From a virus (lineage: Duplodnaviria > Caudoviricetes), in IMG/VR virus record IMGVR_UViG_3300008107_000043, positions 14,521 through 78,520 of that record: a stretch of 64,000 bases of DNA. One strand, 5' to 3'. Position numbers and translations under genes: made by a program. Below are positions 1 to 64,000 of the stretch, one piece after another; within the stretch, counting starts at the first letter, position 1; each line of letters opens with the position of its first letter. The notes beneath the pieces were generated by a model. That model had not been told where the DNA came from and did no database searches. It saw nothing but the letters and a program-made list of their open reading frames with translations.

Positions 1-1
1 A

Positions 2-1603
2 GGATTTACTAAGGCACTTGGCGTAGCACAAAAGATTTTGGCACCTATCAAGTCATTACTTGATAAAATTATTGATGCAATCATTGCTATTTTTATTGGA
101 AGGTCTATTGTAAAACTAATTGAATGGTTTGGTAATAAAGATAATCAAGAAAAAGTCAAGAGTATCTTTAAGTTTCTTGGTGAACATTGGCCAAAACTAC
201 TTGCACTGTATCTAAGATTTGGAACAGGTCTTGGTAAATTTATTGGAGGTTTATCCTCACTTCTAATCAGGGGAACTTTAAGACTTGTTCAAGCAGCAGC
301 AGGATTGGCAGCAAGAGCAGGATTGAGAGGTGCTGGCAAGGTTGCAGGATTCCTTGGTGGTAGAGGTGGGAAACTATTAGGTGCTGGATTAGAAATCGGT
401 GCAGCAGTTGCCGGTACTATGGCACTGAGTAAAGGTATTGAGGATTTTGGTGGAGTTAAATTTGCTGGTGGTGGACTTGCAAACTTTAAAAAATTATTTG
501 GATTTTTTGGTGGTGGTACAAGACCTGGATACATCAGTGGACAAAAGGGTGTAGATAAAATTCCCGCAATGCTGAGTGATGGTGAATTTGTTATGTCACG
601 TGGTGCCGTCCAGAAGTACGGTACAAGCACTTTAGAGGCAATGAATGCTTCTGGTGGTGGTACAAACAGACCAAGAATGATTACTGGAACAACTTATGCT
701 GCAGGTGGGGGGCAGATTGGAACTCGTAGTGTTGATCCTCCATTGGGCGGAAATGAAAAAATTGCATACAATCAACTCAAATTAAATTTCCCATCAGCAA
801 AACCTTATCATATTGCTGCTGCTCTTGGCAATTTCTCAATTGAGGCACCTGGATTAAAACCAAATACTGCTCAAATTGGTGGAGGTCCTGGTAGAGGAGT
901 GGCACAATGGGAAACTCCTGGAAGATGGGATACGGCAGTAAAAAGATATGGTCCTGGAGTTTTTAATAACCTGAAGCAGCAAATGGATTATGTTAAGTAT
1001 GAAATGGATACTGGCAATCCAGACTCTCAGGGAAGACCTCAACTTCCTTGGGGAAGACAAACGAAGAGTGCCTGGTTGGGATCAAAAAATTTAAGTGAAG
1101 CAACCAAGAATTTTATGCTTGGATATGAAGCACCAAGCGTACCGCACGAATCTGCAAGAATGGCAGCGGCTAAAAGAATATTAAATTCAAGTTCATCTGC
1201 AAATATTGCATCAAAACCAAAACCAAAAGGTCAGCAACCAAATATGCTGCAGAAAGTTGGAACTGGTATTGCATCTATGTTTGGATTAAATCAACCAGCA
1301 AAAGCAGAACCAGTTTCTAAACCTAAACCCAGATTTGCAGGTGGACTTTCTCCAGATTCTTCTCAGAGAAAGTCATCATCAATTCCAACAATGACTTTCT
1401 CTGCATCAAAATCTAGAGCATCTCAAAGAAATATTTCTGCACCAACTAATTTTATGCCAGAAATAGTTTATGAAGTTGCTGTTCCAAGTTCAACAAAACC
1501 ATCTATAGGTGGTCTTGGTGGTTCTCCTCAAGTACCATCATTTAGTAATGTTCATGCATCTAATAATGCAGTCAGAAATGCAAAGATATATGGAGTAAGA
1601 TAA
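2..1603 (+). CDS. Tail-associated protein with phage tail lysozyme (Phage_lysozyme2-like) domain; 5' end outside the window
   Basis: Frame is open from base 2. DKIPAMLSDGEFVM motif of tape-measure-like proteins; AAALGNFSIE...GRGVAQWE...RW...QQMDY...FMLGYEAP lysozyme-like motif set. Confidence 0.7.
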   Translation, partial: GFTKALGVAQKILAPIKSLLDKIIDAIIAIFIGRSIVKLIEWFGNKDNQEKVKSIFKFLGEHWPKLLALYLRFGTGLGKFIGGLSSLLIRGTLRLVQAAAGLAARAGLRGAGKVAGFLGGRGGKLLGAGLEIGAAVAGTMALSKGIEDFGGVKFAGGGLANFKKLFGFFGGGTRPGYISGQKGVDKIPAMLSDGEFVMSRGAVQKYGTSTLEAMNASGGGTNRPRMITGTTYAAGGGQIGTRSVDPPLGGNEKIAYNQLKLNFPSAKPYHIAAALGNFSIEAPGLKPNTAQIGGGPGRGVAQWETPGRWDTAVKRYGPGVFNNLKQQMDYVKYEMDTGNPDSQGRPQLPWGRQTKSAWLGSKNLSEATKNFMLGYEAPSVPHESARMAAAKRILNSSSSANIASKPKPKGQQPNMLQKVGTGIASMFGLNQPAKAEPVSKPKPRFAGGLSPDSSQRKSSSIPTMTFSASKSRASQRNISAPTNFMPEIVYEVAVPSSTKPSIGGLGGSPQVPSFSNVHASNNAVRNAKIYGVR

Positions 1604-1607
1604 GTAA

Positions 1608-4337
1608 ATGGAACCAAAAGCACTAGCACCTGCAAAAATCAATCCAACAAAACTTCTAGGTGGTTCCTCCTTTGCAATTAAAAAAATTAGTGTATCAAAC
1701 AATATTGGACCTCAAAAAGGTGATTTGGTAGTTATTAAAACTCAAGTTATAGAAGTAAAAAACTTGATCAAAAGTTCTACTTTATTAAAGCAAGTAGAAA
1801 TAACCAAAAAAAGAAAACAAGAAGAGAAGGATAAATTTTCAAAAAAAGAAGCAGAACTTGAAACAAAAAAAGAACAACCAGGAACAGAAAAAGTTAAAGT
1901 TCCTGGGGTTCCCAAATTGGGATTTTTAGAAAGAGTTAAAAATATTATCTTCGCAGTTTTACTTGGAAGATTTGTTGTTAAGATGCTTCCAAATCTTCCA
2001 AAATTACTTGGAGTAGTAAAAGCAGTTAGTACTGGTGTTGAATTTGCTGCAGATTTTTCTGTAGGATTGATTGATGCACTGGGAACTTTTATTCAAAAAA
2101 CAGATGAAGCATCAAAACAAACTCGTGGATTTCTAAAGACTGTGGGTGGGGATAATGCAGTTAAAATTTTTGATGGATTTAATAATGCCGTTAATGCAGT
2201 TATTATTGCTGCAATTGCCGCAACACAATTACCCTCATTTGATAGACTTAAAACTGAACCAGCTGGCGGTGTTCCCTCATCAGGATCTGGTCAAACAGCA
2301 TCAAGATTTGGCAAAAGAACATTAATAAGAACACTTGGTAGGGGCGGTGCAAAAGTAGCACTCAGGGCTGCAAGACCACTTTTAAAAGCAATTCCCATAA
2401 TTGGAGGTCTTATTGATTTTGCAATAAATTATTTTATTTTTAAAGAACCACTTGGAAGAGCAGCATTTAAATCTATTGGTGCTACACTTGGAGCGGTTCT
2501 TGGTGTAACACTTGGTTCTGCAATTCCTTTCTTTGGAAATATTGTTGGTGGTATTGCCGGTGGTAGTGTTGGTGATTGGTTAGGTGGACTTTTATACGAT
2601 ACTTTTTTTGGAAATAAAACCCCACAAAAACCAAAAGTTCAAGGTCGTGCTCAAGGTGGAGCAATAACAAGAGGTGGAAAGTTTACTGGTGGTCCTGCAA
2701 AAAGAGGAGTTTCTAAAACTAAAAAGAGAGGAGTAACTGCACAACCAACAAAATTAAAACCAGGTGCTGACATTGGTGGACAAAAAAATGTTGAGAAAGT
2801 TTTTCCATCTCCTCAAGGTAAAGATAAAAATAAGCAAGTAAATCCTCTTGGATATATTAAAAAATCCAATGAAAAAATTAAGAATGCACCATTCTTTGGA
2901 GCACTATTATCACTCAGGGACAAGGCATTGGTTGGTCAAAAACCAACACCATTAGACTATAGTATTGCTGCACAAGGACTTAATGCTTGGATGAATATGA
3001 CATTCAGTTCTGGTGTATTGAGAGGTGGTGCATTTGCTAGTGGTGGTGAAGTAAATGCTGATATGTTTTTAAGAGGCGAAGACTTAACTCAAGTAATTTC
3101 TAAGTCTCTGCAAGATAATATTTCAAAACAACTTGAAGGAAGTATCCAAGATTTGATGAAGCAGATGATGTTAAAACCTGCTGAAGGTGAAAAGAAAGAA
3201 AATGTTCCATCCACTACTCCAGATGTTGGTGGACAATATTCTCCAGAAGGACTTCAGGGCGAAATATATCAATACCTCCTCTCAAAGGGAATGAGTGACA
3301 CTCATGCATTGGGTATTATGGCAAATATATTCAGAGAAAGTGGATTTAGACCTGGAGTTTCTGAAGCTGGAGGACCTGGAGTTGGTCTATTCCAATATTC
3401 AAGTGGTGGAAGAAAAGATGCTTTCCTAAAGGCAGTTCCTGATTATGCAACAAACTGGAAGGGGCAAATAGATTATGCACTAAGAGAACCTGGTGAACCA
3501 GGACAACAGTACCTTTCTATGAAATTTTCTTCACCACAAGAAGCTGCGGATTGGTTTATGAGAGAATGGGAAAGACCTGCAAAATATATTCGAGATACTG
3601 AAGGTCCAAGAATACACAGAGAATATCTTGCTAGTTTGGAGAAATATAAAACTAAGAGTGGATATAATATTCCAACCGGTGTTGCTCTTGGTGCTGGTGT
3701 AGGAAATCTTTCTGTAGTAAAAAGTCTTGCTGAAAGTATGGGAGTTGATTTATATTCTCATGTAAGGAAAGATAATCCAGATAGTTATCATTATGATGGA
3801 AGAGCAATGGATTTTTCAAATGACAGTGTTGGTAATGGAACACCACAACAACTTTCTCTGGCTAAAGAACTAGTCAAGAGATATGGTGCCACAGCAAAAG
3901 AAATTTTTTATACTCCACTTGGATTTAGTATAAAAGATGGAAAGAAAGTTCCTCCAATTGCTGCTAGCACACACTACAATCATGTTCATGTTGCATTCTT
4001 TGGTGGTGGTTCAACTGGAAAGGGTGGAATTGTAAGAACTCACCCTGGCGAATATATTATTGATAAAGATTCTGTAGATGCTTTTGGAATTGATTTCTTT
4101 GATATAATTAACCAAACTGAAAGTGTTGCACAAAGAAAAAATTCAGCAAAACAACTGATGAGTATTCTTCAGTTCTATGCAGGATATGAGGCAGGTGGAA
4201 GACAAAGAATTAAAGTCAAAGTTCCTGCACCACAAGTATCATATGTTCCTGTACCAGTTCCTGTTGGTGGTGGAATGCTGCCAGGAGGGTCTTCTGCAGT
4301 AGATTCTGATTATGATTCAACTTATATGGGCCATTAA
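1608..4337 (+). CDS. Tail-associated protein with lysozyme-like domain and a second putative peptidoglycan peptidase domain
   Basis: ALGIMANIFRESGF...GVGLFQYS...WERPA (lysozyme-like); HYDGRAMDF...HYNHVHVAF (M15-like metal-binding motifs); hydrophobic Gly/Ala helices in the N-terminal half. Confidence 0.65.
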   Translation: MEPKALAPAKINPTKLLGGSSFAIKKISVSNNIGPQKGDLVVIKTQVIEVKNLIKSSTLLKQVEITKKRKQEEKDKFSKKEAELETKKEQPGTEKVKVPGVPKLGFLERVKNIIFAVLLGRFVVKMLPNLPKLLGVVKAVSTGVEFAADFSVGLIDALGTFIQKTDEASKQTRGFLKTVGGDNAVKIFDGFNNAVNAVIIAAIAATQLPSFDRLKTEPAGGVPSSGSGQTASRFGKRTLIRTLGRGGAKVALRAARPLLKAIPIIGGLIDFAINYFIFKEPLGRAAFKSIGATLGAVLGVTLGSAIPFFGNIVGGIAGGSVGDWLGGLLYDTFFGNKTPQKPKVQGRAQGGAITRGGKFTGGPAKRGVSKTKKRGVTAQPTKLKPGADIGGQKNVEKVFPSPQGKDKNKQVNPLGYIKKSNEKIKNAPFFGALLSLRDKALVGQKPTPLDYSIAAQGLNAWMNMTFSSGVLRGGAFASGGEVNADMFLRGEDLTQVISKSLQDNISKQLEGSIQDLMKQMMLKPAEGEKKENVPSTTPDVGGQYSPEGLQGEIYQYLLSKGMSDTHALGIMANIFRESGFRPGVSEAGGPGVGLFQYSSGGRKDAFLKAVPDYATNWKGQIDYALREPGEPGQQYLSMKFSSPQEAADWFMREWERPAKYIRDTEGPRIHREYLASLEKYKTKSGYNIPTGVALGAGVGNLSVVKSLAESMGVDLYSHVRKDNPDSYHYDGRAMDFSNDSVGNGTPQQLSLAKELVKRYGATAKEIFYTPLGFSIKDGKKVPPIAASTHYNHVHVAFFGGGSTGKGGIVRTHPGEYIIDKDSVDAFGIDFFDIINQTESVAQRKNSAKQLMSILQFYAGYEAGGRQRIKVKVPAPQVSYVPVPVPVGGGMLPGGSSAVDSDYDSTYMGH

Positions 4338-4340
4338 ATA
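4335..4340 (+). promoter_or_regulatory. T4-type late promoter (TAAATA core); same motif precedes many structural genes
   Basis: TAAATA shortly upstream of gene starts at 4335, 5716, 7663, 11818, 14465, 15728, 25695, 29033, 30962, 40238, 40929, 43226 and others; matches the T4 gp55 consensus TATAAATA. Confidence 0.7.
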
Positions 4341-4359
4341 GTGTAGGAAATAAAGTCTT

Positions 4360-5709
4360 ATGAATAATCAAGTATTAACTACAAGAGATGTTAGAAGTAT
4401 TGATGTTCCAACCATCAATGTGATTTCAAATGATCAGAAAACAAATGCAGATATTAGAGATGTTTGGACTGACATCTACTACTATGAAAGTGTCTTGCAG
4501 GAGACGATCAGAGCATCTGTAATGTATGTTGATGCTGGTACATCTATTGAAAAGGATGGCAAACAAAAGACAATTCTTGAGGGGCTGCCTATTGTTGGAC
4601 AAGAAAAAGTATCCCTGAGAGTAAAAGATGCTAATAATGTTGAATTAAAACTGACTTTATATGTCAATAAAATAACTCCAGTAAAACAAGACACTACAAA
4701 GTCTTTTGTGGGACTTGATTTGATTTCTAAAGAAGGAATCTTAAATCATCAAATAAGACTTAATACTAGATTTGATGGAAAAATATCTGATCATATTTCA
4801 AGAATTTTGACAGATTCCAAATATTTGAATACTCAAAAAAATATTGATATTGAGGAAACTAATAATACTTATAATTTTATAGGCAATAATAAGAAACCCT
4901 TTTATGCTGCCATTTGGTTGTCAAAAAAAGCAGTACCAAAAGGAATTCAACCAGGAAATACTGCAGGTTATTTTTTCTATGAGACATCTGATGGATTTAA
5001 ATTCAAATCTGTTGATAATCTTTTATCTACTACAGATTCAAAAACTGGTAATAAAAAGGAAATTAAAAGTTTAATCTATAATCAGACTCCAGATGGTTCT
5101 GGGCAAAATATTCCACCTGGATATAGTGCAAAAATATTAGAGCATAATGTTGATGATGTAAGTGGAAATGTTCAGACAAAACTTGAGATAGGAACATACT
5201 CAACAAAAACAATACTGTTTGATCCATTTAACTGTTACTATGAGGTAGTGTTACCAAAAACTGAAGTTACTGAAGAAAAACTTCAACTTGCAGGTAAAGA
5301 ACTTCCAAAGTTTAATCCGGAGTTTAAAACTAATTTTACAAGAACTCAATATATGTTGATTGATACTGGTACTCTTCCTACTGGAGATACAAAACAGCAA
5401 ATAGAAAAGTCAAAGTTAAAAAACTTTGACCCCAAAAATATTTTGAATCAATCAACAATGAGATATAATCAGTTGTTCAGTACAAGAACAACGATTACAA
5501 TAGTTGCTGATTTTAGTTTGCACGCAGGAGATTTAGTTTTTATTGATGCTGGTGTTCCAGGACAAGAGTTAGGAACTCTTCATAGTGGTTCATATCTTAT
5601 TGCGGATTTATGTCATTATATTAATAAGGCTCAGGGTGGATATACAAAACTAACATTAGTAAGAGATTCTGTAGGTAAGAAAGGATCTCCAACTTATAAT
5701 GCAATTTAA
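4360..5709 (+). CDS. Probable baseplate hub protein (T4 gp27-like)
   Basis: YYYESVL, LPIVGQEKV, GYFFYETSDGFKFKSVD, DFSLHAGDLV, SGSYLIADLCH motifs; position just upstream of gp5. Confidence 0.6.
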   Translation: MNNQVLTTRDVRSIDVPTINVISNDQKTNADIRDVWTDIYYYESVLQETIRASVMYVDAGTSIEKDGKQKTILEGLPIVGQEKVSLRVKDANNVELKLTLYVNKITPVKQDTTKSFVGLDLISKEGILNHQIRLNTRFDGKISDHISRILTDSKYLNTQKNIDIEETNNTYNFIGNNKKPFYAAIWLSKKAVPKGIQPGNTAGYFFYETSDGFKFKSVDNLLSTTDSKTGNKKEIKSLIYNQTPDGSGQNIPPGYSAKILEHNVDDVSGNVQTKLEIGTYSTKTILFDPFNCYYEVVLPKTEVTEEKLQLAGKELPKFNPEFKTNFTRTQYMLIDTGTLPTGDTKQQIEKSKLKNFDPKNILNQSTMRYNQLFSTRTTITIVADFSLHAGDLVFIDAGVPGQELGTLHSGSYLIADLCHYINKAQGGYTKLTLVRDSVGKKGSPTYNAI

Positions 5710-5743
5710 GTTTGTTAAATAGTAGTACAATGCAATCACTAAA

Positions 5744-5956
5744 ATGGATAGTGTAGAAAAGCATATAGAGTATGATAAAAAACTTCTTGATGATCCTTTA
5801 ATTTCTCCACAATCTCGTCGTCATACTGAAGAGGAATTGGAAGCATTAGAAAAGTGGGTTAAGAACCATCCAGAAGATCATCACGATCCATCTTCTTTGG
5901 AACTTTATTGCGATTCAAATCCAGAAGCACTGGAATGTAGAGTATATGATGATTGA
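5744..5956 (+). CDS. cp12: CP12 Calvin-cycle inhibitor (auxiliary metabolic gene)
   Basis: 70 aa with C-terminal LELYCDSNPEALECRVYDD, the CP12 signature; lacks the N-terminal Cys pair, as in phage CP12. Confidence 0.92.
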   Translation: MDSVEKHIEYDKKLLDDPLISPQSRRHTEEELEALEKWVKNHPEDHHDPSSLELYCDSNPEALECRVYDD

Positions 5957-5958
5957 TT

Positions 5959-7659
5959 ATGTCTGAAGGAACATTATTTAATTCTGGATTTTTGGGTGCA
6001 GATTTCAATTGGTGGATTGGCCAAATTGCTGAGGATTCCACTTGGAGAGATAATATTCTTCCTGGAAAGTTTGAAAATAAAGATCAAATTGTTGGTTGGG
6101 GTCGTAGGTATAAAGTAAGAATCATTGGTCTTCACGACCAAGAGAGTACCATACTTCCTTCAGAAAAACTTCCTTGGGCACAGGTAATGTATCCTGTGAC
6201 TGCTGGTGGTGGTCAGTCAGGTTCTTCTGCAACTTCTGCATTAAGACAAGGAAATTTTGTATTTGGATTTTTCTTGGATGGACCTGACCAACAAGTTCCA
6301 GTTATTATGGGAGTTCTTGGTAATAACGCCCAAACTCAACTTGGTGTTAAAACTGGCGATAAGGGATTTGTTCCTTTAACTGGATATAATCGTGTAGACG
6401 ATCCTAATCCTGATGCAAACATTTCAGTTGCAGATAAAAATCTTGCAATTACTAAACCAAAAGGTTCTGAACAATCACAGGAATGTTCGCCCATAGTATC
6501 TGGGGTTACTCTGGATAAGTATGGACTTCCATATGGAAAAGCAACTAAAGCACAGTTGCAAGATATTCAAAGTGCATCTGCAGAAGCAAACGCAAGAAAT
6601 TTAACTGGTAATGCTTTTGATGAGTTTGTCAAGAATGCGGTTCAAAACGGAATCAAAAATCGTTGTGAGCAGGCAAACTCTTCAACATCTTCAGCAAGAC
6701 CTGGAGCAACAATAGAGCAACCTGATAATCCACACCAACAAAGTGTTGCTGATGTAAAGAAGAATGATCTTTATCATAGAAAGGTTGTTCTAATGTCTCC
6801 TTGTGATGTTACAAATTCATCATTAAAAGCAATGCAAGTTGTGATTGAAAATCTAACAAATGATATTAATAAAAAATTAAATGCTGCAGTAAGTTATATT
6901 GATGCTGCTACTGATGTCCTTTCGCAAATTCAAACATTAATTTCAAATGCTGCTTGTGAAATTGCAAAGTATATGAAGACTATCTTTGATAAAATTATGG
7001 AATATGTTTTGAAGAAAATTAATAAAGCAATGTCTCCAACTGTCAGTCTGATGTATCCAAATCAGAGACATAGGTACTTAGACATTAAAGAAAAAATTAC
7101 TGAATTAATATACTGTCTTTATCAAAAAATTACTAATAACCTATGTGCATTAATCCAAGGAATTCTTGATAGCGAACTGGATACAAAAACAATTCCACCA
7201 GAAACCTCTTCACCTACAACACCAATATGTTCTGTTGAATCTTTAACTGGTAAGGTAATTTCTGCAAATATGGGTGCTATGAATCAGGGAATTGATGATG
7301 TCTTGACAAGTATTAATGGATTCTTGGGCGATATTATTGGGGAACTAAACGAAGTATCATCAGTAATAGGTAGCGTTAGTGAGTTGATTAATTCTATAAG
7401 TTCAAGTTTAACTTCTGCACTAAGTTTTCAAAATATAAGTCTTTCTGTTTTTGGTTGTGATATAACTCCAAATTGTGCAGCATCATCCTATTATACACTT
7501 CAAATTGGAAGTGGTGACGCTAAAGATTGTCAGATTCCCAAATTCCCGAATGTTGACTATCAGGCACAAATTTCGTTTAAGGCACCAAAAATTGGTAATG
7601 TTCAATTTGCAACTCCATCCACAAATGTTCCGGATGTAAATGTCCAATTGGGATGTTGA
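5959..7659 (+). CDS. gp5: Baseplate hub subunit, T4 gp5-like N-terminal OB-fold plus helical extension
   Basis: WWIGQI...RYKVRIIGLH...LPWAQVMYPVT...VFGFFLDG.DQQVPVIMGVL is the gp5 OB-fold pattern; ATG at 5959 preferred over TTG at 5953. Confidence 0.8.
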   Translation: MSEGTLFNSGFLGADFNWWIGQIAEDSTWRDNILPGKFENKDQIVGWGRRYKVRIIGLHDQESTILPSEKLPWAQVMYPVTAGGGQSGSSATSALRQGNFVFGFFLDGPDQQVPVIMGVLGNNAQTQLGVKTGDKGFVPLTGYNRVDDPNPDANISVADKNLAITKPKGSEQSQECSPIVSGVTLDKYGLPYGKATKAQLQDIQSASAEANARNLTGNAFDEFVKNAVQNGIKNRCEQANSSTSSARPGATIEQPDNPHQQSVADVKKNDLYHRKVVLMSPCDVTNSSLKAMQVVIENLTNDINKKLNAAVSYIDAATDVLSQIQTLISNAACEIAKYMKTIFDKIMEYVLKKINKAMSPTVSLMYPNQRHRYLDIKEKITELIYCLYQKITNNLCALIQGILDSELDTKTIPPETSSPTTPICSVESLTGKVISANMGAMNQGIDDVLTSINGFLGDIIGELNEVSSVIGSVSELINSISSSLTSALSFQNISLSVFGCDITPNCAASSYYTLQIGSGDAKDCQIPKFPNVDYQAQISFKAPKIGNVQFATPSTNVPDVNVQLGC

Positions 7660-7707
7660 TGATAAATAAGGTTAATGGAAAGACTTTGAAATATAATACT
7701 ACTAAAA

Positions 7708-10700
7708 ATGCCAAATAGTTTTAACACACCAATTAGTATAGATTCTATTAGAGTTGGATATGTTGATCCATCTCTTGGGTTTGTTGATGGCATTACAGTC
7801 TGTCAAGCAAATGATTACGCATACAAAAATCCTGGAACAGTATTTGTTTTTAGGGATGGTAGCAATAATATTAAGTACTTAACTATCAATGAAGTTAATA
7901 AATTAACTACAAATGATATTGTAACCACAGCAAGTACTTGTGGTGGATATCAACAAATAAAAGAATGTGGACCACCTAAGATTCAAATTTTTGGTGGCGG
8001 TGGAGTAGGTGCTGTAGGGAATCCAGTTGTAGGAGAAGATGGTGCGATTCTTGCAGTAGATTTGGTAAGTGGTGGATTTGGATATCAGTTCCCTCCAATT
8101 ACTCAGGCAAAGGATGAATGCCAATATGGAACTGGTTCAGTATTAAGAGCAATTCTTGGCGAAACTATAGAAGAATATGAAACCTTTGAGGGAGAAGAAG
8201 ACTTTGAAGAATATGAATTATGTGAGGATACTAGTGTTGGATATGGTACAAAATACGGACCCAATGGAGAAAATTTAGGTGATTGGGACCCAGATTCATA
8301 TACAAGCACGACAAAAGACCCCATTCAAAATGAGATTGAAAAGTATCAAGAGTCACTTACAAAATATAAAAATCCTTTTTGGACAACAAGAAAAAAACTA
8401 CCAGTAAGAATTAGTTCTTTAGGCAAAGATTTTTCTTCTTATGAGGTGACATTTCCTACTTGGAATGACTTTATGAATTCTTATGCAATTTCTCCAGTTG
8501 CTCCTTCAAATGTTGCTGGCAGTGATTTTGCAGGAAGAATATTTACATTTGAATGGGAAGAAAATTTTCCGTATGATGGAGAGTATGTTTTTAGGGGACT
8601 GTGTGATAATCTTGCAAAACTGTATATTGATGGCGATTTAATCTCTGACTTAAAGGGATTTAATGATTCGGCACAGCCAATTCAAAAAACATTAAAATCT
8701 GGTGTTTATCTTATTAGAATTGACTTATTGAATATTCCAATAACAACGAACACTTCAACAACAACTTCAGTTACTTCTAAAATAAATGCTAAATTTGTAA
8801 AGAGAGGAAATGATTTTTATCTCGATGTTACTGGAAGTGGCACGGGTGAAGTGGATTTATTGATGGAAATTGATGATTCATCTTATATTGCAGGACTTGC
8901 TGCGAGAGAAATTATTATTCCTTCGGATAACGGCAAAGTAAAATTTACAAGGGCAGATGGCACACCTAAAGTAGAAAACATTAAAAAGACTATTAATGTT
9001 ACTGGAGGTCAATCTTATGGACCAATACAAATATTGGGAGCAACTATTGGGGTTGCAAAACCAACTGTAAATAGCAACAAAATTGCTTTATATGATGCTG
9101 CTGGAACTGATGAAAATATCAAGTTTCTTATTACAAATGTTAAAGGAAATGTAACTACAACTTCAATTAATACATCAGCATCTACCCCAAATGTTGCATC
9201 AATTACTACTCAGAATCCTAAAGATTATGTAATACCAGAAGCAAAAATTATTGAGAAGAAAGGTCAATATTATATTCAAGTTGGTGGAACAGGTATAGTA
9301 AACATAACATTTAAAATGGATGTGAATGATGCCTACTATATTGCAGGAATAGCAGCATCAGAAATTAGAGTTCCTTCTGAAAGTGGTACTATTTCATTAA
9401 AAAGAAAGTCAACCATAAGTATCTCCGGGCAATCTTTTCCAAATGCATATGAAAAAGAAGAGACTATTAAAAAGTCTGGTAAATTTGCTGGAGGTAAAAC
9501 TTATGGTCCTATTGAAATAATCAACCAAAATCCAACAGGTCTTCCTCCAAAACTATCTGGTTCAAAAAAACTTGAACTAAGAGATGCTGAAGGAGATGAT
9601 GCAAATATTAAATTTGAAATTGATAATATAGAACCACAAAAATCGACGGTTTCGAATGTTGCTACAGGTACAGTTGTATCATCAAAATCTTGGAATGAAA
9701 ATCCAATGGGCATTTCGGTAACAATTGATGCTCCACCACAACCTGTTCCTCAAGAAAAACCTCCCGTACAAGAAGGTAGATGTCCACCAAATCCTATTTG
9801 GTCTACAAGATTTCCAAGTGCAAAGGAAAATTGGTATCCAGTTCGTTTTCCCAAATGGTCTAAATTTTTGAATAGATATGCACTATCTCCAGTAAAACCA
9901 TTAGACACTCCTGGAAGTGATAGTGGTGGAATATCTTATTCAAATTCTTGGAATGTTAATGCCCCTTTTAGGGGATATTATAAGGTTCGTGGAGAGGTTG
10001 ATGATATTGCAAAAATTTATGTTGATGGAAATTTAGTTCTAGATCTATCAAGAAGAGTTGGTAAAACTAGTGGATCGGAAAAAGTTTTATTGGAAGAAGG
10101 TAATCATACGATAAAAGTTGAGGTTGAAAATTATTCTTCAGAATCTTTCTCAACAATAAATCAAAAAATCTTTAGTACTCTTGACTGGCAATCTCCTCTG
10201 ACATCTACATCTTCTAATATAAAAGCAAAGTTTATTCAGAAAGGAAAAGATTATTATTTGGATGTTTCTGGGTTTGGATCTGGTGAAATTTCTTTTGTGA
10301 TGGATGTCAATGATGCACCTTACATCGCTGGTCTTGCTGCGAAGGAAGTTATTATTCCTTCAGACGGCGGTAAGTTAATGTTTACTAGAACTGGCATATC
10401 TCAAAGAGATTCTATTTCATATTTTAGTATCCCAAAAGAAGAGACTATTAAAAAGTCTGGTAAATTTACTGGAGGTAAAATTTATGGACCAATACAAATA
10501 TTAGGTGCTACAGTTGGTGCAGGAACTCCAAAAGTTTTCAATAATAAGTTATCTCTATTTGATGCTGCTGGGACTGATGAAAATATCAAACTTGAAATTT
10601 CTAAAATAGAACAAACTGCAAAAAATTCAGTTACATCAAGTTCTGTTTCTTCTGGTACATCAAAGGATGGTGTAATATATCAGGGACCAGAAATTTTTCA

Positions 10701-11811
10701 CCACATTCAAACCACAGGTGGTTCAACAGGTAAGGGTTGGGGAGACTTTATGAATAAGTATTCGGTCTCTCCAAAAGTGTTTAAGAGTATATCAGAACCT
10801 GATGAAAGAATAAATGGAACATTTACTTTAACTTGGAAAAACGTAAAATTTCCTGAAGATGGGGATTACAGAGTTAGATTTCAGGCAGATAATATTGGTG
10901 TTCTTAAAATTGGCGATAAACAAGTTCAAAAGACCACAGATTTTTATGGAGATCCTGCAACAATTCAAACAAATATAACTGCAGGAACATATGATATTGT
11001 AATTGAACTGACGAATATCAAAGATAGAACCAATAAGTTTTCGAATAATCCAACAGGAACTTCTTTGGTTATTGAAAAGGATATATCTGTAAGAGATAGT
11101 TCATCAAAATCTTGGACAGAAAATCCGATTGGAGTTTCTGCAGTTTTAATTTCTCCACCCTGTCCAAAGAAAATTAGTGGTAAGGGCGTAGTAGAAAAAA
11201 TTATTATAGATGATCCTGGTAACGGATATCTTGCACCACAAGATCCTAGTGGAGGATATCCAGTTATTGTTAAATTGAAAGAAGTGCTTGTTGATAATGG
11301 TGGGATCAATTATAATTGTGGTGGCGATCAACTTAAGATTACACCAGATAATGGTGCAAAATTGAGTTATACCTGCAATGCCTTTGGCGTTATTAATACA
11401 GTGACTGTTGATGATTCTGGCACACCTTTTACAAGTTATCCAAGAATCACTCTTCCATCAGAAACCGGAGTAAATGCAAAGTTTACACCAGTCTTTGAAG
11501 TTGTAAGAGATCCTTTAGATCCAGCAATATCACCAAATAATATTATTCAAGTTACTGATTTGGTTGGTCTCAAGCAAACTGGATATGTCGATGGTCGTGC
11601 ATATTATGGTGCAGTATATTATGATGAAGGTGTTAAGTATGCAGGATACTATAAGACAATTGGTACACCAATTCGTGTCTATAATACTCTTCAGGAGAGT
11701 ATTACTGCTAAGGTGACTACTCCTGCAAGTGCAATTGAAAGATCTGGTACAGATGTTACAAGTAATGATCCGCGTCTTAATATCCCAGGAACTCCAGAGA
11801 ATTTAATTTGA
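7708..11811 (+). CDS. Large virion structural protein with PA14-like domains and three copies of an internal beta-rich repeat
   Basis: GEYVFRGLCDNLAKLYIDG, GYYKVRGEVDDIAKIYVDG, GDYRVRFQADNIGVLKIG (PA14-like); AKF/I...YLDV.G.G...MDVNDA.YIAGLAA.E..IPS repeated three times. Confidence 0.6.
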   Translation: MPNSFNTPISIDSIRVGYVDPSLGFVDGITVCQANDYAYKNPGTVFVFRDGSNNIKYLTINEVNKLTTNDIVTTASTCGGYQQIKECGPPKIQIFGGGGVGAVGNPVVGEDGAILAVDLVSGGFGYQFPPITQAKDECQYGTGSVLRAILGETIEEYETFEGEEDFEEYELCEDTSVGYGTKYGPNGENLGDWDPDSYTSTTKDPIQNEIEKYQESLTKYKNPFWTTRKKLPVRISSLGKDFSSYEVTFPTWNDFMNSYAISPVAPSNVAGSDFAGRIFTFEWEENFPYDGEYVFRGLCDNLAKLYIDGDLISDLKGFNDSAQPIQKTLKSGVYLIRIDLLNIPITTNTSTTTSVTSKINAKFVKRGNDFYLDVTGSGTGEVDLLMEIDDSSYIAGLAAREIIIPSDNGKVKFTRADGTPKVENIKKTINVTGGQSYGPIQILGATIGVAKPTVNSNKIALYDAAGTDENIKFLITNVKGNVTTTSINTSASTPNVASITTQNPKDYVIPEAKIIEKKGQYYIQVGGTGIVNITFKMDVNDAYYIAGIAASEIRVPSESGTISLKRKSTISISGQSFPNAYEKEETIKKSGKFAGGKTYGPIEIINQNPTGLPPKLSGSKKLELRDAEGDDANIKFEIDNIEPQKSTVSNVATGTVVSSKSWNENPMGISVTIDAPPQPVPQEKPPVQEGRCPPNPIWSTRFPSAKENWYPVRFPKWSKFLNRYALSPVKPLDTPGSDSGGISYSNSWNVNAPFRGYYKVRGEVDDIAKIYVDGNLVLDLSRRVGKTSGSEKVLLEEGNHTIKVEVENYSSESFSTINQKIFSTLDWQSPLTSTSSNIKAKFIQKGKDYYLDVSGFGSGEISFVMDVNDAPYIAGLAAKEVIIPSDGGKLMFTRTGISQRDSISYFSIPKEETIKKSGKFTGGKIYGPIQILGATVGAGTPKVFNNKLSLFDAAGTDENIKLEISKIEQTAKNSVTSSSVSSGTSKDGVIYQGPEIFHHIQTTGGSTGKGWGDFMNKYSVSPKVFKSISEPDERINGTFTLTWKNVKFPEDGDYRVRFQADNIGVLKIGDKQVQKTTDFYGDPATIQTNITAGTYDIVIELTNIKDRTNKFSNNPTGTSLVIEKDISVRDSSSKSWTENPIGVSAVLISPPCPKKISGKGVVEKIIIDDPGNGYLAPQDPSGGYPVIVKLKEVLVDNGGINYNCGGDQLKITPDNGAKLSYTCNAFGVINTVTVDDSGTPFTSYPRITLPSETGVNAKFTPVFEVVRDPLDPAISPNNIIQVTDLVGLKQTGYVDGRAYYGAVYYDEGVKYAGYYKTIGTPIRVYNTLQESITAKVTTPASAIERSGTDVTSNDPRLNIPGTPENLI

Positions 11812-11848
11812 CCCTATTAAATAGTACTACATTGAATCCGAATTTCTG

Positions 11849-12475
11849 ATGGCAATTCCTCCAAATAGTAAACCAAATAATACAAGAGTAAATAATACTA
11901 CATCCAAACAAAACTATACTGATATTGCTTATGGAAATGACCATGGTTCAATTAACTTTGGTCATATTTCAAAACAAGGGGATGTGACTGCTGACGTACA
12001 ACTTCAGGCATCTGATGGTCGTCATCAAATCACTTTAGATAAAGATGGTCCAAGAAAAGGATGTACCTCAATAACAGCTCCTGGCAATTTTCAAATTCAA
12101 TGTGGTCTTGATAAGAATGAAGCAGAAGATACTCTGTTTATAAATGCTGTGAATGGCAATGTTTGTATCATTGCTAGTAATGGAAAACTGAGACTTCAGG
12201 GAACTGATATTGAATTGGTTGCAATTGGTGAGGGTGGAAGCAAAGGAAATATTCGTATGAATGCAAAAGGTGGTTCTATTGAAATGGACGCCAAAAAGGT
12301 CTTGATAAATGCCTCAAGTTTGTGTAAAATGGCATCTAGTGGAAAAGTTGAGGTGGCAGCAAATAGTTGCTTAAGTATGTACGGTTCTATAATTAGAGGA
12401 GTTACTGATGCTTGTGCAGTAAAAGACTCTAAAGTTGGTGGAAGAAGATTCCAAGTAAGTCAAGAAATTTTTTAA
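11849..12475 (+). CDS. Baseplate-associated protein, possibly gp5 C-terminal beta-helix-like
   Basis: Short beta-strand periodicity (INAVNGNVCIIASNGKLRLQGTDIEL); late promoter at 11818; context. Confidence 0.4.
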   Translation: MAIPPNSKPNNTRVNNTTSKQNYTDIAYGNDHGSINFGHISKQGDVTADVQLQASDGRHQITLDKDGPRKGCTSITAPGNFQIQCGLDKNEAEDTLFINAVNGNVCIIASNGKLRLQGTDIELVAIGEGGSKGNIRMNAKGGSIEMDAKKVLINASSLCKMASSGKVEVAANSCLSMYGSIIRGVTDACAVKDSKVGGRRFQVSQEIF

Positions 12476-12485
12476 GGAGAAATAA

Positions 12486-13145
12486 ATGTCATCTTGTCAA
12501 GACGATGTTGCAGTTGGTGGACAACTGATGGTAGGTGCGGGATTACCTCCCTCACTTGGAGTTGGTCCCTCAAAAATTAACGGTTCTGCATTTGTTGAAG
12601 GACCAATGCAGGTTGGTGCAGCTCAGCAATTTGGAAAGGTTGATGCAACTTTAATGGTTGGTCAAACTTTTAATTCTGAATCTAAGTCTCCACTATATTC
12701 TTTATGGGCAAGACTTTATTCACGGTTTCAAAATTTTGTTCGCGTTGATGTGCTATTGAAATCAAAATACATAGAAGCAGAAACAATTTATTGCAAACAC
12801 TTTTATTGTCCAGACAAACATTTCCTAATTGATCACCCTTCAGAACAGGGAAAGAAGTTAGTTTATGGATGTTTGGAAGGACCCGAGAATGGTGTTTATG
12901 TTCGGGGGAAAGTTTTAAATAGAGATTATATCGAACTTCCTCTTTATTGGAAAGATTTGGTGGATGAAACTACAATTACAGTTTCATTAACTCCGATTGG
13001 TTCTCATCAAGATATTATTGTAAAACGAATTGATGAGAGTAAGGTATACTTGCAAGCAAAACCCGGTATGCCAATTCATTGTTTTTATCATATTTTTGCT
13101 ACAAGAAAAGATATTCCTAGATTAGAAGTAGAGGTTCAAGAATAA
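12486..13145 (+). CDS. Structural protein with conserved C-terminal chaperone-like domain
   Basis: KHFLIDHPS...LVYGCLEGPENGVYVRG...IELPLYWKDLVD motif, shared with the next gene and typical of fibre/spike C-termini. Confidence 0.5.
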   Translation: MSSCQDDVAVGGQLMVGAGLPPSLGVGPSKINGSAFVEGPMQVGAAQQFGKVDATLMVGQTFNSESKSPLYSLWARLYSRFQNFVRVDVLLKSKYIEAETIYCKHFYCPDKHFLIDHPSEQGKKLVYGCLEGPENGVYVRGKVLNRDYIELPLYWKDLVDETTITVSLTPIGSHQDIIVKRIDESKVYLQAKPGMPIHCFYHIFATRKDIPRLEVEVQE

Positions 13146-13888
13146 TGGCAATTACATTCCAAAAATCAGGTTCCTTTACTGGACCGGGATTTGATTTTGA
13201 ATATAGAGATAATGATGATTTTTCTTTACAATTTACTGACTTAACTTTTCCAGACGATGTTGGAATGATTCTTGTAAACACATTATCTTCTCCAAATGAT
13301 TATGTTTATATGCACCTTGCAGGAACAAGCACTGCCAACGTAACGCTTGAAGCAAGTTATGGGAACATTCCTGTTTTTAATTTTAATGCAACACAAACTA
13401 ATTTTAATGGCAATATCACCGCCACTGGAACAATATCTGCTCCTTCCTTTGCTGGTCTTGCTTGGTCAAATTTAGTCAGTGATGTAAATAGCAAAAAGTC
13501 TTTTGATATTTCTCATCCCTCAAAAGAAGGATACAGGCTCAGATATATCTGTGTAGAAGGTCCAGAGGCAGAAGTTTATTTTAGAGGAAAACTTTCTAAT
13601 GGAAATGTTATAGAACTTCCAGATTATTGGAAAGATTTGGTTGATATTGAAACTGTAGGTGTGACTCTAACACCAATTGGATGTTATCAAGAACTCTTCG
13701 TAGAAAAAATTGAATGGGGAAGTAAGATTATTGTGAAAAATAATGCAGGTGGTGCTGTTAATTGTTCTTATGTTGTCTATGGAGAAAGAAAAGATGTTGA
13801 TAAGAATATTTCAGAATATCAAGGAACAAGTCCTGCCGATTACCCAGGAGACAATTCTCAATATGTGATCAATGGTATAAGGGCTTGA
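13145..13888 (+). CDS. Structural protein, paralogous C-terminal domain to 12486..13145
   Basis: KSFDISHPS...LRYICVEGPEAEVYFRG...IELPDYWKDLVD; TAATG stop/start overlap with the previous gene. Confidence 0.5.
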   Translation: MAITFQKSGSFTGPGFDFEYRDNDDFSLQFTDLTFPDDVGMILVNTLSSPNDYVYMHLAGTSTANVTLEASYGNIPVFNFNATQTNFNGNITATGTISAPSFAGLAWSNLVSDVNSKKSFDISHPSKEGYRLRYICVEGPEAEVYFRGKLSNGNVIELPDYWKDLVDIETVGVTLTPIGCYQELFVEKIEWGSKIIVKNNAGGAVNCSYVVYGERKDVDKNISEYQGTSPADYPGDNSQYVINGIRA

Positions 13889-13913
13889 CACCCTCCTCAG
13901 GACCTGCTATGAT
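13885..13913 (+). promoter_or_regulatory. Sigma70-type promoter with extended -10
   Basis: TTGACA (13885-13890), 17-bp spacer, TG-C-TATGAT (-10 at 13908-13913). Confidence 0.8.
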
Positions 13914-13939
13914 ACTTGGGTAATCACGAAACGAACCGA

Positions 13940-14122
13940 ATGCAAGGTGAGTACCTCTCCCGCTGTGTCGTAGACCCTCTTAAGCGTACTGTGTATCTTT
14001 ATTCCAGTGAAGGGTCGGAAAAGCAAGTGTCCTGTGATACTGTTGATGAGTTTATGAATGTGCTAGAATTTGTTCGTTCAACACTTGATGAAAGTACTCT
14101 CTCATACGCAAATCCACTTTAA
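13940..14122 (+). CDS. Small hypothetical protein
   Basis: ATG at 13940 downstream of the promoter; MQGEYLSRCVVDPLKRTVYLYS... Confidence 0.65.
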   Translation: MQGEYLSRCVVDPLKRTVYLYSSEGSEKQVSCDTVDEFMNVLEFVRSTLDESTLSYANPL

Positions 14123-14181
14123 GTTCCATTTTTGGTGGTAAAAAATCCCGGCAAAAATTCTCACACGATACTTTTTTTAAA

Positions 14182-14361
14182 ATGCGTCCAGAAACAAGAG
14201 AATCAATGGAAATGCTTTTCACAGCAAAGTGGAACGTTCCAAAAGCAGCAGAAAACTGTAATCTTACCAATAAAGAAATGAAGATTACCTTTAACGAATA
14301 CTGCCGTTTACATCCTGCCACTTATATGGTAGAATGTAGCAATCAACTCAGTCTTCTCTGA
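14182..14361 (+). CDS. Small hypothetical protein (59 aa, below ORF-track cutoff)
   Basis: MRPETRESMEMLFTAKWNVPKAAENCNLTNKEMKITFNEYCRLHPATYMVECSNQLSLL*, fills the gap before the tRNA. Confidence 0.6.
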   Translation: MRPETRESMEMLFTAKWNVPKAAENCNLTNKEMKITFNEYCRLHPATYMVECSNQLSLL

Positions 14362-14370
14362 GTTTTTTAT

Positions 14371-14443
14371 GCCCGTGTAGTCCAGCGGAAGAGACAGAGC
14401 ACTTAAAATGCTTCCAGGGTCGGTTCGAATCCGACCACGGGTA
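14371..14443 (+). tRNA. tRNA-Leu(TAA), short variable loop
   Basis: Acceptor GCCCGTG/CACGGGT; anticodon arm GAGCA-CTTAAAA-TGCTT; T arm GTCGG-TTCGAAT-CCGAC; discriminator A; no encoded CCA. Confidence 0.85.
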
Positions 14444-14492
14444 TTAGAGGATATAAACCTCCTCTAAATAAACAAAAGTAGGAAAAGTTCCT

Positions 14493-14762
14493 ATGAAGTA
14501 CAGAATTGATGCCAGGTATTGTTGGTATAATAAGGAAACACAAATTGTTCTAATGTACTTTATAAATCAAATTCCTTTTACTTTTGATGAACTTCCAGAT
14601 GACTCAATTTATGATCTGGAATTAATCAAATTAGCAGACACTGAAAGAAGATTTGAACCAGAGGATTTATACAGAACATCATTCTATTTGATTGATGAAG
14701 AGTGCCATCCTCTTATGTTTGAACTTGAACTGGAAAATCCAGAAATGTTGCCTGTTGATTAA
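14493..14762 (+). CDS. Hypothetical acidic protein
   Basis: 89-aa ORF between the two tRNAs, TAAATA at 14465. Confidence 0.7.
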   Translation: MKYRIDARYCWYNKETQIVLMYFINQIPFTFDELPDDSIYDLELIKLADTERRFEPEDLYRTSFYLIDEECHPLMFELELENPEMLPVD

Positions 14763-14765
14763 TTT

Positions 14766-14837
14766 GCCCTTGTAGCTCAGTGGTAGAGCAACGGTTTTGT
14801 AAACCGTTGGTCGTCTGTTCAAATCAGATCGGGGGCT
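14766..14837 (+). tRNA. tRNA-Thr(TGT)
   Basis: Acceptor GCCCTTG/CGGGGGC; D arm GCTC-AGTGGTA-GAGC; anticodon arm ACGGT-TTTGTAA-ACCGT; T arm GTCTG-TTCAAAT-CAGAT. Confidence 0.93.
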
Positions 14838-14859
14838 CTAAATTCTTTATAACTCCAAA

Positions 14860-15033
14860 ATGAACATTAATCTCTGGTACTGCGAGTCTATGAAGCAATG
14901 GCGTTGGACTCTCACTGACAGTTCTCGTCCTATTCGCAGACAAGAATCAGGACAACAACCATTTCTTCGTGATGCTATGAATGATGTAGCAAATACTGTA
15001 GAATATATGTTAGAATGCAAACAAAATGAGTAA
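14860..15033 (+). CDS. Small hypothetical protein (57 aa)
   Basis: MNINLWYCESMKQWRWTLTDSSRPIRRQESGQQPFLRDAMNDVANTVEYMLECKQNE*, fills the gap. Confidence 0.6.
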   Translation: MNINLWYCESMKQWRWTLTDSSRPIRRQESGQQPFLRDAMNDVANTVEYMLECKQNE

Positions 15034-15043
15034 TAATACTTAA

Positions 15044-15673
15044 ATGAAGTCGGATTTTTATATAGATAGAGTTGGAAAGGATAAAGTAAAAAACTTGCTT
15101 TACACTTACCATTATCTAAAAGACGAATCCAAAGATTTCAAAAGTGGTTATAACTACGGTTTATTCAAATCCAGTGTTTCTGACATTTTGCATATTGGTG
15201 ACTGCCTCGCTGCTTGCATCTTTACTAAGATCCCCGTCCCAGAAATAGCAGTAGGGGCGTTTGGACTAGAAAGGCATGAACAGGAAGGACTTTATGAGTT
15301 ATCAAGACTTTGCATAGATCCAGAAGTGCAAAAGGAAGAATATAATATCACATCCTGGTTTGTAAGTAGATGTATCAAAAGGTTTAGGAAAGATGCCACA
15401 GTTCGTGCTGTTCTTAGTTACGCTGACTCTAATCACCACTCTGGAACTATATACAGAGCTTGTAATTTTCAGTACTACGGTTTAACAGACGCCAAAAAAG
15501 ATTTTTACTATGCTGATGGAACCAAACATTCACGAGGTAGTATCAAAGGTGCTGATGGTGAGTGGCGTAATAGGAGTCGTAAACATCGGTATCTTATGGT
15601 TTTCGACAAGAAACTCAAAGAACAGTTGACTTGGCAAGAACAAGAGTGGTATAATATTAAAGGCGATACTTAA
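15044..15673 (+). CDS. Mom-like (GNAT-fold) DNA adenine modification protein
   Basis: YHYL...YELSRLCI...SWFVSRCIK...VLSYADS..HSGTIYRACNFQYYG matches the Mu Mom family pattern (ELxR, SYAD, GxIYxAxNF). Confidence 0.7.
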   Translation: MKSDFYIDRVGKDKVKNLLYTYHYLKDESKDFKSGYNYGLFKSSVSDILHIGDCLAACIFTKIPVPEIAVGAFGLERHEQEGLYELSRLCIDPEVQKEEYNITSWFVSRCIKRFRKDATVRAVLSYADSNHHSGTIYRACNFQYYGLTDAKKDFYYADGTKHSRGSIKGADGEWRNRSRKHRYLMVFDKKLKEQLTWQEQEWYNIKGDT

Positions 15674-15697
15674 CCAAATCCCTTCCGTGTGCTTCAG

Positions 15698-15720
15698 AAC
15701 CTCCCTTGTGGAGGTTTTGT
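15698..15720 (+). terminator. Putative intrinsic terminator
   Basis: AACCTCC-CTTGT-GGAGGTT stem-loop followed by T-rich run, after the Mom-like gene. Confidence 0.55.
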
Positions 15721-15762
15721 TGTATGATAAATAATCCATAACGGAACTTATAATAAAATAAG

Positions 15763-18700
15763 ATGGGTCTCTCTCGTTTAGATAATTTTCTAAAGTCTGT
15801 TCGTGGTACAATCATATATGTTGATCCAAACAGTCTTGATTCTACGGATAGTATTGAGAATCAAGGAAACTCACTGACTCGTCCATTTAAAACGATTCAA
15901 AGAGCACTAATTGAGGCATCAAGATTCTCTTACCAAAGAGGACTGAATAATGATAGATTTGGCAAAACAACAATTCTTCTATACCCAGGCGATCACCTTG
16001 TAGATAATCGTCCAGGATGGATTCCTGATGGTTCTAATAATTTTAGACTTAGAAATGGGTCTACAAGTAATAATTTTCCTGCTTGGGATTTAACATCAAA
16101 CTTTGATCTCACTACCGCAGATAATGTACTTTATAAAATGAATAGTATTCACGGTGGAGTTATTATTCCTCGTGGTACTTCAATTGTTGGACTCGATTTA
16201 AGAAAGACTAAAATTCGCCCAAAGTATGTTCCCAATCCAACTAACGATAATATTGAAAGATCGTCTATTTTCCGCGTAACTGGCGGATGTTATATATGGC
16301 AGTTTTCTTTATTTGATGCTGATCCAAATGGACAGTGTTATCTTGATTACACTGAAAATCTTTTTGTACCTAACTTCTCCCATCACAAATTATCTTGCTT
16401 TGAATATGCTGATGGAGTAAATGATGTAAATATTAATGATGTTTTTCAAACATATTCAACAGATCGTACTGACCTGGATATGTATTATGAGAAAGTTGGA
16501 CTTGCGTATGGACAATCATCTGGTCGTGCAATTGAACCAGATTATCCTTCATCTAGTATCGATATTCAACCCAAGATTGATGAATATCGTATTGTAGGTT
16601 CTACTGGAGCATCTGTTGGTATTTCGAGTATTATTTCTGGCGATGGAATTACTCCATCAAAAATAATTACAGTTACTACTGAATCTAGCGTATCTGGCCT
16701 TGATGTAGATACTCCATTCAGAATTTCTGGTATTATTGCAGAAGGTTATAATGGACAATTTGTTGTAACAGAAAAATTAAGTGACACTGTAATTAAATAT
16801 CAAGTTCAAAATGCCCCAGCAGTTGCTTTTCCATCAACGACGGGATCAACTTTATCACTCACTTCCGATACTGTAACTTCAGCATCTCCATACATCTTTA
16901 ACATCTCTTTACGTTCTGTTTATGGAATGTGTGGAGTTCTTGCTGATGGTGACAAGGCATCAGGATTTAAATCAATGGTTATTGCCCAATTCACGGGCAT
17001 TGGATTGCAGAAAGATGATAATGCGTTTGTATTGTATAATTCATCTACAGGAACTTATGATGATAATACAGTTCCTGGAAATGAGACAATTAGTACAAAT
17101 TCACGAGCAATCTTTAAACCTGCATATAGGAATTTTCATATTAAGGCAATTAATGATGCATTTGTTCAGAATGTTTCAATCTTTGCGATTGGTTATGCTG
17201 AACATTTTGTGGTAGAAAGTGGTGGTGACTTTTCCGTTACCAACTCAAACCCTAACTTTGGAGCAAAGGCACTTGTTGCTTCAGGTTTTAGAAGAAATGC
17301 ATTTCCTCAAGATGATCTTGGTTATATCACTCATATTATTCCACCAAAAGAAATTTCAAAAGTTGAAACTGCAATTGAATTTAATTCAATTGACGTAAGT
17401 AAGACCGTTGGTGTTGCATCAACAGGATATCTGTATCTGTATAACCAAACAAACTCTGATGTTGCACCAGAAAATGTTCTAGAAGGATATCGTATTGGTG
17501 CTAGAGAAAATGATACTCTAAAAGTTATAATTTCAGCAGGAAGCACTGCATCCGAATATAGTGCTCGTATTGTAATGCCTGGATCTCAGACAACTTCTGA
17601 GAAGAAATTCTATGTAAGTCGTAGTATTTCTGGTATTAATAATATTTCCAGCAATACACTTTCATTAACACAAAATCATACATTTATAAATGGAGAATCT
17701 GTTCGCATATTGAGTGATAATGGACAACTTCCTGATGGTTTGTTGCCAAATACAGTTTATTATGCAATTACAAGTAGTAATGCAAGTAGTGGACTTACAA
17801 CAACCACAGAACTGAAACTTGCAAAAACTCAAAACGATGCCATCAGTGCAAGTGAAATTTTAATTAACAACAAAGGAGGTATTCTAAGTGTTGTAAGTAG
17901 AGTATCTGATAAGAATTCTGGGGACATTGGACACCCAGTTCAGTTTGATTACAGTAATTCGCAATGGTATATTCAAGTATCAAACAGTGAAACCGATAAT
18001 AAGATTTATCCAGCAATCGTAAGTTTTGGTTCAACTATTCTTGGTGCAGCAACTCCTAGAACATATATCAATCGTAAGCAAGATTCAAGAAGTGCAAATG
18101 ATATAATTTATCGTCTAAGATATGTAATTCCAGCATCTTCTGGAGTGTATGCAAGACCTCCAAGTGATGGATTTGTTATCCAAGAATCTAATACCACTAT
18201 TGGAGCAACTAGCGGAGAGATTCAAACTTATTTTGGTACTGGTTCGATTTCAAATGTAAATCAGCAAAGAAACTTTAGATTCGTTGCTGATGCCCAGTGG
18301 CAAGCAGGTATTGCATATATCACTACAGAACTTCCTCATAATTTATCAGTAGGATCTGAAGTTAGATTTTTTAATATTAAGAGTTCGAATAATGTAACTG
18401 GTGCAAGTGATTCCGGATATAATGGAACTTATGTGGTAAGTACAATTACAAATGCTAAAGTATTTACATTTGCTTTAGATACTGATCCAGGTGCATTTAC
18501 AAGTGATATTTCAGCAAGAGATTCTTCTCTCCCATATTTTAAAAGAAGTAAGTATAAGAATACCTATTATAATCTCAAAACTCAAGAAGCACAAAAATAT
18601 ATTGCAGGACAACAAGATGGAGTCTATTACTTAACTTTACTAAATTCATCAAATTCTCCAAGTGTTGATCCTTTTGCTGATGAAAAATATTCTCAACCAG

Positions 18701-21597
18701 TAAAAGAACTTTATCCACAAACAAATCGTGATAATCCGGAATCAGATCCGGATGAGACTCAATCGTTTGCATCTTCCTCAGTAATTGGTGAAGTTGTAGT
18801 TAATGATGTCCGTAAGAGTATTACAAAAGAAACAATCTCCAAAGTTTTATCTGATAGTAATGTAGGTATTGCTATTACTGATATTTCTTCAGCAGATGCA
18901 TCTACACATACTGTACATACTGCTATTGATCATGGATTAAATCGTATCACGCGAGTTAGTATTACTAATCCTGGATCTGGATATGGATACGGAAGTGCTA
19001 CAAGTTTATATAATGCAAGTCTTGTGGGATTTGCTGGATCCACTACTGGAATCTTTGCTACTGCCAAAATAACAGTAGATGGATCAGGATCTATTTCTGA
19101 CATTGCAATTATGGATGGTGGGTCTTCTTATGGAATTGGAAATACTCTTTCTGTTGTAGGTGTTGCAACAACCACAGGTTATTCTCCAGCGGTAGTGACA
19201 GTTACTCAAATCTATAATAATGTTGGAGATACAATCAGAATTTCTGGAGTATCGTCGGAAGGTTATTCTGCATTTAATGATCTTTATAGAATTACAAATG
19301 TTACTGTTGGAGCTGGGTATAGATTTGCAGTTTCTTCCGCATCTTCAATCTCAGTTGGTTCAACAACTGGTATCGGAACGCAATTTACATCAAATGCATT
19401 TGCTAACTTAACTGGCGAATCAATTAGAGTTGGTTCATTGGCATATGATAATAATTCAGGAATTGCAACCATTACAACTTCTAACCGTCATGGATTAAAG
19501 GTTGATAATAAGATTCGTTTAATCGGATCTACTGAAGAAATATACAACGGAGATTTTGTTGTTAAAGAAAATCTCAGTTTAAATTCATTCTCTGTTACGA
19601 TTGGTGTTGGAACATTTTCTCCGTCAGCCGCAGGAACTCTTTATGCATATCGTGAAGGTGTAACATCAAATGGTGGTACAATTACAGTCGATAATGAAAA
19701 TTTAAATGGTAGAATGATTCCAACTTATGCTGGAATCACAACTACTTTATCAGCACTTATTCCAGATGCACTTACGGACCAGATTAACATTCAAAACATT
19801 GAAAATCTTGATATTAAAATCGGTGATTATTTGACAATTGACGAAGAAATTGTGAGAGTAAAAACAACCATTCCAAGCACTCCAACAAATCCAATTTATG
19901 TTTTCCGTGGAGTTCTTGGAACAAAGGCAGTTAGTCATGCAGTAAACTCTGTTGTAAGAAGAATTTATGCCAGTCCAATTGAGTTTCGTAGGCATTCAAT
20001 TATTCGTGCATCTGGTCATACATTTGAATATGTTGGATTTGGTCCTGGCAACTATTCAACTGCATTCCCCGATAAACAAGATCGTCAGATTTCTTCAATA
20101 GAGGAACTCCTTGCACAATCAACCAGAAAGGATGGTGGTATTAACTTCTATACTGGTATGAATGATAAAGGCATTTCATATTCAGGAAATAAGAAATTAA
20201 GTTCAGTTACCGGTCAAGAAGAAATCTTTGATACTCCTGTCCAAACTGTAACTGGTGAAGATATTGGAGGACTTCCTGGATTAAATGTTATTACTCCAGT
20301 TCAAGGAACATTTAGTCGTTCAATCCGTGTTGATGGTGGTAGTGATGGCAAATCAATTTCTGAGTTTAATGGACCTGTTGTATTTGGAAATAAGATAACA
20401 TCAACTTCCAATAAAGGTATTGAAGCATTTTCACTGTTCTTACAGGGTGATGCTACAGTTTCTAGAAAATATACTGTTGGAGTTACTACACCAACACTTT
20501 CAGGTAACCCAGGTGATGTAATTTACTATCAAAATCCAACGAAGGGTGGATATCTTGGATGGGTTTATACTACTGATAATGAATGGTATCGTTTTGGTGC
20601 TGTCAGCCTTTCCAAAGATTTAAATATTGCTCTCTTTGATCAGGTTGGTATTGCAACTATAAGTCCCGGATCTAATCTTCTCCAGATTGGTGCAGGTTCT
20701 TCACTTGTTTCTATTAATTCAAATGGTGGTGTTGGTATTGGAACCAGTGCAAATCAATTCAAACTTCAGGTAAATGGTAGTGCAAATTTTATCGGCACTT
20801 GCTACGGTTCTTACTTCTCTGGCGATGGAAGTGCATTAACAAATATAAATGTAAGTGCTGCTGGGTGGTCACAAATTAGTGGTGGAATTTATAATACCTT
20901 ATTGAGTACTGTTGGTATTGGTACATCAGTTCCTAGATTTAATCTTGAAGTTGGTCCTGTTGGAACATCTGCAACGACACTTTATGTTAATGGGCAGGCA
21001 GTATTTGCTGGAATTATCACGGCAAATAATGCATTTGTAAGTGGAATGTTAACTGCAACAGCATTTGATCTAAAGTCAACATCAGGTCAAATCAGAGCAG
21101 GTATTGTTACTACAACAAATCTTGTAGTTGGTAGTGCTGGAACTACACTCACAACTAATGGTCCATTAATTGGTATTGGAACAGCAGTACCAAGAGCAAA
21201 ACTTGATATTGAAGGGCATACAAGATTTAAGACATATTCTGAAGTTGTTCAAACAATATCAAGTTCGTCTAATATTCTCACAATTGATCTGTCTCAGGCA
21301 CAGTCATTTGATTTTACATTATCGGAAACAGTCAATCAATTTACGATTATTAATGCACCATCTGGAGCAAGTTCATTTGTTATTAAAATTGCACAAAATG
21401 CAACTGGTGGATATCTAGTTGATATTGATGACTTTAGAAATTCTAGTGGAGGAATTTTACCGGTTTATTGGCCAGGTGGTGGTGTTCTACCAACCGTAAC
21501 ACCAACTGCAAATAGAGCGGATATATATTCATTCAAGACTTTTGATGGTGGGTCATCTTGGTACGGTTTCGTTGACGGACAAAACTTTGTTAACTAA
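15763..21597 (+). CDS. Very large virion structural / tail-fibre protein
   Basis: 1944 aa; N-terminal GNSLTRPFKTIQRALIEA motif, beta-rich Ser/Thr/Gly composition, VGIGT fibre repeats near the C-terminus. Confidence 0.7.
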   Translation: MGLSRLDNFLKSVRGTIIYVDPNSLDSTDSIENQGNSLTRPFKTIQRALIEASRFSYQRGLNNDRFGKTTILLYPGDHLVDNRPGWIPDGSNNFRLRNGSTSNNFPAWDLTSNFDLTTADNVLYKMNSIHGGVIIPRGTSIVGLDLRKTKIRPKYVPNPTNDNIERSSIFRVTGGCYIWQFSLFDADPNGQCYLDYTENLFVPNFSHHKLSCFEYADGVNDVNINDVFQTYSTDRTDLDMYYEKVGLAYGQSSGRAIEPDYPSSSIDIQPKIDEYRIVGSTGASVGISSIISGDGITPSKIITVTTESSVSGLDVDTPFRISGIIAEGYNGQFVVTEKLSDTVIKYQVQNAPAVAFPSTTGSTLSLTSDTVTSASPYIFNISLRSVYGMCGVLADGDKASGFKSMVIAQFTGIGLQKDDNAFVLYNSSTGTYDDNTVPGNETISTNSRAIFKPAYRNFHIKAINDAFVQNVSIFAIGYAEHFVVESGGDFSVTNSNPNFGAKALVASGFRRNAFPQDDLGYITHIIPPKEISKVETAIEFNSIDVSKTVGVASTGYLYLYNQTNSDVAPENVLEGYRIGARENDTLKVIISAGSTASEYSARIVMPGSQTTSEKKFYVSRSISGINNISSNTLSLTQNHTFINGESVRILSDNGQLPDGLLPNTVYYAITSSNASSGLTTTTELKLAKTQNDAISASEILINNKGGILSVVSRVSDKNSGDIGHPVQFDYSNSQWYIQVSNSETDNKIYPAIVSFGSTILGAATPRTYINRKQDSRSANDIIYRLRYVIPASSGVYARPPSDGFVIQESNTTIGATSGEIQTYFGTGSISNVNQQRNFRFVADAQWQAGIAYITTELPHNLSVGSEVRFFNIKSSNNVTGASDSGYNGTYVVSTITNAKVFTFALDTDPGAFTSDISARDSSLPYFKRSKYKNTYYNLKTQEAQKYIAGQQDGVYYLTLLNSSNSPSVDPFADEKYSQPVKELYPQTNRDNPESDPDETQSFASSSVIGEVVVNDVRKSITKETISKVLSDSNVGIAITDISSADASTHTVHTAIDHGLNRITRVSITNPGSGYGYGSATSLYNASLVGFAGSTTGIFATAKITVDGSGSISDIAIMDGGSSYGIGNTLSVVGVATTTGYSPAVVTVTQIYNNVGDTIRISGVSSEGYSAFNDLYRITNVTVGAGYRFAVSSASSISVGSTTGIGTQFTSNAFANLTGESIRVGSLAYDNNSGIATITTSNRHGLKVDNKIRLIGSTEEIYNGDFVVKENLSLNSFSVTIGVGTFSPSAAGTLYAYREGVTSNGGTITVDNENLNGRMIPTYAGITTTLSALIPDALTDQINIQNIENLDIKIGDYLTIDEEIVRVKTTIPSTPTNPIYVFRGVLGTKAVSHAVNSVVRRIYASPIEFRRHSIIRASGHTFEYVGFGPGNYSTAFPDKQDRQISSIEELLAQSTRKDGGINFYTGMNDKGISYSGNKKLSSVTGQEEIFDTPVQTVTGEDIGGLPGLNVITPVQGTFSRSIRVDGGSDGKSISEFNGPVVFGNKITSTSNKGIEAFSLFLQGDATVSRKYTVGVTTPTLSGNPGDVIYYQNPTKGGYLGWVYTTDNEWYRFGAVSLSKDLNIALFDQVGIATISPGSNLLQIGAGSSLVSINSNGGVGIGTSANQFKLQVNGSANFIGTCYGSYFSGDGSALTNINVSAAGWSQISGGIYNTLLSTVGIGTSVPRFNLEVGPVGTSATTLYVNGQAVFAGIITANNAFVSGMLTATAFDLKSTSGQIRAGIVTTTNLVVGSAGTTLTTNGPLIGIGTAVPRAKLDIEGHTRFKTYSEVVQTISSSSNILTIDLSQAQSFDFTLSETVNQFTIINAPSGASSFVIKIAQNATGGYLVDIDDFRNSSGGILPVYWPGGGVLPTVTPTANRADIYSFKTFDGGSSWYGFVDGQNFVN

Positions 21598-21608
21598 AGG
21601 AGATTGAT

Positions 21609-24600
21609 ATGTTAAACAAACAGACAACTTTAGATCTAAACGGTCCAATTCTATCATTTACTACAAATCCTGTTGGAGCAGCAACTACTAATGGTGGGTC
21701 TGCAACTTTTATAGGTATTGCAACCGCAACATTTCCCATACAAACCCCACCAAATCCTGCAATACCTACTGGATATATTTCTTACCGATGGTATGATCAA
21801 AATGGACCATTAACTGATGGTGCAAATGTAACTGGATCTGCAACTACAACATTAACTATTTCTAATGCAGTTAGTCCAACTGATCATAATAGACAATTTT
21901 ATTTAAATGCGGATTATATACCATCTGCATATGGAGAAAATCCAATTACAGTTGGTACTGCAAGATCAACTGGAAATGCAATAAATGACCCAATTGTATC
22001 TAGTAGTGCGGTTTTAACGGTCTATCCAATACTATCAGTAACAAGACAACCTGTTAGTAGTACTATTGGACAAAACTCAGATACGAGATTTGTTACTGAT
22101 GCATCAATTACAGATACTAGTCGAGGAAATATTTCTTATCAATGGCAATTAAATGGTTCTGATCTTTCAGACACTCTAACTATACAAGGTTCTAAAACAA
22201 AAGAACTTTTAATTTCTTTACCAAATATTGGGATTAATACTGTTAGAGCAAAAATTACTCATCCCACTGCTTCAAACTCTCCATTATATACAAATAATGC
22301 CAATCTTGATGTAGTTGCTCCTAGAAAAATTCTTAATGTCGAAGTAATTCGGGATGATAACAGTGCTGAGGCACTATTATATTCTTGGAATATTGTTACT
22401 CAAGGTCCATATACAATAAATCCAGACCAAGTACCGCCAGGAAGTATTCTTACATTTTATGCACCAGAACTAAGTATTGATGCATATATCGATATGTACG
22501 GAACTGCTGGTGCAAATTATGGAACTTTTGTTGGAGGAAGAGGTGGAGTATCTACAATCAGATTAACATTAAATAAAAATCAAGAATATGCTGTCACACC
22601 TCTTTCTCCAATTAAAAATGGTGGAGGTGTTTTTCTATATAAAAAAGCAAAATTAATTGCTGTTGTTGGTGGGGGAGGAAATGCGGGAAAAAATGGTAGT
22701 GGTGGTGATGGTGGTGGTGTTAACGTAGCAGGTCAAGATGGTAGTGGTGGTAGTAAAGGTGGAAGTCTAGGAACATTATCTCCAAATGGTATATTTGGTT
22801 CTACTGTTCAATTCGTAACACTTAAATCTGGAGATACTTTAGCAATTGCTCCCAACGGAGGTAGAGTACTGCCCTGCACTAAAGGAGAATATTGGGCCGC
22901 CCAAGGATTTTCTGCTTGTACTGATGTTGGAAATACAAAATATTATACACCTACTGCAGGAGTAAGTACAAATACAGCAACAATTACAAGAGGATATAAG
23001 CCAGGATATGGAATTACTGGCACTGCAGGACTAGGAATAAATTTTGGAGGCAATGGTGGCAGTGGTGCAACTGGAGGCAATGGTGGTAACGGTGGTGGTG
23101 GAGGAGGTGGAAGTGGATATAGTGATGGGTCTGTAATAATTACTTCTACGCAACAAGGTGGTAATGCTGGTCTTGGAAAAGTTGTAATTCGCGAATATGT
23201 ACCACCGCCACCACCACCACCGCCTCCACCACCACCGCCACCGCCATCTTGTCCTGCTCCATGGACAAAGATCTTAATGTCTGATGGAACTCTTAAGAAT
23301 GCTGGTGATTTAGTGGTTGGAGATATTCTCAAAACACAGCATAAAGATACCTTAGAATGGGGAGAGTATCCAATTACATATAAAAAAGTAAGTCCTTCAG
23401 AAAGATTAAAACTCACTTTTGAAGAGTCTAACTTTACTTGCTCTCCAACTCATAAAATGTATGTTGAGGGTAAAGGTTGGATATTAGTTACTGATATGGT
23501 AATTGGTGATGTTGTAAGTAACCAAAAATTATTGTCGGTAGAACCTGATGAAAGTGGTGATGTTATTGTTATTGAAGTTGATGAGGCATATACTTTTATT
23601 GGTGAAGGATTGTTATCTCGTACAGTGAAGATAGAATTAACAGAATCTCCACTGCCAATTTTTAATCAATTTCCAAAGATTTTGATGTCAGATGAGACTC
23701 AAAAAAATGCTAGAGATTTGAAAGTTGGTGATTTAATTAAAACTCAACATGAACATACTTTAGAATGGGGAGAGTATCCAATTACACATAATTCAACATT
23801 ACAGTCGGAAAGATTAAAACTTACTTTTGATAATGCTAAGGTTATTTTTTCTCCAACTCATAAAATGTATGTTGAAAATAAAGGTTGGATTAGAGTTTGT
23901 GATATGGTAATTGGTGATATTGTAAGTAATCAAAAATTAATAAGTGTGGAGAATGTTGAATATGGTGATGTTGTTTCAATTGAAGTTGATGACGCACATA
24001 CTTTTATTAGTGATGGATTATTATCGCACAATAGAAGAAATTCACCTCCACCACCGCCACCACCATTTACATTACCACGAACGCAGCAAGACCCCTTGTT
24101 AGCATTTGTGTCACCACCACCTCCTCCACCGCCACCAAAAGCACCGCCACCACCTCCTCCACCGCCACCAAAGCCACCCCCACCACCGCCGCCACCGCCG
24201 CCACCACCTCAGCTGGCACCATCTTGTCCTGCACCCTGGGCAAAGATATTAATGACTGACGGGACCCTTAAGAATGCAGGTGATCTAAAAGTTGGTGATT
24301 TAATAAAAACTCAAGATGAACACACTTTAGAATGGGGTGAATACTCTGTATTAAAAGTTTCTATCGTTCAAGAAGATAGATTTAAAATGAAATTTGACCA
24401 CAAAGATTTGGTCTGCTCAACATCTCATAAAATGTATGTTGAAAATAAAGGTTGGACTAGAGTTTGTGATATGGTAATTGGGGATATTATAAGTGGACAT
24501 ACCTTACTTGAAATTGATGATTATGAATATGGAGATGTCGTTGCAATTCAAATTAAGGGTGCTCATACTTATATCTGTGAAGGATTATTATCTCACAATT

Positions 24601-25073
24601 TAAAGATAGTTACTCCACCACCTCCTCCACCAGCACAACCTCCTCCACCACCACCATTTACATCCTGTCCTGCTCCATGGACAAAGATATTAATGGCAGA
24701 TGGAACTCAAAAGAATGCTGGAGACCTAAAAGTTGGTGATTTAATCAGAACTCGACATGAGCATACTTTAGAATGGGGTGAATACTTAATTGATTATGTT
24801 AAGCAAGTTGATTCTGAAAGATTGAAAATTATCTTTGATCATGTTGAATTTACTTGCTCACCTACTCACACATTTTATAGTGAAGAAAATGGTTGGATTT
24901 TAGCTTGTAGTTTAAAAATAGGTGATATTATTTCTGGACATACGATTATAAAAATTGAAAGTGCAGAACCTGGAAAGGTTGTTGCAATTCAAGTTGATGG
25001 TGGTCACACCTATATCTCAGAAAACTTATTATCTCACAATAAACTAGTTGCACCCCCACCAACAGTCAAATAA
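21609..25073 (+). CDS. Ig-like + glycine-rich protein with four tandem Hint (intein-like) domains joined by poly-proline linkers
   Basis: Two Ig-like repeats (ISYRW/ISYQWQLNG), Gly-rich block, then four 125-aa units with Hint blocks A (C-P-A-P-W-x-K-I-L-M-x-D-G), B (SxxH), F and G (LLSHN). Confidence 0.8.
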   Translation: MLNKQTTLDLNGPILSFTTNPVGAATTNGGSATFIGIATATFPIQTPPNPAIPTGYISYRWYDQNGPLTDGANVTGSATTTLTISNAVSPTDHNRQFYLNADYIPSAYGENPITVGTARSTGNAINDPIVSSSAVLTVYPILSVTRQPVSSTIGQNSDTRFVTDASITDTSRGNISYQWQLNGSDLSDTLTIQGSKTKELLISLPNIGINTVRAKITHPTASNSPLYTNNANLDVVAPRKILNVEVIRDDNSAEALLYSWNIVTQGPYTINPDQVPPGSILTFYAPELSIDAYIDMYGTAGANYGTFVGGRGGVSTIRLTLNKNQEYAVTPLSPIKNGGGVFLYKKAKLIAVVGGGGNAGKNGSGGDGGGVNVAGQDGSGGSKGGSLGTLSPNGIFGSTVQFVTLKSGDTLAIAPNGGRVLPCTKGEYWAAQGFSACTDVGNTKYYTPTAGVSTNTATITRGYKPGYGITGTAGLGINFGGNGGSGATGGNGGNGGGGGGGSGYSDGSVIITSTQQGGNAGLGKVVIREYVPPPPPPPPPPPPPPPSCPAPWTKILMSDGTLKNAGDLVVGDILKTQHKDTLEWGEYPITYKKVSPSERLKLTFEESNFTCSPTHKMYVEGKGWILVTDMVIGDVVSNQKLLSVEPDESGDVIVIEVDEAYTFIGEGLLSRTVKIELTESPLPIFNQFPKILMSDETQKNARDLKVGDLIKTQHEHTLEWGEYPITHNSTLQSERLKLTFDNAKVIFSPTHKMYVENKGWIRVCDMVIGDIVSNQKLISVENVEYGDVVSIEVDDAHTFISDGLLSHNRRNSPPPPPPPFTLPRTQQDPLLAFVSPPPPPPPPKAPPPPPPPPPKPPPPPPPPPPPPQLAPSCPAPWAKILMTDGTLKNAGDLKVGDLIKTQDEHTLEWGEYSVLKVSIVQEDRFKMKFDHKDLVCSTSHKMYVENKGWTRVCDMVIGDIISGHTLLEIDDYEYGDVVAIQIKGAHTYICEGLLSHNLKIVTPPPPPPAQPPPPPPFTSCPAPWTKILMADGTQKNAGDLKVGDLIRTRHEHTLEWGEYLIDYVKQVDSERLKIIFDHVEFTCSPTHTFYSEENGWILACSLKIGDIISGHTIIKIESAEPGKVVAIQVDGGHTYISENLLSHNKLVAPPPTVK
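23250..25040 (+). repeat. Four 375-nt Hint-domain repeats: 23250-23624, 23658-24032, 24225-24599, 24666-25040
   Basis: Shared KILM.D.T.KNA.DL.VGD..KT..E.TLEWGEY and H.MYVE.KGW...DM.IGD segments; CCN-rich linkers between them. Confidence 0.85.
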
Positions 25074-25077
25074 AAAT

Positions 25078-25647
25078 TCAATCGTTATAAACGGGAGCGG
25101 CATGTGGATCATAAGTCAAAAAAACGCTTAATGTCTGCCTAACGCCGCTCTCAACTTTTTTAACTCCATGTGTAAATTTTAAATCTGCTGGATGAACAAC
25201 TAGCATTCTTGGTTCTGGTTTAACTTCTATATTCAAATTTGGATAATATAGTTCTCCTCCAACAAAAGAACTATTAAAATAAAGAACACTTCCGTGCGAT
25301 CTCCAAGGAGATGCATTTGGAGTAACTCCATCTTGCTCAATATTATCTGCATGTGGAGTAAGTTCTACTTTATTTTCCCACCTAACAAATTGTGGATATT
25401 CTATAAAAAGTTTTTGGTCAGATATAGAAGTTTTCTCTACAACACTTCTAATTGATACAATTAACTTAATTAATTTTTCTCTAACTTCTTCTTCCTTAAT
25501 TGAAGAATAATATATGCATCTTTTGGACCAGTAATCTTCTGAACTTATATGTTGATCATATGAAGATTTATTTTCTTCTACCCAGTTTAAAAAATAATCA
25601 TTTTCTTCTTCTGTAATAAAATTTCTAATTACCAATGGATAAGACAT
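25078..25647 (-). CDS. 2OG-Fe(II) oxygenase, prolyl 4-hydroxylase-like
   Basis: VIRNFIT.EE N-terminus, HxD (PHADN), VLYFN..F.GGEL.YP, distal His (THGV) and Arg (GVRQTL). Confidence 0.8.
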   Translation of the reverse strand: MSYPLVIRNFITEEENDYFLNWVEENKSSYDQHISSEDYWSKRCIYYSSIKEEEVREKLIKLIVSIRSVVEKTSISDQKLFIEYPQFVRWENKVELTPHADNIEQDGVTPNASPWRSHGSVLYFNSSFVGGELYYPNLNIEVKPEPRMLVVHPADLKFTHGVKKVESGVRQTLSVFLTYDPHAAPVYND

Positions 25648-25677
25648 AAATGTGAATTTTAAAATTGTTCATATTCG

Positions 25678-25700
25678 TATTTATTTCTTTATTATAAATA
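25678..25700. promoter_or_regulatory. Back-to-back late promoters
   Basis: TATTTAT at 25678-25684 (ATAAATA on - strand, upstream of the oxygenase) and TATAAATA at 25693-25700 (upstream of the fibre gene). Confidence 0.6.
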
Positions 25701-25728
25701 CTTAAAATAAGGTTGGCGTTCTCCACCT

Positions 25729-27825
25729 ATGGCAATTAAAAAAGCGTTTGTTATAAAAGACGGATTAGAAGTTAATTCCGACGTTCTTATTGTAAGCAGT
25801 CAAACTAAAAATGTTGGCATAGGTTCTACTATTCCGAGAGTAGAATTAGATCTACGTGGTAGGTTTATTGCAACAGATTCTTATCTAACAGGAATCTCAA
25901 CTGTTATAAACGAATTAAACGTAGGATCAAATGGAACGGTTCTTACAGCATTAGGTAGTGGTTCTGTTGGTGTAGGAACAGCACTGCCAAACTACTTATT
26001 AGATGTTCGTTCTTCAGTCTCTACAGGACAAACAGCACTCTATGTTCAAGGTGATTCAAATATTACTGGAAAGTTGGATATTGGGGGTAGTATATCCTTT
26101 AGTGGGTTTACTGCACTTAATGCCAATATCACTGGTATTGCAACAATTGGAACAGTACAAATATCTTCAGGTATTGTAACTGCTACAAGTACAAGTGGTG
26201 TTGTAACTTATTATGGTGATGGTTCTAAACTTACTAATGTTGCTGCTTCTTCTGCTGTCTATGCTATAAATTCTGGTATAGCAACTTATGCTACCTCTAG
26301 TGGTATTTCTAGTACTGCTACTTATGCTACTTCTAGTGGTATTGCTACTTATGCTACCAGAGCAGGAATATCAACTTATGCTACTAATGCTGGAGTAAGT
26401 ACCTATGCTACCTCTAGTGGTATAGCAACTTATGCTACTTCTAGTGGTATTTCTACTACTGCAACTTATGCTACCTCTAGTGGTATAGCAACTTATGCTA
26501 CTTCTAGTGGTATTGCTACTTATGCTACCAGAGCAGGAGTAAGTACCTATGCAACCTCTAGTGGTATTGCTACTTATGCTACCTCTAGTGGTATTTCTTC
26601 CACACTTACTGCAACCGCATCAGTTAATACTACTGGCATCATAACAGCATCATCATTCGTTGGAAATGGTTCTGGATTAACAAATTTACCAACAGTTTTT
26701 AGTGGTATTGCTACATCAGTTATAGGTGGTATTGCATCTGTTACACAATTAAATGTTTCTGGTGTTTCTACATTTACAAATGGACCTGTATTAGTCGGAG
26801 TAGCAACAGCAACAGGAACTGCATCACAACCACTTCAAGTAACTGGTGGTGCTTATGTAAGTGGTAATCTTGGAGTTGGCGTCACAAATCCACAAGAAAA
26901 ACTTCACATTTATGGAGGAAACGTTACTAGTCTTGAGATAACGGCAGATTCTGAACCAAACATTAATTTTAATACCACTGATGGTTTAAGAAACGCTACT
27001 TTATTCAATTCTTATGGTAGTGTAGGACTTGTTGGATATGGTCCATCATCCAATTATATTTTATATCATAATAATAGCAGTGGAGTTCTTAACAATCAAT
27101 ACACTTATTTCCAAGTAGCTGGACAGGAGGTATTAAGACTTGTACCCGGTACAGCACTTATTGGTTCTGGAACTTCAACAGGAACTGCATCACAAAAACT
27201 TCAAGTAACTGGTGGCGCTTATGTTTCCGGTAATTTTGGAATTGGGTCCACAAATCCATCTCAACCTCTACACGTTCAAGGTAATGCAAGAGTTACTGGA
27301 GGAATTTATGATTCCAATAATCAAATAGGTACTTCAGGACAAGTTTTACAATCTATTGGAACTGGTATAAGTTGGACAACATTTTCTGGTGGTGCTACAT
27401 TATCAAATGATACAACTACTAATGCATCATATTATCCAACATTCAGTTCTGCTACTTCTGGTACATATACTACAGCATATGTTTCTGATACTAAATGTAC
27501 ATTTAACCCATCAACGGGTACATTATCAGCAACTCAATTTACATCACTATCAGACGCAACTCAAAAAACTAACGTAAGACCTATAGAAAATCCAATTGAA
27601 ATTACAAAACAACTTGATGGAGTTAGGTTTGATTGGATAAATACCAATAAACCTTCACTTGGTCTGATTGCTCAAGAAGTTGAAAAAGTACTTCCAGAAC
27701 TCGTTGAAACTAATAGTGATGGTATTAAGTCAGTAAGTTATTCTAATATGGTTGGACTTTTAATTGAAGCAATCAAAGAACAACAAATTCGTATTGAAGA
27801 ACTGGAGAGAAAGTTAAATGTCTAG
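25729..27825 (+). CDS. Tail fibre protein with C-terminal peptidase S74 intramolecular chaperone
   Basis: VGIGST fibre motifs; TSLSD...KTNV..IENP...LDGVRFDW...GLIAQEVEKVLPELV...LLIEAIKEQQ is the S74 pattern. Confidence 0.85.
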   Translation: MAIKKAFVIKDGLEVNSDVLIVSSQTKNVGIGSTIPRVELDLRGRFIATDSYLTGISTVINELNVGSNGTVLTALGSGSVGVGTALPNYLLDVRSSVSTGQTALYVQGDSNITGKLDIGGSISFSGFTALNANITGIATIGTVQISSGIVTATSTSGVVTYYGDGSKLTNVAASSAVYAINSGIATYATSSGISSTATYATSSGIATYATRAGISTYATNAGVSTYATSSGIATYATSSGISTTATYATSSGIATYATSSGIATYATRAGVSTYATSSGIATYATSSGISSTLTATASVNTTGIITASSFVGNGSGLTNLPTVFSGIATSVIGGIASVTQLNVSGVSTFTNGPVLVGVATATGTASQPLQVTGGAYVSGNLGVGVTNPQEKLHIYGGNVTSLEITADSEPNINFNTTDGLRNATLFNSYGSVGLVGYGPSSNYILYHNNSSGVLNNQYTYFQVAGQEVLRLVPGTALIGSGTSTGTASQKLQVTGGAYVSGNFGIGSTNPSQPLHVQGNARVTGGIYDSNNQIGTSGQVLQSIGTGISWTTFSGGATLSNDTTTNASYYPTFSSATSGTYTTAYVSDTKCTFNPSTGTLSATQFTSLSDATQKTNVRPIENPIEITKQLDGVRFDWINTNKPSLGLIAQEVEKVLPELVETNSDGIKSVSYSNMVGLLIEAIKEQQIRIEELERKLNV
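26272..26597 (+). repeat. Tandem 27-nt coding repeat (ATYATSSGI and variants)
   Basis: About a dozen imperfect copies of GCAACTTATGCTACCTCTAGTGGTATT. Confidence 0.85.
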
Positions 27826-29035
27826 ACCCAATCAGTTTTTATCTCCGGAAGGTGATTTGGAAGATTATTTTGTAGATGAATATTGGTTAATTGACCAGTA
27901 TGTTGGTGATACTTTATGGGTTTGGGGTGGAAATAATTCAAATCAATCGGGATCATTGGGAGACAATACATCAGTCTCTAGATCTACTCCAGTTACTACA
28001 ATTGCGGGAGGAGCAAACTGGAAATCTGTTGCTGTTGGATATGGACATAAGTTTGGAATTAAAACTGATGGAACTTTGTGGGGTTGGGGGGCAGATTATG
28101 ATGCTATGTTGGGGACCAATGCCAGTAATTTGCTTGCAAGATCTACTCCAGTCACCACATTTGCAGGAGGAACCGACTGGAAACAAGTTTCTTGTGGTTA
28201 TTATTTTTCTGCAGCGATTAAAACTGATGGAACTCTATGGACTTGGGGAGCTAATACCGCTGGACAACTTGGAATTAATAGTACAATTAAGAAATGTACT
28301 CCAGTCACCACATTCGCAGGAGGAAACAACTGGAAACAACTTTCTTGTGGATATGCAAGAATAGCAGCAATCAAGACTGATGGAACTTTGTGGACTTGGG
28401 GAGTTGGTAATAGTGGAGAGATGGGAAGTAATACTGCAATAGATAGATCCACTCCAGTTACTACATTCGCGGGAGGAACCAACTGGAAACAAGTTGCTTG
28501 TGGAACTTATCATACTGCAGCAATCAAGACTGATGGAACTCTATGGACTTGGGGAAGTAATTTTGCATCACTAGGAGACAATACGGTAATCAATAGATCC
28601 ACTCCAGTCACTACATTCGCAGGAGGAACCAACTGGAAACAAGTTGCTTGTGGGTTTAGTTATACTGCAGCAATAAAAACTGATGGAACTCTATGGGGTT
28701 GGGGAAATAATAGTAATGGTCAACTAGGAGACAATACTTCAACCAGTAGATCCACTCCTGTCACCACATTTGTAGGAGGGACCAACTGGAAACAAGTTGC
28801 TGCTTCCAATAGCAGTTATCATACGGCAGCAATAAAAACTGATGGAACTCTATGGGCTTGGGGTGATAATGGATTTAGTGGTTCTGGTGGGATGATAGGA
28901 GACAACACAATATCCTCTAGACTCACTCCAGTTACAACATTTGCAGGAGGATCAAACTGGAAACAAGTTTTTGTGGGAAGGTCTCAAACTGCAGCAGTCA
29001 CATCAGGTACTGATCCCACCTACTTCATCTCATAA
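27818..29035 (+). CDS. RCC1/BLIP-II repeat beta-propeller protein 1 (7 repeats)
   Basis: Seven units of LW.WG...LG.N...STPVTTFAGGTNWKQV.CG..HTAAIKTDGT. Confidence 0.88.
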   Translation: MSRPNQFLSPEGDLEDYFVDEYWLIDQYVGDTLWVWGGNNSNQSGSLGDNTSVSRSTPVTTIAGGANWKSVAVGYGHKFGIKTDGTLWGWGADYDAMLGTNASNLLARSTPVTTFAGGTDWKQVSCGYYFSAAIKTDGTLWTWGANTAGQLGINSTIKKCTPVTTFAGGNNWKQLSCGYARIAAIKTDGTLWTWGVGNSGEMGSNTAIDRSTPVTTFAGGTNWKQVACGTYHTAAIKTDGTLWTWGSNFASLGDNTVINRSTPVTTFAGGTNWKQVACGFSYTAAIKTDGTLWGWGNNSNGQLGDNTSTSRSTPVTTFVGGTNWKQVAASNSSYHTAAIKTDGTLWAWGDNGFSGSGGMIGDNTISSRLTPVTTFAGGSNWKQVFVGRSQTAAVTSGTDPTYFIS

Positions 29036-29052
29036 ATAATTAAAAAAGTCAT

Positions 29053-29715
29053 ATGTACGCACTAGTTAATGGTCAAGAATTACTTTTAGGACCAATCACA
29101 TTCAACTACAGAATGATTAATTCAGTTCTTGAAGATGAACTTGAAGTAGATTATAGGGTGACTTCACAAGACTATCAATCAGTTCCTATTATTTTTAATG
29201 AAGAGATTAAAATTCTTCCAGCAAGAAATGAGATTCCAGAGTTTGATCCAAGATTTCAAACAGTATCCCAAACAAGTCATACAATTGCAGATGATGAAGT
29301 AGTCTTTGTTTATACTGTTTCCGATAAACCACTTGAGCAAATTAAAGACGAATACAAAGCAGGTGTAAAACCAGAAAGACAAAGAAGAGAAAGTACTAGG
29401 GTTGAAGTTACTATTAATAATTCTACAATTACAGTAGCAACAGACAGAGAAAATCGTTTAGCACTTACTTCAAAGTACATTGCAGGACCTGGACCTCATA
29501 ACTTTAAGTTTGATAATGGAACTTGGTTAGAAATCACCACAGAAGATTTGCAAACCATTATTCAAGCAGTGGATTCAAAAGTTCAAGAAGCATATGATTG
29601 GGAACTTGCAAAACTTCAAGAGATTGATGCTTGTGAGACTAAAGAATCTGTTTATGAAGTAGAGATTGTTCCACCTGTAGAAATGCCTGGAGTAGTTCAA
29701 AATGCCCAATCCTAA
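29053..29715 (+). CDS. Tail-fibre assembly chaperone-like protein (DUF4376-like C-terminus)
   Basis: ATDRENR...NFKFDNGTWLEITTEDLQTIIQAVDSKVQEAYDWE...IDAC pattern; located in fibre operon. Confidence 0.6.
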   Translation: MYALVNGQELLLGPITFNYRMINSVLEDELEVDYRVTSQDYQSVPIIFNEEIKILPARNEIPEFDPRFQTVSQTSHTIADDEVVFVYTVSDKPLEQIKDEYKAGVKPERQRRESTRVEVTINNSTITVATDRENRLALTSKYIAGPGPHNFKFDNGTWLEITTEDLQTIIQAVDSKVQEAYDWELAKLQEIDACETKESVYEVEIVPPVEMPGVVQNAQS

Positions 29716-30964
29716 TACCAACTTTAAAGATTCTTTTGGTACTGATTTAGGCAATAAACTCATTACCAAAGAATACTTAATGACTGTGTATCCACAGATT
29801 GCAAATCAGTTGATTACTCCAGAACTTTGGGTTTGGGGATATAGTGGTTTTGGACAATTAGGAAACAATAATTCATTAGTAAATATATCTACACCAATCA
29901 CAACAATAGCAGGAGGAGCAAACTGGAAACAAGTTTCTTGTGGATATCGGCATACGGCAGCAATCAAAACTGATGGAACTTTGTGGACTTGGGGATTTTC
30001 CAATAGTAATAATAAAGGTTCTGTAGTTGTTGTAGGAACACTTGGTATAAATGACACAACTACATTTATTAGATCCACTCCAGTTACTACATTTGCAGGA
30101 GGAACCAACTGGAAACAAGTTTCTTGTGGAGGTAATTTTACAGCAGCAATCAAAACTGATGGAACCTTATGGACTTGGGGAAATAATAGTAATGGACAAC
30201 TAGGAGACAATACAGGAACCAATAGACTTACTCCAGTCACAACATTTGCAGGTGGAACCAACTGGAAACAAGTTGCTGGGGGGGGATACAGTACAGCAGC
30301 AATCAAGACTGATGGAACACTATGGACTTGGGGATATGGTGCATTTGGGCAACTAGGAGACAATACAACTACATTTATTAAATCCACTCCAGTCACAACA
30401 TTCGCAGGAGGAACCAACTGGAAACAAGTTTCTTGTGGACAATATCATACAGCAGCAATCAAAACTGATGGAACTTTGTGGGGTTGGGGTGAGCCTGGTG
30501 GAGGGAGACTTGGAGATAATACAAATCTAACAAGTAAACTTACTCCAGTCACAACATTTGCAGGAGGAACTAACTGGAAACAAGTTTCTGGTGGAAATAA
30601 TCATACCGCAGCAATCAAGACTGATGGAACCTTATGGACTTGGGGTAGTAATACTTCAGCAGGAGTACTTGGGATTAATAGTTCAAATGCCGCTCTTAAT
30701 ATATCTACTCCTGTTACTACATTCGCAGGAGGAACCAACTGGAAACAAGTTGCTTGTGTATCCGGTACTATAAATGCAATCAAAACTGATGGAACTTTAT
30801 GGATTTGGGGATCTAATAATCTTGGACAACTAGGAGATAATACAATAATCTCCAGATCCACTCCAGTCACAACATTCGCTGGAGGGACCAATTGGAAACA
30901 AGTTTCTGCTGGACCTAATTATACTGCAGCAATCAAAACTTCAGATGATTTGCAAGGTATCTAA
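29702..30964 (+). CDS. RCC1/BLIP-II repeat beta-propeller protein 2 (7 repeats)
   Basis: Same repeat framework as 27818..29035 with a different N-terminal leader. Confidence 0.88.
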   Translation: MPNPNTNFKDSFGTDLGNKLITKEYLMTVYPQIANQLITPELWVWGYSGFGQLGNNNSLVNISTPITTIAGGANWKQVSCGYRHTAAIKTDGTLWTWGFSNSNNKGSVVVVGTLGINDTTTFIRSTPVTTFAGGTNWKQVSCGGNFTAAIKTDGTLWTWGNNSNGQLGDNTGTNRLTPVTTFAGGTNWKQVAGGGYSTAAIKTDGTLWTWGYGAFGQLGDNTTTFIKSTPVTTFAGGTNWKQVSCGQYHTAAIKTDGTLWGWGEPGGGRLGDNTNLTSKLTPVTTFAGGTNWKQVSGGNNHTAAIKTDGTLWTWGSNTSAGVLGINSSNAALNISTPVTTFAGGTNWKQVACVSGTINAIKTDGTLWIWGSNNLGQLGDNTIISRSTPVTTFAGGTNWKQVSAGPNYTAAIKTSDDLQGI

Positions 30965-30989
30965 ATACCTTCAAATACATTATTCTTAT

Positions 30990-32354
30990 ATGAACCCCCT
31001 TGAGTTAGTTGCAAAAACATTATATTCCTTTCAAGAACATCAACTTACATTTGAACTTCTAGATGCTTTTGGAAAAAGAGCACAAGTATTCTCACAATAT
31101 GATGAGATTGCAAAGTGCTTTTTTGAACTTAAGAACTTCTCCAAAGCAATTGAGTATGGAGAAAAAGGTCTTAAATTAGCACAAACAAAAGAAGAAAAAT
31201 ATACAACAGCAAAGAACCTGATTAATGCCTATAATCAGTCTAATATTCCAGAGAAATCAATTACTCAGATTGAAAAACTAAAGAAACAAAATCCTCAAGA
31301 TACTGAACTTCTTCTTGAGGAAACTTTTGCTTATTCTGCAATTAATCAAAAAGAAAAATCAGAAAAACTTTTATTCAATCTTCTTCAAAAGAAACTACCA
31401 GAAGAAATTGAAAGAAAAGCATATCACAACTTATCGGGACATTATTTTAGGAAGGATGATATTCGTACAGGACTTCAACATTTTCTCAAAGCAGGAGAAG
31501 TAGAAGCATATAAGAATAGAAAACTTCCTGAATATGAGAAATGGGATGGAACCATTACACCAGGAAGAACAATTATTGTAGATAATGAATGTGGTGCTGG
31601 TGATGAAGTGATTCATATCAGGTTTATGAAGCATCTCAAAGAACTTGGAATGAAACCGATTTGGAGTTCAACCAGAAGAGAACTTGTAGAACTCTTTCAG
31701 CATAATAGGTATGATGCTGTTTGTGTTTATGATAATCCAGAGTTTCCTAAAGATGCCTGCTGGGTTTATGGACTTGCACTTCCCTATTATCTTAATCTAA
31801 CAATAGAAGATTTGGGACAAGAACCTTATCTTCAAACCATTCCAAAGTATGATGAGAAGTGGAAATGGATGCAGGAAGATACTGGATATAAGATTGGAAT
31901 GTTCTGGGCATCTAGCTCTGGATTTGAACAGAACTCATTTAGAAGTGTAGAACTTAAAGACTATATGAATGTGCTGGGAAATAAAGGGTACTCATTATAC
32001 TCACTACAAACTCATAGTGATAATAAGGATGCTGATGAGTATCCAGAAATCAAACAATCACTTTCAGTTCAAGGTAGAGAATTTGCTGATACATTCTCCA
32101 TCATTAAGAACCTTGATATGGTTGTGACTTCTTGTAGTTTTGTAGCACACGTTGCAGCATCATTAGGAAAACAAGTCTGTGTCTTTGTTCCTATTATGGA
32201 ATACTATGTTTGGACAAGTTCAACAGGAAAATCTATGTGGTATGGAGATAATGTTCATTTATTTCGTCAAAAGAAACCAAGAACCTGGGATGCCCCTATT
32301 AAAGAATTTAAAGAGTTTATGAACAGTAAATTGGAGGTAAATTATGTTTCGTGA
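30990..32354 (+). CDS. TPR-repeat protein fused to GT9-like glycosyltransferase domain
   Basis: Helical TPR-like N-half; ECGAGDEVIHIRF and FADTFSIIKNLDMVVTSCSFVAHVAASLGK motifs; ATG 30990 follows late promoter at 30962. Confidence 0.7.
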   Translation: MNPLELVAKTLYSFQEHQLTFELLDAFGKRAQVFSQYDEIAKCFFELKNFSKAIEYGEKGLKLAQTKEEKYTTAKNLINAYNQSNIPEKSITQIEKLKKQNPQDTELLLEETFAYSAINQKEKSEKLLFNLLQKKLPEEIERKAYHNLSGHYFRKDDIRTGLQHFLKAGEVEAYKNRKLPEYEKWDGTITPGRTIIVDNECGAGDEVIHIRFMKHLKELGMKPIWSSTRRELVELFQHNRYDAVCVYDNPEFPKDACWVYGLALPYYLNLTIEDLGQEPYLQTIPKYDEKWKWMQEDTGYKIGMFWASSSGFEQNSFRSVELKDYMNVLGNKGYSLYSLQTHSDNKDADEYPEIKQSLSVQGREFADTFSIIKNLDMVVTSCSFVAHVAASLGKQVCVFVPIMEYYVWTSSTGKSMWYGDNVHLFRQKKPRTWDAPIKEFKEFMNSKLEVNYVS

Positions 32355-32721
32355 ATGTGGAGAATGTAAAGAATGCTGTATTTGGCCCAATGATACTGCT
32401 TTTGGGTGGGAATTTGGTGGGGGGAAAAAATGTAAATTTTTAGATGATGATGGTTGTAGCATTTATAAATTAAGACCAAAATGCTGTAGTCACTATCAAT
32501 GTGTATGGAGTCAAAATTTACTTCCAGAAGAAATGAGACCTGATAAATGTAATTTTTTAGTTAATGCAAGAAATAATGAATATGGATTGTATTTTCAGGT
32601 AGTAGTAATAAATGGTAAGCAAATAAGTGATGATGAAATTTTTTGGTTTAAAGATTGGGCAAAAAAATTAAATATTCCCATATTATTTGAAAATCCTTCT
32701 CTAAAAATGGAGAGTTTATGA
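32344..32721 (+). CDS. YkgJ/CxxCxxCC-family cysteine-cluster protein 1
   Basis: CGECKECC...CKFL...GCSIY..RPKCC..Y.C. Confidence 0.7.
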   Translation: MFRECGECKECCIWPNDTAFGWEFGGGKKCKFLDDDGCSIYKLRPKCCSHYQCVWSQNLLPEEMRPDKCNFLVNARNNEYGLYFQVVVINGKQISDDEIFWFKDWAKKLNIPILFENPSLKMESL

Positions 32722-33180
32722 ATGATAGGGGAGTATGATTTATCTTTTCTGAATCTCAATACTATTAAGAGTAAACTTTTACAGATAGAAACCAATTCTC
32801 ACGGTCTTGTAAGCAAAGGTGTTTCTACTTACAATCACGGAATGCCTACTCTAATGTATCCAGAATTAACTGGATTAAAAAATACAATCAAACAATATGT
32901 GAGATTGTATTGCAATAAGTATGAGATTCCTCCACTCAAGTTTATCAACAGTTGGTTCAATATCTCACAACCAGGAAACAAACTCAAAGCACATAAGCAC
33001 GAAGAAAGTATTGTAAGTGGAGCATTTTATATTTCTGGAAAAACTCCTTTGATATTTCCAGATACATCAATCAATCCTTATCCAGGATTATTAGTCATCT
33101 TCTCAAGTGATTTGGTTCATTATACAGAAGAAGAAACAGAAGAACGAATTATTATTAGTTTTAATACAGATTACCTATGA
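32722..33180 (+). CDS. Putative 2OG-Fe(II) oxygenase
   Basis: SWFN...GN....HKH....SGAFY...GLLVIFSSDLVH......ERIIISFN. Confidence 0.75.
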   Translation: MIGEYDLSFLNLNTIKSKLLQIETNSHGLVSKGVSTYNHGMPTLMYPELTGLKNTIKQYVRLYCNKYEIPPLKFINSWFNISQPGNKLKAHKHEESIVSGAFYISGKTPLIFPDTSINPYPGLLVIFSSDLVHYTEEETEERIIISFNTDYL

Positions 33181-33857
33181 AATTTCATACATTTTATACA
33201 GACAATCTTCCAGAACAACTGATAGAAGACCATAAAAAAGTTTGTAATCATATAGGTATTGAAGTTCAATATCATAGTGAAGAATTTACTGATTATGATA
33301 ATGTTTATACTGCTCACGGAAAGTTTATGACTTCTGTGATGGAACAAGAAGAAGTTGCTTGTTTTCTTGATATTGATTGCCTTCCTCACAACAAAGAACT
33401 TCTGGGGAAAGCATATTCCTGGGCAGTAGATAATCAATCATTTGTGGGTAATGCTCAAAACATTTCTCACACACAAATGAGAAATCATATCTATGCTGCT
33501 GCTTCTTGTTTGATTGTGACAAAAGATGCTTGGAATACATTAGGCAATCCAGACTTTTCTTGGTTTATGCAGAATGGAGTACAGATAGATACTGCACAAC
33601 TTTTAACACTAAGAGCAGACCAAATTGGAATGTCTTATCAGTTAATGTATTCAGTTGGGTATGATGGTCCTGAAGAATATAAACTCTCTGGTTATGGAAT
33701 GTATGGAACAGGAACTTTATATCCAGCAACCTGGCATTATTTTAGAATTAGTAAGTTTAAAGATTCAATTCCAGACCTCTGGACAACTCGTGTAAATAAT
33801 ATATTAGAAGATCAAAAAATCATTCCACATCATTCATCGTGTTTTTATGAACTATAA
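33177..33857 (+). CDS. Putative glycosyltransferase (GT-A, DxD)
   Basis: CFLDIDCLP DxD motif; ATGA coupling to upstream gene within a sugar-modification cluster. Confidence 0.5.
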   Translation: MKFHTFYTDNLPEQLIEDHKKVCNHIGIEVQYHSEEFTDYDNVYTAHGKFMTSVMEQEEVACFLDIDCLPHNKELLGKAYSWAVDNQSFVGNAQNISHTQMRNHIYAAASCLIVTKDAWNTLGNPDFSWFMQNGVQIDTAQLLTLRADQIGMSYQLMYSVGYDGPEEYKLSGYGMYGTGTLYPATWHYFRISKFKDSIPDLWTTRVNNILEDQKIIPHHSSCFYEL

Positions 33858-34614
33858 GTTTTTGTTTTTAGTTGGGTCTGCAATCAATCATTTCAACGAA
33901 GAACATATAAGTGCTTTCAAAGCAGAAGAAAGATTTCAGCAGACATTAGACACCATTCAATCTATTAGAGATAAAGCTCCTGATGCTTATATTTTAATCT
34001 ATGAAGCATCAGAAACTTCAATTAAGGAAGAATACAAAGACATCTTAAGAGAAAAGTCTGATTTGTTTATGGAGTGTGGAAATGACCCATATATGAAATC
34101 TCTTTATGAAAATGTTCATAGAGACCCAGATAAGTTTACATTTGTAAAGTCTATGCTTGAGTGTAGATGTTTAGAACTTGTTCTTCATCATATGATGGAA
34201 CATAATGTCTTTAGTGATGTAACCAGAGTATTCAAGTTAAGTGGTAGATATAAACTGAACGAATACTTTGATATTAATGACTATAAGACTAGATTCTTAA
34301 CAAATAAGTATGTGATGAAGTATTATGATTATGAGGAAAGATTTGAAGATATTGAAAATATTTACTCCACTCTTTATGGGTGCAAAGGAAGTATTGTAAC
34401 TGGGTTGTGGTCATTTGATAGGTTCTTGTTTAATGATATTTTTAGTGTTCTTCAAAGAAGTTTTCAGTATATGGAAAGAGCAATTCAATTAACTGCTGGA
34501 ATTGATATTGAGCATTCTTTCTATCATTTTATTGATAGAGATAAAATTCTAAATGTTCCAATACTTGGATTGGATTTGATTAAGGGTATGGATGGAGATA
34601 GATATTCATTATGA
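33847..34614 (+). CDS. Hypothetical protein, possible glycosyltransferase-like
   Basis: ERFQQTLDTIQSIR...RVFKLSGRY...DIEH motifs; cluster context. Confidence 0.4.
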   Translation: MNYKFLFLVGSAINHFNEEHISAFKAEERFQQTLDTIQSIRDKAPDAYILIYEASETSIKEEYKDILREKSDLFMECGNDPYMKSLYENVHRDPDKFTFVKSMLECRCLELVLHHMMEHNVFSDVTRVFKLSGRYKLNEYFDINDYKTRFLTNKYVMKYYDYEERFEDIENIYSTLYGCKGSIVTGLWSFDRFLFNDIFSVLQRSFQYMERAIQLTAGIDIEHSFYHFIDRDKILNVPILGLDLIKGMDGDRYSL

Positions 34615-35315
34615 AAATCGCAATCTTCTATCATACCTTTCAATCTGGTATGAGTGCTTTTGTCTATCAATCTCAAATTCATAGGTTGTATTGTTCTGGA
34701 CTGATTGATGCTGCTGATTATATTCATATTGGCGTGAATGGTGACCAGGAAATGTTTAATGTTCCAGAAAAAGCAAAAGTTGTTTATAACAGTAACTGGA
34801 AAGAAGAAACAGAAACTCTAATTGCACTCAAGAACTTTGCATATGAAAATCCAGATTATAAGATTTTATATTTTCATATGAAAGGAACAAGTAAAGAAAC
34901 TCTTGTTGCAAATTCTTGGAGATTGATGATGGAATATTTTGTAATTGATAAATGGAAAGAGTGTGTAGAGTATCTAAATGATTATGATTGTGTTGGACAG
35001 ACATTCAAACCACTAGGACCAACAATATGGGGTGATGGATCTATTACTTCTAATGAGGGTATAAGTTGTTATTGCGGAAACTTCTGGTGGGCAAATGCAT
35101 CTTATATTCAAACATTAGACCACAATTATTTGAATACTGATTATCGTTTTGATAGAGAGTTCTGGATAGGAACCAATAAAAATGCAAAAGCAAAATCCTT
35201 TATGGAATATGGACAAGATGATTATGTTGCGGACAATCATCCAATTCCATTAAAGAAAGGTATGAGTGACTATGAACCTTATACTCATTATTTTAAAGAG
35301 GTAGAATACTTATGA
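34611..35315 (+). CDS. Hypothetical protein, possible glycosyltransferase-like
   Basis: ILYFHMKG, WRLMMEYF, GNFWWANASYI, RFDREFWIG motifs; cluster context. Confidence 0.4.
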   Translation: MKIAIFYHTFQSGMSAFVYQSQIHRLYCSGLIDAADYIHIGVNGDQEMFNVPEKAKVVYNSNWKEETETLIALKNFAYENPDYKILYFHMKGTSKETLVANSWRLMMEYFVIDKWKECVEYLNDYDCVGQTFKPLGPTIWGDGSITSNEGISCYCGNFWWANASYIQTLDHNYLNTDYRFDREFWIGTNKNAKAKSFMEYGQDDYVADNHPIPLKKGMSDYEPYTHYFKEVEYL

Positions 35316-35680
35316 GACCTTGTGGAGATTGTACTGCTTGCTGCACTTGGTTAAAAGGAAGTGCTTATGGTTATGAGTTTGGTGGTGGAAAGTCCTGTAA
35401 ATTCTTATGTGAAAGTGGATGTAGTGTTCATAAGGTAAGACCAAAAGTATGCGAGGGGTATTTTTGTGCTTGGTCTCAAGAATTAATATCAGAAGAACTG
35501 AGACCTGATAAATGTGGAGTTCTTGCTTCTGTTGAAAATAATGAGAATGGTCAGTATTTAAGATTGACTTTAATGAGAAAAGAGATAAATACTGATATAT
35601 TAGAATATTTTAAGGAGTGGAGTATCAAGATGAACACTCCAGTTTTGTATCTAAACAATCATATTTGGGAAGTTCTCTAA
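35312..35680 (+). CDS. YkgJ/CxxCxxCC-family cysteine-cluster protein 2
   Basis: CGDCTACC...EFGGGKSCKFL...GCSVH..RPKVC...RPDKC; clear paralogue of 32344..32721. Confidence 0.7.
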   Translation: MRPCGDCTACCTWLKGSAYGYEFGGGKSCKFLCESGCSVHKVRPKVCEGYFCAWSQELISEELRPDKCGVLASVENNENGQYLRLTLMRKEINTDILEYFKEWSIKMNTPVLYLNNHIWEVL

Positions 35681-35681
35681 G

Positions 35682-36872
35682 ATGCCTACTTTTTACAACT
35701 ATACGGAAGGTGGTCAAGTATATTCTTTTGATGATGTTTTTGTGCCTGCTGATGCTTTTAGGCAAGGGAACTTGTGGTCTTGGGGATATAATTATAATGG
35801 ACAGCTGGGAGATAATACAAATCTAACAAGTAAACTTACTCCAGTCACAACATTTGCAGGAGGAACCAACTGGAAACAAGTTGCTGATGGAGGTAGTCAT
35901 ACAGCAGCAATCAAAACTGATGGAACACTATGGACTTGGGGATATAATTATAATGGACGACTAGGAGACAATACAGGCAATACAGGATTCAATAGACGCA
36001 CTCCACTCACCACATTTGCTGGTGGAACCAATTGGAAACAAGTTTCTGCTGGATTTGTTCATACAGCAGCAATCAAGACTGATGGAACCTTATGGACTTG
36101 GGGTCGTGCTGATAGTGGGCAACTAGGAATCAATAACACAAACCAAAGACTCACTCCAGTCACAACATTTGCAGGAGGAACCAACTGGAAACAAGTTTCT
36201 TGTGGTGGATATTTTACAGCAGCAATCAAAACTGATGGAACTTTATGGAATTGGGGACGTAATTATAATGGACAACTAGGAAACAATACAACAACTAATG
36301 GACTTACTCCAATCACCACATTTGCAGGTGGAACCAATTGGAAACAAGTTGCTTGTGGAAATAACCATACATCAGCAATCAAGACTGATGGAACTCTTTG
36401 GACTTGGGGATATAATTATAATGGGCAACTAGGAGACCTTACATCAACCCAAAGAAACACTCCAGTCACCACATTTTTTGGAGGAACCAACTGGAAACAA
36501 GTTTCTTGTGGACAAAATTATGCAGCAGCAATCAAAACTGATGGAACTTTGTGGGGTTGGGGTGCTACTGGTTATGGGCGACTGGGAGCTGGTGAAACCT
36601 TTTTTGATTCAGTATTCATACCAATAGAAACATTTGCAGGAGGAACCAACTGGAAACAAGTTGCTTGTGGTGAATCTCACACTGCAGCAATCAAAACTGA
36701 TGGAACCTTATGGACTTGGGGTGGGAATGGTTATGGAGCACTAGGAAATAATACATCAGGAATCAATAGACTCACTCCAGTCACCACATTTGCAGGAGGA
36801 ACCAACTGGAAACAAGTTTCTTGTGGACAATATCATACAGCAGCAATCACATACATAGATGATTATCAGTAA
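35682..36872 (+). CDS. RCC1/BLIP-II repeat beta-propeller protein 3 (7 repeats)
   Basis: Same repeat framework as the other two. Confidence 0.88.
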   Translation: MPTFYNYTEGGQVYSFDDVFVPADAFRQGNLWSWGYNYNGQLGDNTNLTSKLTPVTTFAGGTNWKQVADGGSHTAAIKTDGTLWTWGYNYNGRLGDNTGNTGFNRRTPLTTFAGGTNWKQVSAGFVHTAAIKTDGTLWTWGRADSGQLGINNTNQRLTPVTTFAGGTNWKQVSCGGYFTAAIKTDGTLWNWGRNYNGQLGNNTTTNGLTPITTFAGGTNWKQVACGNNHTSAIKTDGTLWTWGYNYNGQLGDLTSTQRNTPVTTFFGGTNWKQVSCGQNYAAAIKTDGTLWGWGATGYGRLGAGETFFDSVFIPIETFAGGTNWKQVACGESHTAAIKTDGTLWTWGGNGYGALGNNTSGINRLTPVTTFAGGTNWKQVSCGQYHTAAITYIDDYQ

Positions 36873-36889
36873 AATATTATTCTTTAATT

Positions 36890-37672
36890 ATGAAAACATT
36901 ATTCTTTCTTTCTGGTCTTCCAAGATCAGGTTCTACTTTACTTGGATCAATTCTTTCACAACATCCAAAACTACAAGCAACTCCAACATCACCACTTGCA
37001 GATTTGCTTTGTTGGATTGATGAAGGTTTTTCTAAACTGGATCTTCAATATACTTATGATAAGCAACAAATTCAATACAATACTTATAATTCAATTCTAG
37101 AAAACTTTTATAATCACATAGAGAAACCTTGCATACTTGACAAACATCGTGGTTGGTGCAAGAATGTACCTTCTATTGAAAAGTTTCTACATCAAACTCC
37201 AAAAATCATAGCAACCAACCGTAGAATAAGTGAAGTTCTTGCTTCTTATATTCTACTCATTCAAAGAAATAATGAAGCAGATAATTTTGTAGATGCTCAT
37301 TTAAGAAGAGAAGGAAAACCAATTACAACAGATAATCGTATTGAATGTCTTTGGAAGAATTATGTCTGCGATCCTTATGAAAGTTTGGTTTATGGATTGA
37401 CACATAACAGATCAAATATTCATCTAGTAGATTATAATGATCTTACACAAAAACCAGAAAGAGAATTGAATAAGATCTATGAGTTTCTAGAAATAGAATC
37501 TCATTCACACGATCTTTCCAGCATCTTTAATACTTGTGCCGAAGAAAAAGACCACGAATGGGGTATTGATAATCTTCATCAAATTCGTTCAAAACTTCAA
37601 AGAACTTCACCACCTCCTGAAGAAGTGATTGGTGAAGAAAACACTAAACTTTATGATAAATTTAACATATGA
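36890..37672 (+). CDS. Sulfotransferase family protein
   Basis: FLSGLPRSGSTLLGSILSQHP (PAPS-binding loop); VDYNDL..KP...L..IYEFL. Confidence 0.85.
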   Translation: MKTLFFLSGLPRSGSTLLGSILSQHPKLQATPTSPLADLLCWIDEGFSKLDLQYTYDKQQIQYNTYNSILENFYNHIEKPCILDKHRGWCKNVPSIEKFLHQTPKIIATNRRISEVLASYILLIQRNNEADNFVDAHLRREGKPITTDNRIECLWKNYVCDPYESLVYGLTHNRSNIHLVDYNDLTQKPERELNKIYEFLEIESHSHDLSSIFNTCAEEKDHEWGIDNLHQIRSKLQRTSPPPEEVIGEENTKLYDKFNI

Positions 37673-38355
37673 TTGAAGTATTTTTAAGACATTGTTATAC
37701 ATCCAAAGTTAATCTTTCAGGAGCAAATCGTCCAGATTGGTGGGATAAAGAAAAGGTATTTGAGAATTTCAAGAATACACTCAATCCAGAAACTACCAAC
37801 TATACAATCATCTTTGATGAGTGTTATGGAAAGCAAGAAGACACTTTCCTCAAAGATGAAGAGTCAATTACAATTAACTGCGGTAAAGAAAGTTCTAGTT
37901 TTTGTAAGACACTAGACCATATTCTTTCTCAAGACTTTGATAATGATACAATCATCTATTTTCTTGAAGATGATTATGTACACCGTCCAGAATGGGATAG
38001 GGCTCTCATAGATGCATTTACTCTTCCAGTTCAGTACGCAACCTTATACGACCACGGAGATAAGTATCAGGAGATGTATAAGGACTTTATGACTAAAGTT
38101 CTAGCAACAAAATATTCTCATTGGATGCCAACTCCTTCAACAACAAATACTTTTGCTGTTAAGTTTAAAACACTCAAAGAAGATAAAGAAATTCATAGAC
38201 ACTTCTCAACAGGATTTGAACCTTCTGCAGACCACGGTAAATTTTTAGAACTACATAAGAAAGGAAGGAATTTAATCTCAAGTATTCCTGGTTATTCTAC
38301 ACACTGTCATTCACAATTTTTATCCCCGTGTATTGATTGGAGCACATACTTATGA
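37669..38355 (+). CDS. Putative glycosyltransferase (GT-A)
   Basis: IIYFLEDDYVH motif; IPGYSTH C-terminal motif. Confidence 0.6.
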   Translation: MIEVFLRHCYTSKVNLSGANRPDWWDKEKVFENFKNTLNPETTNYTIIFDECYGKQEDTFLKDEESITINCGKESSSFCKTLDHILSQDFDNDTIIYFLEDDYVHRPEWDRALIDAFTLPVQYATLYDHGDKYQEMYKDFMTKVLATKYSHWMPTPSTTNTFAVKFKTLKEDKEIHRHFSTGFEPSADHGKFLELHKKGRNLISSIPGYSTHCHSQFLSPCIDWSTYL

Positions 38356-39887
38356 AAGTTACACTATACGCAATTGCAAAGAACGAAGAAAAGAATATTG
38401 AAAAGTTTCTCAAGAATGCAGAGAAGTTTGATGATGTAGTTGTAGTTGATACTGGAAGCACAGATGATACAGTTCAACTACTGAAGGATGCTGGTATTAA
38501 AGTTTATGAGCATTCACAAACTCGTGAAGAGTTTGATTTTTCAGTTGCAAGAAATCAGGCACTTTCTTATGTAGAAACTGATTGGGCATTTGCACTTGAT
38601 TTTAATGAGGATGTTTCTGAGTTTCATCCAGAAGGTTTTGGTGTGATTGCTGGTGAATTTACCACATTCAGACATTTGAGATATGATGATAATGGTGGTG
38701 ATGAACCAGTTCAGTCTAATGAAGTTCATACTCGTCTTCATAGAACCAAGAATTATACTTGGGTGAATGCTGTTCACGAAGTTCCAAACTTTATTCCAAC
38801 AGAAGAATATCTGAATGAAGTTTGTGTAGATACTACCATTAAGATTACTAAGAAAATTAATAAGACTGTAGATAAGGAATTATTCTACTTTAATATTTGT
38901 GAAAGAGAGCATAAAAAAAATCCTACTGACTGGTATTGGATTTGGTTTATTTTCAATCATTATTATAATGTCCAAAATGCACAAAAAGCACTTGAATATG
39001 GTCAAGAGTTTCTAAACGTATCTAAACCTTACTTTGATAGTTTTAGAATTCTTGCTTTTATTCGCTGCAGTCAAATTCTACTGAATACGGGTGATATGCA
39101 ACGAGGAATGAATTATGCATTCCACGCAGTTAGTGAAGGAATGAATATGGGAGGTTCTCATTTATCTCAAGCATTTGGATATTTGTTTGAACTTTCTAAG
39201 AGATTGAATAATCCCAATCTTACAATTTTTGCAACTGGATTCAATCCAGATATGCTTTCATCACCAGAAAGACTTAGTGCAATTGATAAACTATTCTTAA
39301 CCAATCTTGAAGATATTCCTTCTTGCTGGAGAGGTCATCGTAGATTTGCTGAATGGTTGGTAACGCAAGTCAATCCAGAAGTAACTGTGGATCTTGGAGT
39401 TGATTGGGGATTCTCAACTTTCTGTTTTGCAATGCCTCGTATTGGGCAAGTTTATGGTGTTGATACTTTTGAAGGAGATCAATTTACTGGTGGAAATCAC
39501 GGTTCTTATGAGTATGTTCTCAATAAGCAAGAGAAGTTGTTTATGAAAGATAATGTGACTTTCATCAAAGGACTTTTTGATGAGGTTGCAAAGACTTGGG
39601 ATAAGCAAATAGACATCTTACATATTGATGGTGATCACGCTTATGAATCAGTAAAGCACGATTATGAAACTTGGAGTCCGTTTGTAAAAGAAAATGGTGT
39701 GATACTATTCCACGATACTTGTATTGAAGAACTGAATGGAAATCAATATGGTGTGAAGAAATTTTTTGATGAACTGGATCTTCCAAAAGTAACCTTTACT
39801 CATACTTTTGGTCTTGGAGTTGCCTCTAAAAACAAAGATCTGATTGAGTTTATTCAGAATAACTTTGATTTAAATAATCCACTATGA
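38352..39887 (+). CDS. GT2 glycosyltransferase-TPR-methyltransferase (Methyltransf_24-like) fusion
   Basis: YAIAKNEE...VVVDTGSTD...FDFSVARN (GT2); VDLGVDWGFS...GVDTF...IDILHIDGDH.YE.V..D...GVILFHD (class I SAM methyltransferase). Confidence 0.85.
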   Translation: MKVTLYAIAKNEEKNIEKFLKNAEKFDDVVVVDTGSTDDTVQLLKDAGIKVYEHSQTREEFDFSVARNQALSYVETDWAFALDFNEDVSEFHPEGFGVIAGEFTTFRHLRYDDNGGDEPVQSNEVHTRLHRTKNYTWVNAVHEVPNFIPTEEYLNEVCVDTTIKITKKINKTVDKELFYFNICEREHKKNPTDWYWIWFIFNHYYNVQNAQKALEYGQEFLNVSKPYFDSFRILAFIRCSQILLNTGDMQRGMNYAFHAVSEGMNMGGSHLSQAFGYLFELSKRLNNPNLTIFATGFNPDMLSSPERLSAIDKLFLTNLEDIPSCWRGHRRFAEWLVTQVNPEVTVDLGVDWGFSTFCFAMPRIGQVYGVDTFEGDQFTGGNHGSYEYVLNKQEKLFMKDNVTFIKGLFDEVAKTWDKQIDILHIDGDHAYESVKHDYETWSPFVKENGVILFHDTCIEELNGNQYGVKKFFDELDLPKVTFTHTFGLGVASKNKDLIEFIQNNFDLNNPL

Positions 39888-40240
39888 AAGTAGTAGTTCC
39901 TATATCAGTTGGAGAACTTTTAGATAAGATTACTATCTTAGAAATAAAATCTATGTTCACTAACAACGAATATGTTTTGAAAGAGTTAGCAGATCTCAAT
40001 TTAATTAAAAGTTGTCTAACTCAATATACTTTAGGGTATGAAGTCCAACTCAAAAAAGTGAATGAAAAACTTTGGAAAATAGAAGATAGACTCAGAGAAA
40101 AGGAAAAATTACAACACTTTGATGAAGAGTTTATTGAACTTGCTCGCAGTGTTTATATCACTAATGATGAAAGAGCAAAGATTAAAAAAGAAGTCAATGA
40201 GTTATGTAATTCTGATTATAGAGAAGTAAAGGTATACTAA
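39884..40240 (+). CDS. Conserved hypothetical protein (DUF6165-like)
   Basis: PISVGELLDKITILEIK...LWKIED..R...FIELARSVYITNDERA.IK. Confidence 0.7.
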   Translation: MKVVVPISVGELLDKITILEIKSMFTNNEYVLKELADLNLIKSCLTQYTLGYEVQLKKVNEKLWKIEDRLREKEKLQHFDEEFIELARSVYITNDERAKIKKEVNELCNSDYREVKVY

Positions 40241-40263
40241 ATACTTAAAAGTTCTTAAGACAG

Positions 40264-40599
40264 ATGGCAGTTGCTGAAATTACGAATATTGTAATCGATA
40301 AAGGAACTGATTTTGAAGCAACCTTTAATCTTTATGACCCGGACCAATCTCAAACATATTTGACGGGTCTTACAACAACTTATGCAAGTATTCGTAAGTA
40401 TCCTGAAGCAACTTCATATGAAGAGTTTTCCAAGACTATTACTGCAGCAACCGGAACTATTTTATTAAGACTCACTGCACAACAAACTGCAAATCTTAAG
40501 GCAGGAAGAAATTATTTTGATGTCATTTTAACAATTGATGGAAAGAAAACGAAGGTAATTAAAGGTACTGCAATTGTAGAAGAGAGTGTATCCCTATGA
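40264..40599 (+). CDS. Small structural protein (baseplate/fibre attachment-like)
   Basis: NIVIDKGTDF...LTAQQTANLKAGRNYFDV...VIKG; late promoter at 40238. Confidence 0.55.
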   Translation: MAVAEITNIVIDKGTDFEATFNLYDPDQSQTYLTGLTTTYASIRKYPEATSYEEFSKTITAATGTILLRLTAQQTANLKAGRNYFDVILTIDGKKTKVIKGTAIVEESVSL

Positions 40600-40922
40600 C
40601 ATATAAAGTTACCTTTTCTTCTGGTAATAATTATTCAGTCAAATCTTCACAACCAATCAATCCAAAAGTTTCTATCAGTTATGGAATTCAAATTATGCCA
40701 CAGAATTTAGATGAACTTACGGATGTAGAAATTAGTGGTAATAATGATAAGTATGTGTTGATGTATGATGCTGCATCGGGAAAATGGAGAGATGTAAATC
40801 CGGATGAAGTTCTTTCTGCTGCAACAAATGAACCTAATCAACCAGGATTGCCTGCCGACTTTGAAAATCAATTGGATATTGATTTAGACAATAAAATTGA
40901 TCTTGATGCAGGTACTTTCTAG
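40596..40922 (+). CDS. Small structural protein
   Basis: LDELTDV...VLMYDAASGKW motif; C-terminal LDAGTF, like the next gene (IDAGTF). Confidence 0.55.
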   Translation: MTYKVTFSSGNNYSVKSSQPINPKVSISYGIQIMPQNLDELTDVEISGNNDKYVLMYDAASGKWRDVNPDEVLSAATNEPNQPGLPADFENQLDIDLDNKIDLDAGTF

Positions 40923-40958
40923 TTAAACTAAATAACTAAAAGTAAATAGCATAAAGAA

Positions 40959-43208
40959 ATGCCTGCACCAGTACTTCAGTTTAAAAGAGGTAATGCAGGG
41001 GTAGCAGGAACCGTACCTGCACTCCGTCCAGGTGAGCCAGCAATTTCATTAAATAACTTTGACCTTTTTATTGGTATTGATACCTCAGTAGCGAACAATA
41101 AATTCTTTGGTTCTCATCGTTATTGGGAAAGAGAAGATGGAACAAATTCTTCAAAGTTAAAACTTGTTTCTAATAACGGGTCGCAATCAATAAATTTAAG
41201 AGCTCCTACAGGACTTGGTGCAACTTTTACTTACACTTTTCCAGCAACTGGTGTTGGAAATAGTGGAAAAGTATTGACTACAAATGAAAGTGGACAATTA
41301 TCTTGGGTTGACTCAATAAATAGTCTTACAATTATTGATATTGTTGGGGGTATTGGAACTTTTTATAATGATGTTGGATTTACTTCAACTACAAATAATG
41401 TTCTCGGCAACGAAAATACTGGTGCTGTCCAGATTGATGGTGGTGTGGGTATTGCCAAGAACCTAACAGTTAAAGAAAATTTTTATGTTGGTGGGAATTC
41501 TCAATTTGTTGGTAGTTTAGATATAAATGGAGATTTAGATGTAGCTGGTAATGTTTATATTGGCGGAACCACAGTTACTCTTCGTGGTACTGATGTTTAT
41601 ATTGAAAACAAAGACATTATTCTTGGATATACAACATCAATCACGCCAAATGATAATACTGCAAATCACGCAGGTGTTGCAATTGCATCAACTGTAGGAA
41701 GTCCATTAGTATCTTTTAGTGCCTCGGGAATCAATACTCTTCCCGATACTTATAAGCAAATGATGTGGTTCAAGAGTGGAACTCTTGGATTCTCAACTGA
41801 TGCATTTGGTTTTAACTATGGTGTAGCAATTGGAACCACAACGATGGCGGATGGAGTTCGCCTTGCTGTCGGTTCAGGTATCACAATGTCTGATACCACG
41901 ATCACTGCATCAAATTTTTATGGTACTTTTAATGGTACTACATCAACCGCAACTAGAGCGACAACTGTTGATACTACATCAACTTCAACAAACACTAACT
42001 ATCACTTAGTCTTTACTGATAATGCAACAAGCACTAATAGTGCAACGATGCGTGTTGATGCTGGTATTTACTATAACCCATCATCAAATTACTTGTTCTC
42101 TAGTCTATTTGTAGGTGATGTTGCTGCAGGAATCATTAAGGCAGCAGATACAACTACAGCAATGACGCTGGCAAATAGCACAGGTAATGTGACATTTAAT
42201 GGCGATATTCAAATTGGTGGTAATGATATTAAGGCATCTGATGGAACAACAGCACTTACACTTTCAACATCAACTGGAAATGTTGCGTTCCAAGGCAAAG
42301 TTATTGCAAATAGTTATAGAAGTTCAATAAATGCAAGTGATACATTAACATTCTCTGATTTAGATGCAACTTTTGCAAGAAATCTAGTTGTTACTGGTAT
42401 TACTACAACAGGAACATTTAAACTTTCTGGCACTTCTGGTATTGGTATTACTGGTATTTCAGCAAGTACATCTCTTGCAGAAAATAGTGATAATTATCTA
42501 CCAACTCAAAAGGCAGTTAAGGCATATGTTGATGCTGTTGATGTAACTCTTGGACTGAATGCTGATAGTGGTGGTCCAAGCACAGTCAACACATCACAGA
42601 CATTAACGATTAGTGGAACTGCGAGTGAAGTAGAAACATCCGTTTCTGGACAGACTGTTACAATTGGTCTTCCAAATGATGTTGTTGTCGGAACTTCTTT
42701 GAGTGCTCCAACACTCAGAACTGGCACAATTCAATCATCAAACACTGGTGCCACGGCAATTACGATTGTTGCAAATGATGTTACCATCGCAGATGATTTA
42801 ACAGTTCAAGGAAATCTTTATGTAAACGGAAATACAACTCAAGTTAATACTACTTCAATTACTGTAGAAGATCGTACTATTGAACTTGGTGTTGTTGATG
42901 GTTCTGCTCCTTCTTCATCAACTACTTGGGACCTTGGAGTTTTCTTTAACTATTATACGGATGCAGCAAAGAAATCTGCAGTTGTCTGGGAGCATTCTGA
43001 TTCAAGATTTAAGTTTGGTTCAGTAGTTACTGATGGAGGTGGATCTGGAAATAATAACCCACAACTCACAGTATCTACATTTGCTCCAATTGAAGTTGGA
43101 GAACTCTGGATTAATAATTCTTGTACAGGTGGTTCTGCTCAGGTGATTGGATGTGTAGGTTCTGAACTGCAACTCCAAAATATCACGATTGACGCTGGAA
43201 CTTTCTAA
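40959..43208 (+). CDS. Tail-fibre-like protein
   Basis: N-terminal LQFKRG...LRPGEPAI attachment motif; GAVQIDGGVGIAKNL and LPTQKAVKAYVD fibre motifs. Confidence 0.7.
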   Translation: MPAPVLQFKRGNAGVAGTVPALRPGEPAISLNNFDLFIGIDTSVANNKFFGSHRYWEREDGTNSSKLKLVSNNGSQSINLRAPTGLGATFTYTFPATGVGNSGKVLTTNESGQLSWVDSINSLTIIDIVGGIGTFYNDVGFTSTTNNVLGNENTGAVQIDGGVGIAKNLTVKENFYVGGNSQFVGSLDINGDLDVAGNVYIGGTTVTLRGTDVYIENKDIILGYTTSITPNDNTANHAGVAIASTVGSPLVSFSASGINTLPDTYKQMMWFKSGTLGFSTDAFGFNYGVAIGTTTMADGVRLAVGSGITMSDTTITASNFYGTFNGTTSTATRATTVDTTSTSTNTNYHLVFTDNATSTNSATMRVDAGIYYNPSSNYLFSSLFVGDVAAGIIKAADTTTAMTLANSTGNVTFNGDIQIGGNDIKASDGTTALTLSTSTGNVAFQGKVIANSYRSSINASDTLTFSDLDATFARNLVVTGITTTGTFKLSGTSGIGITGISASTSLAENSDNYLPTQKAVKAYVDAVDVTLGLNADSGGPSTVNTSQTLTISGTASEVETSVSGQTVTIGLPNDVVVGTSLSAPTLRTGTIQSSNTGATAITIVANDVTIADDLTVQGNLYVNGNTTQVNTTSITVEDRTIELGVVDGSAPSSSTTWDLGVFFNYYTDAAKKSAVVWEHSDSRFKFGSVVTDGGGSGNNNPQLTVSTFAPIEVGELWINNSCTGGSAQVIGCVGSELQLQNITIDAGTF

Positions 43209-43226
43209 AGATTAATCACATATTCT

Positions 43227-43256
43227 AAATAGGAGGAGATAACTCCTCCTATTTTT
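43227..43256 (+). terminator. Perfect 12-bp hairpin, putative terminator overlapping a late promoter
   Basis: AAATAGGAGGAG-ATAA-CTCCTCCTATTT followed by T run. Confidence 0.55.
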
Positions 43257-43445
43257 ATGTCTGAAGATGATTTGAAATCAGTAATTGCAAAATATCAACA
43301 AAAATCATTTGAACTTTTTAATCAAAATATTGTATTGGAAACTCAAGTAGAAAAACTTAATATTACAGTAAGTGCTTTGAGTGCAGAACTTGAGAAATTA
43401 AAGAAACCAAAAAGAGGAACAAAGACAGAAGGAGAATTTGAATAA
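43257..43445 (+). CDS. Small coiled-coil protein
   Basis: 62 aa with heptad-like periodicity. Confidence 0.65.
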   Translation: MSEDDLKSVIAKYQQKSFELFNQNIVLETQVEKLNITVSALSAELEKLKKPKRGTKTEGEFE

Positions 43446-44207
43446 ATGGCACTTGCTCACTCACCCTCAATAGTTACATCAGGATTAGTTCTTTGTTTAG
43501 ATGCAGCAAATACAAAGTCTTATCCTGGAACAGGTGAAACTTGGACTGATTTGAGTGGTCGTGGAAATAATGCAACAAGAACAAATAATGGTGGATATGG
43601 TGGTCAAGTAACATATAATTCTTCTGGTTATTTTGATTTTAGTGTGAATAGTCCTGCATCTACTTCTGGTGCTGGTGCTGGTAATGGATTTACTATGTCA
43701 AGTATGATTATCCCATCAACTGGTAGTTTTACTTTAAGTGCTTTTATACGAAGAAATCTATCAGTAAAAGCAGCAGGAGATAGAGAAACTATCTTTAGTA
43801 ATACTGCTAGTGCTGATGGATGGAGATTTGGGGTATTTGATACTGGAGGCATATACTATCTTATTGGTGGTGCTGGTGGTTCTGGATATCAAGAAGGTGG
43901 TCTTGGCGGAAGCACTCTAACAAATGGAAATTGGCATATGATGACTGCTGTGTTTGACCGTGCTGCTGTTCTTGGTTCTTATACAATATATGGTTATATT
44001 GATGGTGTTGCATCTGGGAGTGCAACTATTTCTGCCGGTGCTGGTGGTAATGTTGCATTTAGTACTCAAAATCCTGGAGTTGGTTATGGTGGATGTTGTG
44101 ATGTTTTTGCAGGACAAATAGCAACTGTTTCTGCATACAACAGAGCCCTCACGGCATCAGAAATACGACAAAACTTCAACGCCCTTCGTAGTCGTTTCTC
44201 AATTTAA
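43446..44207 (+). CDS. LamG/concanavalin A-like lectin-domain protein
   Basis: PSIVTSGLVLCLDAAN.KSYPG.G.TWTDLSG.GN start; WHMMTAV, YIDG, YNRALTASEIRQNFNA end. Confidence 0.8.
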   Translation: MALAHSPSIVTSGLVLCLDAANTKSYPGTGETWTDLSGRGNNATRTNNGGYGGQVTYNSSGYFDFSVNSPASTSGAGAGNGFTMSSMIIPSTGSFTLSAFIRRNLSVKAAGDRETIFSNTASADGWRFGVFDTGGIYYLIGGAGGSGYQEGGLGGSTLTNGNWHMMTAVFDRAAVLGSYTIYGYIDGVASGSATISAGAGGNVAFSTQNPGVGYGGCCDVFAGQIATVSAYNRALTASEIRQNFNALRSRFSI

Positions 44208-44241
44208 CATAAATACAAAAACGAAGAGGTATTGAGAGAGA

Positions 44242-44865
44242 ATGGGAGTACAATATAACACCCCTCGCACAACATTTGGACTTGCTGGAAAGTTTTTTAA
44301 CGGAAGTTGGAGAGCAACTATTGCTAATGGTAATATTGGAACTTTACCACTAACCACAGCAAACGACAGTAGTAATGTTACTGGAACTACTGGACTACCA
44401 TCAGCAAATCATAGATATGGAGTTAATTTGTGGACTTCCATAGCATTTGGTAATGATATTGGTAGTAATTATGGTTTTATTGCTATTGGATATTTTTTAC
44501 CACCATCTACAGGAACTTATACAATATATACTTCATCTGATGATTATAGTGGTGTTTGGATAGGAAATTTAGCACTACCAGAGGAAACAAGAACCTCTGC
44601 TAATGCAACATTAAATAATGGAATGAATTTGGGAAGTGGTGGTCAAGCAAACACTAAAAGGTCTGCAACTATATCTTTGACTGGCAAAGTGATGTATCCA
44701 ATCAGAATAGTAATGGAAGAAGCTGGTGGAGGAGACAATCTTACTTTTAGTTGGTCAGGTCCCGGAATAGCAGAGACAACAGATTTATCAACACATTTTC
44801 GTACACCTATATCACCAAGTGGAGCACTAGCAGGAAATTACTTTTTTAGACCAAGCAATATCTAA
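44242..44865 (+). CDS. PA14-domain protein
   Basis: GYFLPPSTGTYTIYTSSDD...YPIRI..EE.GGGD.L..SW.GP. Confidence 0.8.
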   Translation: MGVQYNTPRTTFGLAGKFFNGSWRATIANGNIGTLPLTTANDSSNVTGTTGLPSANHRYGVNLWTSIAFGNDIGSNYGFIAIGYFLPPSTGTYTIYTSSDDYSGVWIGNLALPEETRTSANATLNNGMNLGSGGQANTKRSATISLTGKVMYPIRIVMEEAGGGDNLTFSWSGPGIAETTDLSTHFRTPISPSGALAGNYFFRPSNI

Positions 44866-44882
44866 ATACTTCAAAAACCCAA

Positions 44883-44957
44883 ATGTACAGCAGAGCACTC
44901 ACAGCGGCAGAAATCCAACAAAACTTCAATGCATTAAGAGGGAGGTTTGGAATCTAA
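44883..44957 (+). pseudogene. Remnant C-terminus of a LamG-type lectin gene
   Basis: Encodes MYSRALTAAEIQQNFNALRGRFGI*, matching the end of 43446..44207 (YNRALTASEIRQNFNALRSRFSI*). Confidence 0.75.
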
Positions 44958-45487
44958 TGGGTGTTTATTGTGGCATTACAACTAGTTGGATTAACTTACA
45001 ATCTGGACTTTTAGGAAAAAGATATGTTAATTATTATAATGATGTTGTTTCATTTTTTTCCACCGCAACATTGCACGGTGATATCAACTTAACAACATCT
45101 ATTAATAACTTTACTAGCAGTGCTGATTTAGACAGTTGGATGTGGTTAGGATATTTTCTTGCACCTACAACAGGAACTTATACTTTTTATACCTCCTCTG
45201 ATGATGCAAGTCATTTATGGATAGGTTCTAATGCATTAACTGGATATACTACTGCAAATTCAACTGTTAATAATGGAGGTCTTCACGGAGTTGTGGAGAA
45301 AAGTGGAACTACAACATTAACAGCGGGAGTTTATTATCCAATTAGAATAATGTTTGGGGAAAATGGTGGTGGTGATGTTATGACAGTTTCATTCGCTGGA
45401 CCAGGAATAACAAAAACTACCAATGGTTTGGGGTATTATTTTGGTGGTAGAGATATTTTATTTACAGATAAGAGAACTTTTACATAA
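44957..45487 (+). CDS. PA14-domain protein
   Basis: GYFLAPTTGTYTFYTSSDDASHLWIG...YYPIRIMFGENGGGD. Confidence 0.8.
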   Translation: MGVYCGITTSWINLQSGLLGKRYVNYYNDVVSFFSTATLHGDINLTTSINNFTSSADLDSWMWLGYFLAPTTGTYTFYTSSDDASHLWIGSNALTGYTTANSTVNNGGLHGVVEKSGTTTLTAGVYYPIRIMFGENGGGDVMTVSFAGPGITKTTNGLGYYFGGRDILFTDKRTFT

Positions 45488-45599
45488 TTAAATTTAACAA
45501 AATAACAACAAAATCTCGCTATGGTCTATAGGTTATAAATAATAAAAAACTCTTACATAAGAGTTTCTCTACGGTATATACCATCAATGAGAGGATTGA

Positions 45600-47465
45600 A
45601 TGGCAGATCCAAATATTAGGATAAAAAGGTCAGCAGTTCCCGGTAAAGCACCGCAGGTAAGTGATTTGCCTTTGGGAGAACTTGGCCTTAATACATATGA
45701 TGCAGAGTTATATGCCCGTAGAGAAAGAGCAGGTATAGGCACCGATATTGTAAGACTTGGTGCTGGAGCAACAGTTACTAATATTCTTTATGTCACACAA
45801 GATGGAAGCGACACCAATACAGGAAAAAAACTTGGAGACGCAAAACGAACAATTGGAGCAGCACTTACAACAGCAACAACAGGAACAGTTATTAAAGTTA
45901 GTGCTGGATCTTATCTAGAAAATAATCCTCTCATTATTCCAGAGCAAGTTTCAATTGTTGGAGATAGTTTAAGAGAAGTATCAGTATCTCCACAGAATGC
46001 AAATCAAGACTTGTTCTATGTTTCTAATGGAAATTATATTGCAGAGATGTCTTATACAGGCACTCTGAATTCTGGTAAGGCAATCTTTGCATTCAATCCA
46101 ACTGAAGTAGGATATTTTAATCAGTCACCTTATATTCAGAACTGCACTAACTTTATTCCAAATAGTATTGGATTAAAGATTGATGGTTCAAAGGCAATAG
46201 GACCATTAAAGTCAATGGTTCTGGATTCATATACGCAGTATAATCAAGGCGGTATTGGTTGCTCAATTACCAACGAAGGTTATGCACAGTTGGTTTCATT
46301 GTTTACCATCTGTAATGATACTGCAGTTTTTTGTGGTTCTGGGGCTGCTTGTGATTTAACCAACTCAAACTCATCGTTTGGAAATTATGCACTCGTTGCC
46401 GATGGAGTTGGTCCAAAAAAATATACAGGTATTGTTACAAGTTCTGCAGCAGCAAATGCAGATACTTTTGTTTTGGATTTAAATGTTCCAACATTCAGTG
46501 TAACCAACGCACTTTATAATAATACTACAGGTCTTACCACAATTACAGTAAACTCTAATCACAATTTTAATGTTGGAATGGGAGTTTCGATTGTTGGTCT
46601 TGCATTTACTTGCTCTTCTGGACCAGGAATTGTAACTTACCCATCAGGAAATAAAGGATATATTTTTGAAGTTGTAGGAACTCCTTCTTCAACTTCTTTT
46701 GAGGTTTATGTTGGAGTTTCTACTCTCTCTCATACCTATCAATCTGGTGGAACTGCAAAAATAAATGTAGCAAGACCTTTTGATGGACAAGTGGTTTATT
46801 TTGAGGACTTATATTATACAGTTGGTGATATTACAGTTGGGTCTGGTGGAACTGGATATTCTGGAAATGCTGATGTGACAATTGGTTCTCCTTCAACACC
46901 TTGGGGTATTCTTGCCACTGCTGTTGCTGAAGTTAGAAATGGTTCTGTTATTTCCGTTGAAATGGTTTCAAGTGGGAGAGGTTATGGTTCTACGCCACCT
47001 TTAGTATCTTTCAGTATGCCAAATGTTGGGGTTAATTCTGCAACAGGATCTGCAAATCTTGCTCCAACTTATTATGTTATTCAAAGTTCTACACCAGTTT
47101 CTGCTGGAATATGTACGATTACACTAACTGATAATGTTCCTTATGCAGTTGGTGTAGGCACAACAGTTCCTTTCTTTAAACAAAGTAGAGTATTAGCATC
47201 AGGTCATTCTCTTGAATATATTGGATCTGGAACAAACATTGCAACTGCACTTCCTCAAAATGGTGGTGTGCCAATTCAAAATAATGAGACTAATTCTCGT
47301 AATGGTGGTCTTGTAGTATTCACATCTACTGACCAATCAGGAAACTTTAGAATTGGTGAGGGTGTTGCAATTAATCAACAAACAGGAACCATTAGTGGAA
47401 CATTTTATTCCAAGAGTTTGTTTTCAACAATGACACCATTTATTTTAGCACTAGGGGGAGATTAA
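45600..47465 (+). CDS. Tail-fibre/spike-like structural protein
   Basis: IRIKRSAVPGKAP...LGELGLNTYD attachment motif; LYVTQDGSD.NTG...AKRTI..A beta-helix-type start; ASGHSLEYIGSG motif also present in 15763..21597. Confidence 0.65.
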   Translation: MADPNIRIKRSAVPGKAPQVSDLPLGELGLNTYDAELYARRERAGIGTDIVRLGAGATVTNILYVTQDGSDTNTGKKLGDAKRTIGAALTTATTGTVIKVSAGSYLENNPLIIPEQVSIVGDSLREVSVSPQNANQDLFYVSNGNYIAEMSYTGTLNSGKAIFAFNPTEVGYFNQSPYIQNCTNFIPNSIGLKIDGSKAIGPLKSMVLDSYTQYNQGGIGCSITNEGYAQLVSLFTICNDTAVFCGSGAACDLTNSNSSFGNYALVADGVGPKKYTGIVTSSAAANADTFVLDLNVPTFSVTNALYNNTTGLTTITVNSNHNFNVGMGVSIVGLAFTCSSGPGIVTYPSGNKGYIFEVVGTPSSTSFEVYVGVSTLSHTYQSGGTAKINVARPFDGQVVYFEDLYYTVGDITVGSGGTGYSGNADVTIGSPSTPWGILATAVAEVRNGSVISVEMVSSGRGYGSTPPLVSFSMPNVGVNSATGSANLAPTYYVIQSSTPVSAGICTITLTDNVPYAVGVGTTVPFFKQSRVLASGHSLEYIGSGTNIATALPQNGGVPIQNNETNSRNGGLVVFTSTDQSGNFRIGEGVAINQQTGTISGTFYSKSLFSTMTPFILALGGD

Positions 47466-47468
47466 GAA

Positions 47469-47798
47469 ATGGCTTTACCATTAAATGTATTTCAAACTAT
47501 TACTGCAGTTATATCCATAAGTCCAACAGAGGTTTATACGGCACCTGTCGGATATACGGGTGTTGTCCTTTTAGCACAAGTTGCAAATATTGGAGCAACT
47601 TCTGCGGATGTGACTTTAGTTCATCGTAGAAGTTCTACCGATACTGAATTGTTAAAAAATTATCCAATTTCGGCAACTGATACTGCAAATCTTTTATCTG
47701 GAAAGTTAGTGCTTGAAAGTGGTGATAAATTAGTATTATCAGGTAGTAATGCAACTGACTTAAAATTTATCACAAGCATTTTAGAAACACTTAACTAA
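47469..47798 (+). CDS. Small structural protein
   Basis: VYTAP....VVLLAQVAN...KLVLESGD...SILET motif; fibre-operon context. Confidence 0.6.
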   Translation: MALPLNVFQTITAVISISPTEVYTAPVGYTGVVLLAQVANIGATSADVTLVHRRSSTDTELLKNYPISATDTANLLSGKLVLESGDKLVLSGSNATDLKFITSILETLN

Positions 47799-47807
47799 TA
47801 TAGAAAA

Positions 47808-50800
47808 ATGGCAAAGTACATCAGTAACCGTCAAAAAAATCTTAAGATTGGTATTAGTTCATATACCGAAAGTCAGACAGTACTTGAGGTTACTGGTAAA
47901 GTTGGAATTGGAACTACAAACGCAACACAAAAATTAGATATTGTAGGAAATATTAGAATTCGTGGTGGAATTTATGATAAGGACAATAATTCAGGTACAG
48001 ATACTTATGTTCCAATTGCAGATGGTGTTGGAGGATGGAGTTGGCAACCAGTAACTTCTGCTGGAGCTGGTGTACTTGATGGTATTACAATTAAAGAAGA
48101 AGGTTCAACAGTCGGAACTGCTGGAAGTGTTACATTTATTAACTTTGTTGGAGCAGGTGTAACAGCAACTGCAGCAGGTGCTGGAGCCACCATTACTTTT
48201 ACTCAACAAGCTGGACCTCAGGGTATTCAGGGTTCTACAGGTAGTCAAGGTTCTGTTGGTGCTCAAGGATCAACAGGTTCTCAAGGATCAACAGGTGCTC
48301 AAGGTTCAACAGGTGCTCAAGGTTCAACAGGTAGTCAAGGTTCTACTGGAGCACAAGGTACATCAGGTATTCAAGGTGATGTAGGTTCTCAAGGTTCTAC
48401 TGGATCTCAAGGTGCATCAGGTTCTCAAGGTTCTACAGGTTCTCAAGGTTCTACAGGTAGTCAAGGTTCTGTTGGTGCTCAAGGTTCTACAGGTTCTCAA
48501 GGATCAACAGGTAGTCAAGGTTCTGTTGGTTCTCAAGGTACATTAGGTAGTCAAGGTTCTGTTGGTGCTCAAGGATCAACAGGTTCTCAAGGTTCAGCAG
48601 GTGCTCAAGGTTCAACAGGTGCTCAAGGTTCAACAGGTTCTCAAGGTGCATCAGGTATTCAAGGTGATGTAGGTTCTCAAGGTTCTACTGGATCTCAAGG
48701 TGCATCAGGTGCTCAAGGTTCTACTGGAGCACAAGGTTCTACAGGTTCTCAAGGTTCTACAGGTTCTCAAGGTTCAACAGGTTCTCAAGGTTCAACAGGT
48801 GCTCAAGGTTCAACAGGTAGTCAAGGTTCTATAGGTAGTCAAGGTGTCCAGGGTACAACGGGACCAGTAGCAGGATCTGCAAATCAAATTGTTTATAAGG
48901 ATGGTTCTAATAACCCTGCTGGATCTGTCAACTTAACTTTTGATGGTTCCAATCTTTATGTTGGTGGAAATATAACCATTGGTGGTACATCATCATATAT
49001 TGTATCTAACGAACTTAGAATTAAGGATAAGGATCTTGTAGTTGGTATTGTTACAAATTCTCTTGGTAATGATACTTCTACAGATACAACAGCAAATACT
49101 GGTGGTATTGCGATTGCTTCTACCGAAGGCAGTCCATTAGTTAGTTTAAGTTCTGCTGGAGAAGTAACACCAGATACCTATAAGCAGTTAATGTGGTTTA
49201 AGTCTGGTTCCTTTACTGGTCTCAATACTGATGCTTGGATATTTAATTATGGTGTTGGTATTGGTTCTACACAAATTCCATTAGGAGTTAGACTTGCTGC
49301 TGGAGGAATGCAAGTTACTGATACAACTTTAAGCATTCCACAATTGAATGTTTCTGGTGTTTCTACAATATCAGTTAATAGTTCAACTGATGCATTAAGA
49401 ATTACTCAAGAAGGTTCTGGTAATGCATTAGTTGTAGAAGATAGTACAAATCCAGATTCAACTCCATTTGTAGTTACTGGTATTGGTTCTGTTGGAATAG
49501 GAACCACAAATCCAACAACTACTTTACAAGTTCAAGGAACCACAAAAGTAGAAACTTCAATAGGAAGCACTCAATCTATTTGGTATGGTACATTAGACAG
49601 TAAAGGTTATTCTGCAAAATCAGTTAGTTTATTAGTTCAACCAGAAACTGCATATAGTTTTGATGCTTCTCAAACTGTTGGTAAAGCGTATGAACCCGTA
49701 ATATTCAGTCACGCATTAACTTCTGCAAATGGAAGTTATAGCCCATCTCTATATTCATTTCAAAACCTTACTAATGTTGCAGGAACTTCATCTACTGCAA
49801 GAATTAATGGATTTGGATTTTATAATTATGTTTTTAGAAACAGCACCACTGATGTTTCTTCTTATGCATCCAATTCACTTTATGGAATTATAAGTCAAGT
49901 AGTTCAAGGAAATAGTGTAGACCAATCTGTTGTAACTGGATTTGCGTATGGAAATCGTAATGTTGTAGGAATCCAAAAAGCAACTGCAACTACCATTTAT
50001 GGAAATTTTACTACAACAAATATTGGTGCAATAGCAAACAACTCTGCATCCTCAACCAATGCATATGGTTCTTATAACCTTATGCAGGTTGGTGCTGCAT
50101 CAGGAACTGGTATTGGAACTCTCACCAATTACTATGGATATTATGTAGCACCAACAGTAGCACTTACAGGACAACTTACAAATTATTATGGTGTATATCT
50201 AGCAACTCCAATTGTAAATGGAACTCTAACTAATCGTTATTCCATTTATAGTTCTGATACATCTTCACCGATGTATCACGCAGGTTCTATTGGAATAGGA
50301 ACCACAATTCCAACATCAAAACTTACGGTTGAGGGTGATGTAAGAGTTTCTGGTGCTTCTACATTTGTTGGATTAGTAGAACTTGATAGTTCTTTAAGAG
50401 ACTTTTATGGAAATGTAGGTGCCGCTGGTAGTGTTTTAATTGCTACTGGTGCTGGAGTTAGTTGGACTACTCCTTTTGCAGCTGGATTACAAGGAACATC
50501 AGGTGCTCAAGGTTCTACAGGTGCTCAAGGTTCAACAGGTAGTCAAGGTTCAACAGGTGCTCAAGGTTCAACAGGTAGTCAAGGTTCTACTGGAGCACAA
50601 GGTTCTGTTGGTTCTCAAGGTTCTACAGGTTCTCAAGGTTCTGTTGGTTCTCAAGGTTCTACAGGTTCTCAAGGTTCAACAGGTAGTCAAGGTTCAATAG
50701 GTAGTCAAGGTTCTGTTGGTTCTCAAGGATCTACAGGTAGTCAAGGTTCAACAGGTTCTCAAGGTTCTGTTGGTTCTCAAGGATCTACAGGTAGTCAAGG

Positions 50801-52195
50801 TTCTGTTGGTTCTCAAGGATCTACAGGTAGTCAAGGTTCAACAGGTTCTCAAGTCAAGGTTCTGTTGGTTCTCAAGGTTCTCAAGGTTCAACAGGTTCTC
50901 AAGGTTCTACTGGTTCTCAAGGATCTACAGGTAGTCAAGGTTCAACAGGTTCTCAAGGTTCTGTTGGTTCTCAAGGTTCTCAAGGTTCAACAGGTTCTCA
51001 AGGTTCTACTGGTTCTCAAGGTGTCCAGGGTACAACGGGACCAGTAGCAGGATCTGCAAATCAAATTGTTTATAAGGATGCATCTAACAACCCTACAGGT
51101 TCCACTAGTCTCACATATACTGGGGCAGTATCTGGTGTTGGTACTGTTGGTATTGGAACTGTTATTAAAAATGTTCATTACGACACCATAAATTCAGGAA
51201 CTCTTTCTTGGGAAGGTTCTGCTGGGCAGTTATTCAGTATTACTAATAATCTTACCTCTGGTTCTATTTTCTCTGTTAATGATGTTTCGGGTATTCCAAG
51301 TATTGATGTGGGTGCTGGAGGGACAGTTTCTCTTGCACCTTATGGTGGTGATGTTGTAGTGGGACAAGCAATTATTAATAGATGGGTAAGAAAAACCGCA
51401 AACTACACTGCAGTAAATGGCGATGAAATAATAGCGGACACTTCGGGAGGAGCCTTTACAATTACACTTCCAGCAACACCATCAACTGGACATGTTGTTA
51501 AAATTGCAGATGGTGCTGATTGGGCAACGACCAATCTAACAGTAGCAAGAAATGGTTCAACAATTGAAGGTGTTGCCGATGATTATATTTTTAATATCAA
51601 AGGTATTACTGTAGATGTAATTTACGATGGAACTACTTGGGAAATTTATGCCAATGCTGGTCCAAATGGTGCTCAAGGAACCACAGGTGCTCAAGGTACA
51701 CAAGGTACAACAGGCACACAAGGTACTACAGGTGCTCAAGGTATTCAGGGTACTAGTGGTTCGGCTGGAACTCTTACGGATGATACAACAACTAATGCTA
51801 CTAGATATCCGGTATTTGATGATGCAACTTCTGGAACAATTTCTGGATTATTTGTTTCATCATCAAAATTGACATTCAATCCTTCTTCCGGTACTTTATC
51901 TGCTACTGTTTTTACGTCATTATCTGATGAAAATGAAAAAACAGATATTAAAATTATAGAAAACCCTATAGAAAAACTTAACAAACTTGATGGTATAACA
52001 TTTAAGTGGGTAGACAACAATGCTCCTTCATCCGGTGTGATTGCCCAACAAGTTGAAAAAGTTTTGCCGGAACTGATATTAAATATCAATGATAAAAAGA
52101 CAGTTAATTATAATGGTTTGATTGGTCTTTTAATTGAGGGATTTAAAGAATCCCAAAAAGAGATACAAAAGATTAAAACTCATTTATCAATCTAA
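47808..52195 (+). CDS. Collagen-like tail fibre with C-terminal S74 chaperone, interrupted by a frameshift at about 50853
   Basis: G-X-Y repeats continue in another frame after an extra GTCAA at 50853-50857; that frame runs open into the 51308..52195 ORF ending in TSLSD...GVIAQQVEKVLPEL (S74). Confidence 0.75.
48211..48860 (+). repeat. Collagen-like (G-S/A-Q, G-S-T)n tandem repeat block 1
   Basis: 9/18-nt units such as GGTTCTCAAGGTTCAACA. Confidence 0.9.
50484..51037 (+). repeat. Collagen-like (G-S/A-Q, G-S-T)n tandem repeat block 2
   Basis: Same units as block 1; both blocks are followed by GGTGTCCAGGGTACAACGGGACCAGTAGCAGGATCTGCAAATCAAATTGTTTATAAGGATG. Confidence 0.9.
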
Positions 52196-52208
52196 ATAAT
52201 CAATAAAA

Positions 52209-52778
52209 ATGCCCGTTAATCTCTCAACTTTTTTAGGTACAACTTATCAAGGTATTCAAGGCGTTCAAGGAACCACAGGAACTCAAGGTATTCTTGGTGC
52301 TCAAGGAACCACTGGAACTGCAGGAAACAACGGTGGGGTTCCATATACCTTCAGTACAACAGTCACAGACGCTGATCCAGGAAATGGTGTCATCAGATAT
52401 AATAATGCAACTATAGGTGCAGTAAACACCATTTTTATTGATAATAATGATTCCAACTCCAATGTTCAAACAACTTGGTATGATAGTTGGGACGATTCAA
52501 CAAATCCAAACCAAGAAGGATACCTTGTTATTCAAGGAGCAGCAGCAGGAAGCACTGTAGTGAATATTTGGAGTGTTACTGGAGCAGTCACAGTTGCTGC
52601 TGGATATTACAAAATTCCTGTAGCACATATATCTGGTTCTATACCTACTAATGGTGAATCAATTACTGTTTACTTTTCAAGAACTGGTAACCAGGGTTCT
52701 CAAGGTGTTCAGGGAGTTGCTGGAAGCGGTGGAAGCGGTGGATCTATAGAATTATTGGAAGTGATGTTATTCGTATAA
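52209..52778 (+). CDS. Short collagen-repeat structural protein
   Basis: QGIQGVQGTTGTQG repeats flanking a beta domain (DADPGNG.IRYNN). Confidence 0.7.
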   Translation: MPVNLSTFLGTTYQGIQGVQGTTGTQGILGAQGTTGTAGNNGGVPYTFSTTVTDADPGNGVIRYNNATIGAVNTIFIDNNDSNSNVQTTWYDSWDDSTNPNQEGYLVIQGAAAGSTVVNIWSVTGAVTVAAGYYKIPVAHISGSIPTNGESITVYFSRTGNQGSQGVQGVAGSGGSGGSIELLEVMLFV

Positions 52779-52802
52779 ATACTTGGAAAAATATAAGATA
52801 TA

Positions 52803-53195
52803 ATGGCACTTGCAAAAGCAAATTTAGGATTTCCAGTTGTAGTTTCTGCAGGAACAACAGCAACCGTTTATAGTGTTGGTTCTGCAAAAACTGCTTATAT
52901 AAGAAGTATTGCAGTTTATAATAGCACTATCGGTACTGCAAATACAGATTTGTCCCAGCAAGCACAAATTTATATGGTTCCAAATAGTGGAGGATCTGTT
53001 GGAGTTGCAACATCTGCACATAGAATTGCAAGAGTTTCTTTAGCAGCAAATGATACTTTCTTTTTTGAACCACAATACCCAATTACTTTAACAAGTAATG
53101 GAGATAGCATTCAAGTTTTTAATGAAGGAACATTTAATTTAGGAGCGGCAACTAATCCAATTAATGTTGTAGTTTTAGGTGATAGAGAGGCTTGA
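52803..53195 (+). CDS. Small structural protein
   Basis: 130 aa beta-rich, same general type as 47469..47798; TATAAATA upstream. Confidence 0.6.
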   Translation: MALAKANLGFPVVVSAGTTATVYSVGSAKTAYIRSIAVYNSTIGTANTDLSQQAQIYMVPNSGGSVGVATSAHRIARVSLAANDTFFFEPQYPITLTSNGDSIQVFNEGTFNLGAATNPINVVVLGDREA

Positions 53196-53198
53196 TAA

Positions 53199-54086
53199 AT
53201 GGCACCAATAAAAAATACTAACAGAGGATTTATTGGAACATATGTTTCAAAAGTAGGAACAACGCAAAGTTTGGTTGCTGTTGCTGCTACATCTTCTGGA
53301 ACTGTTTTAAGTCCTGGAAATGGATTTACATATCACGTATTTACTTCTCCCGGAAATTTTTATGTAAGTGCTTCTGGTTATGTTGATGCTCTTCTAGTTG
53401 CTGGTGGCGGTGCAGGCGGTGGCGCGGCGATCGCCGGCGGCGGTGGAGCTGGTGGAATGCTGGAAACATATAGAGTATTATTTCCAAATTCTCCAGGAAC
53501 ATATACAATATCTATAGGTTCTGGCGGCGCCGCAGGTAGTAATGGAAATCCATCAACTATTTCTGGTCCTCCTACTTTTACAACACTAACTGCAACAGGT
53601 GGTGGTAGAGGTGGTTTTCCTGGTGGATCTGGTGGTGGTGGAGGAGGTGTTGGAAGTATTTCAACTGGACAAGGAACTCCTGGTGGTCCTAATGGAAGCA
53701 CAGGCGGCGGCGGTGGTGGTGGGGCATCTGAAGCAGGGAGAGTTGGATATTATGCACCTGGCGCAGTTGGTGGGTCAGCTGGCAATGGGGGACTAGGTAG
53801 AGCAGCATTTAATGGTGATCCTGGTATACCACCAGCTTATGGTGTTACTAATTCAACACCTTTACCTGGACGTTGGTTTGCTGGTGGTGGAGGTGGAAAT
53901 GGTCCGCCACCCGGATGGGGAACAAGCGGTGGTATCGGAGGTGGCGCGGGCGGCGCAGCTGCGCCAGCTACAACAGGTAATGCGGGATCTGCTAACACTG
54001 GTGGTGGAGGAGGTGGTGGACCTTCTGCAGGTGGTGCCGGTGGATCTGGAATTATAATAATAAGATATAAAACTTACCCAAATTAA
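53199..54086 (+). CDS. Glycine-rich domain protein (candidate adhesin)
   Basis: YHVFTSPG.F...LLVAGGG.GG...GGGGAGG...FAGGGGG...ANTGGGGGG...GGSGIIIIRY. Confidence 0.75.
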   Translation: MAPIKNTNRGFIGTYVSKVGTTQSLVAVAATSSGTVLSPGNGFTYHVFTSPGNFYVSASGYVDALLVAGGGAGGGAAIAGGGGAGGMLETYRVLFPNSPGTYTISIGSGGAAGSNGNPSTISGPPTFTTLTATGGGRGGFPGGSGGGGGGVGSISTGQGTPGGPNGSTGGGGGGGASEAGRVGYYAPGAVGGSAGNGGLGRAAFNGDPGIPPAYGVTNSTPLPGRWFAGGGGGNGPPPGWGTSGGIGGGAGGAAAPATTGNAGSANTGGGGGGGPSAGGAGGSGIIIIRYKTYPN

Positions 54087-54088
54087 TT

Positions 54089-54964
54089 ATGTCTCCTGTT
54101 AAAAACAATTCACTTGGTGGATTTAAAAATCTTTTTACTTCTAAAATTAGAACCACTAACAACACCGCTGGTATTGCTGCAACATCTACCGGAAGTATTT
54201 TTAGTCCAGGAAATGGATATACTTATCATATTTTTACCTCACCCGGACAATTCTTTGTAGATGAAGGTGGATATGCCGATTATGCGATTGTTGCTGGTGG
54301 TGGAGCTGGTGACGGTAACGGCGGCGGAGGTGGAGCTGGAGGTTATTTGAGTAATATTCCATCAAACCTCAATTTTATATTTCCAGCAGGAACATATACA
54401 ATATCCATAGGTTCTGGTGGTTCATCAGGTAGTAATGGAAATCCATCATCTATTTCTGGTCCTCCTAGGTTTACAACACTAACTGCAACAGGTGGTGGTA
54501 GAGGGAGTACGCCTGGTGGGTCTGGAGGAGGAGGAGCTATTAATGGTTCAGGAGGTGTTGGATCAACTGGACAAGGAAATCCTGGTGGAGCAGGTACACC
54601 TCTTACAGGCGGCGGTGGCGGTGGTGCTGGTGCTGCTGGTGGTACTTCACCACTTGGTCCACCATCCATAGGTGGTTCTGGTGGTATAGGAACAGCAATA
54701 TTTGCAGGGGATACTGGAATTCCTCCTGCATATGGTACTCCAGGACCAGCATCGGGAAGATATGTTTCTGGCGGTGGAGGAGGTAGATGTGCCCCTCCAG
54801 GATGGTCTTCTGGGGGAGGTGCAGGTGGAGGTGCTGTAGGTGTAGCACCACCTAATGGAGGCCGCCATGCTACTAACAACACCGGAGGTGGTGGAGGTGG
54901 TACTGGTGGAGCTGGAGGTGGAAGTGGTGGTTCTGGTATTGTTGTTATAAGATATAGAATTTAA
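54089..54964 (+). CDS. Glycine-rich domain protein, paralogue of 53199..54086
   Basis: Same motif order; shared GTYTISIGSGG..GSNGNPS.ISGPP.FTTLTATGGGRG. Confidence 0.75.
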   Translation: MSPVKNNSLGGFKNLFTSKIRTTNNTAGIAATSTGSIFSPGNGYTYHIFTSPGQFFVDEGGYADYAIVAGGGAGDGNGGGGGAGGYLSNIPSNLNFIFPAGTYTISIGSGGSSGSNGNPSSISGPPRFTTLTATGGGRGSTPGGSGGGGAINGSGGVGSTGQGNPGGAGTPLTGGGGGGAGAAGGTSPLGPPSIGGSGGIGTAIFAGDTGIPPAYGTPGPASGRYVSGGGGGRCAPPGWSSGGGAGGGAVGVAPPNGGRHATNNTGGGGGGTGGAGGGSGGSGIVVIRYRI

Positions 54965-54974
54965 GGAGAATAAA

Positions 54975-55379
54975 ATGGCACATTTTGCAAGATTGGATAC
55001 AAATAATATTGTTACTGAAGTTTTTGTTATTGATAATCTAAATTGTTCAGATTCTAATGGGAATGAAAATGAAAATATTGGAATTAACTATTGTAAGTCT
55101 TTTTATGAACCTGTTTATGGATCTGATACAATCTGGAAACAAACCTCATATAATTCCAAAATAAGAAAAAATTTTGCAGGGATTGGATATTATTATGATG
55201 AAAATTTAGATGCTTTTATTCCACCTAAACCATACAATTCTTGGATTTTAAATAACGAAACTTGTAGATGGGAAGCACCAGTACCTAAACCCGATCTAAC
55301 AGAAGAAGAGAAAGAAGCGGGAATTTATTATGATTGGAACGAAGAAAACGTAAATTGGGAATCAAAAAGTTTTAATTGA
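54975..55379 (+). CDS. Conserved phage protein accompanying Gly-rich proteins
   Basis: MAHFA.LD.NN.V...WKQTSYN..IRKNFAGIGY.YD...DAFIPPKPY.SW.LN..TC.WEAPVP. Confidence 0.7.
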   Translation: MAHFARLDTNNIVTEVFVIDNLNCSDSNGNENENIGINYCKSFYEPVYGSDTIWKQTSYNSKIRKNFAGIGYYYDENLDAFIPPKPYNSWILNNETCRWEAPVPKPDLTEEEKEAGIYYDWNEENVNWESKSFN

Positions 55380-55404
55380 CCTCCATTAAATACTGATATA
55401 TAAT
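55376..55404 (+). promoter_or_regulatory. Sigma70-type promoter with a nested late-promoter motif
   Basis: TTGACC (55376-55381), 17 bp, TATAAT (55399-55404); TAAATA at 55387-55392 within the spacer. Confidence 0.7.
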
Positions 55405-55427
55405 GAATCTGAATACATTATTCACAT

Positions 55428-56048
55428 ATGGCATTTCAATCAATTTGGTATTTTTCAGATATTCCTGAAAAAGTTATAGAGACAATTGAAGAAGATTTAA
55501 CAGATAAGTTTCAAGAGCAGATGGGAGACTCCAGATTGATGGGAGATGCTCTCAATCGTGATAAAAGAAATTCAAAAAATGCCTGGGTTCCAACACATCA
55601 CTGGACTGCAGGATTTGTTTGGCATTATATTGAAAGAGCAAATCGTGAGAATTTTTTATACGACATAAGAAATATTGATGGTGAAAATATGCAATTCACT
55701 CAATATGGAGAAGGTGAATTTTATGGATGGCATAATGATGCTGGAATTTCTTGTCACTATAAACCAGTAAGTGTTGGTAATCATCACGAAGGGAGAGCAC
55801 AAGATTACTTGAATGAAAATCTTGAACTTGTAAGAAAACTTTCCTTTGTGGTTCAACTTTCTGATCCTGATGATTATGAGGGTGGAAATCTTCAACTTCT
55901 TGGTGAAGATGGAAAATCTTATTTTGCTCCAAGAAAAAAAGGAACTGTAATTGTTTTTGACTCACGAACTCAACATCGTGTTCTTAAAGTTACTAAAGGA
56001 CTTCGTAAGAGTTTGGTTGGTTGGGTGGTTGGTCCGAGGTGGAAGTAA
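55428..56048 (+). CDS. 2OG-Fe(II) oxygenase (PKHD/prolyl-hydroxylase type)
   Basis: QFTQY..G.FYGWHND...RKLSF.VQLSDP.DYEGG.L...VFDSR..HRV..VTKG.RKSLVGW..GP. Confidence 0.85.
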   Translation: MAFQSIWYFSDIPEKVIETIEEDLTDKFQEQMGDSRLMGDALNRDKRNSKNAWVPTHHWTAGFVWHYIERANRENFLYDIRNIDGENMQFTQYGEGEFYGWHNDAGISCHYKPVSVGNHHEGRAQDYLNENLELVRKLSFVVQLSDPDDYEGGNLQLLGEDGKSYFAPRKKGTVIVFDSRTQHRVLKVTKGLRKSLVGWVVGPRWK

Positions 56049-56049
56049 T

Positions 56050-56769
56050 ATGGCAGAACAAATGACTGAAGGGCAACTCCTCTTCCAAGAAAGATTTAAC
56101 ACTGGAACATCAAAAACGAATAATTCACAATTTGAAAAAGATGGATATTTGATAATTAAAAATCTTTGGGATCCTCAAGAACTTTATCGTCCAGTTCCTA
56201 AAGAAAGGGGGCAGATTAACTATTGGGGTAAGAAATTAGATCAATTTACATATGAAGAACTTGAGATGCAAGTAGAAGGATCTCTTGCTTGTTATTGGCA
56301 TCCACAATATCGTTCAATTCATTCAGGTATTCGTCTTAAATTAGAGAAAGCATTGGGAAATAAACTTTATAATACTTATTATTATGATCGTTTTTATTTC
56401 CCAGGGCAAGAACTAACAAAACACGCAGATCGTGATGCTTGTGAGATCTCTGTGACGGTTCATATCAGTTCCAATCTTCAAAAACCTTGGCCAATTTGGA
56501 TTAAAACTCCAGATACTTATACTGATGAAAAGAAAACAGCAGTATCAATTGTAGGCGAAAATCGTTCTGTAATTTTAAATACTGGTGATGGTATGGTCTA
56601 TAAAGGATGTGAAAGACCTCATTGGAGAGATCCAATGCCAACCGAATATACAAGAACTTGGTATGGCAAAAGAGTAGAAAAAGACGGACTTTATTATCAT
56701 CAAATCTTTTTCCATTATGTATTAGCAAATGGTCAAAGAGCACATTGTGCTAATGATATGGCAAAATAA
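56050..56769 (+). CDS. 2OG-Fe(II) oxygenase-like protein
   Basis: TYYYDRFY..GQEL.KHADR.ACEISVT...GDG.VYKGC...HWR...QIFFHYV; ATG 56050 follows the previous stop. Confidence 0.65.
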   Translation: MAEQMTEGQLLFQERFNTGTSKTNNSQFEKDGYLIIKNLWDPQELYRPVPKERGQINYWGKKLDQFTYEELEMQVEGSLACYWHPQYRSIHSGIRLKLEKALGNKLYNTYYYDRFYFPGQELTKHADRDACEISVTVHISSNLQKPWPIWIKTPDTYTDEKKTAVSIVGENRSVILNTGDGMVYKGCERPHWRDPMPTEYTRTWYGKRVEKDGLYYHQIFFHYVLANGQRAHCANDMAK

Positions 56770-56835
56770 CTTTTATTGGTTTTGATATATTTTGTCATAA
56801 TATATACATTGATGAACATAAAATTTTTTTAATAT

Positions 56836-57807
56836 ATGCTAGATAATTTTGTAAAACTTGCATTGAAAAATGGCGGGACGATCAAACCACTAATTATTCC
56901 CACCGAATATACAAATGGAACTGGACTTTGTAATCCATCAGTATTTGTAGATAATGGAAAGATATTAGTTAATATTCGTCATATTCAATATACTCTGTAT
57001 CACTCAGAGTTACAAAAATACGAGCATCAATACGGTCCGTTAGTTTATCTCAATCCAGAAAATGACATTTCACTCACAACAACAAACTTTATTTGTGAGT
57101 TGAATGAAAACCTGGAGATTTCTCATTGGTTGAAAGTAGATACTTCTGCTTTTGATAAGAAACCTTTATGGCAGTTTGTAGGACTTGAGGACGCAAGAAT
57201 CGTCAAATGGAACGATAAGTATTATCTTACAGGTGTTCGGAGAGACCTGGATACGATTGGCACAGGAAGAATGGAACTTTCCGAACTTGAGTTTTCGGAA
57301 ACATCAGTCAAGGAAGTTTCAAGATTTCGTATTCCTGGACCACCACCAGATGATGAGTATTGCAACAAGAACTGGATGCCTATTTTAGACCAACCATTTC
57401 ACTATGTAAAATGGACAAATGGTACTCAAATTGTCAAAACTATTCCAGAAGAAAATCGCACAGAGACAGTTGTTCAAAGGGATTGGGTTCAAGCACCAAA
57501 GGACTTGAGAGGTGGTTCTCAAGTCATTCCATATAAAAATGGATACTTAGCACTCAATCACGAAACAGATTTATTCAAGTCTGAAGCGGGAAGAAAGAAC
57601 GCAACATATCGCCATAAGTTTACCTATTGGGATAAGAATTGGAATATTCAGAAGTTTTCGCAAGTCTTCTCATTCTTGGAAAATCAAATTGAGTTCGTCT
57701 GTGGAATGGCAAAGTATGAAAATGATTATTTGATTACATTTGGCATTCAAGATAATGCTGCATATATTTTAAGAGTTCCTGGTTTTTTGATGGAGGAAAT
57801 AATATGA
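56836..57807 (+). CDS. Five-bladed beta-propeller, glycoside hydrolase/phosphorylase-like (GH43/GH130-type fold)
   Basis: CNPSV, GLEDARIV, KNWMP, LRGGSQ, IEFVCG, ITFG.QD motifs. Confidence 0.6.
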   Translation: MLDNFVKLALKNGGTIKPLIIPTEYTNGTGLCNPSVFVDNGKILVNIRHIQYTLYHSELQKYEHQYGPLVYLNPENDISLTTTNFICELNENLEISHWLKVDTSAFDKKPLWQFVGLEDARIVKWNDKYYLTGVRRDLDTIGTGRMELSELEFSETSVKEVSRFRIPGPPPDDEYCNKNWMPILDQPFHYVKWTNGTQIVKTIPEENRTETVVQRDWVQAPKDLRGGSQVIPYKNGYLALNHETDLFKSEAGRKNATYRHKFTYWDKNWNIQKFSQVFSFLENQIEFVCGMAKYENDYLITFGIQDNAAYILRVPGFLMEEII

Positions 57808-59756
57808 AACTGAAAGGATTTCCAGAAGTTCGTTATGTAACTCTAGAAGATGATACTGTAAGACAAGAATTACTTACAAAACAGTTCCAACAATATAATA
57901 TCACTCCAATTCCAATCAAATCCAAAAGATTTGCAGAGGAAAATGATATTATCACAGGAAAGTATGTAGAATCATTATCAGATCCCACAAAAGGATGCAC
58001 TGTCTCACATCTCAAAGCATTTAAAGACTGGTATTACAACACTACAGAAGAATATGGTTTCTTCTGTGAAGATGATTTATCATTAGAAACTGTAGAACAC
58101 TGGAATTTTACTTGGGAGGAGTTTGTTCACAATCTCCCAAAGGACTGGGATGCAGTTCAACTTCTTGCAATTCGCGGTGATTTTAAGAAGGTTTGTTTAA
58201 GAGAAAGATATTGGGATGATTGGGCTATTACTGCATATATTCTCAAAAGAGAGTATGTAAAACAAATCATAGACCATTGTTGCATAGGAGAAACTTATCA
58301 TTTAGAAGTTAAGAACTCTGAAATTATGCCGATTGGTGAGAGTTTATTCTTCACAAATTTTGGAAAAGTTTATACTTGTCCTTTGTTTGTAGAGAATACA
58401 AGAATAAATTCTACAAATCTTAACGATACTGAATTAGAAAACGGACAAAAACCAAATCATCATTTTGCATCAGAATATATCTCAAACTGGTGGAAAGAAA
58501 ATCAAGCAGACATCCAAACACTTATGAACATCCCCAATGATCCCGTAGTTGCATATGCACTCGATACCGAAAATGCTCAACGAAACTATGAATTAGCACA
58601 ATGGTATCACAAACAACAGCAAACAGCATCTGCAATTACTTATTATCTTCGTGCAGCAGATCGTACTGACGACTTATTACTTGCATATGAATGTTTGCTT
58701 CATATGGCTTCTTGCTTTAATACACAAAAGAATCGTAACTATACTGTAAAAGGTTTATATCAACACGCAATTAATCTTTTACCAAAAAGACCCGAAGCAT
58801 ATTTTCTTTATGCAAGATTTGATGAATGGAATAAGATGTATGTTGATGGTTATACCACAGCAAATCTTGGATTAACCTTCTGTGATTTTGATATCGAACC
58901 ACTCTCGACGGTGGATTATCCTGGAAAATATGGATTGATCTTTGAGAAAGCAGTATGTTCTTATTGGTGGGGTAAATCAAAAGAATGTAGAGAACTCTTT
59001 TTAGACCTGAAGAATAATTATGAGTTAGATGAAACTCATTATATTTCTGTTGGTGATAACCTAATGCGTCTTGGATGTTGGGTAGAAGAAAGTATTAAAT
59101 ACGAAAAGAGTAGATATAACCGATTTAAGTTTAAGTTTCCTGGACTGGAGAATATTGAAAAAAGTAATGGACAGTCACTTCAAGATATGTTTATTCTTTC
59201 GATTCTCAATGGAAAGAGAAATGGAACTTACTTGGAGATTGGAGCACAAGAACCAATCTTCCAAAATAATACTGCAATCTTAGAACAAAACTATAATTGG
59301 AAAGGAGTATCTGTTGAAATTCGTAAAGATCTTTGTAAGATGTTTGCACAACAAAGAAAAAACACAATCTTATGTAAAGATGCCACAACGATTGATTATG
59401 AAAAATTACTAAATGAACATTATGATACTACAGAGATTGATTATTTGCAATTAGATTGTGAGCCATCTAAAACTACATTTGAAATCTTGTTGGATATTCC
59501 TTTTCATAAGTATAAGTTTGCTGTGATTACTTATGAACACGATCATTATGTGGATATGACTGGAACTTATCGGACTAAATCCAGAAACTATTTAAAGATG
59601 ATGGGTTATGAGTTAGTTGTCGCAAATGTTTCTCAAAATGAAAATTCACCTTTTGAAGATTGGTGGGTGCATCCAGATTTGGTAGATAAAGAAACGATAG
59701 AAAAATTTAAAAATATTGCAGATGTTACTGATATAAGAACTTATTTTTACTCATAG
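57804..59756 (+). CDS. GT25-like glycosyltransferase-TPR-FkbM-like methyltransferase fusion
   Basis: GCTVSHLKA...FCEDD...LPKDWDAVQL (GT25); A..LLPKRPEAY TPR; QD.FI...GTYLEIGA...NNT..LE..Y.WKG.SVE...IDYLQLD.E (FkbM-like). Confidence 0.8.
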   Translation: MKLKGFPEVRYVTLEDDTVRQELLTKQFQQYNITPIPIKSKRFAEENDIITGKYVESLSDPTKGCTVSHLKAFKDWYYNTTEEYGFFCEDDLSLETVEHWNFTWEEFVHNLPKDWDAVQLLAIRGDFKKVCLRERYWDDWAITAYILKREYVKQIIDHCCIGETYHLEVKNSEIMPIGESLFFTNFGKVYTCPLFVENTRINSTNLNDTELENGQKPNHHFASEYISNWWKENQADIQTLMNIPNDPVVAYALDTENAQRNYELAQWYHKQQQTASAITYYLRAADRTDDLLLAYECLLHMASCFNTQKNRNYTVKGLYQHAINLLPKRPEAYFLYARFDEWNKMYVDGYTTANLGLTFCDFDIEPLSTVDYPGKYGLIFEKAVCSYWWGKSKECRELFLDLKNNYELDETHYISVGDNLMRLGCWVEESIKYEKSRYNRFKFKFPGLENIEKSNGQSLQDMFILSILNGKRNGTYLEIGAQEPIFQNNTAILEQNYNWKGVSVEIRKDLCKMFAQQRKNTILCKDATTIDYEKLLNEHYDTTEIDYLQLDCEPSKTTFEILLDIPFHKYKFAVITYEHDHYVDMTGTYRTKSRNYLKMMGYELVVANVSQNENSPFEDWWVHPDLVDKETIEKFKNIADVTDIRTYFYS

Positions 59757-59812
59757 GACACTTTAAAAACTGTCCACTGACCTCCCAAAACCGACTTGGG
59801 AGGTTTTATAGT
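59756..59812 (+). promoter_or_regulatory. Conserved early-promoter element copy 1 (box + hairpin + -10)
   Basis: TTTAAAAACTGTCCACTGACC (59762-59782) identical to 61661-61681; hairpin ACCTCCCAA/TTGGGAGGT; TATAGT at 59807. Confidence 0.7.
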
Positions 59813-59835
59813 AGGTGAAGACACACAAAGACCCT

Positions 59836-59940
59836 ATGCGGTTTTCCAACCTAGACCGATTGATTTTTATTGGTAGTTTTATGGTGCTGATGAACTGGGG
59901 AGTTCGTCTCACTAATGTTACTTTGAATGCACTGTTCTGA
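59836..59940 (+). CDS. Small hydrophobic protein (34 aa)
   Basis: MRFSNLDRLIFIGSFMVLMNWGVRLTNVTLNALF*; first ORF after the promoter, TGATG overlap with next gene. Confidence 0.5.
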   Translation: MRFSNLDRLIFIGSFMVLMNWGVRLTNVTLNALF

Positions 59941-60377
59941 TGCTTACATTATACACCAGTGGATACAATTATAGCAAGCGTCGTTGTAGTCGCATCGTAG
60001 ATTGGTTTATTACCAAACACTTTCCTAGGCATAAACTAGAGATTTCTGTAAACCATCGTGGTTTAAGTCGTGAGAGTGTTTATGGATGGGTATGGGTTTC
60101 TGATTGTGATTATCGTCCTCGTTCATTTGAGATTGAAATACACAATCAGATGACACCAGAGCACTACACCAAGACGCTTCTACACGAACTCTGGCACGTC
60201 TATCAACACGTTAAGGGTGCTCTTAAGGATAAGCACGGTAAACGTCTCTGGAGGGGCATAGACTACACGGAGACGGACTATTCAGAGCAACCCTGGGAAA
60301 TACAAGCACATCAAATGGAAGAAGTACTCTATGAAGAATATCTAGAGTACTTGACAAACTCTCAAAACTCACTATAA
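59940..60377 (+). CDS. HExxH zinc-metallopeptidase-like protein
   Basis: TLLHELWHVYQH...Y..QPWEI.A. Confidence 0.7.
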   Translation: MLTLYTSGYNYSKRRCSRIVDWFITKHFPRHKLEISVNHRGLSRESVYGWVWVSDCDYRPRSFEIEIHNQMTPEHYTKTLLHELWHVYQHVKGALKDKHGKRLWRGIDYTETDYSEQPWEIQAHQMEEVLYEEYLEYLTNSQNSL

Positions 60378-60378
60378 T
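60351..60378 (+). promoter_or_regulatory. Sigma70-type promoter
   Basis: TTGACA (60351-60356), 16 bp, TATAAT (60373-60378). Confidence 0.7.
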
Positions 60379-60402
60379 ACCTTTGTTGAGGTTAAACAAA
60401 CT

Positions 60403-60615
60403 ATGATCTCTATGAAAGCTCAGAAACCTGAATTTATCTGTGTATCTCCAAAGACTTCTGTAGCAAAAGAAGTTTTTGAGACTTATATGCACAAACTTCA
60501 TTCGTGTAAAGTTAAAGAACGTAAGAATGGTCTTGTAAGGTTGGAAAGTATCTCTGGAATGTTCTTCTTCTGGATGAATGAAAGTGATGATCTGAATTGG
60601 AACATTATCAAATGA
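60403..60615 (+). CDS. Small hypothetical protein
   Basis: 70-aa ORF after promoter, GAGG upstream. Confidence 0.65.
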   Translation: MISMKAQKPEFICVSPKTSVAKEVFETYMHKLHSCKVKERKNGLVRLESISGMFFFWMNESDDLNWNIIK

Positions 60616-60803
60616 ACAAACTGATTGCTCTTCTACTTCTATTTCCTACCTCTGCATCAGCACAAGAAGTCTATTCAATTAATGTAAATCGTCTATGTGC
60701 AGAAGTTGTAGGTATTCCTTATGCTTCTGATAATTTTTCTGATGAAGATTGGCAACAATTTAAATCTTGTGTGAATTTTGTAAAAGATTTCCGAGTTAAA
60801 TAG
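60612..60803 (+). CDS. Small protein with signal-peptide-like N-terminus
   Basis: MNKLIALLLLFPTSASAQ; ATGA overlap. Confidence 0.6.
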   Translation: MNKLIALLLLFPTSASAQEVYSINVNRLCAEVVGIPYASDNFSDEDWQQFKSCVNFVKDFRVK

Positions 60804-60823
60804 TAATAGAATAGGAGAACGCT

Positions 60824-60994
60824 ATGGTTGTTTTACTTTCAACAGCCATCATTTCTTGCCAACAAGCACTTGGTATTATTCACCGACTTACAAAAGTCGT
60901 TGGATTAACTGAAACTCAAAAGAGTGAGATAGTTGCAGAGGTTCGCAAAACTATTCCTTTCTGTCCAGTAGTCATTAAGAAAGATGCAAAGTGA
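60824..60994 (+). CDS. Small hypothetical protein (56 aa)
   Basis: AGGAG upstream; MVVLLSTAIISCQQALGIIHRL...CPVVIKKDAK*. Confidence 0.55.
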   Translation: MVVLLSTAIISCQQALGIIHRLTKVVGLTETQKSEIVAEVRKTIPFCPVVIKKDAK

Positions 60995-61157
60995 AACTTA
61001 TGAAGACAAATGGAACAGAGGACTTACTCTGTTTGAGGAAAGTGTTCTAAAACCTGATGTTGAATTGAGACAGTGTGCTCATAATCAACAGTGCTATAAT
61101 GAACTTATGGAGGTTCGTCAGCAAGTTTTAGAACACTTAAAGACATTAAGAAAATGA
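60984..61157 (+). CDS. Small hypothetical protein (57 aa)
   Basis: MQSETYEDKWNRGLTLFEESVLKPDVELRQCAHNQQCYNELM...; ATGA overlap with next gene. Confidence 0.55.
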   Translation: MQSETYEDKWNRGLTLFEESVLKPDVELRQCAHNQQCYNELMEVRQQVLEHLKTLRK

Positions 61158-61399
61158 ATCCTTATTATATTTGGTTTGTCATCTTCTTTTGTATTGGATA
61201 CTTAATCGTAACAGATAGTTCCATAGCGAGGTTATTCATCTTGCTTACCAAACTTGCAGAAGTAGAATACCGCAAATTTAAATGGTGGATGGTTCATAAC
61301 CCGATGAATCCGATTGTGAAGTATTTGATGTGGAGAAGATCTTTACAATTGGCAAAAGAACTTCAAGAAGAACTTGCCAAAAAGCAAGAAAACATCTAA
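61154..61399 (+). CDS. Small membrane protein
   Basis: Hydrophobic N-terminus YYIWFVIFFCIGYLIV. Confidence 0.6.
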   Translation: MNPYYIWFVIFFCIGYLIVTDSSIARLFILLTKLAEVEYRKFKWWMVHNPMNPIVKYLMWRRSLQLAKELQEELAKKQENI

Positions 61400-61427
61400 T
61401 ATAGTATGTGTAGTTGAGGATTTTACT

Positions 61428-61655
61428 ATGTCCCGTACTTACAGAAAGACTGAAGGAATGCACAGTGGTGCATTGAGGTTTCCGCATACCTTCAGTGAGA
61501 TTAAAAAGTTGGATGGACTACTGCACGAAGAAGACTTGGAGGGTCTTCCATTTTCAGGACTAAATCATATTAAGGCAAGGGAACACAATTTGCCTACAAG
61601 TTGGGATGATAAAGTTGTAAGTGCATATTATCAGGAAGATTACAAAGCATCGTAA
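61428..61655 (+). CDS. Small hypothetical protein
   Basis: GAGGA RBS before ATG 61428; MSRTYRK... Confidence 0.6.
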   Translation: MSRTYRKTEGMHSGALRFPHTFSEIKKLDGLLHEEDLEGLPFSGLNHIKAREHNLPTSWDDKVVSAYYQEDYKAS

Positions 61656-61660
61656 TCCAA

Positions 61661-61711
61661 TTTAAAAACTGTCCACTGACCCTTGACTTTTGCAGTTGAG
61701 GGTCTTATAGT
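61661..61711 (+). promoter_or_regulatory. Conserved early-promoter element copy 2
   Basis: Same 21-nt box; TTGACT (61683) 17 bp TATAGT (61706); hairpin GACCCTTGAC/GTTGAGGGTC. Confidence 0.75.
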
Positions 61712-61734
61712 ATCTGTATTGAAACACTTTCATA

Positions 61735-62148
61735 ATGACTTACAACGCAGAAGTTCAATTCAAGTTTGATGGAACATTCACCCCTTCTTATAATTCATCG
61801 TTTCCTGATGATGACTTTATTCCAGAAGAGCATTACCTGATTACTGCACCTGCTGGTGATTTGAACTGCAAACAGTATTTCAAACTGTTTGAGAAGTTTA
61901 TGCTGTGTGTGGGTATGACACCCGCAAGTATTCGTAGTGGTGCTATGTCTTTGGTTTTTAATGATATGGTGCTTGAAGAAGAGCAGCGTAAGATTTGTAA
62001 GGAATACGAACTGACGATGGATGAAGACCTTGAAGAAAAGTTCAAGGAATGGAAAGTGCGTGATGAAGAGATTGCACGACTGCGGAAAGGTCCAATGGGA
62101 ACTGTACTGACTGAAGAAGAACTCACTAATCTTGAGGAAGGGAATTGA
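61735..62148 (+). CDS. Hypothetical protein
   Basis: 137-aa ORF after promoter element. Confidence 0.7.
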   Translation: MTYNAEVQFKFDGTFTPSYNSSFPDDDFIPEEHYLITAPAGDLNCKQYFKLFEKFMLCVGMTPASIRSGAMSLVFNDMVLEEEQRKICKEYELTMDEDLEEKFKEWKVRDEEIARLRKGPMGTVLTEEELTNLEEGN

Positions 62149-62390
62149 AACTTATTCAATTTGGTGTAAGAGAAGACTATGGAAAGGAATATTGTCTTGC
62201 ACTTCTTAAGATGAAACATTATTCACTTCTTCAGGTAGAAGTTGATATTGGTGAATATGGTGATTGGTTTGAATTGCCTTATCTACAAATCAATATGGGA
62301 TATGGTAGATTGTTTTCATTTCTATTCTCTATTGGTAGGTTTGGTTTTACTTTTGATATTATTGGTAGAAACTGGAGAGATGAAGAATGA
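62145..62390 (+). CDS. Hypothetical protein
   Basis: TTG start overlapping previous stop, GAGGAAGG upstream. Confidence 0.55.
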   Translation: MKLIQFGVREDYGKEYCLALLKMKHYSLLQVEVDIGEYGDWFELPYLQINMGYGRLFSFLFSIGRFGFTFDIIGRNWRDEE

Positions 62391-62806
62391 CTGAACCACT
62401 TAACGCAAAAGTATCTGAACAAGATTTTAATAAGATCGTGAATCTTATGAATAACCAAGAACCTTATCCCGATGCTATGTTTGAGGAAGCAGAACGTCGT
62501 GAAGCAGCAAACAGAGAACTTGCAAAAGAAGAATGGAAACGTAAAGAACGTAGTGATACTGTATTAGCACGATATAATGCTTTCTACAATGAAGAGTGTT
62601 CTGGTATGCCTCACGGGACACCAATCACACCAGAACATATGCAGGCAATCACACTTGAATGTATGGTTGAATCTCTCATTTGTGAAAATCTAAATGTGGA
62701 GTATAATGTGATTGCGATTAATGACATCAACGATTTGATTGCACGATTGTATCAACAGAGTGATGAGTATCTTGAACGAGTGAAAAAGAATAATGAAACT
62801 CTGTAA
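62387..62806 (+). CDS. Hypothetical protein
   Basis: ATGA-coupled 139-aa ORF. Confidence 0.65.
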   Translation: MTEPLNAKVSEQDFNKIVNLMNNQEPYPDAMFEEAERREAANRELAKEEWKRKERSDTVLARYNAFYNEECSGMPHGTPITPEHMQAITLECMVESLICENLNVEYNVIAINDINDLIARLYQQSDEYLERVKKNNETL

Positions 62807-63008
62807 AGATTGCAAGTATTATCGTAAGGATTGGTTCTCTCATCTATTTGGAATGGGACACCGACACGATACTTGTGTATCACCAAATACTTCTCATAAC
62901 CTTGTGACTGGTAATGAGAGCAGGTTCTGTGATATGCTCCGTGCTAAATGTTGGGAATCACTTGATTACTCTTGTGGACCTGATGGTAAGTTCTGGGAGG
63001 CAAAATGA
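62793..63008 (+). CDS. Small cysteine-rich protein
   Basis: CKDCKYY...C...C...CGPDGKFWE. Confidence 0.65.
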   Translation: MKLCKDCKYYRKDWFSHLFGMGHRHDTCVSPNTSHNLVTGNESRFCDMLRAKCWESLDYSCGPDGKFWEAK

Positions 63009-63190
63009 GTAGATTTACTGAAAATCCAGACGAAATCGTGCTGGAAGAGGTGAAGTTATTTCATCTGGAAAGTATGAATGAACGAGCACTGTGGATTGGT
63101 GTTTATGGACAAGATGGTAAAATTTATCATTTGAATATTTCTGCTGATGGTGATAAACTGAGATACTACTGGAGTGATGAAACGCCGTGA
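63005..63190 (+). CDS. Small hypothetical protein
   Basis: ATGA-coupled; FHLESMNERALWIGVY. Confidence 0.6.
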   Translation: MSRFTENPDEIVLEEVKLFHLESMNERALWIGVYGQDGKIYHLNISADGDKLRYYWSDETP

Positions 63191-63528
63191 GGTTTGAAGA
63201 ACCAACAAGATGGGAACTATTCTTAGATGGATGGAATACAATTCTTTCCGCCATTGATTTTAGATTAGATTATACCGATAACATTGATAGGTGTGCATTC
63301 TTCGAAGAGATCAGCTTAGGATGGTATCAAATGTACATCTATCCTTATGATGATTGGTATGTGCCTATTATCAGCAAAGAGCGTAGGTTACGATTAGCAC
63401 AAGAGCCAGAGAAAATCTATCTATCAGCAGAAGCATTTGATCATTTAGTAGAAAGACTCAACAATCCACCACCACCAACACCAGAGTTTATCGCATTGAT
63501 GAATCGTAAAGCACCTTGGGATGAATAA
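63187..63528 (+). CDS. Hypothetical protein with DUF1778/TacA-like C-terminal segment
   Basis: GTGA overlap; ends IYLSAEAFDHLVERLNNPPPPTPEFIALMNRKAPWDE. Confidence 0.55.
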   Translation: MRFEEPTRWELFLDGWNTILSAIDFRLDYTDNIDRCAFFEEISLGWYQMYIYPYDDWYVPIISKERRLRLAQEPEKIYLSAEAFDHLVERLNNPPPPTPEFIALMNRKAPWDE

Positions 63529-63537
63529 ACTACTGAA

Positions 63538-63708
63538 ATGATTGACCACTACGAAATCCGATACACTTACAAACGAGCAGACATAAACGAAAAGTATCGC
63601 ACACAAAAACACGATACGATGAGAATGGCACTTGCTGCTGCTCATTTTCTTGATGCCAAAGGAGATTATGAAATCCTTCACATCATTCCTGTTGAAAAAA
63701 ACACTTGA
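63538..63708 (+). CDS. Small hypothetical protein (56 aa)
   Basis: MIDHYEIRYTYKRADINEKY...HIIPVEKNT*, fills the gap before the next promoter. Confidence 0.5.
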   Translation: MIDHYEIRYTYKRADINEKYRTQKHDTMRMALAAAHFLDAKGDYEILHIIPVEKNT

Positions 63709-63755
63709 AGAACTGGCACAGGGCATCTCCACAGGTGCCCTTTTTGCCTTATAAT
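63701..63755 (+). promoter_or_regulatory. Conserved early-promoter element copy 3 (variant)
   Basis: AACTGGCACA at 63711, hairpin AGGGCATCT/AGGTGCCCT, TATAAT at 63750; same 39-nt box-to--10 offset as copies 1 and 2. Confidence 0.65.
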
Positions 63756-63777
63756 GACTTCATAAGCAACCAAACCG

Positions 63778-64000
63778 ATGGACTACGAAACTGAAATCAT
63801 AGATGGGCACAAAGCAGTTGTCCGTCATTTCTTCAAACCACACGAAATCCAAGTTGGTTCTCGTTGGGCACGGGCAGATGGTTCCAAAGGTTATGTGACC
63901 GTTGAGGGTTTCAATTCTTTTGGAGAAACAGACCCTTGGTATGAAGTTGTGTATTCTTGGGAAGAAAATGGTGTGAAGAAAATCTGGCAAAAAGAAAATT
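63778..64000 (+). CDS. Hypothetical protein, 3' end outside the window
   Basis: MDYETEIIDGHKAVVRHFFKPHEIQVGSRW... open to the window end. Confidence 0.6.
   Translation, partial: MDYETEIIDGHKAVVRHFFKPHEIQVGSRWARADGSKGYVTVEGFNSFGETDPWYEVVYSWEENGVKKIWQKEN

What the first reader, a model, noticed from the sequence alone, without database searches (positions are those of the whole stretch)
21609..25073. Probable virion protein ending in four tandem Hint domains separated by poly-proline tracts: a candidate self-processing polyprotein
Seen: after Ig-like and Gly-rich domains come a long Pro run, Hint1, a short linker, Hint2, a ~64-aa Pro-rich linker, Hint3, LKIVTPPPPPPAQPPPPPPFTS, Hint4 and KLVAPPPTVK. 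Each Hint is 125 aa with no endonuclease. Hints 3 and 4 have Cys1, SxxH and terminal His-Asn but are followed by Leu or Lys, not Ser/Thr/Cys. Known: this is the pattern of bacterial intein-like (BIL) domains, which cleave at either end and can ligate by aminolysis; single Hint domains occur in toxins and phage proteins. Inference: the protein either releases several poly-Pro peptides, splices them into one long poly-Pro tail of variable length, or uses the thioesters to attach itself covalently to other virion or host molecules. I know of no described phage protein with this four-Hint/poly-Pro layout.
Basis: partly seen in the sequence, partly recalled or inferred. Interest (0 to 1): 0.88.

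Follow-up and report, generated by a model that had tools for sequence, protein, structure and literature searches.

The report
Four self-cleaving Hint domains, phage protein
A tail-fibre-cluster protein of an uncultured freshwater cyanophage ends in four intein-like (Hint) domains strung between proline-rich linkers, the largest array of a Hint family that is common in uncultured aquatic phages, almost absent from sequenced isolates and not found in the literature searched.

Summary
ORF 21609-25073 (1154 aa) has two Ig-like domains, an ALK-type glycine-rich domain, a 15-Pro run, and four ungapped 125-aa Hint repeats separated by Pro-rich linkers. AlphaFold models Hint 4 at pLDDT 97.7. The best solved matches are the Tetrahymena BUBL BIL2 domain, the gp41-1 mini-intein and the Clostridium thermocellum BIL.

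Hints 3 and 4 keep Cys1, SxxH and His-Asn. Hint 1 has lost its C-terminal catalytic residues and Hint 2 its Cys1, so the pair looks like one excision unit. No Hint is followed by Ser/Thr/Cys.

The domain belongs to a distinct clade: 176 representative clusters at E<=1e-30 and 234 IMG/VR stretches, but only 1 of 50,697 GenBank phage records. It sits in low-complexity linkers of phage structural proteins. Cys1 (167/168), His-Asn (189/190) and a Lys within four residues downstream (188/190) are nearly invariant.

One Hint per protein is the rule. Four occur only in this lineage (the window plus five contigs), under purifying selection, while the linkers evolve fast. Hint-less orthologues stop just before the poly-Pro run.

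The most likely function is a BIL-type autoprocessing array. Cleavage, ligation or conjugation remains untested.

The parts
21609..25073 (+). Whole ORF, 1154 aa plus stop. It starts 11 nt after the stop of the upstream 1944-aa tail-fibre gene.
21636..22322 (+). Two tandem Ig-like domains (aa ~10-238).
   Evidence: AF2 model. Foldseek and VIA-align match tandem I-set Ig pairs, e.g. 2iep_B at Z 13.3, 184 aligned.
22389..23204 (+). Glycine-rich domain of the ALK/LTK type (aa ~261-532).
   Evidence: VIA-align: 7ls0_C Z 11.2, rmsd 3.5, 174 aligned; 7nx3_A Z 11.0. Atlas lead to PF12810 / Gly_rich_2 viral clusters. No Pfam hit by HMM. Together with the Ig part it matches phrog_24848 at 4e-126.
23202..23249 (+). 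Run of 15 Pro followed by Ser547, the -1 residue of Hint 1.
   Evidence: Encoded by mixed CCA/CCG/CCT codons. Hint-less orthologues end just upstream.
23250..23624 (+). Hint 1. Cys1 and SPTH are present. The C-terminal His-Asn is replaced by Arg-Thr and His114 by Tyr.
   Evidence: dN/dS 0.09 against L005
23625..23657 (+). Short H1-H2 linker VKIELTESPLP, with no Pro run.
   Evidence: identical in L005
23658..24032 (+). Hint 2. No Cys1 (IFNQ instead of CPAP). SPTH and the terminal His-Asn are present; +1 is Arg.
   Evidence: dN/dS 0.36 from 4 synonymous and 6 non-synonymous changes
24033..24224 (+). 64-aa Pro-rich linker with a conserved non-Pro island (F-x-LPRTQQDPLLAFVS).
   Evidence: 81% aa identity and two indels (8 and 5 aa) against L005
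24225..24599 (+). Hint 3, complete: Cys1, STSH, His-Asn. Downstream residues are Leu (+1) and Lys (+2).
   Evidence: dN/dS 0.06
24600..24665 (+). 22-aa Pro-rich linker LKIVTPPPPPPAQPPPPPPFTS.
   Evidence: only 59% aa identity to L005, dN/dS 1.29
24666..25040 (+). Hint 4, complete: Cys1, SPTH, His-Asn. The +1 residue is Lys.
   Evidence: AF2 pLDDT 97.7; Foldseek top hits are BIL2 / gp41-1 / C. thermocellum BIL; dN/dS 0.09
25041..25070 (+). 10-aa tail KLVAPPPTVK.
25078..25647 (-). Convergent neighbour: a 189-aa 2OG-Fe(II) oxygenase and candidate prolyl hydroxylase. Whether it belongs to the system is only a lead.
   Evidence: PF13640 at 5.6e-7. Best PDB sequence hits are prolyl 3-hydroxylase 1 (2e-4) and bacterial prolyl 4-hydroxylases (0.044-0.049). 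Found at the same place in 8 ortholog loci (which overlap on 5 contigs) and in none of the other 92 loci searched.

Best explanation
The protein is probably a tail-fibre-associated virion protein. This is inferred from synteny, not shown. Its functional body is Ig-Ig plus an ALK-type glycine-rich domain, aa 1-531. To this body a lineage-specific C-terminal extension has been added: proline-rich spacers and four BIL-type (A-type, intein-like) Hint autoprocessing domains.

Inferred mechanism, from the conserved catalytic residues and known Hint chemistry:
- Cys548, Cys873 and Cys1020 each convert the preceding peptide bond into a thioester (N-S acyl shift, helped by the SxxH histidine).
- Asn808, Asn997 and Asn1144 each cut the following bond by succinimide formation.

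The Hint material is thereby excised as three pieces: H1-linker-H2 as one 261-aa unit, then H3, then H4. H1-H2 behaves as one unit because the catalytic residues at its internal junction have decayed.

The exteins are the 547-aa body with its Pro15 tail, a 64-aa Pro-rich peptide, a 22-aa Pro-rich peptide and a 10-aa tail. No +1 Ser/Thr/Cys exists, so canonical splicing is impossible. The thioesters must be resolved by water, by a thiol or by an amine. If the amine is that of the downstream segment (the near-invariant Lys or the new alpha-amine), the pieces are religated into a 643-aa protein with a Pro-rich tail of about 111 residues (aa 532-547 plus the 64-, 22- and 10-aa pieces). If not, the body is simply released.

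Shown here: the fold, the motifs, their conservation, purifying selection, and the terminal add-on nature of the extension. Inferred: that catalysis occurs, and what its products are.
For: 1. Fold. AF2 of H4 gives pLDDT 97.7 and pTM 0.88. Foldseek top hits are BIL2 of Tetrahymena BUBL1 (6y75/6tmm, E 1e-10, TMq 0.88-0.89), the gp41-1 intein, the C. thermocellum BIL (2lwy, TMq 0.89), DnaB inteins and hedgehog 1at0. A profile search of PDB sequences gives the same entries.

2. Catalytic residues in the clade, window protein excluded: Cys1 in 167 of 168 assessable units, His-Asn in 189 of 190, Ser/Thr/Cys at +1 in 2 of 190. S65 and H68 (SxxH) are invariant in alignment A1.

3. Purifying selection on all four Hints against the 92%-identical orthologue L005: dN/dS 0.09, 0.36, 0.06 and 0.09. 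The linkers change fast: linker 3 is 59% identical with dN/dS 1.29, and linker 2 has indels.

4. Complementary decay. H1 lost His114, His124 and Asn125. H2 lost Cys1-Pro2-Ala3-Pro4. Catalysis is therefore kept only where a Hint abuts a Pro-rich segment. The same decay is present in the orthologous contigs.

5. Hint-less relatives end right after the Gly-rich domain: L008, L009 and P-TIM68 AIR93406, 564 aa, directly after 'putative fiber protein'. The body is thus a complete protein by itself, and N-terminal cleavage at H1 would regenerate that form.

6. The architecture is real: five independent IMG/VR contigs carry it.

7. A-type BILs are described as cleaving at either end in variable regions of non-conserved proteins (review passages). 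BIL2 is described as forming a Lys isopeptide (passages).
Against: - No experiment or proteomic data exists for any member. The clade is absent from isolates: 1 distant hit in 50,697 GenBank phage records.
- The review read states that A-type BILs cleave but cannot ligate, so religation is uncertain.
- If the extension is only cut off, there is no obvious reason to keep it, let alone four copies.
- H3 has Asp at the near-invariant His31 position. What this means is unknown.
- The dN/dS values rest on few substitutions, 5-18 per Hint, and on one pair of sequences.
- The +1..+4 Lys is missing after H2 (RRNS).
- Virion membership is inferred only from gene order.
Confidence: 0.55

Rival explanations
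1. Conjugation platform. The Hints are kept to charge the C-termini of the upstream segments as thioesters. These are then transferred to a Lys or an N-terminus of another molecule (another virion protein, such as the fibre encoded upstream, or a host surface molecule). The adhesin-like body would thus become covalently attached, as BIL2 of the ciliate BUBL locus conjugates a ubiquitin-like domain without ATP.
For: - The best structural match is BIL2. The passages read say it forms a K(epsilon-NH2)-C-terminus isopeptide and conjugates ubl4 to different substrates.
- This reading explains why an otherwise dispensable extension is kept under selection.
- Three thioester-forming Hints remain intact at their N-junctions.
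Against: - No acceptor is identified.
- The Lys conserved in the clade lies in cis, directly after the Hint. That favours an intramolecular reaction.
- Most family members have large domains on both sides of a single Hint: 55 of 80 loci have more than 100 aa after the last Hint. That fits cleavage or religation as well.
- Structural similarity does not carry the function.
Confidence: 0.17
2. Selfish or neutral passengers. The Hints are endonuclease-free, intein-like elements that spread and duplicate in low-complexity linker DNA of phage structural genes. They remove themselves well enough to be tolerated, with no benefit to the phage.
For: - The same Hint clade sits in unrelated host proteins: a phrog_358/DUF4815 giant protein, tape-measure-like proteins, Arg-rich and Ala/Lys-rich proteins.
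- It always sits in low-complexity flanks.
- Hint-less orthologues exist.
- Intragenic duplication recurs: the two Hints of one protein are sisters in at least five 2-Hint proteins (P0053, P0054, P0048, P0052, P0004, the last together with P0037).
Against: - There is no homing endonuclease and no +1 nucleophile.
- Here the Hints are not inserted in a conserved site. They form a terminal add-on together with the poly-Pro, and only 10 aa follow H4, so there is no host function to restore.
- Hints are more conserved than the body: 95-99% against 93% aa identity.
- The flanking Lys, which lies outside the excised element, is conserved in 188 of 190 units.
Confidence: 0.15
3. Non-catalytic beads. 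The Hints stay in the mature protein as folded spacer or binding modules on rigid polyproline stalks, and the catalytic-looking residues are structural relics.
For: - H1 and H2 have each lost part of the catalytic set yet remain under purifying selection.
- A Pro-rich PPII stalk with globular beads is a plausible fibre decoration. This is inference only.
Against: - Near-invariance of Cys1 (167 of 168) and His-Asn (189 of 190) across a clade whose other positions vary; mean column identity is 52%.
- The losses in H1/H2 are restricted to the one internal junction.
Confidence: 0.08

Closest known systems
A-type bacterial intein-like (BIL) domains (Amitai 2003 and Dassa 2004, cited in the review read; solved example C. 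thermocellum BIL, PDB 2lwy)
   Same: - Hint fold: 2lwy at TMq 0.89, E 7.6e-9.
- Cys1, block-B His and a C-terminal His-Asn.
- No +1 Ser/Thr/Cys and no endonuclease.
- Located in a variable, non-conserved part of a non-essential protein.
   Different: - Found in phage structural-gene clusters, not bacterial secreted proteins.
- A clade signature: C-P-[ADS]-P start, T-x-H-E, LLSHN end, and a near-invariant Lys at +1..+4.
- Four copies in one chain.
- Pro-rich spacers.
BUBL loci of ciliates: polyproteins of alternating BIL and ubiquitin-like domains (PDB 6y75/6tmm, BIL2 of Tetrahymena BUBL1)
   Same: - Best structural and sequence match among solved structures.
- BIL2 lies in a polyubiquitin-like locus, flanked by two ubiquitin-like domains (ubl4/ubl5) (passages). 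That such loci hold several BIL domains alternating with ubiquitin-like domains is recalled from Dassa 2004, which I did not read.
- No canonical +1 nucleophile.
- A Lys amine is reported as the acceptor, giving an isopeptide (passages).
   Different: - The spacers here are low-complexity poly-Pro peptides of 10-64 aa, not folded ubiquitin-like domains.
- The host is a bacteriophage.
- Sequence identity is only 23%.
- Activity is untested here.
Canonical mini-inteins, e.g. the cyanophage-like gp41-1 intein (PDB 6qaz)
   Same: Same fold (TMq 0.81), same size class (125-128 aa), with Cys1 and a terminal Asn.
   Different: - Inteins need a +1 Cys/Ser/Thr and sit in conserved sites of conserved proteins. 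Both features were tested here and are not met.
- gp41-1 is naturally split.
Pre-toxin Hint (PT-HINT, PF07591) of polymorphic toxins
   Same: A Hint domain near the C-terminus of a large modular protein. PF07591 is precomputed on several clade members.
   Different: - No toxin domain follows; only 10 aa follow H4.
- PF07591 did not match the window protein at E<=1.
- The context is phage tail fibre.
Intramolecular chaperone / S74 self-cleaving C-terminal domains of phage tail fibres
   Same: - A functional analogue: a C-terminal module of a fibre protein that removes itself after doing its job.
- Many tail-fibre PHROGs match the C-terminal ~100-160 aa of the next gene (25729-27825). That this region is an S74-type chaperone is my reading of the sequence.
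- Several clade members end in an SDI-x-LK-x-NI-like motif after their Hint (my reading).
   Different: Unrelated fold and chemistry (Ser-Lys dyad, recalled from memory, against Cys thioester and Asn cyclisation).

Membership tests
A-type BIL (bacterial intein-like) domain | Hint (hedgehog/intein) fold | tested here: met
   AF2 pLDDT 97.7. Foldseek gives 62 PDB matches at E<=0.001; every row of that call quoted in this report is an intein, BIL or hedgehog Hint structure.
A-type BIL (bacterial intein-like) domain | N-terminal Cys/Ser nucleophile and block-B (T/S)xxH | tested here: met
   Cys1 is present in H1, H3 and H4, but not in H2. SxxH is present in all four.
A-type BIL (bacterial intein-like) domain | Conserved C-terminal His-Asn | tested here: met
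   H2, H3 and H4 end in SHN; H1 ends in SRT. In the clade, 189 of 190 units have His-Asn.
A-type BIL (bacterial intein-like) domain | No Ser/Thr/Cys at +1 | tested here: met
   The +1 residues are V, R, L and K. In the clade, 2 of 190 units have S/T/C at +1.
A-type BIL (bacterial intein-like) domain | Sits in a variable region of a non-conserved protein (review passages) | tested here: met
   The extension is absent from L008, L009 and P-TIM68, and the linkers are hypervariable.
A-type BIL (bacterial intein-like) domain | Autocatalytic N- and/or C-terminal cleavage | not testable with these tools
   Needs expression and mass spectrometry.
Canonical intein | Cys/Ser/Thr at +1 for transesterification | tested here: not met
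Canonical intein | Insertion in a conserved site of a conserved host protein, with contiguous exteins in intein-less homologues | tested here: not met
   Hint-less homologues end before the poly-Pro run. There is no matching C-extein.
BUBL-type BIL polyprotein | Several BIL domains alternating with ubiquitin-like domains | tested here: not met
   The BIL domains are repeated, but the spacers are Pro-rich peptides, not ubiquitin-like folds. It may work like one; it is not a member.
PT-HINT of polymorphic toxins | Hint directly upstream of a C-terminal toxin domain | tested here: not met
   Only KLVAPPPTVK follows H4. PF07591 was not matched at E<=1.
ALK/LTK-type glycine-rich domain (N-terminal body, aa ~261-532) | Fold similarity to the ALK GRD | tested here: met
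   7ls0_C Z 11.2, rmsd 3.5, 174 aligned; 7nx3_A Z 11.0. Atlas clusters carry PF12810. The model has pLDDT below 50 for aa 391-444 and 462-484.
ALK/LTK-type glycine-rich domain (N-terminal body, aa ~261-532) | Match to the Pfam profile PF12810 | tested here: not met
   No Pfam family matched aa 1-547 at E<=1.

The most novel reading that the evidence does not exclude
This phage-specific BIL clade may perform Lys-directed 'isopeptide splicing'. The Lys conserved at +1..+4 (188 of 190 units, against 7-15% in control windows) would attack the Cys1 thioester, and Asn cyclisation would then release the Hint. The flanks would be joined through a branched isopeptide bond without ATP.

In this protein three excision units would stitch Pro-rich PPII segments onto a gp38-like adhesin body (or onto a neighbouring fibre protein). 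That would build a covalent polyproline tail whose length can change by duplication of Hint-plus-linker units. The tail might be hydroxylated by the adjacent prolyl-hydroxylase-like oxygenase.

The one junction that lacks the Lys (after H2) is also the only one whose Cys and Asn lie in different Hint folds. That is what one would expect if the Lys serves the ligation step.
Probability: 0.2. Interest if true: 0.85.

Novelty: new variant of a known kind. Interest (0 to 1): 0.66.

Why it matters
Hint domains are the only widespread protein modules that make and break peptide bonds without cofactors. They underlie inteins, hedgehog signalling and much protein engineering.

A large, sharply defined Hint clade lives in the structural genes of uncultured aquatic phages. 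It keeps its catalytic residues and also carries a near-invariant downstream Lys. This points to a post-translational maturation step of phage virions that has not been studied, because the sequenced isolates searched lack it.

If the Lys is the nucleophile, these small domains (125 aa in the window protein) would be natural, ATP-free isopeptide ligases. That would be useful as tools and would be a new way for phages to build or cross-link fibres. The four-Hint protein is the best test object: it has three independent junction types in one chain, including a natural 'split-function' H1-H2 pair.

Tried and rejected
- DNA-level relatives among GenBank phages: megablast found none.
- Assembly artefact as the source of the four-Hint array: rejected, because five independent IMG/VR contigs carry it.
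- H4 as the orthologue of the second Hint of the two-Hint relatives, which share the KLVAP flank. The tree instead groups window H1, H3 and H4 together (93/93), near the first Hint of P0002/P0050. That tree used 29 of the 188 proteins held. My filter (profile start <=3, end >=123, >=90 bits) dropped window H2.
- Trans-ligation between two separately encoded Hint-bearing proteins. P0006 and P0007 match the two halves of phrog_358, which suggested it. However, 0 of 80 IMG/VR loci had two Hint-bearing ORFs within their 3-kb flanks. The idea is not excluded beyond those flanks.
- A general link between the Hint clade and the neighbouring oxygenase. tblastn found the oxygenase in 8 of 100 loci, all orthologues of this gene. 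The contig has two PF13640 genes, so adjacency may be chance. The 187-aa gene downstream in P-TIM68 is unrelated.
- Searches that gave nothing useful: Pfam on the N-terminal body; NCBIfam; PHROGs on 6 of 9 Hint-bearing host proteins.
- Distant multi-Hint proteins P0098, P0156 and P0167 belong to another Hint type (CF[LV]xGT ... VHN) and were not counted as relatives. Units under 90 bits (28 of 223) were left out of the clade statistics, and the window protein was left out of the conservation counts.
- Supplements of papers were not opened. BIL primary papers (Amitai 2003, Dassa 2004, Chiarini 2021) were seen only as citations or through passages of PMC7765530 and PMC8616854.

Full report
**Observation.** The window belongs to a 78.5-kb linear IMG/VR viral contig, estimated 35% complete. 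Part of the window (37% of a 20-kb query) is 85% identical in DNA to the freshwater cyanomyovirus Synechococcus phage S-SRM01. GC content is 33-42%.

ORF 21609..25073 (+) is uninterrupted and encodes 1154 aa. After residue 531 come 15 prolines and a serine, then four ungapped 125-aa repeats:
- H1, aa 548-672
- H2, aa 684-808
- H3, aa 873-997
- H4, aa 1020-1144

They are separated by VKIELTESPLP, a 64-aa Pro-rich linker and LKIVTPPPPPPAQPPPPPPFTS, and followed by KLVAPPPTVK. The repeats are 55-66% identical in protein. They are the only four matches in the contig, at E 7.6e-87 to 2.3e-45. The Pro runs are encoded by mixed CCA/CCG/CCT codons. Pfam reports Hom_end_hint (8.7e-12) and Intein_splicing (1.6e-9), both above their cut-offs.

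**Fold.** I aligned the four repeats with 21 homologous domains (A1). AlphaFold2 models H4 at mean pLDDT 97.7 and pTM 0.88, as an all-beta domain. Foldseek against the PDB gives 62 matches at E<=0.001. The top matches are the BIL2 domain of the Tetrahymena BUBL1 locus (6y75/6tmm, E 1e-10, TMq 0.88-0.89), the gp41-1 mini-intein (6qaz), the C. thermocellum bacterial intein-like domain (2lwy, TMq 0.89), DnaB and RecA inteins, and the hedgehog autoprocessing domain. A profile search of PDB sequences returns the same set. The repeats are Hint domains.

**Catalytic anatomy.**
- H3 and H4 have Cys1, S-x-x-H (block B) and a terminal His-Asn.
- H1 keeps Cys1 and SxxH. It has Tyr for the near-invariant His114 and ends in Arg-Thr instead of His-Asn.
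- H2 keeps SxxH, His114 and His-Asn, but has IFNQ where the others have CPAP, so no Cys1.
- The +1 residues are V, R, L and K, never Ser/Thr/Cys.

The defects of H1 and H2 are complementary and lie at their shared internal junction, the only junction without a Pro-rich segment. H1-linker-H2 therefore looks like one excision unit with an N-terminal thioester-forming site and a C-terminal Asn-cyclising site.

**Relatives.**
- The word-indexed search with aa 540-1154 found 44 proteins.
- The exhaustive profile search of 1.84 billion representatives found 9145 proteins at E<=1e-3, 931 at <=1e-10 and 176 at <=1e-30.
- The close clade has a sharp signature: C-P-[ADS]-P start, T-x-H-E, A-H-T-Y, LLSHN end.
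- It sits in low-complexity flanks (Pro-, Arg-, Ala/Lys- or Thr-rich) of otherwise unrelated, structural-looking proteins: a phrog_358/DUF4815 giant protein, tape-measure-like proteins, and others with no PHROG match.
- Among the 188 proteins held, 179 carry a clade unit: 165 carry one, 13 carry two, and only the window protein carries four. Many metagenomic proteins are fragments, so these are lower bounds.
- IMG/VR holds 234 confirmed stretches. Of the best 80 loci, 72 have one Hint per ORF, 4 have two and 4 have four, and those four are orthologues of this gene.
- GenBank phage records hold one distant match in 50,697 (33.6% identity).
- 185,579 species genomes gave 7 loci, of which 5 are from MAGs and 2 from Sphingomonas isolate records.
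- The clade is thus essentially confined to uncultured viruses.

**Conservation.** Counts exclude the window protein.
- Cys1 is present in 167 of 168 assessable units.
- His-Asn is present in 189 of 190.
- The +1 residue is Lys in 152 of 190, and Ser/Thr/Cys in 2 of 190.
- A Lys lies within +1..+4 in 188 of 190.
- A stricter recount gave 181 of 183, against 27/178, 17/172, 26/168, 12/164 and 24/160 in the next five four-residue windows.
- The -1 residue is mostly Gly, Ser or Thr.
- In the window protein the Lys is present after H4 (+1), H3 (+2) and the dead C-end of H1 (+2), but not after H2 (RRNS).

**Orthologues.**
- Three IMG/VR contigs (L005-L007; two more appear in L019 and L021) carry a 92%-identical gene with the same four Hints and the same H1/H2 defects.
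- Against L005, dN/dS is 0.24 for the body and 0.09, 0.36, 0.06 and 0.09 for H1-H4. Linker 2 has two indels. Linker 3 is 59% identical with dN/dS 1.29. These values rest on few substitutions.
- More distant homologues of the body stop directly after the Gly-rich domain, with no poly-Pro and no Hint: L008, L009, and the 564-aa P-TIM68 protein that follows 'putative fiber protein'.
- P0014 has one Hint. P0002 and P0050 have two.
- In a maximum-likelihood tree the window's H1, H3 and H4 are monophyletic (93/93). In most two-Hint proteins the two copies are sisters, so intragenic duplication has happened repeatedly (29 proteins chosen, window H2 dropped by my filter).

**The body and its context.**
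- The upstream 1944-aa ORF matches tail-fibre PHROGs (phrog_529, E 0).
- The downstream ORF 25729-27825 matches baseplate-wedge and tail-fibre families. Many tail-fibre families match its C-terminal ~100-160 aa, which I read as an S74-type end.
- aa 1-547 match phrog_24848 (unknown function) at 4e-126.
- AF2 of aa 1-547 (pLDDT 73.7; aa 391-444 and 462-484 below 50) shows two Ig-like domains. Tandem I-set Ig pairs match, with Z up to 13.3.
- A domain at aa ~261-532 aligns with the human ALK glycine-rich domain (7ls0_C Z 11.2, rmsd 3.5, 174 aligned). The Atlas search pointed independently to viral PF12810 / Gly_rich_2 clusters. The Pfam HMM itself does not match.
- A glycine-rich adhesin-like protein encoded right after the big fibre gene recalls the gp37-gp38 order of T-even phages. 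That comparison is recalled, not tested.

**Mechanism.** Shown: the fold, the motifs, clade-wide conservation, purifying selection, and the add-on nature of the extension.

Inferred from established Hint chemistry:
- Thioester formation at Cys548, Cys873 and Cys1020.
- Succinimide cleavage at Asn808, Asn997 and Asn1144.
- Excision of H1-H2 (261 aa), H3 and H4.

Canonical splicing is excluded because there is no +1 nucleophile. The thioesters must go to water, a thiol or an amine.

The review passages read describe A-type BILs as cleaving at either end in variable regions of non-conserved proteins. The passages read say that BIL2, the best structural match, forms a Lys epsilon-amine isopeptide and conjugates a ubiquitin-like domain to substrates. 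The near-invariant downstream Lys of the phage clade makes an amine-directed resolution in cis attractive. The only junction lacking the Lys is the one whose Cys and Asn lie in different folds.

I rate autoprocessing as the most likely function (0.55). The product, whether released body, religated 643-aa chain or conjugate, remains open.

**Comparison and novelty.** The domains meet every testable criterion of A-type BILs and fail two defining criteria of inteins. They resemble BUBL polyproteins in principle but not in their spacers. No toxin follows them, so they are not PT-HINT modules.

Eight full-text searches did not find a paper on BIL or Hint domains in phage virion proteins or on Hint/poly-Pro arrays. 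Search listings and abstracts were seen for all eight. Passages were read in PMC5259590, PMC2677866, PMC8616854, PMC3556154 and PMC7765530. The phage papers among them speak only of classical inteins in terminase or replication genes.

This is a new variant of a known kind. It comes with a sizeable uncharacterised clade behind it.

**Limits.** No experiment bears on any member of the clade. Supplements were not opened.

Noticed in passing
window 25078-25647 (-): A 189-aa 2OG-Fe(II) oxygenase (PF13640, 5.6e-7) lies convergent to the poly-Pro/Hint gene, 4 nt after its stop. Its best PDB sequence hits are prolyl 3- and 4-hydroxylases (2e-4; 0.044-0.049). It is a candidate prolyl hydroxylase beside a protein with more than 60 prolines in runs. 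It is conserved at this place in the orthologous contigs only, and the contig holds a second PF13640 gene.
   Followed up: partly
window 22389-23204 (aa ~261-532 of the ORF): The glycine-rich domain aligns structurally with the human ALK glycine-rich domain (Z 11.0-11.2), although no Pfam HMM matches it. The gene follows the large fibre gene, as gp38 follows gp37 in T-even phages (recalled).
   Followed up: partly
window 25729-27825 (+): A 698-aa tail-fibre-like protein with a long run of near-identical 'SSGIATYAT / RAGVSTYAT' repeats. Many tail-fibre PHROGs match its C-terminal ~100-160 aa, which I read as an S74/intramolecular-chaperone-like end.
   Followed up: no
window 27818-29035 (+): A 405-aa RCC1-repeat protein (phrog_7220, 9e-61). 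Its start overlaps the stop of the fibre-like gene.
   Followed up: no
window 22943-23416 (-): A 157-aa antisense ORF made of Gly and Pro runs. It is the mirror image of the Gly-rich and poly-Pro coding DNA and is almost certainly not a gene.
   Followed up: no
proteins P0006 and P0007 (metagenomic): Both match the 2056-position profile phrog_358. P0006 covers positions 8-1116 and carries its Hint after that part. P0007 covers positions 1377-2055 and carries its Hint near its N-terminus. It looks as if a giant protein is divided near Hint domains.
   Followed up: partly
proteins P0019, P0039, P0154: The clade Hint is followed, after a Gly run, by a second and different Hint-like module that starts CVALES... 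and ends ...ILHHN.
   Followed up: no
proteins P0049, P0051, P0094, P0103, P0104, P0111: Arg-rich small proteins whose Hint carries an insert of about 35 aa after the T-x-H-E motif. HMMER therefore reports the Hint as two stretches.
   Followed up: no
proteins P0098, P0156, P0167: Distant Hint type (CF[LV]xGT ... VHN) in arrays of 3 to 5. In P0167 the array is head-to-tail, with the next Hint's Cys at or within three residues of +1. Tandem Hint arrays therefore exist outside the phage clade.
   Followed up: no
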